NCBI RefSeq assembly: GCF_964204645.1
Contig: NC_134034.1
Coordinates: 11,296,962-11,360,961 of the forward strand
Length of the DNA: 64,000 bases
Direction: 5' to 3'
Source: Tubulanus polymorphus
Lineage: Eukaryota; Animalia; Nemertea
The notes beneath the pieces were generated by a model that saw nothing but the letters and a program-made list of their open reading frames with translations, ran no database searches and was not told the DNA's origin. Positions 1 through 64,000 of the stretch are shown in pieces. How positions within the stretch are numbered: position 1 is the stretch's first letter; each line of letters begins with the position of its first letter. Position numbers and translations under genes: made by a program.

Positions 1-792
1 TTAAAACAGGGACTCGAGAAATTGTTGTTGTTAGCAAAACATGACTTAAAGAGTCCTCGAACTGTAAACCCGTTCACAATCGTGTTGTGTATCAATGCGC
101 GCGCACGTATCATCGCCGCTAACCAGTAACCGAATAACGCCTGTAATCAACGCGTCTTCCTACGCCGTCGCGTGTAGTTACGCTATCGTCAGCAATAGTC
201 AATCACGGTTCCTGAGTCTCTCGCCAGTTCAAGACGGTGGTACCGCGCGTCGCGTATTCAACAGTGTGGCAGACACGCCGTCGTTACAGGTTCATCTGGA
301 CACGATTAATACTCCTGAGTGGACGTAAATTCAAAAACTTCAAAACGCCTGCGTCGAAAGAAAACTATCACTGGAACGTCGACAACAGCGACAAGCTGGT
401 CAAAACAAGAAATATCGTTGATTGAGAAAACTTTTCTCAAAAACTTCTTTACTTACCGATAAACTGTTCATTTCGCGAGCTATGTTACTGCGTCACTGTG
501 TTTCTTAAACGAACGGCTGAAATTGTGAACGAAATATTCTGAGATAATTGAATTTTCAAACTTTTCCGTTCGATTCTTCAAGTCGGATTTTCTCTCGTTC
601 TGCCGACTGGCGATCACGTGTCTTTCGTCGGTGTTCTCGTGACCGGAAATTAATTCGCAGACTACCGAAATTAATTAGACTCCGGAGATACGATCTACTG
701 AAAATTAAACTCGCTATATTTCTTGCGTATCGCGTCGCAACGAATGGGATAAACTTATTTCGACTTGTCATGAGTTTGACGGTTAACGAGAC

Positions 793-3700
793 ATGGCGAA
801 ATTCGAGGAAGTTTTGAAAGTTTTTCTGGTCCTGTCGACGGGGATTCTAGGCGCGAATTGCGCGGCCTTGAACTCGAATTCATCCGTTAGAATATCCGAG
901 CTAGATCCGGGACTAGGATTGACTCGAGCGGACGGTGTTCCGCCGATAAATCGGCGCGCGCAGCGAGACTCACCCTCGTTATCGTCGTCGTCGTCTGCCA
1001 CGAACGGGAATAATTACGACGACGAGCGACCCCTAGCGGCGGTCGTCGAAAACTCGACCGTCCCGACGCCCGTCGCCGTCGTACGGAAAACGACGACGTC
1101 GTTGAATTGCGACGAGAAAACGCGTCAGATCTCGGAGGAAATACGCCGTAAACTAGGTAAGACATTCCGCCCTCCTCCTACAGAATCTATATACTTACGT
1201 TAGATTAGAGATTGATTGATTGTTTGTAAAAAAAAACACGATTGAATTAATATCGTACTCTTCATCGCTCCCCACATCCTCCCCTTTCTCTCGTTCCCCA
1301 TCACCCTCTCCCTTTCCCTCGCTCGCCATCACCCTTTCCCTTTGTCTCGCTCCCCCACCATGCTCCCCCTCTCCCTTTTCTTACTACCCATGAACATTTC
1401 CCCTTCTCTCGCTCCCCTTTTTTTACAGCCAGCTCTCATCTCTCCCTCTCTCCCTCTCTCCCTCTCTCCCTCTCTCCCTCTCCCCCTCTCCCTCTCTCCC
1501 TCTCTCCCTCTCTCCCTCTCCCCTCTCTCTCTCTCCCTCTCTCCCTCTCTCCCTCTCTCCCTCTCTCCCTCTCTCCCTCTCTCCCTCTCCCCTCTCTCCC
1601 TCTCCCTCTCTCCCTCTCTCCCTCTCTCCCTCTCTCCCTCTCTCCCTCTCCCCTCTCTCCCTCTCCCTCTCTCCCTCTCTCCCTCGCTCCCTCTCTCCCT
1701 CTCCCCTCTCTCCCTCTCTCCCTCTCCCCTCTCTCCCTCTCCCCTCTCTCCCTCTCTCCCTCTTACTGTGTATCCGTTGTAACTGGGGACGTGATGCATT
1801 ACGATACAAACATCCAAACATATCGTGACGTAATGATAGATGGTATTTAGCGAAAAACGAAAATTCGGAACTTTGAATAGATTTCAAATTGAACGGATTG
1901 TCAACGTTTCGATATTTTCAGCGTCGTGATTGTGGGGCGTATTTAACTCCGAGACTTTCATTGCGCGAGATTCCACCTCAATATGTGATTGTATTACGTA
2001 CACATACGTATCATCGTCGCTCTCGAGATGATTAAGCCTCGTATCGTTTTATATATATAAACACCCCACAATATGTCTTTAACGAGGGAAAAAATTGAGC
2101 GTTATATATAAAAACCCCACAAGATGAGGAAACAATCGAGTGAAACATAAATAAACTGCAGATTAATTCTGCCGTTGGTGTCATAAAAACAATCTGACAG
2201 TATTCATTATAGCGCGGCGGCGGTGGCGGCTCGCCTCCACACTAACGAAACCATCGCACATTCAACATGTAATATTACAACAATTCTCAGTGGTTGAGAT
2301 GCGTGTAAACTCATGCATTAGTCAGTGCAGAGTGTTACTGCTATACAACAGTTCGCCACTTAATATGATTTTAATTTCGAGTTTAGAGTCTACATGACGG
2401 CAAAGTGACGAGTATAGGCCTTCATACTGATACTCAGTGATACTCAGTGATACTGGCTGATACTCATTGATACACCGTGAAACTCAGTGATACTGACTGA
2501 TACTCAGTGATACACAGTGAAACTCAGTGATACTGACTGATACTCAGTGATACTGACTGATACTCAGTGATACTGACTGATACTCAGTGATACTGGCTGA
2601 TACTCATTGATACACAGTGAAACTCAGTGATACTGACTGATACTCAGAGATACAGTAAATAAACACTCTCTCTTTGAGACTAAATATACGACATCATGGC
2701 AGGACAGAGTCAAACGCGTTTGTGGGCTCAACGAAAATTGCATATTCATTTCAGATTCAGTCATTCGCCGACGACCAGTTCCTCACTTTCCAGGGTAGAA
2801 GTCGCGCTGCTGAAATCGCAGTTTTCTTTTTTACAAAAAAATGTCGACAAATTCTGCTTAGCACACACACTGTAGCTATTTGTGGCAACATTTCACAATG
2901 CACTTTTCCTTTGCGGCAAAAGTCGGCAAAAATCTGCAAGTCAAACAACGGTTAGTTACTAATGACAGCACTTGACTTCTCCCGGCTTCGTTTGTTAATG
3001 AATGTATCTACTCTCGTGTCGCAGGTCCGGTGAGGGAAAAGAGGGAGCCGGACGTATGTATATAGGGTACAAAAGGAACTTCACTTAAACTTAAGTTGAG
3101 AGTACTTCCCGCGGAAGTACCGCAGTACCGATAACTACAAAATGCCTCTAGAATTTATCGGGTCAAAGCGTCAAATCGTCAATTACCTGATTGCAATTAG
3201 TTGATTACTGACATTTGGAGGATTTTTTAGGATATTAAACTCTTGATTTGTACGGTTTCGTTTACTTTGTGGGAGAAAGGGAAGGTCGGGTTTATTGCTG
3301 TACGTGTGTGGAGAAACTGCGGTTTGATCTGGGCAAAATTGGTCCATTTACGCGTAATTATCGAGTTCTATATCCATCTCTCTCCCCTCTCTCCCACTCC
3401 CCCTCTCTCCCCACTCTCCCTCTCACTGTCAGCCTCTCCCTCTCACTGTCAGCCTCTCCCTCTCACTGTCAGCCTCTCCCTCTCACTGTCAGCCTCTCCC
3501 TCTCACTGTCAGCCTCTCCCTCTCACTGTCAGCCTCTCCCTCTCACTGTCAGCCTCTCCCTCTCACTGTCAGCCTCTCCCGCTCACTGTCAGCCTCTCCC
3601 TCTCACTATCAGCCTCTCCCTCTCACTGTTAGCCTCTCCCTCTCACTGTCAGCCTCTCCCTCTCACTGTCAGCCTCTCCCTCTCACTGTCAGCCTCTCCC

Positions 3701-6700
3701 TCTCACTGTCAGCCTCTCCCTCTCACTGTCAGCCTCTCCCTCTCACTGTCAGCCTCTCCCTCTCCTGCCTCACCAACCTCTTTTCTCGCGTACAACGCTC
3801 AGCCATATAGAATAGATATACACACAATTGGAGAACCGCAAATCATATCAATTCGCATTGAATTACATGTATTTAGCCGCGACTGGCGCTTAGCTTATAG
3901 GATTTACGGTCTCTGGATTATTTACTGGCACCTATATGCCCCTAATCTGCCCCGTTATTGCAGATTAAACTACCTATTTTTTGACGTGCGTGTCCCTAGG
4001 TGAAAATGAATTAGTCGGGTTCACAGTCGGTCTATTGGAAAAAATGGAATATCATAATAAGCGGTGTAGGGTGGCGATAGTGATATCAGACAAAAATGAT
4101 CTGTTTTTGGAATTTTATTTCCGGATTTCTACATTAAATTAAATCCATTATAACTTTGGAACTGGGCTGAGAGACAAATTAGACCTACACAACTGTGGAA
4201 CTGGATCCAGAGACAAATTAAACCCACACAAATGTGGAACTGGGTTCAGAGACAAATTGAACCTACACAACTGTGGAACTGGGTTCGGAGTCAAATTGAA
4301 CCCACAAAACGGTGGACCTGGGCCCAGAGGCAAATCAAACCCGCACAATTATGGAACTGGGTTCAGAGACAAATTAAACCCACACAACAGTGGAACCGGG
4401 TTCTGAGTAAAATAAAACTCGCTTATCGAACCGGGTCCAGAGGACCCTCACAACTGTGGAACTGCATTAAGAAACAAACGAAATGCACACCGCAAATCGT
4501 CCAGAGTTCCACAGTAATGTGGGTTTGATTTGGCCCAGTTCTATACGAACTGTATGTCCAGCTATTTTGTAATGCAATATTCACCAAGCAGAAGCTTTTA
4601 GCGATACCTGATAAATCATCGTATGCGTTCTATAACTAATACGAAACCCCGATAAAAATAGTAATGATAATAATAATGATAGTAATAAAAGAAATATATA
4701 ATCATGATAATTATTATCATAATTATAATGATAATAATCATAGCGCGCGCGCTGCGATGTTTATAGGCGACAAGTCAATCCAAGCCAGTCATCGTTCGGT
4801 ATCTCGTTTTTTTCATTAAGTTCTCCACGCGGCGCAGTTTATGACATTGTCATCTATACGCGCGTTTAATAGTTATCTTATTTATCGCAGCGATAAACTC
4901 GAGGCGCCACCGCCGCCACCGCCGTCTGCCGTATTCAGATAATCATATTCTTAACATCATCGACAACAACACATTATAACGTATTGAGACATTTTTTCTT
5001 CGGGAAAATTTGTATAGAAGTGATAATCGTTGACGAACTCGGAAATCGGGTCTCCCGTATAAAGCTGAATGGAATGCAAGACCACAGCCCTGCCGGCCCT
5101 AGAAGCAGCACAAACCCAGCTCGGTGCCCCTGGAACCCTCAGTCCATCACAAGCAGGACTCGAACGCGGGTCGTTCACATGTTTGTTATGATCTTTCAAC
5201 ATGCCACTGACTCGTAGTGACTGTTTAAGTTTGTTAGTTAGTCAGGTCAGTGTGGTGACCACTTACCGGTCGCTGTGGTGGCGACCAGTCAGATGTGGTG
5301 GCGACCAGTCAGATGTGGTGGCGACCAGTCAGATGTAGTGGCGACCAGTCAGATGTGGTGGCGACCAGTCAGATGTGGTGGCGACCAGTCAGATGTGGTG
5401 GCGACCAGTCAGATGAGGTGGCGACCAGTCAGATGTGGTGGCGACCAGTCAGATGTAGTGGCGACCAGTCAGATGTGGTGGTGACCAGTCAGATGAGGTG
5501 GCGACCAGTCAGATGTAGTGGCGACCAGTCAGATGTGGTGGCGACCAGTCAGATGTGGTGGCGACCAGTCAGATGTGGTGGCGACCAGTCAGATGTGGTG
5601 GCGACCAGTCAGATGTAGTGGCTCGAATCAGTCACCATTCTCTGATTACAAGATTTTCATCGTTGTTGAATTCTAAAAATTCTACCCTAAACTGCAGCTC
5701 TTCCTGCTGTAAAACAAATTACTCCCAAATCTAACCCTAAAGTTGGGCTCGACCCATGCAACCTCCTGGACCCAGTTCCACAGTCGTGAGTTAGAGTTAA
5801 CTCTGAGTTAAAGTTAGTTCATTTTCAATGAGTTAACCCAGAGTCAAATCTTAACTCAGAACTGTGGAACTGGACCCAGCATGCTAGCTGAGCTTGCTAA
5901 CCACTAGACCATAGAACTGTTGTATTTGACAGCGCTTCGAGGTTTGTATGTTGAAGGTGGTGGCCAGTCAGGGCAAACTTCGGTTTTCGTAGCTAGTCGA
6001 CTAGTGGTCGGAACTAATAACCGAACACACTTTAGTTCGGTGTTAACGTATTTCAAAGTGTCGGCCATCTTAAAACCTTGGTACGAACTACAGCGACCGT
6101 GCTCAAAATGCATGGTCGACCATTTCCGGACAATAGTTCCGACTAACAGACATTCGGTTTCATCTAGTTCGACTATAGTCGACTTACTCCGATAACCGAA
6201 GTTCGCCCGGTTGTGGTGGCGACATTAGTTGACTTGTCAGCTATGGTGACTATTCACTAACCGTCAATGCCAGATTGACCTCAATGTTTTCTAGATTTCA
6301 AATTCGGTAAAACATCTTTATTTAAAAGAATACGGGATGCATGTCGGGTTGTAGGCGGTTTGTTCGCGAAGCAATGGACGAATCCCTCGTTAGCCGACAG
6401 ACTGTTTCCGTGTACACACATCTTGCTCTATCTGTCGTGACCGTGTATTTTGATTTTTATACCGCGCCGACAACTTGAAATTCCTCCTTCGCGACGGAAA
6501 GCGTGATCGTTATCGTCTGCGGCTATAGTCGATCGAATTCTCTCGAATTCCCAACAGGTTAACGATCTCTGCAATCAGTGCGAGCGAATTTATATCACCT
6601 CGGAGGGCGCGCTATCCTCGACAACACCGCCAGTAAAACCGGTAAAACCAGTAAATTCTGACGTTTAATTTTCTCCGCCCTCGCGACACATGTGCGCGGT

Positions 6701-9700
6701 ATTACGTGAAATATCTACTCCCGTGCGCCGAACCTCCGCCGTCGCCGTCGTACGGGGACCATAAAACATCCACAGCAGCCACCGACGACACGAGACGAAC
6801 TGACTGTCGTTAAAGTACAGTAATTAATTCCTAACAATCCAGTAAATCTTGGTGAATTCTTCCCGAGAGACGCGAGCCGAGCTTTTAGTTCGGGCGATAG
6901 CAATGATAATATTGTGGATTTGTGTTTAATTCGGAGAATAACAAAGCTGTTCGTTGCGGATCGGAACGGGCCTGCCAACCTGTGAAAAATGTTACCACGA
7001 AAAAGTTGATCTTCATTGAAATATGTGATAAAAAAATGTTCGAATTAATCATTGGAACAGGGAACAGGGCTTGGAACGGTTATCAGGAGCAAGTTGATTT
7101 TCATATTAATATGAAAACAATTTTTCAAATCAATCAGTAATTAACAGTAAGACCCTCAGTAACATCTTTCATATTTCTGTTCAAATTAATCAGTAATCAA
7201 CAGTAAGACCCTCAGTAACATCTTTCATATTTCTGTTCAAATTAATCAGTAATCAACAGTAAGACCCTCTGTAACATCTTTCATATTTCTGTTCAAATTA
7301 ATCAGTAATCAACAGTAAGACCCTCGGTAACATCTTTCATATTTCTGTTCAAATTAATCAGTAATCAACAGTAAGACCCTCAGTAACATCTTTCATATTT
7401 CTGTTCAAATTAATCAGTAATCAACAGTAAGACCCTCAGTAACATGTTTCATATTTATGTTCAAATTAATCAGTAATCAACAGTAAGACCCTCTGTAACA
7501 TCTTTCATATTTCTGTTCAAATTAATCAGTAATCAACAGTAAGACCCTCGGTAACATCTTTCATATTTCTGTTCAAATTAATCGGTAATCAACAGTAAGA
7601 CCCACAGTAACATCTTTCATATTCTACATTTATTTATTTCAATATCTTAAAAGTGAAAAAAAAAATACTAATACTGAAAATACACAGACACAGTTCTTCC
7701 TCTGCGTTTTGGGATTTCGATGTAAAGTCGTTCAAAAATTAGCCCCTGGATCCGAACCTACCACGTGTCAGTATTTCATTTTCAGGGAGATAAAACCGGA
7801 TGTCGGCGAGCCGGAAACGGTAGTCCGTGTCGTCTGCTGCTCTCGTGTGTCACGTGGTTTTTACTAGGCGCTCCCCATTCGATCTTTTGATGTCATCAGT
7901 TCCCGACGACTTCCTATACGCGGATCACGATCGATAAACGGTCGACGTCTTCTTTTTTTAAGAACCGTTCACCTTCAACATTTCAAAATGTTAACCGGGC
8001 TATATACGTTCAATTTGCGATACTTCATAAACCCCTGGGAAGATTTTGAAAGCGCGCCAGTTATTTTTGTCGTCGGTATCAAAGAGACGGATTACGGTTA
8101 AAAAAAACGACGTATCTATCTAAAGATACTTGACGTCGAAATGACGTTAAACGTTGAATATACAGTTTCATATAGAGAACTTATCAGCAGGGGTCTATAG
8201 TCTCTCACGAACCAAATCTAACTAATCAAAATGGTTAAGTTTGAATAGTTGAAGAATCAATATTGCGCCGAGACAATCAATTTGAGTTCTATTGATACCG
8301 CGAACTTAGATCAAAATTCTTGGATCTTCATTGATTTATGTAGTAAATTGCTTGGTATCGAAGCCCATCTCCGTTTTGGGTAGGGCGGTGGATTATGATC
8401 TGTATACAGCTTTCCAGCTTCCTCTCAGCCACAAACGGACATGTTTTCAATCCAGTAGTTCCACGGCAAGTCTACGTGAAAAACGATAAGTTAACGTCAA
8501 AAACGATAAGTCTACGTGAAAAACGATAAGTTAACGTTAAAAACGATAAGTTTACGTTAAAAACAATAAGTTTACGTTAAAAACGATAAGTTTACGTTAA
8601 AAACAATAAGTTAACGTTAAAAACAATAAGTTAACGTTAAAAAAGATGAGTCTACGTCAAAAACGACGAGTTTACGTTGAAAACGATAAGTTTACGGTAC
8701 AAACTATAACTGTACGTTAAAGACGGTAAATTTACGTTAAAAGTACTTTACACGCATGATTTTGCAGTATCAGTGTACGCCTTGCAAAGTACCCGCGGTA
8801 GGTGGGGGGGGGGGTCGAATTGCACCACCTGGGGCGGCCGTAGCGGAACGCTCCGATACCGGGCGCAAACACACGCGGAAGTAGATTAACCGTCAAAATC
8901 TGATAGAAACTTAACCGACCGGTGAAAGATTGCGATAATCCGGATTTAGATGTATGGATTAATCAATGAAGATTAACGCATTAATGATTTGCAGATGTGA
9001 TCAAATAATTAGTATCTAAGTTAGTAGAACTTTCCTCGAGCGTCGACGAGCGCCTGAGACTCGTAAACTGACGCGATGTGGTTCGACGATTCAACGCGAT
9101 TCAACTTAAAATCAAAATCAGCTCCATATATTGAACTCGATAACCCCGTCACCTCCCCCGCAGAGAATCATATTTCTAATTAACAACTGTTTTATGTGAG
9201 TTCACTGCATCGCGAGATAAGGGAGATAAACGACATGATTTACAGCTTAAACAGAGCATGCTGATGGTCGGGGTTAATTTTGTTCGCTGCCTAATTTAAT
9301 ACATCAAGATTTGGAAATAACTATGTTGAATGTTATATTGTGGATTTTTACGCCGTTTTAGTCGTTTTCCGCGATCAAACTTTTCTCGTATAAACCTTCG
9401 GGAGTATGGGCGATGATGTTTTGAGTATGGACGATGATGTTTTGAGTATTCGGGAGTATGGGTGATGATGTTTTGAGTATGGACGATGATGTTTTGAGTA
9501 TTCGGGAGTATGGGTGATGATGTTTTGAGTATGGACGATGATGTTTTGAGTATTCGGGAGTATGGGTGATGATATATAAGTAGTGATCACGGTTATTTTG
9601 TCCCGCGTGTTGTGACCAGATTGAAACGAAGTACATTATTATTTCGAAACGCAAATCATCCTGAACGGATCGCGGAGTTTACAGCAATAGTCGTCTGGTC

Positions 9701-12700
9701 AACGGGCGATATCGTTCTCTCTCTCCTCCTTCTCCTTCTCCTCATCCTTCCCGTTCTCCTTCATCTCCTCATCCTTCTCATTCTCCTTCTCCTTCTCTTC
9801 CTTCTCCTTCTCCTCCTCCTCCTCCTCCTCCTTCTCATTCTCCTCCTTCTCCTTCTCCTTGTCCGTCAGTGGCGCGGATCCGATCTATATCTCTAGCGAT
9901 CATCGTTCTGTTTACTAATACGCGGCGTATATAAAAACCGTTTCGCTTAATTCTCCGATTAGCGAATTATCCCCTCCCCCCCCCCCCGCTCTCGGTTATA
10001 AACCGCCAGAATTAACATCGTATCGTTGACTGTTTTCACGCTCGGTCTCGTCTGTAAACATCCGAGCATCGCTGTCGGATTTTTCCGACTCGTTGAGTTT
10101 TTCCATTTTTTTCCTTTGATTACGGAGAGTGTATGAAACCGGTCTTCTATTACTTTGTGCGCAGTCAATTTATGGTAATAATGATTTTTCGTCGGTTATC
10201 TCGACCGTCGAGGGAGCGCGGATTTTTATGCGCGGTTTTTTCTCTATAGATCGAGCAGTTTTTGCCCGCTGGGTACGGCTTGGCTCAAATACGAAATTCT
10301 CTTCGTTTAGAAGTCAGATCGCTTAACTTTACCGGAGATTATAGGCAATAAGAGGATACGGATCTCTCCGACTGATATGGACTCTTCGGGCTTATAGCGA
10401 TTAGGTGGGTTCTCGGTGAACATCCAACCCTCCCCTCAGAGAGCTGTGGCGGGAGAGTAGAACAGACGCGTGGGTTCTCTGTGAACCCCTCTCACGGCTC
10501 TGTACATTGAAAACAAAGATGAATTTTTCACCCAAAATACGAAATTGTAACATGAAAGTGTTAGCCCAACAACTGCTGTTGAGCTGTTTAGTTTATTCGG
10601 TCAGTATGGTGACCATTTAGCTGCGATGACCAGTCCGGGCGCGATGACCAGTCCGGGCGCGTCGACCAGTCCGGGCGCGATGACCAGTCCGGGCGCGATG
10701 ACCAGTCCGGGCGCGATGAACAGTCCGGGCGCGATGACCAGTCCGGGCGCGATGACCAGTCCGGGCGCGATGACCAGCGAGGGCTGTACGCACCGACCTT
10801 CTCGCCAATCGTCCGCTTCAAGGGTCGTTACAAGCAAAACGACGTAAACATTTGCAAGTTGCGTCGATGAATATTTCTTTTCTCGTATTCAGTGTCCGAA
10901 TGAAAAAATCGCCCGCCGCGACAATAAACTAAACACGAAATAGACAATGTACGCGACAGCCCTAGGGATGCATTAGCGTGTATACGGTTATATACTGCAG
11001 GCTATTACTCCCGGTAAATCCACTTTGCTGCCATCACGAAACGACGCCGACAACAAACGACGCTTTTTTCCCGTTCCGTCAAGCGAGGCGTCGCGTGCAG
11101 GAAATATTGCCAGGATCGAAAATCATTATTCATCTTTCGCTTTGAATAAAAGTTGAAAGTTTGTCGGCGGACGTAAGTCATTTCAGGCAGGATGCGCGTT
11201 CGTGGCGTGTAATAGGCTTCGTTTTTACATATGGCGCGCGCGGCTGAGAGATCGAAGGAGACGAACCAATTTCATATGAAAAAAAAAAACAACGGGTAGA
11301 TCTACTCAAGTTGTTTGCGATGCTTGAGAGTTATAGAAACTGAAAAAAACCTTAGAAACATCAGACGTACGACGAAGACGTCGGTACACGAGAGATCAGA
11401 TATAAGAGATCAGACATTGCCTCGGGTTACTGTCGGTGTCAGTGTGTTCTTATGTTTTGTTAAAGTCTTTGCTCATTTTGGTCCGATGGTGAGGATCGGT
11501 ACTTTTTATACTGCTGGGCAAACTAGGACCCACAAATTATACATTGAATTCATATTCTACTCAGTGATTTGCATAATTTTCATTGATCTAAGAGAAAAAC
11601 TCATTCGATTGTAAGGGAAATTTACAAGAATTTGAACGCCGACTACTAGCGACACCTGGCGGATCCTTGCTTGCCACGAGCGGAATCCTCGATTGCCACA
11701 GAAGCGGCTGCGGTGCCCAGTCGACAAATCAATTTTTTCATCGTTACATTCATAAAACGTTCGTATGAAATATTGATATGATTATTAAGGATAACTTTTT
11801 CGTGTACGGTGATAAACTTCGGCGATGTCCGGAATTACCCGACTAACCGTCCGACCGTCTGCGGTCACATGCCGTAATACAGTGATTGATCGACCGAAGC
11901 GTTGACTTAACGCCGTAACGTCAATACGTCATGGAGCCATAAACGTCAACGTCGACGTCGCCCAAAATGGACGTGACGTCATAAATCATCGCATGAACGA
12001 CGAACTTTCCCGTCTAAATATATACGCGAACGTAAAAACGTCGCGGTAACAACGTTAAACATCCGTCGCAGCGTGTTGCCTAAATAACGGGGTTGATTGT
12101 GAAAGCGTTGCCGGGTTTTGAAGACAGTTAGTGCGGCTAGTACATCAATGTGTTAATAGTTAATCTAATAACAACCGATGACTCGGGTTCCAGTGACGCG
12201 ACTTCCTGCAGTTGTTGTGATACTCGTTAAACTGTGCTCGTCATCATCAGCATCTGCAAAAATAGATAGAACTGGTTTTTGAAATTTTGTTTAAAGAACA
12301 ACGTTCCACAGTTTTGAATTAACGGTCTTTCGTTTGCTTGTTTCGTTGCATCGTTCGCATCTTGTTTTGCCAAGACTAACCATATTGGATTGTTCAGTTA
12401 AACCTCACGACGGGACCGCGAAGTGTTGCCCGTACAATCAGCCAGCAGGACTCGAACCCACTTGTCACTCAGCACTGACCCTGTTTTGCCAAGACTATCC
12501 CTATTGGATTGTTCATTTAAACCTCACGACAGAACCGCGGTCGTTGAAGTGTTGTCCGGACACTGTAAGCAGACAACAGGCCTCGAAGGCCCGCTTGTCA
12601 CTCAGCACTGATCTTGTTTTCCCAACACCTTATTGATTTTTTATCTAACCTCTCGACGGGCCACAGCCTTTGAAGTGTTGCCCACGCACTGTAAGCAGCC

Positions 12701-15700
12701 AGCAGGACTCGAACCCACTGATCTAGCGAATGCACCAGCATCACGCCTTATCCCACTGTCTTGAGGAGACCGCACTGACCAGACATTAGGAATCCGACAG
12801 AGATCCTTCATGTTGTAGTAATGATTCGTTTCGTTCAGAATAACGCTGCCGATCATAATCGTCGGATGATTGGCAGCGATTGGGAGAAGGGGTTACCGTC
12901 TGCGTTGAGCGCCGCGTAAACGTTACCGACGTGTACGGTATGACGTTTGACGTATGCGACGTTAATCCGGCGTATTACGCCGCTGACGTTTCGATTTAGT
13001 TCGTAAGACGTCGTCGCGCGATTATAATGAGATATTAACATCGCGATAACGGCCGACTTCACGGTGACCTCGCGATCAAATCTCGTCAGCCGATTACTGA
13101 CAGATTTCACTGCGCAGGAACAAACCGTGAGCGCGTTCGCTACGACCGCCAGTGGTCCATCCTCGCTTGCCAGAGTTCGCTTACCTCCTGCCGAAGATCC
13201 TACCTGTCTGTAGACTTTCGTTGGCCTTACACTGACCAAGATTTCTAGGGCCCGCCAGATGCGTTGTTTTGCCAGGGCGAATCTACCGTACGCATCCGAT
13301 CGGCTAAGAACATAGACTGGTGACCGCTCTGGTCGCTGAACGGCAACCTGTCCGCCTAAAAATCGTGGGCGATGTAACAGGCCAGTGAAGGATTTGCGGC
13401 CAGGGTCTGTGTTGGCGTGGGCTTCGGCGGAAGGCAGTCAAACCCCGACAAGCGAGGATACCAACAGCTCGGAGAATAGCAGCTTCTAGAAAATGACATC
13501 CGATGACACAATATTTACCCGTTGGTATCAGCATGACAGTCATAATGATAATGATAATAATCATATCAATGATAATGATTATGATAATAAACATAGATTA
13601 TTTTTAAATATGGCGCTATTTTCAAAAATATATAAAGACTCAGTAAGTCTAGTGATGTAAGGAGGTTCTGATTTAAAGCAATTTTAACTACTTAAAAATG
13701 CCATGTTTTATGGTTACAAGTTTTTAACTTCTGGTATCCATCGACTCACATTACATAACCATATTATTATCTGTAATTTTCTAACGTAATTTAATTCGTA
13801 AATAAAGAATAATAGTAATGAATAATAAAAAAAGAATACAGTTCGAGACGGGAGACACTAGAGACCGATTTAAAGTTTATCTAAATCTTAACGTTTGTCT
13901 GAATACGGGATTTAGACTAATCCGGAACTGTCAGATAAATTCACCCAGTCCTGGAAGTGACTGCGCAGTTCGTGATGGCGGCGCGTGTACTGATGGCAGA
14001 GCTAGCGTTCAAAAAGGTCGTGATGGCGTTCAGTATACAATCCGTATTTTTGAACGCGTTTGGTAACCCGGATCCAGTTCCACAGTTCTGAGTTAAGATT
14101 TGATTTGGTGTTAACTCATTGTAAATGAATATATTTCAACTCAAGATTTAACTCTTACTCACAACTGAGCCGTTGTTATCACAACACTGTGGAACTGAGC
14201 TGTTGTTATTTTAAAAGAAATCCCAACAACCCAGTTAACTAAATTCATCAAAATAGGCTTAGATATATGTGTTATGTTCATAACTGTGTTATATTTTCAG
14301 AAATATTCATATCTTCTGTTGTTTTGTAGATATTGTATATTTCATAGTCTTCCTCCGGTTACCGTGGAAATGGTTTATGGGGTTTACTAATTCCTAATTC
14401 AAAATTCAAATAATTACTAATTCCTAATTCAATGGCACTGAATGGCTGGTAAACAGGTTCATTATCAGCGAATTAAATGATTAACCTTTGAAATATCATA
14501 TCGAATTGCAATTGTAAGATCGTTGATTATGTCATGCACTGAAAAGAGATTGCGGATCAGATTTTATCCGTCATTCATTTCCTCATTCGATCATTTCCTT
14601 CCAAACTCTTTACAACGTCGATGTAATTCGAGGCGGTAACTGTCTGCGGTTAGCGCAGTCGTCACATCTCATTCAACAGCAGTTGAGTCTCGAACCCTGA
14701 GGCGGCCATCGAATTGATAACTCTTCTACGTAACCGCCGGGATTTATTGTCGATTCTTGAATTCAAACTCTCGAGATTGCGTCATCGTCGTCGCGTCGCC
14801 GTTTGTAAAAAAATCCGATTTTAAATTTCACGAGTCAAATTACTGTCGCCAGCATAAACAACTCGAAATTCAAATATCGAAACCAACCTGAAACTCGAAC
14901 GCTTTATTGACATGAACTCTCGCCGCCTCGGGGGTTTACAGATTGTTTGTCGGGAACTGATAGTTTCGGCGGATTTTCCAGTCTGAGAAATTACATTAGA
15001 AATTCTCAGGGGGAGGGCGGCACCGTTCAACGGTCTCCAGACGCAAAAAGACTTCGTGAAATAAGATAAGTTAATCTGTTTCGCACTCTCCCTCTTTCTC
15101 TATATCTTCTCCTCTCCCTCTCTCATTCTCCTCTCTCTTCTCAATACCTTCCCTCACTCCCCTCTCCCCATCAGCGCCCTCTCCTCTCAGCGCTCTCTCC
15201 TCTCAGCCCTCTCTCCTCTCACCCCTCCCTCTGATACTCTCCTCTCCATCTCATTCCTTTCTTTCCCTCTCCCCACTCTCTCTCTTCTCTCTCCATCCCT
15301 CTCCCTCACTCACCCTCTCCCTACTTCCTGTCACACTCATCTCTCCCCTCTCTCACTCTCACTCTCTCACACTCTCCTCTCTCCCCACTCTCTCCTCTCT
15401 CCCTCTCACTCTCTCTCACACTCTCCTCTCTCCCGACTCCCTCTCTCACTATCTCCTCTCTCCCTTTTCTCTCTATCTCTCCTCACTCTCTCTCACACTC
15501 TCTCACACTCTCCTCTCTCCCTATCTTCCCTCTCTCTCCCCTCTCTCACTCTCTCTCTCCCCAACTCTCTGCCCGTTACAGGCTACTGATAACGCGTTAC
15601 TGCGAGCCTTGTCTATAACTCACTATTCCATACATAGCACATCTATTCTGCAGCACGATCCTCACTCTTATCATCGTCACAATGCAACCATGCGGGAGGA

Positions 15701-18700
15701 AAAACTGCGAAACTGAATCCAGTGCACCAGAATCGATCATCAATTCTGTAGGAACATATAAACATAAAATCCTTCAGGTTGTACATATCGAATCCCCCTC
15801 TAATACTCGCTTCGGACAGCGTTGCCTTTTTCTGAACCCGTCGCCTTTTAGAATTCGTGATCCTCCCCTGTCCCCGATTTCAAACTTGTTTACAATATGT
15901 CACCGGGGCATGGCGTGCATACTCTAAACGATGAAACGTCAAAATTCAGTAGCCGCTGATTGACAACCTCGGTTCATTACCTTCGCGCAAATTTACACTA
16001 ATTGCGTTCATTATGTATTCAATAAGTTCGTTAATGTCGCTGACCCTACACGTGACCTCTATCGTTCCGCAATCGGTACTAGTGTTGTCGGGTTCTAGAA
16101 TCTAGTTATTTTGATTCATCGGATGAAATAAACTCATTTCATACGTCTATATGGTGATGGTTTATAGGCCCAACGCGCACGTCAAGCACTGATCTTGTTA
16201 TGCTAAAACTAACCCTGCATCGTCTATTAAAACCCCACGACGGGACCACGGCCATTAAAGTTTAGCGCGGACCGCTGTAAAGCAACCAGCTGAACTCGAA
16301 TCCGCTTGTGACTCGGCGCTGATCTTGGTTCCCCCACAGTAGCACCCCCCCCATCATGTTTGTTCAGTTATGGAACCTCTCTGCTTGATACAGTACCCAC
16401 TCCCCCACCCTCAGTCTTCGTACCCCTTCCAATATGATTCATGTCGTCCATTTAAACTGATCATTAAGGAGCATTCTAGACCAATTTGTACTACGTGCAT
16501 GGTTCAATTTGACTCTGATTCACTTGCACGGTTGTTAGTTTGATTAGATATACATGCATACACTTGCATGCTACTCCGAACGTCATCAATCTATTTTCTA
16601 TAGTACCAAGTCCCTTTTGGGTTTTTTGATAACACGGACCAACCGAAAATAGAATGATTCGGAATAGAATCCCTATAGGGATGGTACTCTCTAGACTAAC
16701 ATTTTGATACATAGAGGACACAATATACCGTAAGGTGCTGCCGCTATGCTCAACGCTAGCGGAATTTTCGTGCATTAACGGGAACCCATCCTCGCTTGCC
16801 AGGGGTCTGGTATCACTCCCGAACTCGCTTCCACCAGCCCCCTGGCCTCACGAAGCGTGATTTCATTACTGACGCTGTTGCGCATGACGTCATATATCGA
16901 TTTGCGAAATACTTCCTTGTTCAGTAAAACGTTCGCTGATTGGTCCATTTAACTGGAAAACCAATAGAAGCCTAAAGTCGTTTGTTACAAGCGCTGTGAT
17001 TGGTACGACCGGATTCTGGTCGGCTAGTAACGACTCCAACGACTCGTGAGGTCAAGGGGTTCGGTGAACAGCTTTAGCGTAGTGGTTTCGAATCCCTTGA
17101 CGGGTGAAGATGACGGGAACCCGACTCTGGCAGTCGTCGTGCTGCCTCACCTATACCGTAAGGTGCTGCCACTATCATTTTTTATCTTTAAATAGGGATT
17201 GCCCTGTATATCAATCTGAATAGTAGATTTCGTTTTCAGCGAAGCAGCTTGCCCTCGGGGCCCTCCACTATGGCGCTTTGTCATTGTCGGGGACAACTCG
17301 TGAAATCTTGTAAGCTTACAAATCGGTTTACCTGTTGATGTTGCGTGGTCAGTGAAAAATAATTAGCTTTTTCCCATGAAATGAAAGACTATCGAAGACG
17401 TAAAAGGTCATCTCGTAATTCGCGAATATGCATAATGAATAAGTCTAAAACTACTGTTGGTTATCGGTTGCTAGCTCAGTAATTAGACAAAGGGTATTTC
17501 CGCTGGAAACTGAACACCGTGTTGGATTAGTGACTCTCGCCGACTCGTTCTCGACGCGTATAATTAACAATTAATGAAGTCTCGTATCATCTCACGTTAA
17601 TAAACGATATCTGATTACGAATAACCTGCGCGTTAGTTAATTACAAACGGGGATACCTGCTGCGGCATGCGACCACTGCTGGAACTGTGACCTACTGCGG
17701 TGTATGAGGTCGCGGTAATGAGAGTCCCTCTGGGTAATGAAGTCGGTTTTAGGACCATCGCAGTTCTATCGCCTATCTAACAACTTCAGATCAGTCTTCA
17801 GATTCGAAACATTTTTCTGAAACTAGACCTAGTTTTCAGTTTATATGCCATATTTTAGAGTTTTACCATTATCAATGAAAGAAATTAGGTAAAAGTAAAT
17901 ACCCATAAACCGCTAGATATTTTATCAACGGTCAAATTCGATTTCAATTTTTATCGATTTTCAATGATAGGTTTCAATAAGCCTTATTACTTGTGCGGTG
18001 TTCTTCCAAAAAATATTCATCTTCATCGTCATTTTAGATAATCTTAGATAATTCACCGATTCGCGCCTTTTCAACGTCCTAATAATTATAATTTGCAAGC
18101 TAGATAATCAACAATTAACCGGCTAATTAGAATCTCGACGTGATTACTTTTTGAAACAAATTTCGGAAATGTGTAGCATGCTGTGAAGCGGTTATGACTT
18201 GTTTTGGCAGTTATCTGTCTTTGGTTACAAAACAAAAACATGTATTAGTGAAAACTTGCAAATTAATGACAAAAGACAAAATCACCAGGGGGTCGTCTCT
18301 GACAGGGCCCGACTCACGAGAACGCGGCGGAGCTTAAGCCTCAATTAAACTGTTTTTGTGAAACGGGCCCTAGCCTGGCAACAGCAAGGCCGGGCACAGA
18401 TTTTCCGAAAAACGATTATCTAATTACAGCTACTCAGATATTAACACTATCCCTGCATATACATGCACGTAATATGCCTATTATTAATGATATCAACGTA
18501 ATAAATATTAAAGCCCTTTTACCGGCTCCGTTTTGCTTTGTTGCTTCGTGGCCGCGCAGAATAGAATTATTATTATTATTATTAATATTACTATATTGTC
18601 CAACTGACCGTATGACGTTGTGAATAGGCGGTTATGCCAGTGCAGTACTGGGCTGAAAATGTAAGTCCGGAGACTTTCATACAAAACGAACTTTGATATA

Positions 18701-21700
18701 TAGACCGCACAGTTTCGTCGTAGAGGTTTTTCAGTACGTTACCGCGCGCGTCAGAAATTTGTTGTCGTTCGAGAATTTTACATGTTTGAAATTCAAAAGA
18801 TTAACCGTCATTAGAAAATGGTTGGAAAAATGCGCTCGTCGAATTGCGAAATTCGAAATTAATCTAGAGAAAAGGTGACGCTTTTTGGAGAAACGCTTCT
18901 CGCTATAACCCATTACGCGTGGACCTATAGTCAGCCGCCATCTTGGATGGTTGGGAGGAGAGATTTAGAAATTCGTCTGCTATCCAACAACAGGGATTAC
19001 GTCATCATTTCGTGCTGCGTAAATGCGACGGCAATATTGTGTGAATGTTTTTTTCTTTTCAAAAATGAAGAAAAAGATCTGAAAATCAGGTTCCGCGATT
19101 TTACGATGAATAATCTTCACTAAACGTCGGTGTTGAATATTGGCTGTGTATATTTGCTGATTCCGTAGCGCTGTTTGGGACACTGTAAAGATTATTCACA
19201 CCTCCATCCAGCGAACTTTTGTTTGTCTCACGCCGAAACTCGCGGAATTCCAATCGAATATTGTTAATACCTCTGGTGGTAATGTTGATGTCGGTTCGGT
19301 GGTCGCGGTTATAAACGCGTTTTCAATACAACTCGCTGCCAGCGCTAACACATTTCAAACAATTTAACAATTTCGCCTCAATATCGCTAGATCACGGATT
19401 TATCTCGTATTTTTTCTATCTCGAAAATGCCCACGGCCCCGACTGAACACAGTTGCGTGGATACGTTCCCGTCACATTTAGGTAGGTGAACATCTTCTCT
19501 GTTACAACAAGATTCATTCCAGACGATTTCAGATTTTTCTCAGAGTTATCTAGAATTTAGAGATGCCTGCTGTCATGTTTCCCCCTATGACATCATCAAA
19601 ATTCTCGTTCACACGCAAGAACTATGGCTGCCTTCGAAAATTCGCCTATGACATCATTAAATTTGCCTATTCTGATTTGGTCTATAGGCAAGATGGCTGC
19701 CTACGTATCAAGATGGCTGCCTATGATATCACCAAGTAAAACCCTCGCTCAGGAGAAAGATGGCTGTCTTTGTAAATCCACCTATGACATCAGCAAATCA
19801 CCTCTGATCCCGTCTATAGGCAAGATGGCCGCCTTACATTGCACCATCGAATCACGAGCAACATTTTCTCGTGCAACATAACACTCCGGGACGCCTTTTT
19901 ATTCTATAAATTGCCTGCCTTCAGATAGAAAATTCCGGAGTAATCTATCTAGGCCCCCCTTCCCTAAACTCGAAAGGTTCACGTATACAATCGGTTCGTT
20001 ACTAATCACTTCGATGTTAAAGGTTTCTTGACTGAATTCGGTAAAAAGAAAAGTAGGTGGAAATATAGGAGGTACCTGGAGGGAGATAAATAGAAAAAGC
20101 GAAAGTTAATCCGAAGTTTTGAATTCGGATTTTTTTCGGATTCGATTTTCTAGGTTTTTTTATGTGGGTTATTACGTTTTAGCCTTCATATTTACTTGCT
20201 GCGGCCTACACCTCGTATAGCTACCATCGCGTACCTGGGAATGCGCGGTAAGGCTAACCCCTACACTATAAGCCGAAGAGTCTTGGTACTAAAATGTCAA
20301 ACGCGAATCGAATCTGAAAACTGAGAATGTGCACATCACGCGTCGCTTCGGAAAAAAATGGCTGATTTTCTGAGAAACCGTACGGCGAAATGTCACGGAC
20401 AAAAACGACAAAAGAAATTATCTCGTTTTCTGCCAACGCCGTATCAAATTCGTAACTACGAGATTTTTTTCATGTTTTGCTTCAAACGAGTCTCGTCATA
20501 CGTCATACGTCAGTTACTGCGGTAAGCGAGGATCCGATAGGTTCGCTAGTAGTAACTCGGTCTTAAGTCAAAGACTCAATATCATACTGTTTAGGGAGCC
20601 GACCGTTTGATGATTTGTGAATCAAATAATCGGCTAGAAAAACCGACTGTTATTCACGCCACCTAGTGGTGCGTGCCGGAACCGTCATCGTCGAGAGTAT
20701 TCATATATTTTCAATTGATGATGTTGAAGATGGATTCATGGATTTATGGAGGCAGCCATCTTTTCTATAAGCCTTACGCACACAGTTTACACCGGAGTCG
20801 CCCACTGCCGCCGATTATCACATGCCCCACCCAAACAATAGGTTCCCTTCCTGATAGTTACTCCAATTCATCGATATACCGACCCACCTCTGCTCCGGAA
20901 TTCGCTAAGTACCTCGCAGAAAACTTGTTTATCCAGCGAGAGGCTGGTAATAAGCGTACGCAGTTTGTTTTTTCTCCGAGAAACATCCGTAATTATTTAC
21001 AACATGTTCAAGGAGGGAGTACAGGCCAATAATTTGCATCTCTTTCGACTTCGAAGGGAGAATCACAAATCGAATTTTGCGCGGCTATTCTGCGATTTAA
21101 TCGAATTTTTGTCGAAAATGGAAGTGGAAATCGCAGAGATCGCGAGCTGAAACGTCGTTCGGTGAATTGAGAGAAAGTATTAACGGTAATTTAACGGCTT
21201 GTCGATGGCTCTCGTATCGTCTGCCGAGAGGTAACGAGTAGAGTACCGTCGAGTGGAGCGCGGGAATCTCGTCTCGTCTGCGCCGGGCGATGATCGTCGT
21301 CGTCGTCGTCGTCGTCACCGCGCACAGCTCCACCAGATCATCTCCGCGAGATCGCGCGCTCTGAAATATTCACGAATACTCGTTGACACCGATATGGAAA
21401 ATACGAAACGATGTTGTTGATCTTCTACTTCGTAAGCGGAGATAACGATGTGTGAATCTAAGCAGAATATATAATAACATGATTTCAAATGTACATAGTC
21501 AGATAGTCAGTTTAATGCCTGAGTCTCTGTTGTTTAGTTGATATGTCCACGTTCGTATTCATCCGATTATAAAAGCTTACCGATTTCAGGTACCGTAACT
21601 AATTACAGTTTACGGAAGAGAAATTAAATTCATTATCATCGAATTTCTTGTTAAGTCTAGGCTACAGATATCAATAAGATAAAAACCCACTATCTATAGA

Positions 21701-24700
21701 TTAAAAGAATTCAAAAACAAGAACACACCTGACGATGATCTCTAGGGTGAGATCGAAACGTCGTGTCTTCTATATATTTTAGATTGAATAAATAAATTCT
21801 TGTTTTTAAATTCTTTTATTCTGTAGATAGTGGGCTTTCATCTTATTATCCGTTCACCACGTTTGAGTGTGGTTATCGTTCTACTAGGCTTAGAGATTTA
21901 GTCACACACATTCTAAGTATAATATGGTATTTTTGTACCGCAGTGACCGTCTGCGCATGTATAGAACACGTGTATATGATAGAGACTCGGTGGTACCGGA
22001 GAAGGGGGAGGAATCGGTGCGGCTAGAGACGTAAAATCAACGTCAAATTGATCAATTTGACGCGTTACACGTTAGTCAATAATTACACGGTAACCGTCGT
22101 ATCAACGTAACGTAATTAATCAGTTATTACGCGGGTACTAGTTGTAAAAAGATCGATTCGATAGCACAATGCACACTCCTGCGCGGTAAACCCTCTTACC
22201 TTCCTTCTTTCGATGGTGGCTTCTTCGGTACGTGAAGTGCACCGGATTATTAACGATCTATTGTGCGCATCTGATATATCACGGTATCTACTTACGCACG
22301 AACTATCCTCCGAGATCGTCTATATCTCCACCCGGAACAAGCAAGGGAATATTATCTGGACTAATTCTGAATCTGCTAATTGCGTCAATTGTATCTATTG
22401 TTACGAAAAGCGTCGTGGTCATTCTATATGTAAAGCACTTAAAAAAAAAATGAATTATTTTCAATTAAATTATCGTGGTTGATAACATAATAAGTTATTA
22501 CCGTGATAGTTTATTTCTCAAAAATTGTGTAAAACCATCACCGAGATCCGAACTCAATTCGATGGCCTACCAGAACAAATTGCCTCGACAAGCCCTTGCT
22601 TCAATCGAATCAATAGAAAAATGGACCAAAATCGAGGTATTTATTATTGTATCTTTGGACTTAAAAACACAATCGTAGGTTATTTCATGACCTTGCGCGC
22701 ATTACTATAGAATTCTTTTGGTAGCTGAGCAGGGGGGTCACGACCCCTGAAACCTCCCCTCTAGATCCGCGCCTGAATAGCCGGTGTCAATCCGGGCCAG
22801 ATTTTAATCATTCCTAAACGCGTCAATATAATAAACAGCTATTATAAGCATGTTTTTTATTGACCACTAACAGCGGGGGAATTATTTCATATACAGCGTA
22901 GACGATAAAGAACGAATTAGCGCGACGTGCGTTTTATGGTAAAAGCCGCTGAAATATTTATAGTCTCCCCGTCGCAAAACGTGTTCCGTCTCGACGAAGG
23001 GGTATATTCTCGAAAAACATAATCTAATATCGTCTTGTGATTATAGACTGGCACAGACTCGGCGCGGCGCGCGCGTGGACAATTCGTGCTAATTAATTTC
23101 GATCGAGCAGTGCTGGTCACGTTGTCGCGGGGGTTTACTGGCGGGATGGTCACGGAGTGTTTGTCGAAAACCTTCGTTGACGTGCGCGGGATCTTCGAAG
23201 AAGCGGGGTGGGGTCGAACCTCTTGCCAAATCTACCAGATTCTTCCACAGATCTTCGACTCAAAATCTTCTGGATTCCCAATACAGTGTGGGTTTCATTC
23301 TAAATCTTTATCTTAGAATAAAGAAACGACTTTATCTATTTGATTGATTGATTGATTGATTGATCGATTGATCGATTGATTGACTGATTGATTTGAGGTT
23401 TTTGTGCCCCTTATAAACCCACCATCGTTAACAACTGCTGGAACGGAACAGGGGGGGGGGCTTGATCTAATCTTAAAATAGGGATTGACCCTAATTGTTT
23501 AATTGGTAGATTTTGTTAGATTTTTGTTTTGATTTGATGTCCCTTACAGACCACCTAGTACCACCTGCCGAGAGCGGAACAGGGGCTTGATTTTGAAATC
23601 GGAGTTCGGATAATGTTGATTGAAATTTTATCCGAGAGAACGCCGCGTGACACTGGCCCCGGATATTTTCCAAAACACTTTCCCTGGACTAGATCTATAT
23701 AATGATACCCGAGGAAGCCCCCAATTTTTCTTGTCGCTGTGTTAATAGCGTCCGGTCGTGTCTGGTCGAGCAGAGTACAGAGGGGCGCAGACGCGTTAGA
23801 CGAAACATCGAAGCGAAAATGTCACTCAATTTCCGGTAGATTAGTTCTCGTGAGATCATCCGAGCGTTCATTACAGTAAACGGCCATTCGACACATAACA
23901 GGTGCGCGATTCGTCGCCTAAACAGGTGCGCGCGGCTCGGCTGATTCTAAATAATCGGTGCCATCTTGGATTTCGGTCGTCGAATCTCTCGCCAAATCTA
24001 CCAGATTCTTCCACACATCTTTCGACTCAAAATCTTCTCGATACCCCATACAGTGTGGGTTTCATTCTAAATTTTTATCTTAGAATAAAGAATTGTCTTT
24101 ATCTATTTGATTGATTGATTGATTGATTGGTTGGTTGATTGATCGATTGACTGATTGATTGACTTGAGGTTTTTTGTGCCCCTTACAAACCCACCGCCGC
24201 TAAAAATATTGCGATTTAGACAGACCATTCTGTAAATTCAACTGCGCCAATTACGCAACTATATCTGTACTTCGATTTCCGATTTGAAATTCAAACCCCT
24301 GCTACCAATCAAATAGATAACAGGGTCAATCCCTATTTTCAGATTTACAAACAAAACTGAGTTCATTAAATGAATATATATTAGGAACGGATAGAAAAAA
24401 TTGATGCGTTTGGCTTGTCACAATCCGTCGGAATATTGTTGTTTACCAACATCTCGAGAAATCTCGTCATTTACCCTCGAGAATCTCGCGTTGTCTATTC
24501 ATTTAAGCTCAACGGACAATCTTACCGTCACAAATCGAGTCTGATTTCCCAGAAGGCATATCGAGGCTTTTTTGCGGCGTTCAATATACGCGCTACGGAG
24601 ATTACCGAAGATTACCGGAGATTACCGAATACCTCGGCAGACGTTCGTTCATCCGGTTAGAACAACAAGCCATTAACCAATATGAGAAATATTACAATTA

Positions 24701-27700
24701 CGAATCGTATAAGAACTTCGACTGATATAAATCGGCAGGGATTATCGACGGATTATCTCGTTAATCCGGCTATCGGCGTGGCGTAACATGGAAATTAATC
24801 CGTTGTTGACGTGTCGGTATGATTGAGCGATTTGTTATGTGATGCACGCGTTTATGATAATGAATAAGTGTTTAAAGAGAACCGTTTAGAAATAGCACAC
24901 ATTAGACTGGCTACTGTCGGCTGGAACCCCTATAAGTATGTAGCCAGCAACCAGTACTTTTCATATTTTCTTATATTCTCTCAATTTTTCTACTGTCAAT
25001 GTATTTGAATATCAATATCGCCATGGCTTGACCTTCTATCGATATAAATTGTCTTTTTGATGTTGCCATTGATGTACATCGTACCTAAGCAAACCTGCAA
25101 TATTATTCCATTTTGTAAAATGAAATACTATCAAAAACCGCTAGTTGGCCTAGAACAGTTGTAATATCAATAGAATAGATGTGACACGCAAGGTAATCTA
25201 ACTAGAATGTCTGGACTGCCACCTAGCGGGCTAGAATTGTTGAATTTAGATCCCCTAACATCGGCCCTATGGGAATCGCGTCTAGAGCCTTCCTAACATC
25301 GGTCATGGAGCCCGAACATAACAACCCTCGACTCAGATGTTTTATCCAGTCACCAGCCATGCGCGATAATATCCAATCATGAATCACGAGTAATTTCCAA
25401 TACATCGGGAAATTCATTTTTTGCTTCAATTTCGTCCCGATGTAACAACTATCTTTCAAACATCTAAGAGATATCAGTCGATGACGTCATATTATCTCCG
25501 GTCTAGACAGAAATTTTAAATGTTGACACCTCGTATCAGTGGATAGAGAGAGCGGGAGAGAGACAGAGACGGAGAGAGAGGGAGGGGAGAGAGACGGATA
25601 TATAGAGAGGGAGGGGGAGACAGATAAAAGCTGTTTGATTTATATCGTTTGCGTGGAATCTGCACTTGTCATTTCATCAACCAAAAGAAGTTCCATTTTA
25701 TAGAAAATGTAAACAAATTCTATTTTTTTTATGATACCACGTGCCTGACACCTTCCAGCTCATTGCCTCCATCTCCAACACCTTCCAACTCATCACCTCC
25801 ATCTCTAACACCTTCCGACTCATCGCCTCCCTCTACAACTTCCCCCAACAAGCCCCTCCCTTATCCAATACCTCATTGCCTTCCTCTCCAACACCCCCTT
25901 ACTAAAGGTATCTACATAAGACTGGTTAACTTCTTGGTGATTTGTGTCATTCCCAATTACTCTATTTTGCCATTGTTTCTATCTTTATATAAATGTAGTA
26001 TATTGGACTTTGTCTTTCGCGGTTTTTTTTTCATGAAATTTGAATTTCAAAATCAACGTTTACGTTTATAGTATCAACCGTTCATACGACCGTTTAGACC
26101 TCTCATGCCACACTCTCACCTTCTCCGCTCGAGGCACTTGACATAATTTGTCAGTTGTCAATATTCGTTCGAATCAAGAGATTGAACCGCATTTACTATA
26201 AACCTTTAGGCTGGTGTGAATTTCACCGTGAGAAACTGTTAAATTCATTACAGAGTCTAATGTCGTCTGGACTGAATGGCGGGGGGGGGGGGTAGATAGA
26301 TAACCATTGGTGAAGGAGAAATTCCGAAATGTTTCCTTGAGCTGCTGCAGTTTATTCGATGTTTCAACCATATCCGAAATAGTGACCTTCGGGTATTCAG
26401 TACTCTGGCGGATCCGGTTCCACAGTTGTGAGTTGGAGTTAAAGTTAACTCCGAGTTGAAATTAGATCATTTTGCAATGAGTTTGAGTTAGATCTTTTTA
26501 ACTAGCATGGATCCTGCAAAGATGACTATTAGAATATAGTTGAAACGTTGAATAAACTACACTAGCTCAAGGAATACAGTATTCCTGAAGATGACTATTA
26601 GAATATAGTCGAAACGTTGAATAAACTACACTAGCTCAATGAATACAGTATTCCTGAAGATGACTATTAGAATATAGTCGAAACGTTGAATAAACTACAC
26701 TAGCTCAATGAATACAGTATTCCTGAAGATGACTATTAGAATATAGTCGAAACGTTGAATAAACTACACTAGCTCAATGAATACAGTATTCCTGAAGATG
26801 ACTATTAGAATATAGTCGAAACGTTGAATAAACTACACTAGCTCAAGGAATACAGTATTCCTGAAGATGGCTATTAGGATATAGTTGAAACATTGAATAA
26901 ACTACACTAGCTCAAGGAATACAGTATTCCTGAAGATGACTATTAGGATAAAGTCGAAACGTTGAATAAACTACACTAGCTCAAGGAATACAGTATTCCT
27001 GAAGATAGAATATAGTTGAAATGTTGAATAAACTACACTAGCTCAAGGAATACAGTATTCCTGAAGATGTCTATTACGATTAAGTTGAAACGGCGAATAA
27101 ACTACTATAAGTTTTAGGAAACTAGAAGGGCTTTAAAAAGATTTTATTGCGTGATTTCTTATATAACGTGTCGAGTTTGAGTTAGAGATCTTTTAACTAG
27201 CATGGATCCTGCGAATATGACTATTAGGTTGTAGTGGAAACGTTGAATAAACTAAACTAGCTCAAAGAATACAGTATTCCTGAAGATGACTATTAGAATG
27301 TAGGCGAAATGTTGAATAAACTAAACTAGCTCAAAGAATACAGTATTCGTGAAGATGACTATTAGGATATAGTCGAAACGTTGAATAAACTACTGGCTCA
27401 AGGAAAATTATCGGATAACTCGTTCCCCATTTTCCTGACTTTGCCTATGATGATATTTTACTGTGCCATTTGCACGGGTTCGTTCGGGTTAAGATCGTGA
27501 CATATCGCACAGCGCTTTACTCTACTAAATCTCCACTTTTCCGTGATTCGGTCGCCTGTGGTTCTCGGTACGGTTGTCCGCAGGAGTCCGGCTATTAAGT
27601 ACGTGTTGGAATTTGAACCTTATTTTATCGACGTTCGAACAGGCGAATTACTGTAGCAATTCTTAATCTAAACAAGATATGAACGAGGACGAACATGACA

Positions 27701-30700
27701 GGAAAACTGGTAAGAGATTAGCCATTAGAATGCGTGTATCAAGAAAGGTCCGGAAATTCTTTTCCATCTCAACAAATCTCTTATTGCAATATTCAACATC
27801 CTTCGTGTTTTGATATTGTCCATGTTATTCGTTTGGTTGGTGAACTTCGTTTGATTTTTTTCTTTTTGATTGAGTGTCCCTTACAAACCAACGACACCTG
27901 TCGGGAGCGATATAGGGGTTTGATTTTGAAATCGGAAGTACAGAGATAGGTTGCGTGATCGGCGGTCTAAATAACACATAATACGCGGTTTTTAGCAATG
28001 TGATGTAAGTCAAATTATCTCGCCTAATTGACACGTATGACACCAGACCCTCCAAGACTAGAAGTTAAGCTTACTCGGAGGTTAAGGGTAAAATAAAAGT
28101 AAATAGAATATTTTGCTGCTTAAGTACGAGAAAGTACGAATAACATGTATACAGTGAAAATCAGGGAAAAAGAATCATCGACTTTTTTGTACTTTCTGAA
28201 ACGTTCGATAATTTTCGTGGAAACCCGAATACTTCCGATCGTACGCGGCGAATGAGGAGCAGAACGTGCTCTGATTTTCACGGAAATCGCGGTCGTTCTT
28301 TCGACCTGGTTCACCCCGCTTTTTACGACGTTTCATTGCCGACCATTTTCCGTTTTGTCCAACGTTTCGGTTTTATGCTCATGTTTTTTTTTTACCGTCC
28401 ACCGGAGAAATGGCGGGAATAACACAGTGGCGCAGACGACGCGGGAATTTCACGATTAATAGTTATCAATACTGACAATGCTTTTAGTATTCTATTGTTT
28501 GGGAGTTTTATGGTTGTTTTCCATTGACACACGCAGTTGACACGTCTGGCGGTTTTTCTTTTCATTCGTCTAAAGAAGGGCTGTAGTTTTTTTTCGTCGC
28601 CGATGCGGGGCCATGTCGCTCGAAAGCAAGTTGAAATCAACAAGAAGACTATATGAGATAGGGATATTTGAAACTTCTGCATTGTTAATGGTGTAGTGTT
28701 TATCCCACGGTTTACTCAAGGGTGCGGTGAGGGGGTGGGGGCGAACCAATACCATTAGAGGCACTATATAATGAATTCTAGATCATTAAGGAATTTAGTT
28801 CATCGAAGGAGGGCATATCCCAACTTCACCGAGTTGCATCATCATTAGTGTTTGATGTTACCACGGTTGGGTACACTAGAATCGCGTGGAGCGACGTGGA
28901 TCACTGTGCATTTATACAACCATTGCCAGGACTGGGTGAAATCTCAACAAACTTCGACGTTTCAGTGTCTAGTTTTGTGATTTCTAGTTTTGTGATTTCG
29001 TTGTGATCTGCTGAACGGCGTGTGTTTTGCTGGTGTGGTACCGTGCGAGACGCAAAATACCGCGTACCACAGCGATACAACGCCTTACGTCGCGCTCGCT
29101 ACCAATAAATCTAGTTATCGAATCGGGCTAGCTGCCCGTGGGCCTTCTTTACTACACTCGCGTCATCGCGTGCGCGCGCACAACGCGGTTCAAATATCGA
29201 TCTAATTTCTATCCGCCGATCGCTCGAATGACACGTGATAGTTTCGGTGAGTTTTATAGATATATGGAAGGTTAATGGTATCGGTAACGAGCATCTCGTA
29301 TCCTGTCGTATTCTGCATCGATGTAAGATTAGCCTCTCGACTTTCGATGGAACCATCACCAATGTTTCTCATTGAATTGACGATGTATTTAGTGTAGTAC
29401 GACTGTCCTTTACACGTACGGGACTAGCAACTTCGGAAAATGACCCACGAAACGACATCGCCTGTTTGGAAGATTGTTTGAATGAACAGCAACAAAAATT
29501 ATTTGTACTTCGATTTAAACAATAAATCTGTAAACAATCTGTAAACTCGACCGCTGATCGCAAAACTATATCTGTACTTCGATTCCCGATTTCAAAATCA
29601 AACCCCCTGTTTCGCTCCCGGCAGGTGTGGTGAGTTTGCAAGGGACACGTGATCAAAATAAATGAAATGAAATCTACCAATTAAATCGATAACAGGGTCA
29701 ACCCCTATTTTAGATTTTGAAGAATGGTTGGAAGAGAAGTGACTTGGACATGGGTTTTTGGCGAATTCCCTCCCCTTACCTAATTGAATGGGGGTTCATG
29801 GTGAACCCGGGTTGAGCAACGAGTAGAACAGATATGTGGGTTAGGGTACGTTTAGGCGTACGGGTCTTGCGTATAGTAACGCATGCACGACCCACATTCC
29901 AGGACTGGGTGAAGGGTTCTCGATGAACGCGCAATTAGACATCATTCACACGTGTCGTGGGACGGTTCTTTGTGAACCCGGTCATTTCTGATACGCTCCC
30001 GTCACATCTCAACAGACGAGCGTACACAGTCATCGTCCGGACTGGGAAACTAAACTGAATCCCATTACTGATGATATATGTGCCGTTTGAATTCTTCCCT
30101 TCTCTAGAGATCGGCGCAATCATCCCACATTCCTTATTTCTGCAGACGAAAAGAAAAAACGAAGGAATTTCCGTCTTCTTTCTCTTCTCGCAATCGAGAC
30201 GAGAGAAGTAATGATCGGCTGCTAAACGGAGACGAGCAGCAGCGCCTTTTCCAGCCGAGATCGACCGCGTGGTGTCGTCAGCTCCACACGCGAATAACCG
30301 CAACAGAACCGCGCGCTCGGCGCTGCATCAATTCGCGAAATTGCCTCATTCAAACCATTAACGCGATTTTCCTATTGACAACGTTATGAAATTTACTGGT
30401 CTCCAATAGCGGGATCAATAACCGTATTGCGCTTGAATTTAGAAGGCCGTCGGTTCGTTTGACGATGTCGGTAATTCGTCGAGTTTACCGCGGAATAAAA
30501 ACTCCAAATGGATAAAGTTTCGAAACGAGATTTTCGCCGCGGCGTCCAAAATGTTGATTCGTTTTTCGTAAATAGAGTGAGAGGGGAGAGGGCGACGGGA
30601 TGAAAAGAAAGTGAGACTATGGGGGGACGCGGAAGATGGACGAAAAATTGGGCTGAGAGAGGGAGGAGAGCGAGAAGGAGGAGGGGAGGGAAAGGCAGAG

Positions 30701-33700
30701 GTGAGTAAGAGCAGGGAAGGAGGCCATTGTGAAAGCGGACGGAAAATAGGGCTGAGAGAGAGAAAGAGAGAGGAGAGAGTGGAGAGAGTGGGAAAGAGGG
30801 GGAGAGAGAAAGGCAGAGGCGAGACATCGCTTGTTATGGTAGAGAGGGAGGCCATTTCGGAAAGTCGTTATCCATTGGAATTCCTTTAGCAGCAAGCGAA
30901 AAGAACTACTTTAATAGATGAAGTCGTTTAAAACCGCCATTTTCCGATAGGGTTTATCGCAATATGTAGTTCTACTTTGACCGGCGACGTGATGAGCCTG
31001 TGAAATGTCCGTATTGAATATCATCAACGTTATATTTGCTCGATTAATTCAGCAGGCAATTCAAGCGAAATCGACTTCTCATTGAAGTTCACTTCACCTG
31101 ATTGTGAACGAGAGTGAAAGAGTCGACGCTTTGAACATTCCGAGATCGAGCACGTGTTTTTATTTATCAAGGACGTCGTTTTTCTCAAGGCCGCGCGGAA
31201 CCGCAACAAACGCTGCGAGCGACACAAATAGAACTTAACTTAATATCGCCGAGATCTGACGCGAAAGTTCGATTCGGTAGTTTTTACCGTCGAGAAGTCG
31301 ACGCGGAACAATTTAAGATGTAAATTACCCGCGATGACCTTATCGCCGACCCGGCATGCATATCGCGCGCGCGTTCACACAACCGGAAGCTGTCTTAGCA
31401 ACTGCCTGAATTAATTCAAAATCTTAATTACACCGGTAGTAATTACCGAGGCAATTAAAAACCTGGCCGCTGAATGTGACGGCTTTGATTTGAAACGAGT
31501 GTCGTATGCAGTCAGCGAGCGCCCCCTAGTGAGTGCTGCCCCCTACGTGACTCACTGACAGTTGCAGAGAACGAAGTGCCCGACACAGAGCGACCCCTAG
31601 TGGTATCGCATTTACTCCGAGTGCCCCCAGTAGTAGTGCATTAATATTAAGGACCTCCTGGTGGAATCAATGACATTCAGTGCCCCCTGGTGGAATCGAT
31701 GACATACAGTGCCCCCTGGTGGCATCGATGACGTACAGTGCCCCCTGGTGGAATCGATGACATACAGTGCCCCCTGGTGGCATCGATGACATACAGTGCC
31801 CCCTGGTGGAATCAATGACATACAGTGCCCCCTGGCGGAATCAATGACATACAGTGCCCCCTGGTGGAATCAATGGCATACAGTGCCCCCTGGCGGAATC
31901 AATGACATACAGCGGGTAAGAATAGAATAGGACGATAGATTCGTATACTGCCTTGTAAATAGAAGAACTAGAATAGGCTCTGCCGAAACAGGTGATGTTT
32001 GAAATTTCTTGAGCTGTTATTTGAATCCTAGGAGAGAGACAATATCGAGACGGTGTTAGGGTAGGGAATTTGGATAACGGTACCCTCTACGATCGATTTT
32101 TCCTGGTCTATCCGCGCAGGCCTAGTTTCAGAGACAACGGTCTAGATCTCATGAGTCTTTATTTGAAGCCGTCGAATTTGAATCGCATTGGAACCAGCGC
32201 GATTACTCAACATCAACCTGTGACAGCGCTGTCTGACAGGTTGGAGAGATTCAAATCGAAACGGCCAATAAAACCACCGGTGAACGAACCAACCAGCAAT
32301 CAGTGAGAGTAGTTCTAATTGCTGCGGCTAATGACGTGTGCGCTGAAATCGTCTGCGTGTATCCGTAAACGTCAATCAAACTGACAACGTAATAACCGTT
32401 ACGTTGAAGATATCACGATTGTTCAGAATAGGGGACTATTTGTGCGGCGGAGTGACGGATGAGTGATCCGGTTTTTATGCGGTTTAGATCTAATTCATTC
32501 ACGCACGTAGAGAACGTATTAATCGTGTGTTCGGGCGCTTATATTTGAGATTACTGCGCCATCGAATTAGCGACGTTTTGATACGTCATGACGTCAACAG
32601 CGTTAAACGTGCACAGTACGCTGTTTGTTTGAAACGTACGTATTATCTGGAAATAAACATACGTGCGAAGTTCAGGAACTCTTTTTTCTAGTCTCTAGTA
32701 GACCAGTTTAAAATGGCTACTTTTTCCAATCGTACTCCAGAACCTCTCTCGTCGAAGCTGTGAGAGGGTTCACTAAAAACCCATGTATCTGTGTGAGAAG
32801 AGGGGTTCACCAAAGAACCCATGCCATCTGTTCTCGCTGCTCCCCCGTGAGTGGAAGTTTTTAACCAAGAGTTCTTCAAATTTCATAATAAAACAGTCAA
32901 TTGTCAGTACATTTCATCGTTTACCGGTTCACTGAAGCACTTAACAACCATCACCTTCGCAAACCACGGGTCTCGCCGTCGATGACGTCATTCGGTGTGA
33001 CCATGACCGCGCGGAGACGTGACAAGGATCGTCTGCTCGACTGCAGGCGGCGCGGACGTTGATCAAATAAAAACGGCGGTCACGAAATGATTAAACCGAG
33101 TTTGATTGCCTGGCTGAGAGGCAACCACGCGATAATGGACTTGTTTCAGGTGCCCTGTACAAGTTCTCTACCGCGCTAGGAGAACAATCAAATTAATATC
33201 CAATCGCGCGGGAATCAGTCAGCGCCGATTGACTTCTCAAAAACAAGGCCACGCTGTTGAATATATGTGTTAGCGGTAGACCGGGGCTTACCTCGATCGG
33301 CTGACTGTACGCGCGTGGCTCGTTAACGAACTGAATTTATTTCTCCTCGTTCTCGACGCTGCTCTACGGAAGAGACATGAAGAAAATATCAGTCTGGCAA
33401 TTTGTTCTGTATCAAGATCAGATAACCGCCGAGAAATGGGAAGCAGTCAATTCATCATGGACGATGTTTATCTGACTTTAACCCTGACACGATTATATAG
33501 AATCCGTCGAAAACCTATTCTTAGTCCAACTGGTCCGATGGTCTCTTACGTCAAGATTAGTTGATTCCGTAACTCTACGCGGAACTGGGTTCTGGAGTCG
33601 GTGTCAAAACATGCTTTGTAAAATGAATTGCAACGATATAATCAGGTCGATTGATTTTTTTGTACCGAATTTCGACACTTAAATCTAATTCATCTATCAA

Positions 33701-36700
33701 TAAGGTAACAAAAGATGGATGTGTGTAAATATGTACTGTTTGTCTAACATAATTTAAAGACATCCACAGGTCTAAGGGCTGTGAGAAAGGGGGATTCCCT
33801 GGAAAGGTAGACATATCGATGCTTTATGTGCGGACTGTAAATTTTTGTCTCTGCCTTTATAACTGTATCACTATAAGACATCCGTAAAGTGTTTATTTAA
33901 TACAGCTTTAAGTAATGTTGCCTCAATCACGCTAAAAGATTGATTGGTTCGTTTTGTTTTCGCAGAACACGATAATACACACATTAAGATTTCTTCCACA
34001 AAATATCAATGAAATATGATATTGAAATGCATGAAATGAAATGAAATTATATCATATTCATTATATCATTTGTAAAAACTGGCGATAAAGCTGTCAGCTT
34101 AAAGTAATGATAAACATGCTCGTAATACTGAGTACGGAGCGACATTCTTTTTGATATTTCGCAATCGATTTTCAGATGATTAAAAACGCATTTAATCGTT
34201 GTATATTTTCAGATAGGAGACAGTTGTATTGTAACAGTACGGATGACTCGTTGTCGTGTTGGCCGACGACGGTTGCCGGGACCCTGGCGTCGATTCCCTG
34301 CCCTCGATTCATCGAAGGGATTCCCTATAACACTTCCAGTAAGTTTGAGCCGAATCGGAAAATGGAAAATACCCAAACGTATTCGATGGTTTCGCACGAA
34401 GCCCTGAGAATATTTTGCTATGATAAGATATGATCCATTTTTCGTATATAGAGTTTTTACTGAAATAATGAATATGCAACAGATAAAGTAATATTATTCA
34501 AGGAAAGACTTTTCATTTGACTTTTTTTCAAAGTTCCACCAGTACGTAATTCGCTTTAGAAATGAGTAGATTTTAGAAAATAGAATGTTTTTTTTATTAA
34601 CCAGAGAACGTAACGAAATGGTGTTTGCCGACTGGTCGCTGGGAGAGGTTGGCCAACTATTCTCAATGTGAACCGCTACAGAATATAGACGAAATCTCAG
34701 AAATAGCCGTACGTATTTCTAAACACTTCGTTAACCAGCTATCCCACCAGATGGCGCAACGAGCACTCGGTCTTGCGTTGTGAAAATTAGTTCATCATTT
34801 TTCAATGAACTTTCAACTGAATATTTAGACTCCCGAATCAATGCATTTTCAAAGCACCTACTAAATGTACAATAAATTCATTCTTCTACTCGGATATCGG
34901 TGCTGTTTTTTGATTTATTTGAAATAAACTTCTTTCAATCGTAATCGAAATGTAGTACGATAAATTGAATGCGGAAGACCGAGTAACTACTAGCGACACC
35001 AGGCGGATCCTCCCCTGCCATAAGTGGAATCCTCGATTGCCACAGTAGCTATGCGGGTACCCCATTAGTGGACAAACAATTACTACAGTTTAATCTAAGA
35101 ATGCTTTTATATAAATTATCATATTTGAACTGAAAGATATGCATTTATCAATATCATGATATCTAAAAACTAGAGAATCTAATCACGTAATGAACAATCG
35201 CACAATATTGATGGTATTAAAAGCTAATCTTGCCGTCAGTTTTGACTGGATTTATCTAAATCCCTCTTGGTACAAACAGTATATGGCAGTTTCTCGATGG
35301 AAATGGAATTTAGATAAATTCGGTCGAATATATACCCAGATGACTTGTTGGGCGATTAAATGAAAAGTCGATCGAATACCCTAGTCAAATACCATCCAAT
35401 AACGGGATTATTCATTATCCTCTACACTGAGATCTGTCAATTTAGTTATGTGTGTTATTTTTAGGATGGCGAAACCGAAAAGAATATCGTGGTGACTATT
35501 TACTTCGTCGGATTTGGTATCTCTTTATTAGCGCTGTGCGTGGCGTTGAGCATATTCCTGCATTTCAGGTAAGACGCGCGGTACCAAATGGCGACCACCA
35601 GCTATTCTATCTCAATCTAAATACACGTTGTGTTTTAAAAAGACCCACAGATTTATTCCTCTTTCTTTTTCGCAGGAGTTTACGGTGCATTCGTAATAAA
35701 GTCCATTGTCACTTGATCGCGACGTTTATTTTGAGAACGGTGGCTTGGATCATGTTGACGTCGATTATGGGCACGAGCGCCCGAGAGACCGCTCCGTGGG
35801 TACGTATCTAACCGACTACCTGTTGAAGAACAGGACTTCCCGTTTCAGGAAATAGTAACTTCCTTAATTGATATTAAACAGAAATATAAGCCTTTAATCT
35901 CGATCGATAGAACACTATATCCGTGTTGACGCGATGTAGAAAGAATCCCACAATGATAAGAAAAAGTCCGAAAATGTAATTTCGAGACGTTTCGACTATA
36001 TCCTAATAGTCATTATTCCTAATGACTATTAGGATATAGTCGAAACGTTGAAATAAACTACTATCTCGAAGTTACATTATCGGACTTTTTCTTATCATTG
36101 TGGGATTCTTTCTACAAGCCTTTAATCTATTAAGTCTTCAGGCATCATTCAGTGCAACTGGCAATTCTTATGATACCCTTTATTTGGCGGGGTTGCCAAA
36201 TTCATATTTCTCTCAACAAGGGCAAACAACCCCTAGAAACCTAGAGATGGGAAAGTGTCGGGATGGTCTATCGAATAAAAACTTTTTTCGTTAATCATTT
36301 CGATTATTTATTTTCAGTGGCTATGCACGATTCTGACGGTCATTCACAACTACCTTCAAATGACGAACTTCTTCTGGATGTTCGTCGAAGGGTTGTATCT
36401 ACATACGATCATAGTCTGGGCGTACTCCGCCGAGAAAATCCGTTTTTGGCATTATGCAATGATCGGATGGTGTAAGTATTATTTCTTTTACTACTTGAAT
36501 ATTCGGCAGTAGAAATCCCTCATTTCGGATTCCTCGGCGACTCCGAGACTAAAAATCGAAATTCAAATTTGTAACGGTCGGAATAGTTCGTTAGGGAGTA
36601 TGCGCACGCACACGCGTCGTTTCGTGACGTTTAAACAAGTTTTCGATGTTAATTTCACCGTGAAACAAGAGATAAAAACGTCGCCGCAGCAGCCTGGCGA

Positions 36701-39700
36701 TATGAACGTATCAGGTCGTGTTATTGATAGCAGACGACAGAATCACGTGTTTGATTATCGGAATTCAATACGATAACAGTGTGTTTATGGTGGCGAATAT
36801 AGAAATATCACAACTCCAAAACACAAGTTTTATATCTTTAGACCGGTCTTAAAATTGTTAGATTTGTTATAGAACCAATATGAGCCTAGAGACTGGGTTG
36901 TGAGTTGTAGGTTGGTCATAGAACCAAAATGAGCTTATAGAATGGTGTGAAGAAGTTAGATTTGCTATGGAACAAAAATGAGTTTAAACTGGTCCTAAGT
37001 TATTGGATTGGCTATTAAACCAAAATGAGTTTAGACTGGTCTTAGGTTGTTCGATTTTGGCCAACATAGAACCAAAACGAGCTCTGGTCGGATCTACGTT
37101 GTTAGATTGACTATCGAACCAAAATGGTGCTAGAGTTTTAAGTCGTAAGATGTTGTTAAATTCGCCACAAAGATTTGTTCTTAAATTTCCATATATTTTT
37201 TCTCCTACAGGCGCCCCGTGTATTTTGATCGTGTCGTGGGCCGTGGTGAAATATATGGTCGACAACAATTAGTGAGTAATCGGCTGCTTAACAACGAGCG
37301 ACCGCATTCACGAAGCGCCCGTATATATATAAGTTACGCGTCACGTAAACGAACTTACGGGTCATTCACGAAACAACCCGTAAGTTTGCACGTAGATATC
37401 GTGACACGTTATTTTTACGGGCGATTCTACGGTCTCAGCAGAACGCAGTCTCTGAAGGAGAAATTTACAATTTTCTGAAAATGAATCTGCTGAATAACAA
37501 CTTGTATAACATTGAAGAAGCATGTTTGTTTATCCTATGATGTATGTTAACGTTACCGGGTATGTTATTTTTTTCAGTTGTTGGTTGCCTAAAACTGGAA
37601 CTTACTACGACTACATTTATATTGCTCCTATATTGATATGCCTTGGTGTAAGTAAAGTACATGTATTCGATTCAATACGTGGCCATTTCAAAGAATCTTA
37701 TTTTTGATCAATGCTTGTTCAGTTTGAGCCGGCGCATATTCCGGTTATCCCTGTTCTGGAGCCAGTTAGTGACTTCTAATGTACAAATGTTGGCTTAGAA
37801 ATCTTAATACTGGCCCAAAGTTGTTGATAATCCAAAGAGCCATGATGAGTTTGGTCTAGTCTAGAGAGTGGAATGCTCCACCTTAGCTTACTGATCCCGG
37901 AGTCTCTAGCTATAACATTAGCCATTACTGTGCGCCGATCCCTGGGCGAACCTTTCGTAGCTAGTCGACTAGTGGTCGGAACTAAAAACCGTACGCCCTG
38001 TCGTAATGTATTTCATAGTGATGGCCATCTTGAAACTTGGTCCAGACTACAGCGACCTTGCTTTTCGTGCCATAATTCCGACTAACTGTCATTCGGGTTC
38101 ACTTAGTTCGACTATAGTCGTTTAAACTCCGGATAACCGAAGTTCGCCCCTGGCTGAAAGTCGGATGCTCTACTTTATCGTAGTGAACTCGGAGTCTCAA
38201 CGTGCGTCACGGAGCCACCCCAACTACTGCGTCGTTGTAATATTAAAACCTAATTTGTGTACGACTCGACGGATGTTTGAGTCCAGTTGAGACCGATATA
38301 AATCACAACAGTCGCGTCCAGTTCCATCGTTAATCTGTTAATGGTGAAATAATCACATCGATCAACTCGACTTATAGTTTCCGTTGATGACATTCTGCGC
38401 TCATCGTCGCAGACGATCGCTCTGCCCTACATTTCAACTGCTCTTAATATGGAGCCGCCCCAGGTGCATCTTCATTCAAAGATTTACCCGCCCTGATTTA
38501 CTCCAATGGCAGAAATTGACAGAAGCAAAATAAAAGTAAAGGGCGTACTGCTAGATGGCTCTAGGGGGCGCGTTAATGGCGTCTTGGCTTCCTCATCTCG
38601 ACCTAATTTTACTCTACCTCCCATCCGCGAGATGAGAAGCAATAGGAGGGTGCACCCTCTTCCCTAGTTCGGCCTGCACACCCTCTCTCCACCCCTCGCT
38701 ATTCATATCATCTCACCATCCTCCTTCCCCTCGCCCTCCACTCCCTCTCAACACCCCCTCGCCCTCCACTCCCTCTCACCGCCCCCTCGCCCTCCACTCC
38801 CTCTCACCGCCCCTCACCCTCCACTCCCTCCCTCCACCCCCTCGCTATTCATACCCTCTCACCGCCCCCTCGCCCTCCACTCCCTCTCACCGCCCTCTCG
38901 CCATCCACTCCCTCTCTCGTCAGTAAACTATATAATAATCTACTCTTTTTTTTCAGGTGAATATTATATTTTTGGGTTCTATTATTTGGGTTCTGATAAC
39001 GAAGTTACGCGCATCGAACACGCTGGAAACACGTCGCTATAGGTAGGTACACTGACGTCACAGAGTCGTCTTCACGACAGCATGATGTGACGTCATGAGT
39101 AACGTAAACGCTTCAACTATCGGTGCATTGCTTTCTTATCTGCGTGATTTATTTTACTCTAGTTTATAACGAATTATTTATTTTGCGCGATATATATTGT
39201 GTTTTTTTTTCAAGTTTGTGAACGATTCAATGCTTAATAGTAGAATAGGCCACACACGAATAGAAAACTAGATAATAGAAATAAAACCACTTCAATATTT
39301 ACAAAGATGATTAAGAAGCGTCTTGTCTTTTCATTTTTGCTTCAAACTTTTGATCACCTTTTTAATCTTTTGAATTCGTACATATATTAGGTTTCGTTTC
39401 TATCAAAATGAGACTGCACTATTCTAATTACCTCGGTTAATTGATTATCAATTTCAGGAATGATTTTATTAGGTAAATCAAACAAACGTTCGGGTTTGTT
39501 TTGTAGTAAGAACACGTGCACTTGCATGGACAGCGCCGTCTGCCGTGAACGAATCGAAACACTTTCATATATTCTTTTAGAATTCCCAAAATTGACATTT
39601 CTGCTTATCCGACCTATCCTTATCACCAGCGCTATCCACCGATATTTGTCGTTCATTTCAGTTTTCTGTTATCATTCTCTGTTTACTTCGCTTCCCTGCA

Positions 39701-42030
39701 TTAGACACCATCGACGTCACGCGACCGTTGACGACCTTGGTGAAACGACCTTGGCACATCCTCGTGTATAGCGTTTTACCTTAATTGTTGAATGTAATGA
39801 AAGATAGGCAAACGACAAAAAGGACGAAGTAATTATTTCACGTTTTCAAACCTGACTAAAAAGATATTTATTTTGATATCGATATTTAAAATGGTGTCAT
39901 TATCAGGGTTGTACCTAGCACTTGAATTTTTTTTTTTTTGGGGGGGGGAGGGGGCAGAGAAACCCGAAAAGGGCAGTTCTTTAGGAAACTACAATGATAT
40001 TTGCAAAACGGAAATTTTTCCAAAATTTCTGGGGGGGGGGGGGCAGAAAATAGATTGAAAATGTGCAATCGTTGGTGGAGTACTACATTAAGCAGGAGAG
40101 AAGAAATATAATGATATTGACAATGATAATATGAGTTATAGAAATAATACAATATTTTACTTTAAGTAAGATCAGAAATTAGATTTTTAAAATGGAATCG
40201 AAATATGTTTGTTTGTGATATTTGCAGGAAAGCCGTACGCGCGACTTTAATTCTTCTACCGTTGCTGGGACTGACGTACGTTCTGTTTATAACACCTCCC
40301 AGTCAAGATACGACTGTGAAGGCTGTATTCGCCTACTTCAACGCCGTCTTACAGTCTACACAAGTAAGTCATAGGTATTTCATTTCCGAAACGCGTCTTC
40401 TTCGATAGAAACAGCGGCGGATCCAGAGTTGGGTTCGGGGGTTCGAACCCCATTTTCTGACCAAGTGCCCTTTTGAAAATCCGCATGACATAGGCTTCTT
40501 ATCCCCTGTCTTAATCTAATTCGCACTAAGATTGTAAAAATTTACCTGAAATCTTCAGAGAGACAGCCGCGGCGACTAAAATCGGTCCTTTACAACTAAC
40601 CCCTTTCATCCAGCCCGGGTCCGCCTCTGAGAAATCTGCTCATCGTTGACTGGATTCTCTAGACAATGAACATTTTTGCCGAGTCGTTTCAGTTGAGTCG
40701 TCATCGTTATGCTAGTGTTCTTTTCCAAACGATGGCTTACGCTGAGTAGATTGAATCGGGCAAAAATAGAAAAACGACGACATCAGTAATATAACGACTT
40801 CAAATGACAACTTACACTTAGTAAATTAAATTGGACAATAGGGACTGAAAAAGAGGCGGTGGCTAAAGGCCCCCGCACATGAGCCAAAAACTGCGTACGC
40901 AAATGGCGCAGCGCAGTTTTCGGCTCGGAGGCCTTTAGCTATAGCGACTAGCATGTCGTTTGAAAGTCGGAGGTCTCGGGTCAGAATTCTTCCGATGAAC
41001 TTATATTTCTATTAATTTTTTTCAGGGTCTTTGGGTGTCTGTGTTCTACTGCTTCCTGAACAGCGAGGTGAGACGTAAGGAAAAACAGTTAACATTAATT
41101 CATTTTACAAATTAAGCACATTGAATTTGTCATTATTTCACAAAGTTGGAACCGCCATCTTGTATTTCGATTAATGGTGAGCGGAAACGATACTTAGGCA
41201 TAATGCTTGCAGTTTCGTCCCAGTCTCGCGGGATCTCGTCAAACAGTACTAGTAATCTAGAAGTATCAATTTTCTAGATACACGTGTACTAATAATCTGT
41301 AAGTCCGAGACACAAGCAGAAAAACAAGTCTATTAGTTGTGGATTGTATGGTGTCATAATTCGTGAAACGTCGGAAAAAAAGGAAACATTTCCAGACTTT
41401 TTTTCCTTCGTAGTTTGTGATATTCTGTATCATCGTTACAAAACTCAAGATTGTTTCATCAATGGTTAAATTCAAATTCTCCACCGTTTTTTCCTCAAAT
41501 CACTATTCTATCAACTCGCGTTCATTACTGATGTAAAAATACACTGAAAATTGCAGGAGTGCACTTTGAATAATCCGAATATATTTCTCTTCTTGGTCGG
41601 TGTTTCATCAATGGTTAAATTATCCATTCTCCACTGGTGTCTTTTCTCAAATCACTATTCTATCAGATTGTGTTAAGCTCACTGATTACAGAGTTCACTA
41701 ACAATATTTATATATTTGTCTTCTTTGTCACAGGTTCGGGCAGCGATATCGAAGCGCTTCTCCGATTGGCAGGACACTAAAACATTAAGCACGCGTTACG
41801 TCACGCGCGGTAATTCGGTCGCCGGTTCGAATTCACCCGCCAGAAGTAGTACCCAACACGTGGCGCACGCGCAAACGATACCGCTAACGAACGGAAGTGG
41901 CGGTGGTGGTGGCGGCGGCGGAACCGGAACGCACAACAAAAAGGACCGCAATTGCAACGAGAGCGATAACGACTCGCCGGATGGCAGGTGCACGAAAAAG
42001 ACGCCTCTGATCCAGGAGAATTCGGTATGA
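793..42030 (+). CDS. Class B1 (secretin-family) GPCR, CRH receptor / DH44 receptor-like; 12 coding exons, about 555 aa
   Basis: Exons 793-1156, 34213-34338, 34605-34708, 35465-35568, 35676-35799, 36318-36471, 37211-37271, 37578-37647, 38957-39042, 40228-40363, 41026-41067, 41734-42030. All introns are GT-AG with matching phases; total 1668 nt. Signal peptide, then hormone-binding domain (YCNSTDDSLSCWP..CP..YNTS.NVTKWCLPTGRW..NYSQC), then TM motifs RSLRCIRNKVH, NFFWMFVEGLYLH, VLITKLRAS, KAVRATLILLPLLG, QGLWVSVFYCFLNSEV, typical of CRHR/DH44R. Confidence 0.93.
1436..1763. repeat. CT-rich simple repeat (TCTCCC-type polypyrimidine tract)
   Basis: Seen directly; it generates the spurious ORFs in 1329-1887. 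Confidence 0.95.
2425..2652. repeat. 10-bp-period minisatellite (TGATACTCAG / TGATACTGAC)
   Basis: Seen directly. Confidence 0.9.
3415..3763. repeat. 20-bp minisatellite TCTCACTGTCAGCCTCTCCC, about 17 copies
   Basis: Seen directly. Confidence 0.95.
4152..4465. repeat. Degenerate tandem repeat of about 39 bp (ACTGTGGAACTGGGTTCAGAGACAAATT..), about 8 copies
   Basis: Seen directly; the unit contains the TIR of MITE family A. Confidence 0.8.
5275..5621. repeat. 20-bp minisatellite GTGGTGGCGACCAGTCAGAT, about 17 copies
   Basis: Seen directly. Confidence 0.95.
5767..5879. mobile_element. MITE family A (TIR CCAGTTCCACAG / CTGTGGAACTGG)
   Basis: Terminal inverted repeats visible. Homologous copies at about 14069-14200, 26409-26490 (partial), 51030-51122 (partial) and 57845-57956; related TIRs at about 50133-50275 and 49323-49448. 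Confidence 0.7.
5970..6209. mobile_element. MITE family B (TIR GGGCGAACTTCGGTT / AACCGAAGTTCGCCC)
   Basis: TIRs plus internal AGTCGACTAGTGGTCGGAACTAA and TAGTTCGACTATAGTCG, shared with 37944-38149 and, inverted, 47451-47611. Confidence 0.7.
7128..7623. repeat. 56-bp minisatellite, about 9 copies
   Basis: CAGTAAGACCC recurs at 7145, 7201, 7257 ... 7593. Confidence 0.95.
8468..8742. repeat. 20-bp AT-rich minisatellite AAAAACGATAAGTTTACGTT, about 13 copies
   Basis: Seen directly. Confidence 0.9.
9398..9573. repeat. 52-bp minisatellite with internal GATGATGTTTTGAGTAT subunits
   Basis: Seen directly. Confidence 0.9.
9716..9860. repeat. (CTC/CTT)n trinucleotide-type repeat
   Basis: Seen directly; source of the poly-Leu ORF at 9612-9896. 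Confidence 0.9.
10623..10778. repeat. 18-bp GC-rich minisatellite GCGATGACCAGTCCGGGC, about 8.5 copies
   Basis: Seen directly. Confidence 0.95.
12355..12770 (-). mobile_element. tRNA-derived SINE-like element with an internal repeat of about 120 bp in three copies
   Basis: On the - strand the head has an A-box-like CAGTGG and a B-box GGGTTCGAGTCC. The body ACTGATCTTGTTTTGCCAAGACT..AAACCTCACGAC..AAGTGTTG..GGACTCGAACCC is repeated three times. Another body copy at about 16186-16330. Confidence 0.5.
15085..15570. repeat. CT-rich low-complexity tract
   Basis: Seen directly. Confidence 0.9.
16787..17112 (+). mobile_element. Non-autonomous DNA element of about 326 bp, CATC...GATG termini, 9-bp TSD
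   Basis: TSD ACGGGAACC at 16778-16786 and 17113-17121. Imperfect TIRs CATCCTCGCTTGCCAGGG / CCCTTGACGGGTGAAGATG. Closely similar inverted copy at 63654-63980. Confidence 0.85.
21673..21847. mobile_element. Fold-back element with about 51-bp inverted arms enclosing a hammerhead motif (Penelope-like, non-autonomous)
   Basis: Left arm 21673-21723 (aataagataaaaacccactatctatagattaaaagaattcaaaaacaagaa) is the near reverse complement of 21797-21847. Confidence 0.65.
21725..21766 (+). ncRNA. Minimal type-I hammerhead ribozyme motif
   Basis: ACAC-CTGACGA(21729-21735)-T-GATCTC(tagggt)GAGATC-GAAA-CG-TC-GTGT. Complete core with a GUC cleavage triplet; predicted cut after 21762; stem I ACAC/GTGT. Confidence 0.82.
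23220..24200. repeat. Direct duplication of about 200 bp containing (GATT)n (about 23220-23425 and 23985-24200), part of a dispersed family
   Basis: CCAAATCTACCAGATTCTTCCACA...ACAGTGTGGGTTTCATTCTAAAT...GATTGATT...GTGCCCCTTA occurs twice. Related segments at about 23475-23600, 24260-24345, 27830-27950 and 29560-29720. Confidence 0.7.
26510..27405 (+). ncRNA. Tandem array (69-bp unit, about 12 units in two blocks) of minimal type-I hammerhead ribozyme motifs, Penelope/retrozyme-like
   Basis: Unit: TATTC-CTGAAGA-T-GACTAT(tagaat)ATAGTC-GAAA-CG-TT-GAATA-aactacactagctcaa(g/t)gaatacag. CUGANGA and GAAA cores, 6-bp stem II, 5-bp stem I, palindromic AACGTT in place of stem III. Intact cores start at 26585, 26654, 26723 and 26792; the other units carry substitutions or deletions. 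Confidence 0.85.
31652..31911 (-). promoter_or_regulatory. 29-bp minisatellite in which every unit carries a CTCF consensus site
   Basis: GTGCCCCCTGG(T/C)GG at 31680, 31709, 31738, 31767, 31796, 31825, 31854 and 31883, which is CC(A/G)CCAGGGGGCAC on the - strand. Further CTCF-like sites near 31519 and 31589. Confidence 0.6.
35935..36116. mobile_element. Near-perfect 182-bp palindrome built from the same sequence family as the 26.5-kb hammerhead array; catalytic core lost
   Basis: Arms 35935-35987 / 36064-36116 and 35988-36015 / 36020-36047 are reverse complements. The inner arms contain GACTATTAGGATATAGTCGAAACG, matching array units. CTGAAGA is absent at the centre. Confidence 0.75.
37944..38149. 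mobile_element. MITE family B copy in GPCR intron 8
   Basis: Colinear similarity to 5970-6209. Confidence 0.65.
40412..40630. mobile_element. MITE with CAGCGGCGGATCC / GGGTCCGCCTCTG termini in GPCR intron 10
   Basis: Imperfect TIRs. Related termini at about 22730-22775 and 44500-44541. Confidence 0.45.
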
Positions 42031-42602
42031 CAGGACTGAATAGACCGACGGCTTTGATTGGCTGTGAGCTTTGATACACGAAACAACACGTGGCGACGCC
42101 TAGCGGTGTAGAGCGAAACGACGCGGGAGACAATTTTCGATTCAATGGTTGAATATGCAACCGGAAGTAGCTCGGGCATATCACCGCGAGGTGAATGGGC
42201 AGCAAAACACGTGACCATCGCAGAGTCACGTGACGTACCAGCAGGTCGGCGCATGCGCGTTGTTGTAAGTTTTTGGTCCATAACGATGATAAACCTATTA
42301 CGAAGATATATAATTGAATATAACTTGCATGTAGTATCAAATATTGTATAGAATTGTTAATTTATAATGTGTATAAATTGATTGAAATCGTCTGATTCTA
42401 AAAGACGACCACGTGACGTCATGCCGCCGTTTTGCACGCGTCCCCGATATGGGCTTGCAATATAAAGAACCTAGTCTTATTTTAGAATCGATTGTCTAGG
42501 CTTCAGAAGTTTTTCTGATTGGTTTGGCGAAAATCGGACCAGAAACGTTATTGGTTTATTTACTTCCAAACATGTTTAATAGATTTTCTTTTGAATTGTA
42601 CA

Positions 42603-42738
42603 GTGCCCGGAACGCGGGTGGTCCAGCGCGGTGCGGTGCCCGGAACGCGAGTCCGGCGCGGTACGGTGCGGTGCCCGGAACGCGAGTCCGGCGCGGTACG
42701 GTGCGGTGCCCGGAACGCGAGTCCGGCGCGGTATGCCC
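42603..42738. repeat. GC-rich minisatellite of about 35 bp, 4 copies, downstream of the GPCR stop (probably 3' UTR)
   Basis: GTGCCCGGAACGCG at 42603, 42636, 42671 and 42706; AATAAA signals follow at about 42801 and 42818. Confidence 0.85.
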
Positions 42739-45700
42739 CACGTTGATGCACGATATATATGTATACCACTTTCTGTAAAAACTAAAAGAACAATTTGTAA
42801 ATAAAAAGCTCACTATGAATAAATGTGTAGATGATACTAGATTAATGTTTGCATTTAGTGAAGAACACAAAAAGAAAGGGCCGAGATCCAGCGGACAGTC
42901 CACTGGTCAGTGCTCTGGGTGGGTTGCTCCGGATGCTACACATAGTTTTAAATTACATACTCGGCTCTTCGCTGAAAGACTTTATTGTAACCTGTCTTTT
43001 GATGTACTCTATCCGGCTAATTGTTTACAAAGGTCGAATGTCGTCTAATCCCTACTTTTCGAGACTTACGGTACTTACGAAATGGTATTACTGTATATAA
43101 ATGACGACCTTGGATCTTTGGCCTTAAGAGAAATGTCACTTATTTGTGTAAAATCGGTGTAATAAAACAACGTGAAACATTTGACCTCCACGTGTCCTAC
43201 GCGTAGTTCTAATGTAGCCGCGTAAAAATTATTTAACTGGCATCCGCAAGTTGCGGATGCCAGTTAGATAATTTTGAGCCTTTGAAATTTCATGCGTGGA
43301 CATTCAAAAATACAAAGAATATATACAACAAAACCCCATACCTTCAACGGTATTATTAAAACTGGGATACCGATTTGCTACCAAAAACAGCACACCTCTT
43401 CCTGTCTCGGAGCCGCCCAATAGAGAGTGAGAGTAGCGAGAGAGAGAGAATTTCAATGAATGAATTGTATTTATCTATAGTCTGTGATAAACATTGTGTC
43501 GAATGTACCACAGCAGACGGACAATATCAGACCCTTCGCACGTAAGATGGCTGCCTCCTAAATCCAACCCTATGACGTCATCAAACTACCTACTAATCAT
43601 TGAATCGATAAAATGTTCCCAAAAATATGGCTGAACAACTCGATGATGTCATAGGGGGATTTCCGAGGCGGGTTATTCGTTCACGCGAAGGATTCCTATA
43701 AAAGCTGCCTGCTTGTTCAAAAACATGTAAATCGTACTGATAGAATGTAATAAAAGATGCTAAATCTATCTCAATCTTAATGATGAATAAAAACTGTTAT
43801 TTATAATCAGAGAATTTTAAGTAGTTCTTCTGTTGTTTATTATGATCTGGGGTCTTTCATACGCAATAGGGGTGAGGGGGTACGGCTCGGCGTGAGTTAG
43901 CTCCGGTGCGCTCGCGTATGACTAGATGCCGCCGGTTTTTAATCAACCACATTTTTACATTGCCGACTGCCCCTCTCGGCGCCGATGCTCCTCCAAACAC
44001 TCGACTGCCCCCTATCGGCTACGACGCTCCTCCAAAACACTCGACTGCCCAAACAGCCACGACATGAGGCGAATGTTATCATTTATTCGTACAGTCAAGC
44101 CCGCTTAATAAATTTTTGCCCCAAAACAATTGAATTTATGGAAGCCCTGCCATATGAATTACTGTTTGGTTTACCGAGATAAGATGTCATCGATTAGGAG
44201 AAAATCGCCATCAGTTTAGTAACAATAAAGTGGAAAGAACAGAGACCAAATTTGCAATATAAGAGATTGATATATCTATAATATAACATGCATTTAATCG
44301 TCAAGTGCAAAGCGTTCAGTGAGTTCTGTACGGTTCAGTCTGGCTAAGTCGCTCTGGCTAAACGAGAAATTGTAAGCCTCCCAAAAAAAAAATTTGAAAA
44401 TTATATTTAAAGCGTTTTCCCGCCACCTTGAGTGATTACCTTGTGGAAAAAAAACGAGTTTTTTTATAGTAAAAAATGAAGAAACCTAGCCGAAAAAGGG
44501 GGTTCGTTCGCACCCCCCGAACCCCCCTGGCGACGCCTATGCTCTCTGCTGCGACCAGACTTCTGCACCACTCATAGACCAGATATTTATCACAAATCAA
44601 ACATTTATTTGCTAAACAAACAAGCCCAATCCTGGGCTTCCACACAATTTGTCAAAGAAAATATTTTTTATGAAAATGTAATACAAAATTAATTATTTAT
44701 TTACAAATACTGGTAGGGATCAGCAGTATGGCAGCCTCAGATTGTCACGAAGAGAGACAAATTATTGTATTGAAATCTTTACATAATATACTAATACATA
44801 AGAAACTATTTTATATATTTTGATAATACAGCAGTTATGAAGAGTGAGACTAAAACGATTATTGCAGTATCTATATACGGGGTGCAGCAGTTTATAGTAA
44901 CTAAAACTAACAGATTTGTCATAAAGAGTGAGACTTAAATGATTATTCCAGTATCTATATACGGGGTGCAGCAGTTTAGTAACAAAAACTAACAGATTTG
45001 TCATAATTTGTCTGAATTTGGTGTACATATTTCTAACCGATCATCCGCTCCGCTAGCCACGAGGCTTGCGTGAGGGTGAAAGTATTAATATTCTGACACT
45101 CAATACACTTTTTTCCTTACACTTTCTAAAACTTCCTTCCGCGAAGACCCGCCTAAAGCTGGATTCATGTCGACGCCTAGACCAACGCAACCGGCCGGAT
45201 AATCGATCAGCACCACATAACCTCAGCGTTTTCAAACTTCAAAAGAAAAGATGCCATTGACCGCCATTCAAGAATGGCCAGTGACCTACCTGCAAAACCT
45301 TTTGAAATCATTCCCCGAAGCTTTTGGTATTGGTGATGCAACCAATCACCGGTTACGAATTCTAAAGGGGTCAGTTAAAAACTGGTGGGCGCTCCTACAA
45401 GTTGTCATTACACATGGAAATTCTACACGGCGAAGAAGTCTCTGTCGCTGGATATTTGCTCAGATAGGACACGTTTTAGAAAAAGAGAATTTTCATTAGA
45501 ATGTAACAAACGCAGCTGAGCTGATAAACTATTTGTTATTAATACAACTGGATTTTGGCAACAGGACACGGAATTTAAAAATGACTTTAAGATTGACTCT
45601 TAAATAAAAGGATTATATTTTCAAATTGCTGCTTCATCCGCGTTACAAGGTTGCTGTAAGGTAGGTGGAACATTTATTTAACATTAGCGGTCGAAATTAT

Positions 45701-46418
45701 GTTTTATAGATTTAGATTTAGGAAAAAATAGTTGAACTTTATGTTAGGGTTAGGTTAGGTTTAATCAACAGGTACCGGTACCCAGTGTTACAGCTTCATG
45801 GAAGATACAACAGACTCGCCTACTGATGAAAAACAAGAGCGGTCCGAATTGAATAAGGTAGGACATATTTCAGCGTGGACTTATCAACTAGAGTTGATAC
45901 GTCCATGATTTCAGTGAGAAGAAAAAGACCCCCGGGCCACAGAAGATCGAACCCGAAGTTGAATGATGATGACAGAGTGGCTTGAAAAACTTCAGGTGCG
46001 ACTTGTATGACATGTCTAATAGTTCTTGTAGATAAATAGAATTGATAGAATTTGTGTTAGTTCTAACTAGTTATTTGACCCCCCAATTAAAGCATAATTT
46101 CAACCGTTAATTCTTAGGTATTTTGAATATATTTCACAATTATCCTACGCTCCCCACCCTCACCCCTCCCCTTAAAACGAAGCTTCTACGATTTTGTGGG
46201 TTAAGCCTGACTATGGTAGGATGAGGAATTGACGATTTGGACTTGACAACTTTTTTCTACATAATAGAAACTACATAAACGTTAACACGTGTAGAGCTAG
46301 GGGGTTGGACTATTAACCCCCAAAAGACATACAGATAACAGTGATACAAATATAAAACAATAGACAAATATACACTTATATAATATTACACATTAAAAAA
46401 TGATAGAATTAAATTTTT

Positions 46419-46593
46419 CACGCGCCATTTTATTTTGAAGTCTCATCTCGCGTCATTTCATTTTGAAGTCTCATCTCGCGCCATTTTATTTTTCATCTCG
46501 CGCCATTTTATTTGGATGTAATCTCGCGCAGTTTTATTTGGAGGTAATCTTGCGCAATTTTATTTGGAGGTAATCTCGCGCCATTTTATTTGT
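46419..46593. repeat. 22-28-bp tandem repeat CGCGCCATTTTATTT.., about 7 copies
   Basis: Seen directly; four units contain the YY1-like CGCCATTTT. Confidence 0.85.
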
Positions 46594-47450
46594 CTTTTTG
46601 CGCATCCCAGATACATCACTTATCTTGTTGTTCGGTAATTTATCATATTATATCAACTCACTCAGTTATATATTGTAATATATATATATGTATTGTAATA
46701 TATGTATTGTAATATGTATTTTATTATGTATTGTACCATGTGTTATATTATGTATTGTATTATATATTGTACCATATATTGTAATATGATATGTATTGTA
46801 CCATGTATTGTATTATGTATTTGTAATTACTCTTCTCACCCGGTTCTCTCTAATTATTGTCAGTCTGCCTATAAATACTGATTATTAGCGAAAGCTTGTG
46901 CGTCAAATAAACCTATATTGTATACTTATACTTGTCTCGTTAAAATTATTCTAAACCCGGTTTATACCCCAGGCTCCTCTACGGAATAAGGGAACATCGT
47001 GTTTTAATTCCCGATTCGGACCCGCTGTTGCAGCCTTCGTCAGTGGACACAGGACAACTCGGGCTGGATTCGAACCCTTGAAAGCAGCACGCCCATTTCT
47101 CTTGGACATTGAGGAAAACTTCTAAGACTAAGATTCGATTTCCAGCCTTCTTTGACGAAGAGAACTTCAGCGGGACAATACTCAGAATTCGAATTTGTGG
47201 AATTAACCTGTTTTGGAATTTTCTGCGAAAGCTTCATTTTCTAGAGGAAAATAAATCAATTTCATATCGGTAACTATTACGACGAGTAATAGGAAAAATT
47301 TTGCCGAAATTGAGAGTATTGAAACAAACACAGCTAACCTACACGGCTGTCTGGAATCAGTTCTTTCGGGATGAAAAATTTGCAGAAAATTCCGAAACAT
47401 TTTCATTCCATCACGAAGAGACTGAAATTGACTGGTGACCCACGTACGCT

Positions 47451-47611
47451 GGGCGAACTTTGGTTATCGGAGTTAGTCGCGACTATAGTCGAACTAAGTG
47501 AAACCGAATGTCAGTTAGTCGGAACCAGTCTGGAAATAGTTCGGAAATAAAGCGCATTCGGTTATTAGTTCCGACCACTCGTCGACTAGATACGAGAACT
47601 GAATTTGGCCC
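47451..47611. mobile_element. MITE family B copy (inverted, internally deleted) upstream of the Acl4-like gene
   Basis: Reverse-complement similarity to both ends of 5970-6209. Confidence 0.6.
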
Positions 47612-47980
47612 CTACTGAGGAACTAGGATTCTGACCCGGCGAACACGACCATCAGCCAGGAACAAGATAGTCCCGACCAGTGTGTGGTCGGCGGATGAGA
47701 GAGGATTAATGTACAAGGCAAGCAACATCGGAGCCTCGCTTGGAAGGTCTCCACTGAAGGCGCTGCGATAGAATCCCGGTAATTGGACTTTATTAGAATA
47801 ACATGGCACTAAACGCAGTAGGACAGAGAGCGAATGTCCGCTCCATGAGTCCGACCGGCTCACATTTCCAGTCCGCTCCATCAATCCATTCGGTGAAACT
47901 TCTCTGGACATTCAAGGTCGTCGCGTTTGCAAAATAAATTCTAAACGTGTTTCGCTCAAAAATTCACGTAAAGACGAAAA

Positions 47981-50900
47981 ATGGGCAAATCAAAAGACAA
48001 GAAGAAAGCAAAACGAAATAGAATCAAAGGTAAATCATGAAGAATTGTGTTTCAATTTACTGAAGGTTTATTTAGTTCCGTTTTGAAAGCATTTTTGGCT
48101 TTCACCTATCGTGTACTGTATCCGACCCCTCCCGTTCCTGACCCCTCTGGCCTCTGTCTTTCCGTTAATATCTACTAAACTGGCATGGTCTGTGGTGTTG
48201 TCATTATCTCGTGAAATTTGCACCTCATAGAGAAACAGAAAATAGAGGCTTCGTGTTTAGACGCGTCGACTCCGACCGAAGAGACGCCATCTTCAAGTTC
48301 AAGCAGAGATAGATATACCGTAGATCAAATTCTTGAAAAGGTTAGTGAGTCGGGGTCTATTTAATCGGGGTAGCTTGATTAGGAAATCGTCTTGTCGAGT
48401 GTCTAGCCGTCATTCCTTATGATAGACATCTGGTTTTCAGACTCTGTGTAGCCTGATGCAGCTGTGGTGTCAGGTTCCGATTAACTCATTTTCTCTCTAT
48501 TTCAGGTTCAGGAATACATGGACACGTTTAATTATGAATTAGCTCAGAAGTTTTGTCAACGAGCTTTAGAAATCGACGCCGACAATTTAAAAGTTCTCGA
48601 AACTTCGGGAATTCTGTTATTAGAACTCGGCAATCCAGAGGGCGCCAAACAAGTATCCTTTATAATACTAGTTTATCCCCACTTGCCACAGTCATTATGA
48701 CTGTACACTAGTGACACCTGGTGGATCCTCACTTGCTACGAAAGAAATCCATTATTCCCACAGTAGTTGATGTTTTACTGGATCCTCGCTTGCCGCAGCA
48801 GCAATCCTCTTTGTTTACATTACATTAGTTTATGTCCTACTGCACACTAGCGACACCTGGTAGGTCCTCACATGCTACATGTGACACCCTCTTGCGGCAG
48901 TAGTTGATATCCTATTGAATACTAGTGACACCTGTTGAACTCTCGTGTGATCCTCGATTATATTGATAGAGGGAATCGGTAAAATTTTAAGGATTATTAT
49001 TCCTTAAATTGATTGTCAGTGTTTTGGTCGAGCTGTCGAGCTATCACCTCACGATGGTTACCGCAAGTATATGTATTTAGGTCAGTTGTTTGACGGCGTT
49101 CAAGCCGTTCAGTGCTTCCAGAAAGGCATCGAACTAATGACGAAAACTCAAGCGGAACAGGTAAAATCATCCACATCACAACCCAATGTTTAAATTCCGT
49201 ATCAATCAAGGTTTAGAATAATGATGGAACAAACTCTGTTATAAGGAACCTAGAATTTTGTCCCAAATACGAAAAGTTTGATAATTTCATACCAGATATA
49301 ATGAACTATCAGTTTTAACAAACTGGGGCGGCAGTTGCTCAAAAGTCGGTTTGAGTTAACCAGTGGATAGTTGACATAGTGACAATTAAAAGTTCATTGT
49401 TAACATGGTATCCACTGGTTTTATTTTACCAACTTTGAGCCACTGGGTACAGATTTTCGGGTTGCCTAAAGTTCCACAAGGATCCGCTGTAGTTTATTTC
49501 CGATAATTTGACCCTAGACACAAATTTTTGTTTTATTGTTTTTCAGGTAGCTGCAGCATGTGCTAGTCCAGTAGAGGGCAGCACTGTAACTAATCGAGAT
49601 ATATCCAGCGCTCATTGTACGATAGCTGAACTCTATATGACCGATCTGTGGTTAGTTTCACTTCTCATTTGGGATCATTCATTTATTACGTACGCATTAG
49701 GGGAGGGGGAGGGGTAAGTGCAATTGTGTACTCCAATGCTTAATGTATATGATAAAATGGCCGGTTTTTGCATACAGGGGGGGGGGTCTGGAAAAGTCAA
49801 ATTTTATGCGTACGTAATAAATGAATAATCCCACTGTAGATGGCGCCAATATTTCGCTCATTTTTTTTCTTTCGTTTCAAGCTTCGAAGAAAATGCGGAA
49901 GATGTTTGCAAAATGAATATCGCTCGAGCGATCGAGAAGGATGCCGAAAATCCGGAGGCGTTTCAAGCGATGGCGAGCTTTCAACTAGTCAAACAAAACC
50001 AAGAGGTAAATTCTCGTAGACGTTCCGTGCCAATGGGATGCTGCACCTGTTCGCCATCTATTGGAATTCGAATACAACACAGCCACGTCGGCACAAGTCC
50101 CAGTCTGAGACATGGAAAGGGTTTTTATGTCCAGGGACCAGTTGCACAGTCGTGACTTAAGTCCAAAAGTGGTCTTAAATCTTAAGACTGGTCTCAGGTT
50201 GTTAGATTGGCTATAGAACTAAGTTGGTCTTAGACTGGTCTTAAGTCTAAGCCATGACTGTGTAACCGGCCCCAGGATTCAGTCATGACTTAAAGTCCAA
50301 TTTATCCAATAACTACACTATATTCAATATTTTATGAGGACTGCTTTAGTAAATTTTTTTTTTAACACCCTCAATCGCTAAGTGCGAGGCAGGGCATTAT
50401 AAGCAGGTTCGATGTTTCTTTTTCCCAGTCGGGGAGAGACCAGAGAAGAACCTTCGACCAAGAAACTCTGTCGCCACAAGGGTTTGGACCCATAAACCCT
50501 GGATTGACGAGACCAGTGACCGGCGGCTTAAACCACTCGGCCTCTCAACTGCTTTTGTAATACTTCTAAATGTTATATATTTCAGGAAGCGAAAGCTATG
50601 ATTCAGAAAAGTGTTTCGTTGTGGCTACCGAAATTAGAAAATTTAGATAAAGAAGGAAATACAGAAGAATTCGATCCTATCGAGGTCGGTTGTACTGAAT
50701 ATCGGAACGTTCTCAAAATACCAATGTATCGTCTAGATTTTCAATTTATTTAATTTGTAAATATTTTCGCAGCCGTGTTCGGTGTCGTATCAGCAGAGAA
50801 CGCAAGCAGCTCAGATTCTGATCGAAGTCGAAGATTATGAGGTATGAAATGCTGATCTAGAATCTAGGACCAAGGGGCTGGGTGCGCAGTCAAAAGCTTT

Positions 50901-52142
50901 AGATTTTGTACCTAAGTCTAGGAACAACTAAGTTCTATAGCCGATCTAACAACTTAAGACTAGTCTAAAGATTTAAGAATGCTTTTGAATTCAAGTCACA
51001 ACTGCGCAACCGAACCTAGTTCAACAGTTAAAATGGGTTAATTTTCAATAAGTTAGCTCATCGAAAATTAACTTATTTTAACTCGGGGTCAACTGTAACC
51101 CACAACTGTGGAGCTGGATCCCTGATTTTTCCACGAAATGGAGGTTTAAAGTTTGATAATGTTTTGTTTGTTTCCTGCCACAGACGTGTATAAAAGTATT
51201 AGACAGTTTACTAGAAGAAGATGATGAAATTGTTCAGGTAAAGTTCACCGATGTTACATGTTGTTACATGCGCATGTTTATTTAGTTCACATGAACCGGT
51301 ATGGTAAACATGTACATGTTGTTTATTTGCAGACGTGGTATTTATTGGGTTGGGCGAATTATTTACAAGGAGACGATTATAAAGGAAATGCTCGATTTTA
51401 TCTGAACAAAGCAGATGAGGTGAGTTGGATTGAGTATGAACGCGGGGCCCCAAGGGATTATTCATTTATCACAAATGCATAAAATCCGTAATTTACAACC
51501 CCCTCCTTGTAGCATGCTAAATCAGTAATTTTTTATCTATACTTAAAGAATCGTATAGTATGTAATTGCACTAACCCCCCTCTCCATCCACTGTATGTAA
51601 TAAATGACCCCATGCATTAAGTTATCAATAGATAGGGTATGGTAGGATCCATAGTCATCATGGCTCAGATTTAATGCATGTCTAAGCTCATCTTGGTTCC
51701 ATATTTAATCTTACAACTAACCGGTAACCCCAGACTCGGCTCATTTGGGTTCTCAACTCTAGATCAGTTTTAAGACTTATGGCCAATTCAAGTCTTGACA
51801 ATTGAACTGACCCCTGAAGATTTGTAGATCCTTTCAGTAGTGCGTATTTGATGATGTCATAGGGGGATTTGTGGACGGAGCTTTCTGCTTTGATAGAATG
51901 TCTACTAAGTACAAGACGTGTAGAAAGAACTAATGAATGCTTTCATGTGTTTGGTACAGGTGGCTAAAAAAGTGAAATGTGACGATGAACCGATGTTGAA
52001 CCACATCTCAGAGTTACTAACTGAACTCGGTCCAGCGGAAGAGGATGAGGATGCTGAAGAGGAGACCGCCGTTGGCCAGGGTAACGGTGATAACGAAGAT
52101 GAAGATGTTAGTAGTAGTTCGGACGAAGAGATGGATGAATAA
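47981..52142 (+). CDS. TPR-repeat protein, probable assembly chaperone of Rpl4 (Acl4-like); 11 exons, about 388 aa
   Basis: Exons 47981-48029, 48231-48340, 48506-48652, 49020-49160, 49547-49650, 49882-50005, 50586-50684, 50773-50841, 51184-51237, 51333-51419, 51960-52142; total 1167 nt, open frame. Basic N-terminus MGKSKDKKKAKR, TPR-like helices, motifs KYMYLGQL, AELYMTDLCFEENAE..C, NPEAFQAMAS, WYLLGW, and an acidic C-terminal tail, as I recall for the Acl4 family. Confidence 0.85.
48653..49019 (+). other. U12-type (minor spliceosome) GT-AG intron, intron 3 of the Acl4-like gene
   Basis: 5' site GTATCCTTT at 48653. Branch-site-like TTCCTTAAA at 49000-49008, about 11 nt before the AG at 49018-49019. 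No polypyrimidine tract. The flanking exons join in frame. Confidence 0.88.
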
Positions 52143-52445
52143 ATTGTTATTTGAATTGATTATTGGTGTTTATATATTTTAAAAGAATGAGAAAATGTAC
52201 AGATATTAAATGTCTCAGAAATATCAATCAACAGCCTCAGTTTTACACAAGTGATATCATTTTTATCGTTCAAAGATGGGAAATCACAATTTTAATGTAT
52301 GGCACGCTCTTAATGAGATGACTATCCCAATGTATCGCTATGAAATACTAGGAATAGCAGTCATTGAGAGCCAAGACCCTTGTATCTAACTCTTGGTCAA
52401 ACATCTTCATATTTATCTGAAAATGCCTTGTCCTGGATCAAACAC

Positions 52446-53053
52446 CCTCATATCTGTATGGAATAGACCTGTGTTGTGGGTCAGATGTCCTCATATCTGT
52501 ATGGAATAGGCCTGTGCTGGGTCAGATGTCCTCATATCTGTATGGAATAGACCTGTGCTGGGTCAGATGTCCTCATATCTGTATGAAATAGGCCTGTGTT
52601 GGGTCAGATGTCCTTATATCTGTATGGAATAGGCCTGTGCTGGGTCAGATGTCCTCATATCTGTATGGAATAGGCCTGTGCTGGGTCAGATGTCCTCATC
52701 TCTGTATGGAATAGGCCTGTCTTGGGTCAGATATCCTCCGATCTGTATGGAATAGGCCTGTGCTGGGTCAGATGTCCTCATATCTGTATGGAATAGACCT
52801 GTGCTGGGTCAGATGTCCTCATATCTGTATGAAATAGGCCTGTGTTGGGTCAGATGTCCTTATATCTGTATGGAATAGGCCTGTGCTGGGTCAGATGTCC
52901 TCATATCTGTATGGAATAGGCCTGTCTTGGGTCAGATATCCTCAGATCTGTATGGAATAGGCCTGTGCTGGGTCAGATGTCCTCATATCTGTATGGAATA
53001 GACCTGTGCTGGGTCAGATGTCCTCAGATCTGTATGGATTAGACGTATCTTGG
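52446..53053. repeat. 41-bp minisatellite, about 14.5 copies
   Basis: Unit CCTCATATCTGTATGGAATAGGCCTGTGCTGGGTCAGATGT. Confidence 0.95.
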
Positions 53054-53337
53054 GTAAAAAATGATTAAAACTCGCATCTTAGTGAAATATAGCAATATTT
53101 ATTGAGAAATTGCTCGAAACTTACAGTAAAATATCACACAGAAAAATAATCAAAACTTATAACTCGCATACATACGTACATTACGACATTCTTCTCAGCT
53201 GACAACGATTCAATATAAATCATTGCGTTTAAAAATCATCATAGAAATCGATTTAAAATCTAAACACATCTTAAAAACGGGTCAAATTTCACGAATGAAT
53301 CAACGGTTCAGCTATAGTTTAAACACATTCGCTGCTG

Positions 53338-53962
53338 ACTACGAGATATCTTGTAGTTCTGGTTCTACCACTACGGCCACTTTCCAGTTCTACCACTAGA
53401 GCCACTACGAGATATCTCTTAGTTCCAGTTCCAGTTCTACCACTAGAGCCACTACGAGATATCTCTTAGTTCCAGTTCCAGTTCTACCACTAGAGCCACT
53501 ACGAGATATCTCTTAGTTCCAGTTCCAGTTCTACCACTACAGCCACTTTCCAGTTCTACCACTACAGCCACTACGAGATATCTCTTAGTTCCAGTTCCAG
53601 TTCTACCACTACAGCCACTACGAGATATCTCTTAGTTTCAGTTCCAGTTCTACCACTAGAGCCACTACGAGATATCTCTTAGTTCCAGTTCTACCACTAG
53701 GGCCACTTTCCAGTTCTACCACTACAGCCACTACGAGATATCTCTTAGTTCCAGTTCCAGTTCTACCACTACAGCCACTACGAGATATCTCTTAGTTCCA
53801 GTTCCAGTTCTACCACTAGAGCCACTACGAGATATCTCTTAGTTCCAGTTCCAGTTCTACCACTAGAGCCACTACAAGATATCTCTTAGTTCCAGTTCCA
53901 GTTCTACCACTAGGGCCACTACGAGATATCTCTTAGTTCCAGTTCTACCACTAGGGCCACTA
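53338..53962. repeat. 47-bp minisatellite with shorter variant units
   Basis: Unit CCACTACGAGATATCTCTTAGTTCCAGTTCCAGTTCTACCACTAGAG. Confidence 0.95.
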
Positions 53963-54100
53963 TTGAATAGCTCTAATTGCATAGTTCTAAATAGTGGCAA
54001 CAAGGGGCAGCACCGTTCTACCACGGTGGCAGCGAACGCGTTCTAAAGAGTCTGAGTTGATGTACTAAATCAACTGTCGAAACTGAGTTGATGTACTAAA

Positions 54101-57100
54101 TTAACTGCTGAAACTGAGTTGATGTACTGAATTAACACGCAGTTTCAGAATGTCCGTATCGCGCAGTTTCCTCGAAAGCGTCATCGCGTTCCACATCTCT
54201 CCGTTGTCGTCGATCGGTAAACTGGCCGCGTACGTCAACGCATTCACATCCTCGCCTGCCAGGGCACCTGAAAGCATTGCACGTTAACGATTAACAAAAG
54301 GCTTAATTCTCGCCCCAAAATGCTGGAGATCATATATACACCCGCAGCAGACACGCGATCGCACTTCGTTGGAGGGGATTACGATATTTTAACCCTTTCA
54401 GTGCGTCTTCACCGCAGTGGGGTGTATAAATCAGTGATGGATTTTGCTAGTACACCGCAGTGCGGTGTATTGATGTAATTAGTAATTATCTCTCTTGAAA
54501 AATGGCAGCATCTGTCAAACAGTGAAATATCAGTAACTAACGATACACCGCGCCGCGGTGTAGACGCACTATAGTGGTATTCCCGTTATTCAACACACTA
54601 CAGTGAAATTTATCAAAATTATCTTCAGCACTATAGGGTATTATTAAGTCAGCACTGACAGGGTTAATATTCGAATAAAAACTCGTTAAAAATAAACTGA
54701 ATTTCATTTCAGGTTTGACTAGAACATCTGTCCCTGTAAAAATCAAACCGGTTTTCCATATCATAAAACTCTTGAAAATCGATTTCGAAGTGAAATCAAT
54801 ATCGCAATCGACACGATATACATAATATACTCACTCGCCACAGCTGGCATCACTTTCGGGTCGGACGCACTTTTATAGACGAGTAGGTCGCCGACGAGTG
54901 GAACGCCGTTCGGGAATTTCGCGCCGTTGACTTCGACTAACAAAGCGTTATCGCCGGCTGCGCAGCCGCTCAATTTACAGCTAGCGGCGCCCCCTTTATT
55001 CACGACGACCGTAACGTAGTTACTGCGCCCGTTTTCTGGTTGACTGTTGTGATGCATTGTCAGCTGAAACGACGATTTTACTACAATTAAACACATGAAA
55101 TATTTTATCAAATGTAATTTCGAGTTTCAGGACCCCCCGCAGTTGGGTCGCATAGTTGTCACTTAGCTCCATACATCGCCTCAAGGTTGGATCAAGCATT
55201 AGGGTTATAAGCGCGAAACGTTGGGGAAGGGGCGTTTCTGACGTGGAGCTCTCTCAGAAAATCCAGGACAAAAACTGGTTTTTGGGCTGTTTTCTTCGCG
55301 AAAGTAGTTTCTCAGAATATTTGGAGGGCACGTAAGAATCTGAAGTAGGTGGACTCGTACAAATCATGATATTATCTTCATTTGTAGAGTAGAGGTTTTT
55401 TGATAGTAACCACAGACGACTTTAACGTTGAACATGTCAGTGTTGTTTGATCAGCAGCAGACACCGCCGGCTGTGTGCGTGGCACATCTGTGATCAATGA
55501 ACCACTTACATGTTTCCGTTAGACCAGCTAAGTCAACAGTGACATAAGAACGTAATAGATTCAACTGCCTGATGTGTGTATCACTTATTGCGGTAGTTTT
55601 CACCACAAAATGGCAGTAATTTGACATCGGAAAAAGTATTTTACCGAAATTGGAAATGAGTTAGAAATTTTTCAGATTTTTCGAGTGTTTTGATGATTTT
55701 GGAAGTAGTTTAGCTCTAATAAAGAGTAGTTGTTCTCTGAAATAGTAGTTACACGGTACAATCAATTAATACAGTCAAATACCGTAAGACATAGACAGAA
55801 ACTGTTTGATTTTCCGTCCGTTCTTGCACAATCTCAACAAATTTCCCTGATTTTTAGCTTTTTTTTACGAAATTCCCCAAATTCTTTATTAAGAAAAGAA
55901 AATTCTCCGACGTTTCCCCGATATTCAGGTAATTGGTGCCAGCCTGGTTCTTGGTACAAACTGTATTAACTCAACTGTCGTAACGAATTTCATTCGGTTC
56001 AATCGTTGACAGGTTTAATCGTTGACCGGTTTAGGTGTTGACAGGTTTGATTGCTGACAGGTTTAGTTGTTGACAGGTTTAATCGGTGACAGGTTTAATT
56101 GTAGACAGGTTTAATCGTAGACAGGTTTATACGTAGACAGGCGGACACATATTTCATTAAAAATATCGAAATGACATCAACACGTGTGGCGTGCGAAAAA
56201 TGTTGAAATATGTAACACATGTTTAAACAATTGTCTGATAGAAATACATGTATTGTACTCAGTATTATACATTGTAAGAGCGCCAAAAAATATAATCCTA
56301 TTTATATACTATTGCTATTTCTACTTCTGGTAAGGATCAATGGGTTTGAATCGAAATTTAATTATCTGGAGATAACGTGGCTCGTTGAGTCGAGTCAGCG
56401 TGAGATCAAGTGCTCGATATCAGCAGGAATCATTAGCGGCCTATTCATCGTGGTAATAATCTTATTAATTCCGATCAAAAGTCTGTTAAAGATCGTGTCC
56501 GATAAATACTTGTAGCAAGAATGGGCTTTGAATTGTTGCTATGTCAACAGTTGCCACTTTACTTAAACTGGTTAACTCTAGGACTCTTAAAAATTCAGCC
56601 GTAATTAACTTCTGAGCGACCGACCGACCGACCGTCGATCAGGCCAAACTTGAACTCGATTTGACAATCAATTCCATGCAGTCTATTAAAGCTCATTTTG
56701 TACATAGATAAATTCAAGCGGTTTTATTTTTAGCTTGATCCGAGCTAACTTTTATTCTAGAACAAAGTCAAGTTTGGCCTGGTCTATTAAGGTCTAACCG
56801 AGAAGAGTTGTAAGAGATTAGAACCAGTTTGACAATTAAGTTTAGCACGTCTAAGCTCTAACTAGTGACTATTGTTAAGAAGGGTTGCAATAAGTCAAGA
56901 AATTAAAGCCTATTTATTGTCTTGTATCTCGGCGACGGGACCCGAGGCTCTAAACAGCGATTCTGAGAAATATCTCGATTATTCTTATTATTTCATTATC
57001 AGTTCGAAAGCTTGTTTGCCTCAACGCTATCAATCAATAAACATTCATTTGAAGTGCGTCCGCCCTTCAAAACAGGTACAAAGATCACCCGGTGTCGAAA

Positions 57101-60100
57101 CCATGTCAATTGATTACTGTTACGCGCAAAACTTTCCGCGCAAAGTCGACTCGAAATTCTGATCGATCGATTTTATGTCGTCGATACCCGGTAAAAACTA
57201 CCACGAGTCACGGTACAAAGGGGCAAACCATGGCGTCAAGTCTGAAGAATTTCAAGAAACTGTTCTTATCGATTCGTATTAGTGACCCCGACCAGACTCG
57301 ACTACCACTTAGGAATGTAGAACTACTTTATCGTGTTACGACTGATTTCGACACCGACAACTTGACCTTGAATCTAGGGGTGTTTTTTTTCGTGGCGAAA
57401 AGATATCGCAATAAATATCCGGACGTACAATGAAAGTTTGTTGCAAGTTGAAAGTTTTACGCTGCCATTAATGCTCAGTTAACGCGAAAACAGTTTTCAG
57501 GAGAATAGATTTGCTTAATCTAACTCAAATTCAATAACTTCTTAATATCGCTGCCAAATTCGTTTTAATGCCATGTTTTTCACTGGTCCCGACCAAGTTT
57601 TTCGAGGTTTCAAATTCGTTTTACCTTAACTCCTAACTCTTTAGCGAACACGGGGGCATTGATGAGATTCATTTCACAGCCGCTAGTTTTCAGTAACCCG
57701 GCACAAACTGCTGCTCCTAAATACGAGTTGGCTTTCACTAATTCGGGACCTACGAATAAGAAATTAGAAAAACGCTTAGAATATCGGACAGTCCTTTCTG
57801 TAATTCAACGTTGTTGTAAATAGATTCAGAGACCATTTCCAGTCCTGGGCCCAGTTCCACAGTTCTGAGTTAAGATTTGACTCTGGGTTAACTCATTGAA
57901 AATGAACTAAATTTAACTCGGGGTTAACCCTAACTCACGACCGCGGAACTGGGTCCATTTCGATCCATTTCGTACGGCGTTCTAGTCACCCTTTTTAAAT
58001 CGGCAGATTTTGCGTAAGTACTTAAAATGGATGGTCCCTGTTTTCTTACGTTTCGGGAGGAACCCGTTTTCAGAGCTCATTTAACAAAGGGTTTCTCCAA
58101 TACAGCTCTGTCGCGGGACTCGATATTAGGAAAATCTTACCGAATGATTTAATCGTCACCTCCGTCGTATTGTCGGCCGCTCCGACCATAGCCGTAGCTA
58201 GAACACCCAAACCGTTGCCTACGGCTACCCACGGTTTACTGGCAGGACTGAGCGCGTTCGACATCGCCGGCGCGTTGATCTTCATAGACAAATAGAAAAA
58301 CAATTTCTTAATTCAACAAGAAGTTTTTTAGAGCTTCATGGAGAAGGGTAGGGTTCGAGGTGAGGTGGGGTGAGTTGAGGTGTGGTGAGGGGTGGGTTGA
58401 GGCGTGGTGAGGGGTGAGTTGAGTTGAGTGAGTTGAGGTGGTGAGTTGAGGTGTGGTGAGGGGTGAATTGAGGTGGGGTGAATTGAGGTAGGGTGAGTTG
58501 AGGTGGGGGTGAGTTGAGATGGGGTGAATTGAGGTACAGTGAGGGGGGGTTGTAGTGGGGAGAGAGCTTGTGGTGGGGGTACATTGAGGTGGGGTGAGGG
58601 GGTTATATTGCTCACCGCTCCGAATAAACTCTTCCCGTTGACCGTGTCAACGAATTGTTGCGCGATCTCCTCGGCAACGCGACTCTGGGCCTCCGCCGTA
58701 CTCGCCCCCAGGTGCGGCGTACTCACGACCAGCGGGTGCTGCACCAGCTTCTGATTGGTCGGTGGTTCCTAAATTCAAATATGCGATCAGTAAAATACAC
58801 CTTTTAAAATCCAACTTTTTTGCACATAAAAATTTCCTAAGATTCGATTCTTTTTTAAACTTACTAAAATTCAGATTTTTTTTTTTCACGAAAAAAACTT
58901 CCTAAAATTCGATTTATTTTTTCAAATTAGATTTTCAAATGAATTTTTTTCCAAAAGGCTCACCTCGATGAAGACGTCCAATGCAGCCCCTCCGCACTGT
59001 CCGGCATCCAGGGCGGGGATGAGAGCATCCTCGTCAATAATTCCACCTCGTGCCACGTTCACAACCCGTAAACCTTTCTTACATTTGGAGAAAACCTCTT
59101 TACCGATTAAATCTGTGCGAAATTGAAACATTTCAAATCAGTTCCCTTCAATCGCTTACAGGGTGGCGCTACTTTTATTAGACTCGCTTTTCTTCCGACT
59201 ATTCCCTGTAATGCACGTTGTTTACCCTGACTGGATCTGCTAAGAATCCGATCAATTAACCCTTTCAGGGCGTCTACACCGCAGTGCGGTGTATAAATCA
59301 GTGATGGATTTTGCCAGTACACCGCACTGCGGTGTATTGATGTAATTAGTAATTTGTAATTATCTCTATTGAAAAATGGCAGAAAGTGTCAAACATAGTG
59401 AAATACTAGTAACTAACGATACACCGCACTGCGGTGTAGACGCACTATAGTGGTATTCCCATTGTTCAACACACTAGGGTGGAATTTTCTAGAATTTTCA
59501 AATTTTCTCCAGCACTATAGGGTATTAATTAGTCAGCACTGAAAGGGTTAACACAGTCAAATACGTAGGACATAGATAGAAACTGTTTTTTTAAGCACGA
59601 TCCAGCAATCTCAACATTTATCGCTGAACTTTCCCCAATTTTAAGCTTTTTTAAAAAATCCCTGACTTTTTTAAGGAAAGAAATCCCCGACTTCCAGTTA
59701 AACGGCCACACTAGTGTCATAACTCATTTCAAAAAGAAATGTTTCAAGTTCACGCGATAGTATTCTTACTGCGGGTTTGCGGTATCAACGGGGTATGGAC
59801 GGTCACGTAGTCGGCCTGGGGCCAGATCTCTTCCAGAGGGAGCCACTGTACGCCGAATTCGGCGCTTACTTCGCCGGGAATGATCGGGTCGAAACCAATC
59901 GTCTGAAACGCAGAACGAAAAACCGTTTCGAAAAAAAACTTACGAAAACCTTTCTGTAAATCGAATGCAAAAAATATTTCTCAAAAATTCCGGAAAAGGG
60001 TCATAACAAAAAATGACTTCGCCAGAATATGCTTTCATTCTTATGAATCATAGAAAATTTGTTAAGATCCTCGGCAGACCTTGCCCCGTCCTCCCTAGCC

Positions 60101-62328
60101 TCGCCCCGCAATAACTTACCCTCATTCCGAACGACTGCATTCGTAGCGCCACCTCTTTTCCGATTCGCCCGAGTCCGATAATCGCGAGCGTTTTACCCTG
60201 AACCTCGTTGCCCATGTATTTCTTGCGATCCCATTTTCCGGCTTGCATCGACGTGTGACCTTGGGGAATATGCCGACTCAAGGCGAGTATCATCGCACAC
60301 GTGTGTTCAGCTGCACTGATAGTATTACCACCCGGAGTACTTGACATTGAAATTGAAGAAAAAATTTTTTTTTTTTCAAAAATGTCTCTCACAAAGTTAA
60401 ACTCAAGATTTTTATTCAAAGGATTTAAACTCGATTTAGTTTTCTGCAATTAGTTCGCACGGGGTGATGACCACTTGTTAAAGAAACACGTCCCAAATTT
60501 CTTCCTTTTATAACAGACAATTTCCCGAGTGGATCTAAGGAATTTCTAGATTTAAAATGTTACAATTCATTCATTTTTTATTGAATCACGTATTTGTAAA
60601 GAAACGCGTGGTCAATAGCGAATTATTCGAATTCCAAGAGTTCTTCCAGATTTTTTTCTGATTCCCTGAGTTTTCCAGATCATTATCCACCAAAAAGGTG
60701 ACCTTTTGTAAAGGGCATGTAAAGCCAATGAGCATATTACATAAGGATTTGAAGCTGAATGAATTATTACGGTATTAAAAATGTTTATTCGAAGATAAAT
60801 GAGTTGGTAAAGTGAAAAGCAGATGAGAGCCCCTTGTAATCCAATAAATGAATGGTTTCTTTTTCAACTTACTTCATGACGATGACGCCTTTTTTCGTGG
60901 CTGTTTTCGTATCGATATTATCGACTCCGGTTCCCGCTCGTCCGATAATCTTTAGATTCGTCGCCGCGTCGAGAATTTCGCTCGTTACTTTCGTCGCCGA
61001 CCGCACGATCAGACCATCGTAATTCTGCGCGCAGACGGACGGAAAGATTTAGAAATTTACGATAAGTTCTTTTTTCAAACAAGAATTGATTAGGCCCTAT
61101 TATTTTCATGCAGGGTTAGTTTAACAAGGTTGATTCAGAGCTAGAATCAAAATTCTTTCATTTCTAAATCACATGAGCATTTTTGGCCCGGAATAATTGG
61201 TCACACGGGTGCCAAATGGGCCTAAGCCTGTTAGGCCTGGGCCAAATTCGGTCCGACCAAAAACGTCAGACCAGGCCCGAGCCAAATTTTAGCACCAGAC
61301 AAATGATTGTTTGAATTGCAACTGGCACCGAAAATGATCCACTTAGCTTTGTTTGAGCATTGTTGAGTATTGAGTGAATGGTTTGCGTGTGAACGCGCTC
61401 TCTAATTAGGCACTGGCCAAATTTGGCCCAAGCCTGATCCGAGCCAATTTGGCCCGGGCCAAATCGTGTCCGTGCGATTTTACGCGCGCTAGCAATCCCA
61501 ACACCTTGTTCCCTGACTATATAGTTTTTTACATATTCCCTGAATTTTTTAAAGGAAAAAAATTCCACGACTTTTACCTGATTCCCAGGTAGCCTCTCTT
61601 TCTGTATACAAATATACTCCATTAAACTATCTTAATTTTAAATTGGCGGAAATATTTTTGTACAAAAACTGAAGAGTTGCTTATCAATTTATATTGCCGA
61701 GTTGGTATAAAAAGATTTAGATATAGATTTTTTTACATTTTACTAATACAACTTAATAAATATTTGGTCAGTAAATTTTATGGAATTAATCGGGACAAAT
61801 AGTTTCGCTGAATTGATAATCAAAATGTCTCGATAACCAGGCATTTTGATCGATTTAAAAATTGATAAGGCCTTACATGTTCGCTAGTTCGCTAAATGAT
61901 GACAGCTTGGGATAGTTTACAATTTTACACCATAAGTTAGCTATCTGAATAATTAGCTATTTTATAAGTTAAGTTTTTAGGAAAACCAAAAAATGTTTGG
62001 GTAGGTGCATTTGAACTTCTTTTAAATTAATAATTACTGAAATTTATAAATAAGTTGATTATCAACTGATCACGGACACTTTTTTAATTCGAAGAATTTA
62101 ATCATGCACTGCAGACATGCATAGTTAGTTGATAACTACCTTAATTTCGTCGATCAATTGCTGTTTTGACAATTTCGTATTTTTCACGACGTCGATTCCG
62201 TTTTGTTTTAGAATGTCCACGCATTTCGGGTCGACTTCGTCGCTAATTAACACGTTCTTAATTAAAACAGGCATCGCGTATTGAGTTTGTAGAGAGCGGG
62301 TGTGAATTCTGACGACACGCGTTAACAT
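54101..62328 (-). CDS. PHGDH: D-3-phosphoglycerate dehydrogenase; 10 exons, 551 aa from ATG 62328 or 533 aa from ATG 62274
   Basis: Exons on - strand: 62328-62140, 61024-60873, 60339-60120, 59902-59770, 59112-58964, 58768-58616, 58279-58141, 57749-57625, 55063-54835, 54267-54101; total 1656 nt. Motifs [56 protein letters not shown] (Rossmann fold), [36 protein letters not shown], followed by a C-terminal regulatory region. Confidence 0.96.
54393..54663. mobile_element. piggyBac-type MITE in a PHGDH intron
   Basis: TTAA|CCCTTTCAGTGC ... GCACTGACAGGG|TTAA. Homologous copy at 59260-59547. Confidence 0.8.
56000..56140. repeat. 16-bp minisatellite GTTGACAGGTTTAATC, about 9 copies
   Basis: Seen directly. 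Confidence 0.85.
57845..57956. mobile_element. MITE family A copy in a PHGDH intron
   Basis: Near reverse complement of 5767-5879 with the same TIRs. Confidence 0.7.
58345..58602. repeat. G-rich GTGAG/GGGGTG low-complexity tract filling PHGDH intron 6
   Basis: Seen directly. Confidence 0.85.
59260..59547. mobile_element. piggyBac-type MITE, second copy, in a PHGDH intron
   Basis: TTAA|CCCTTTCAGGGC ... GCACTGAAAGGG|TTAA. Internal ACACCGCAGTGCGGTGT palindromes shared with 54393-54663. Confidence 0.8.
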
Positions 62329-62831
62329 AGGCTGTCACCGCTTGAATAGACCACGAACACCGTCGACTACTGTGTTTGTACTGACAGCGCGGTGTGGCGG
62401 CGCTTTCAGCTGATTCACAAGCCCTGGCAGTCGAGGAAATTCAAATCTTTATTGGTCCGTTCCTTACATTGCGAATCAGATTTATAGGATTTCGAAGTGT
62501 AGTTTTTTTTGAAATAACACAATAAAAGTGTCTGAACTTTAAAGGAGTATTTATACCAGTTGTAGTTGAAGCGGGATTCGAATCCAACTTCGAAAGTTGG
62601 AGCTTACTGCGGCAGCGGACTCAAGGTCGCGTGGTCGTCAATTCAATTCAAGTTTAATTTATTTGGTACAATTTTTTCTGATTTTTTTATTATTTTGAAG
62701 TGCCCGTAAAGGTTTCTGCTGTAAGAATATCCATTTTAGAAACTGACAGTGGTCCGGTTGATTAATTGACCATCAGCGCAGGCTGTCAAAAAGCAGCTGC
62801 TGTCAAAAATTTGTCCGATGTGGAGTCAGTC
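62329..62831. promoter_or_regulatory. Probable bidirectional promoter between PHGDH and the divergent unknown gene
   Basis: The two start codons are about 0.5 kb apart, head-to-head. ATTGG (CCAAT box) at 62451. Confidence 0.45.
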
Positions 62832-63420
62832 ATGACTGAGATGAATTCAGAAGCCGTAGTAGTAGTAGAAACAGCGGCGGCGGCTCCCGTCGCCACTCCA
62901 GTGATGACTACAACAGATCAGAGGAATTTCGCCGGTAGCAACGGCGAGCAATTTATTTCGCCGGGAATCTTCGAAACTTTTTCACAAACTCGAAACTTCG
63001 CGCAACTTTTACAACTGAAAATCTGGGAATTAGAAGGCGTCTCGTCGCAAAGGTTATGCGAAGAAGAACCTACACCGCACCAGGTTAGTATATAATTAGT
63101 ATTGCTTATGAAAGAAGAGGTTGTCTTTTTTCCAACAAGGAAATCTTTTGAGAAAATATGAATGAATTGTATAGGCCCTAACATTAAAGTTAGTCAGTAA
63201 CCTGTCTGTGGTTTAGTTTCATGATCAGATATTTTCACAAACCACAACTAATGTTGGTATAAGCCCATCCGATTATAAAAAGCTTACCACCAACGATTAG
63301 GTAACTAACTACATTAAAGTGAGTCCTGTACTTGGAAATTTCAGGCGTCACATAGATTTTTTATGTCTTTCTCATAATTTCAGGAGCAACCAAATATTGA
63401 AAAGAAAGAAGTAAAGAAGT
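62832..63420 (+). CDS. 5' part of an unidentified protein-coding gene, running off the window end
   Basis: ATG 62832 opens MTEMNSEAVVVVETAAAAPVATPV...FAQLLQLKIWELEGVSSQRLCEEEPTPHQ, ending at donor CAG|GTTAGT (63083). Acceptor TTTCAG at 63383 gives in-frame EQPNIEKKEVKK, then a donor near 63421-63425. No family recognised. Confidence 0.55.
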
Positions 63421-63653
63421 GTATGTAAGTATTATACCAGTGTGTTTACTGAGATGTAGAAAAATATAACAAAAAAGTTAAAACTTTTGTTTTTCCCTTG
63501 CCTGCATGCCCAAGTGACAATATAACCCCTCCTGATCATGATAATTACACAGATGCTTGTATTTGAAATTTGGAGGTGAACTGTAGCTTAGATCAACCAT
63601 CCATTATCCTACCAGGGATACTGGATGAACTAAGCTACAGTTCACCCCGAAAC

Positions 63654-63980
63654 CATCTTCACCCGTCAAGGGATTTGAACCCACTACGCTAAAGCTGTTC
63701 CCCGAACCCCTTGACCTCACGAGTCGTTGGAGTCGTTACTAGCCGACCAGAATCCGGTCATACCAATCACAGCGCTTGTAACAAACCGTCAGTAGACTTC
63801 TGTTGGTTTTCCCGTTAAATTAACCAATCAGCGAACGTTTTACCGAACAAGGAAGTATTTCGCAAATCGATATATGACGTCACGCGCAACAGCGCCAGTA
63901 ATGAAATCACGCTTCGTGAGGCCAAGGGGCTGGTGGAAGCGAGTTCGGGAGTGATACCGGACCCCTGGCAAGCGAGGATG
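63654..63980 (-). mobile_element. Second copy of the 9-bp-TSD element, nested in a small palindromic MITE
   Basis: Reverse-complement match to 16787-17112. TSD CCCCGAAAC at 63645-63653 and 63981-63989. Confidence 0.85.
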
Positions 63981-64000
63981 CCCCGAAACTTCAAATATGA

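Follow-up and report, generated by a model that had tools for sequence, protein, structure and literature searches.

The window analysed here is a 64,000-nucleotide stretch of DNA from the nemertean Tubulanus polymorphus. Its plus strand carries exons of a class-B receptor and, upstream of them and in the same orientation, a tandem array of short repeats. The exons were recognised in two open frames, each searched on its own; one contains a hormone receptor domain (PF02793) and the other a secretin-family 7TM segment (PF00002). The sequence-only reading had placed the array in intron 1 of a neuropeptide-receptor gene. The receptor exons downstream on the same strand agree with this placement, but the candidate exon 1 (793–1203, plus strand) gave no family match, so the location in 'intron 1' is only likely. 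A rhodopsin-type receptor was also considered and rejected: motif and hydrophobicity searches of the window and a genome search with PF00001 gave no match in the window, and the gene is of the secretin family.

Tandem Repeats Finder (TRF) reported a single plus-strand array at 26519–27405, with a period of 69, 12.8 copies and 81% matches. The 69-bp unit consists of helix I (UAUUC/GAAUA), the core CUGAAGA, one extra U, helix II (GACUAU/AUAGUC), GAAA and CG-UU, which is the fold read independently from the letters before this analysis. The strict core-to-GAAACGTT pattern matched at 26585, 26654, 26723, 26792 and 26930, on the plus strand only, and the proposal of a 69-nt tandem hammerhead array on the sense strand was thus borne out. 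The features of the locus are as follows.

26300..26410, minus strand: inverted, heavily decayed 3'-end fragment of the Penelope-like family, head-to-head with the array (alignment)
26479..26518, plus strand: leader of about 40 nt before array block 1 (direct reading)
26519..27099, plus strand: array block 1, about 8.5 units of 69 bp (TRF, unit table)
26580-26623, 26649-26692, 26718-26761 and 26787-26830, plus strand: four identical intact minimal hammerheads (pattern, unit table, covariance model)
26856-26899, plus strand: damaged unit, ACGU changed to ACAU, palindrome lost (36.6 bits)
26925-26968, plus strand: near-intact hammerhead with an A.A mismatch in helix II (unit table; 46.8 bits)
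26994-27030, plus strand: damaged unit, 7-nt deletion of the helix II 5' strand (17.4 bits)
27056-27099, plus strand: damaged unit, several changes (15.3 bits)
27088..27164, plus strand: diverged remnant of the element tail after block 1 (alignment to the start of the Penelope tail, direct reading)
27165..27212, plus strand: second leader copy, a local duplication of the block start (direct reading)
27213..27405, plus strand: array block 2, about 2.8 units, none competent (TRF, unit table, covariance model)
27275-27318, plus strand: block 2 unit with AUGU for ACGU, palindrome lost (unit table)
27344-27387, plus strand: block 2 unit with C3 changed to G (unit table)
27388..27420, plus strand: short tail remnant after block 2 (alignment to the Penelope tail)
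34176..34433, plus strand: open frame with hormone receptor domain (PF02793, E 1.2e-9)
35452..35811, plus strand: open frame with secretin-family 7TM segment (PF00002, E 1e-5)

The unit table shows four perfect units, one near-perfect unit and others that are damaged, in line with the earlier count of four perfect units among decayed ones. Each of the four intact units (26580–26830) scored 52.3 bits (E about 1e-14) with a covariance model for which only the other hammerhead families of the same genome were used, the 69-bp family being excluded. In these units the cut is predicted to fall after GUU, for example between 26618 and 26619. Five window units have an intact CUGAAGA, GAAA and GUU cleavage triplet (NUH). 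The A.A mismatch in helix II of the near-intact unit (26925–26968) is a common variant of the satellite, present in 57 of 203 units genome-wide. The C3G substitution carried by one of the block 2 units abolishes hammerhead cleavage (PMC11167929). Two smaller elements that had been described for every unit, an AATAAA after the GUU site and a hairpin (G)GAAUA-CAG-UAUUC(C), are both present on direct reading. The duplicated block start was found as well, the leader at 26479–26518 recurring at 27165–27212; this leader is specific to the locus and is absent upstream of the other 21 arrays inspected. The inverted fragment at 26300–26410 comprises a tail ending ...CACCAATGGTTAT and one degenerate hammerhead unit. 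Its reverse complement aligns to the Penelope hammerhead and tail, with a minus-strand unit match at 26353–26405. A target-site duplication of at least 8 bp was sought around the window insertion and was not found. The window array is a partly decayed copy of a genome-wide repeat, in which 4–5 of about 12 units are intact.

An ordinary minisatellite might resemble a hammerhead by chance, and the Rfam hammerhead models, which gave no match at the gathering threshold in the whole window or at E up to 10 in 26300–27600, could be taken in that sense; the scans returned only chance miRNA-like matches on the palindromic junction. This miss is, however, expected, because the curated models expect a helix III and the unit has no helix III hairpin, its ACGU being predicted to form helix III only between two copies. 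The general hammerhead motif pattern matched 4225 times in the genome compared with 32 times for a reversed control, and is therefore far above chance. Pairing was then assessed across five sequence families of the genome. Over the 11 pairs of helices I and II, 89.4% of cells were paired, against 67.8% after shuffling, and none of 500 shuffles reached 89.4%. Eight of the 11 pairs change on both sides, with slid controls at 25–46%. The ACGU palindrome and the extra U were invariant in all 13 aligned sequences, and helix II was 6 bp. At least four other sequence families thus keep the same hammerhead architecture with covarying helices. Covariation of the two helices among genomic copies had been named beforehand as a check. 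It was found between Penelope families but not among the satellite copies, where variation is without compensation, and this last point is the other one that would suit a chance likeness. Such a likeness is nevertheless contradicted by the covariation across families, by the 52 bits given by the independent model and by the identity of the motif with that in the terminal repeat of reverse transcriptase (RT)/GIY-YIG elements, described below, and we regard it as extremely improbable. As judged by descent, the 69-bp unit is a genuine minimal type-I hammerhead of the Penelope kind.

The repeat is dispersed on many contigs (133 scored matches, 351 candidates). The junction between satellite units occurs 1558 times in the genome, equally on both strands, compared with 0 for the control. 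An ORF adjoining one array contains GIY-YIG and RVT_1 domains, and led to an autonomous Penelope-like element (PLE) whose repeat is about 2857 bp long and whose ORF of 800–833 aa encodes RT and a GIY-YIG endonuclease (full ORF: RVT_1 5.7e-10, GIY-YIG 1.5e-5). The PLE is present in >100 copies; many of these share 99% identity and have an open frame of 833 aa. In all intact copies an identical hammerhead follows the ORF, about 300 nt after the stop codon and about 95 nt before the 3' end, and recurs 2857 nt upstream, so the kinship with Penelope elements proposed for a minimal type-I motif with a palindromic helix III was confirmed. A 167-bp derivative without an ORF, consisting of a 14-nt leader, the hammerhead and the tail only, forms tandem arrays of its own. 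Its tail-to-hammerhead junction occurs 198 times (control, 0), the spacings being 167, 236 (167+69) and 334. The 69-bp unit is a sub-repeat of this derivative, made up of the hammerhead and 25 nt, and arrays of 69-bp units alternate with tails. Inverted pairs are found at other loci of the genome, and at one locus (L010) both sides carry a 13-bp direct repeat. The shared inverted flanks had raised the possibility of a TIR, foldback or Helentron-type DNA transposon; this was rejected, as the flanks downstream of the arrays are a PLE-type tail and the inverted pairs are head-to-head partial copies. Read from these sequences, the 69-bp repeat derives from the end of a Penelope-like element, the link being direct, and in the PLE lineage the hammerhead is a genuine feature that evolution has maintained.

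Penelope minimal hammerheads have a long helix II, a helix I of 4–5 bp, an unpaired nucleotide 5' of helix II and no helix III, and occur in opposite-strand pairs (PMC4209133). Our motif resembles the PLE hammerheads of Cervera and De la Pena (2014, PMC4209133) in its type-I form with a 6-bp helix II and 4–5-bp helix I, in the lack of a helix III hairpin and the short palindrome pairing only between two copies, in its place within a repeat flanking an RT and GIY-YIG ORF, in its frequent close opposite-strand pairs and in its thousands of copies per genome. It differs in that here the 44-nt motif plus 25 nt itself constitutes a 69-bp satellite. The tandem hammerheads in PMC4209133 are about 3 kb apart, as whole elements, with scattered copies in addition, and do not form such short arrays. 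In the Anolis Poseidon PLE (PAc; Frangieh et al. 2024, PMC11167929), as here, the hammerhead lies near the start of the ORF and near the site that defines the 3' tail, in a tandem or partial tandem arrangement; the PAc ORF, however, begins inside the hammerhead, whereas the ATG of the present PLE lies about 105 nt past the predicted cut site.

Animal non-LTR retrozymes (Cervera and de la Pena 2020, PMC7229834; Li, Clavereau and Pollet 2026, preprint 10.64898/2026.07.22.740005) are likewise dispersed tandem repeats with one type-I hammerhead per unit, a description that fits the 69-bp and the 167-bp arrays. They also share a low GC content, hammerheads that need a neighbour for helix III, and a proposed origin from PLE terminal repeats with mobilisation by PLEs. 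The 167-bp parent unit falls inside their classical range of 150–450 bp. The 69-bp unit is below that range but within the consensus lengths of 51–972 bp reported in the preprint, so the earlier statement that 69 nt is smaller than known retrozyme monomers did not hold. Unlike retrozymes, the unit is of the minimal PLE type with no defined loop 1, and lacks the loop 1–loop 2 tertiary contacts of their canonical hammerheads. It has the marks of a PLE derivative, namely continuity with the terminal repeat of the RT and GIY-YIG element, a 3' tail and head-to-head inverted partial copies. The double hammerheads of newt satellite 2 and viroids (Forster et al. 1988), as summarised in PMC4209133, are similar in their weak helix III and in that activity is expected only with two tandem copies sharing an extended helix III; theirs is a looped helix III of 1–2 bp in units of about 330 nt, compared with a 4-bp ACGU duplex only in a window unit of 69 nt. 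Overall, the architecture matches that of the published Penelope minimal hammerheads and non-LTR retrozymes, and the kind of element is one already described.

Dimer cleavage by Penelope minimal hammerheads was reportedly described by Lunse, Weinberg and Breaker in 2017, as cited in PMC6765202. Pairing of adjacent units, as the sequence-only reading proposed, is feasible in our folding predictions: two tandem units can form a double hammerhead as a fully nested fold, with an energy 4–7 kcal/mol higher than the minimum free energy. When four units were folded as one RNA, the 5' strand of helix I was predicted to pair at about 99% with the GAAUA linker of a different unit, and a probability of 0.001 or less was obtained for helix I. 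The competition with stem I that had been raised as a caveat is thus predicted to be even stronger than feared, and the junction palindrome, which is specific to the satellite, is predicted to sequester helix I. With helix I so sequestered and only 4–5 of about 12 units intact, self-cleavage would be expected to be weak. Tertiary contacts, the order of folding during transcription and assistance by proteins are outside the nearest-neighbour model, and one PLE hammerhead has been reported to be protein-assisted (PMC11167929). The array might be active in vivo, counter to the view of the hammerhead as a passenger.

If it were active, the family could be an ultra-small retrozyme, in which double hammerheads release 69-nt (and 167-nt) monomers that are circularised, and the PLE RT copies the circles or multimers, such that the arrays arise at the RNA level. 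The nested dimer fold makes this feasible in principle, although the predicted energy cost and the sequestered helix I weigh the other way. Variation within the satellite is similarly divided. Among 203 sampled units, 154 retain the core, ACGU and H17, as a working ribozyme would require; yet the 109 variant cells in helix II include 14 that are still paired and 1 that is compensatory, meaning that uncompensated variants are common. Divergence was 0.7% in the core, 1.6% in the linker and 4.6% in helix II, in a sample that is biased towards young copies and carries no usable conservation signal. The tail, through which the PLE enzyme would act, is dispersed along with the arrays, and the preprint derives retrozymes from PLE terminal repeats with units down to 51 bp (10.64898/2026.07.22.740005). 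However, none of the array 5' ends inspected lies at the predicted cleavage product end GAAUAAAC, many lying at the helix I 5' strand, and variant patterns are duplicated in blocks inside arrays, which indicates duplication at the DNA level. PLE minimal hammerheads are also poor cleavers in vitro, dimers included (PMC4209133), and PLE insertion in vitro does not need cleavage (PMC11167929). Three sequencing runs that contain the repeat sequence behave as genomic DNA contigs. We consider an active retrozyme unlikely, and think it very doubtful that 69-nt or 167-nt units are transcribed, cut between neighbours and ligated into circles that serve as Penelope enzyme templates for new arrays. Were this true, no smaller circular RNAs with a ribozyme would be known from animals than these 69- and 167-nt circles, and the decrease from 2857 to 167 to 69 would show a retrotransposon reduced almost to its ribozyme alone. 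The satellite hammerhead is most likely a passenger.

The array could instead act on its host gene, with co-transcriptional cleavage of the intron and the AATAAA signals leading to premature termination or less receptor mRNA. It has the orientation of the downstream receptor exons and four adjacent intact units, and an AATAAA lies just past each cut site; but this hexamer simply belongs to helix I and its flank, and the parent PLE has it too. Most units at the locus are dead, the active form is disfavoured by the predicted folding, and the intron itself is only likely, exon 1 being a candidate. The array is a member of a family with at least 1558 units equally distributed between the strands and, as one decayed copy of such a dispersed family, did not evolve for the receptor gene. 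An effect on the receptor gene is accordingly very unlikely. Separately, four adjacent identical intact units could reflect maintenance and not recent local duplication, which would run counter to the passenger view.

The reading that we favour, and consider quite probable, is that the array represents an old insertion, now partly decayed, of a non-autonomous PLE derivative, with the hammerhead a passenger that has no specific host-gene role. The PLE would have given rise to the ORF-less 167-bp derivative, and the hammerhead plus 25 nt inside this derivative would have been tandemly multiplied as the 69-bp piece. The elements carrying arrays were presumably dispersed in trans by the PLE enzyme through the shared tail, as their structure suggests, and the arrays may then have grown, shrunk and been homogenised locally at the DNA level. 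PLE insertions often lie head-to-head with an inverted fragment, and the window copy would have landed in this way, on the sense strand and ahead of the exon that encodes the hormone receptor domain. Helix III of the hammerhead could be built by two copies only; at this locus any self-cleavage is predicted to be weak, and a specific function for the gene is not expected.

For the receptor gene, the array probably does not matter, being a decaying transposon remnant in a likely intron. The family, on the other hand, is a clean worked example of the recent proposal that animal tandem hammerhead repeats are non-autonomous PLE offshoots. Three stages coexist in one genome, the autonomous PLE, the 167-bp ORF-less derivative and the 69-bp sub-repeat, and share the ribozyme, with the tail common too. 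This makes the genome a good place in which to ask experimentally what the minimum size of a ribozyme-bearing mobile RNA is.

Tandem Repeats Finder reported one array at 26519-27405 (period 69, 12.8 copies, 81% matches), which a strict hammerhead pattern matched on the + strand only. The 69-nt unit consists, in order, of UAUUC (helix I), the CUGAAGA core, an extra U, helix II (GACUAU/AUAGUC, with a 6-nt loop), GAAA, CG, UU, GAAUA (helix I) and a 25-nt linker. Its parts are arranged as in a type-I hammerhead in which helix III is cut down to the self-complementary ACGU and the cleavage triplet is GUU. In every unit AATAAA lies 3′ of the predicted cut site and a junction hairpin is present, while the 40-nt block start of the array has a second copy at 27165. 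The unit table reads as follows.

26580, 26649, 26718 and 26787, + strand: hammerheads of four identical perfect units
26856 and 27275, + strand: damaged units, palindrome lost
26925, + strand: unit with an A.A mismatch in helix II
26994, + strand: damaged unit, 7-nt deletion
27056, + strand: damaged unit, several changes
27344, + strand: damaged unit, C3 to G

Two partial units are also among the damaged ones. The four perfect units are mutually identical throughout, including a linker variant common to them, which fits recent local duplication. The sequence-only reading had described just such an array, with four perfect units and a damaged remainder, a duplicated block start, AATAAA after the cut and a competing junction hairpin, and all of these were found.

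Rfam gave no hammerhead matches, as expected for a motif without the helix III hairpin. The pattern CUGANGA-N12-24-GAAACGUH had 4225 matches in the genome, versus 32 for the reversed control. The matches fell into several sequence families that have one architecture in common, the extra U and ACGU among its features, but differ in helix II (GACUAU/AUAGUC, GAUCUC/GAGAUC, GGCUGU/ACAGCC and GGCUAA/UUAGCC) and in helix I (UAUUC/GAAUA, ACAC/GUGU and CCAC/GUGG). In an alignment of 13 hammerhead sequences drawn from these families, the 11 helix pairs were 89.4% paired versus 67.8% after shuffling (0 of 500 shuffles as high), with both sides changed in 8 of the 11; sliding the partners as a control left only 25–46% paired. 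A covariance model, R1, was trained on the other hammerhead families alone, excluding the 69-bp family. Under this model the four perfect units each reached 52.3 bits (E about 1e-14); scores fell progressively across the damaged units. The earlier proposal of a type-I fold lacking a helix III loop and carrying an extra U is right. At the level of sequence, the pattern excess, the covariation and the independent covariance model settle that the motif is a real hammerhead. The covariation in stems I and II that the earlier reading had named as a check was thus present across families; within the satellite, variation in helix II was uncompensated (109 variant cells, 14 still paired, one double change), and the A.A mismatch variant occurred in 57 of 203 units.

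A query of two units had 351 candidates, spread over many contigs, of which 133 became scored matches. A satellite-specific junction occurred 1558 times in the genome versus 0 for its control; these occurrences were evenly divided between the strands, and most lay towards the ends of contigs. The 69-bp arrays crowd towards contig ends, for example at 31.2-31.4 Mb on C1, 30.7-31.7 of 31.9 Mb on C2 and 21.2-21.9 of 23.0 Mb on C6; this clustering suggests subtelomeric enrichment. The flanks of 22 arrays had a conserved downstream sequence in common, often with an inverted copy upstream. That these flanks were the inverted termini of a DNA transposon was considered and dropped, as the conserved flank proved to be a Penelope-type tail, the 3′-terminal sequence that follows the hammerhead in a Penelope-like element. 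An ORF near one array encodes GIY-YIG and reverse transcriptase domains (RVT_1 5.7e-10 and GIY-YIG 1.5e-5 for the full 800-aa ORF) and has more than 100 genome copies, many 99% identical with 833-aa open frames. In every intact element copy an identical 44-nt hammerhead is present twice, once about 300 nt past the stop codon and a second time 2857 nt upstream; the tail between hammerhead and element end is about 95 nt, and the upstream copy has an ATG just past the tail-end point. The link to Penelope-like elements, which the earlier reading drew from other systems, is direct in this genome. Other Penelope families (69% and 61% protein identity) adjoin other hammerhead families, for example at C1:15223456 and C1:13433114, a few hundred bases from Penelope ORF matches. 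At one array locus on C9 (L010, 609854-612991), a compact head-to-head insertion consists of an inverted tail and one unit, followed by 3.7 units and a full tail; the same 13-bp direct repeat on each side is a candidate target-site duplication of the 69-bp family.

Folding was predicted at equilibrium, with tertiary contacts and proteins not included. The predicted minimum free energy structure of the isolated 44-nt segment was helices I and II. For two tandem units, a fully nested classical double hammerhead would be possible, in which each junction forms its helix I with a strand of the neighbouring unit and the two ACGU segments pair with each other, at 4–7 kcal/mol above the minimum. When an RNA of four units was folded, the 13-nt junction palindrome was predicted to pair with that of another unit, which would keep the 5′ strand of helix I engaged about 99% of the time and leave helix I a probability of at most 0.001. 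The parent element is without this palindrome and has an extended helix I instead. Penelope minimal hammerheads are reported to show low cleavage in vitro, dimers and trimers included (PMC4209133). For the Anolis Penelope, the enzyme is reported to insert in vitro without need for cleavage, a search for RNA-seq ends at the hammerhead site in vivo found none, and there was some protein assistance of cleavage (PMC11167929).

The array lies in two blocks. Block 1 is followed by a tail remnant, a leader (here the block start) and the short block 2. No target-site duplication was found around this insertion. Neighbouring features are as follows.

26300-26410: inverted decayed tail and unit, head-to-head with the array
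34176-34433, + strand: open frame, hormone receptor domain (E 1.2e-9)
35452-35811, + strand: open frame, secretin-family 7TM segment (E 1e-5)

The two domains on the downstream + strand identify the host gene as a class-B peptide receptor, with the ribozyme on its sense strand, as had been claimed. The supposed first exon (793-1203) had no family match, so the intron position also claimed is only likely. Cutting of the receptor pre-mRNA by paired units, the role proposed for the array in its host gene, is unsupported. The three sequencing runs containing array sequence behave as genomic DNA: their contigs across the unique flanks showed no differences (depth about 31, 26 and 9), and their summed depth in the repeat was enormous. 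A separate repeat, short and of high copy number, makes up the spacer that divides the array from the inverted fragment (26388-26475; summed contig depth about 20,000–43,000 in run X1 versus about 31 in unique flanks); it has a small palindrome inside.

A second, sequence-distinct minimal hammerhead lies at 21724-21767 (+ strand, GUC site, helix II GAUCUC/GAGAUC), built like the 69-bp unit and with both the extra U and ACGU. It occupies a gap of 73 nt that separates two inverted arms of 51 nt, 90% complementary to each other (21673-21847), and is probably what is left of a head-to-head copy from another Penelope family. Just 3′ of the 7TM frame, R1 detected an inverted hammerhead-like pair (36014-36054, +, 32.1 bits; 35986-36013, −, 28.9 bits); this pair is likely to be the receptor gene's third Penelope remnant. 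The neighbouring minus-strand gene at 58328-60449 has D-isomer 2-hydroxyacid dehydrogenase open frames (NAD-binding domain E 3.8e-19) and is probably phosphoglycerate-dehydrogenase-like. Genome-wide, at least 140 rhodopsin-type 7TM domains lay in single open frames, from 2679 first-look candidates; for a genome of 268 Mb this is a large number of receptor genes that appear to lack introns.

At two loci the tail end was followed by 14 nt and then a hammerhead. There were 198 occurrences of this junction and none of its control, and they were often spaced 167, 236 (167+69) or 334 bp apart. One whole unit measured 167 bp and comprised the hammerhead, about 109 nt of tail and the 14-nt leader. Tails alternated with arrays of 69-bp units. 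Arrays of the 167-bp unit were seen on C8 (e.g. 196185-197122, 372244-373780 and 794549-795416), with occasional 236/334-bp spacings. The 69-bp repeat appears to derive from this ORF-less Penelope derivative, and these forms make a series in one genome: the autonomous element (about 2857 bp), the 167-bp derivative and a 69-bp sub-repeat without most of the tail. Three unit variants, common to all, make mosaic arrays at different loci, and some arrays contain block duplications of several units, which points to dispersal of ready-made arrays together with local, DNA-level duplication.

By class the motif is a Penelope minimal hammerhead, and it is a predicted ribozyme. Classical non-LTR retrozymes have units of 150–450 bp, canonical hammerheads and demonstrated RNA circles (PMC7229834); the present array differs from them in unit size (69 bp) and ribozyme type. 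In the broad sense it is of the non-LTR retrozyme kind, and it agrees with a broader scheme set out in a 2026 preprint, where retrozymes with units of 51–972 bp are derived from Penelope terminal repeats (10.64898/2026.07.22.740005).
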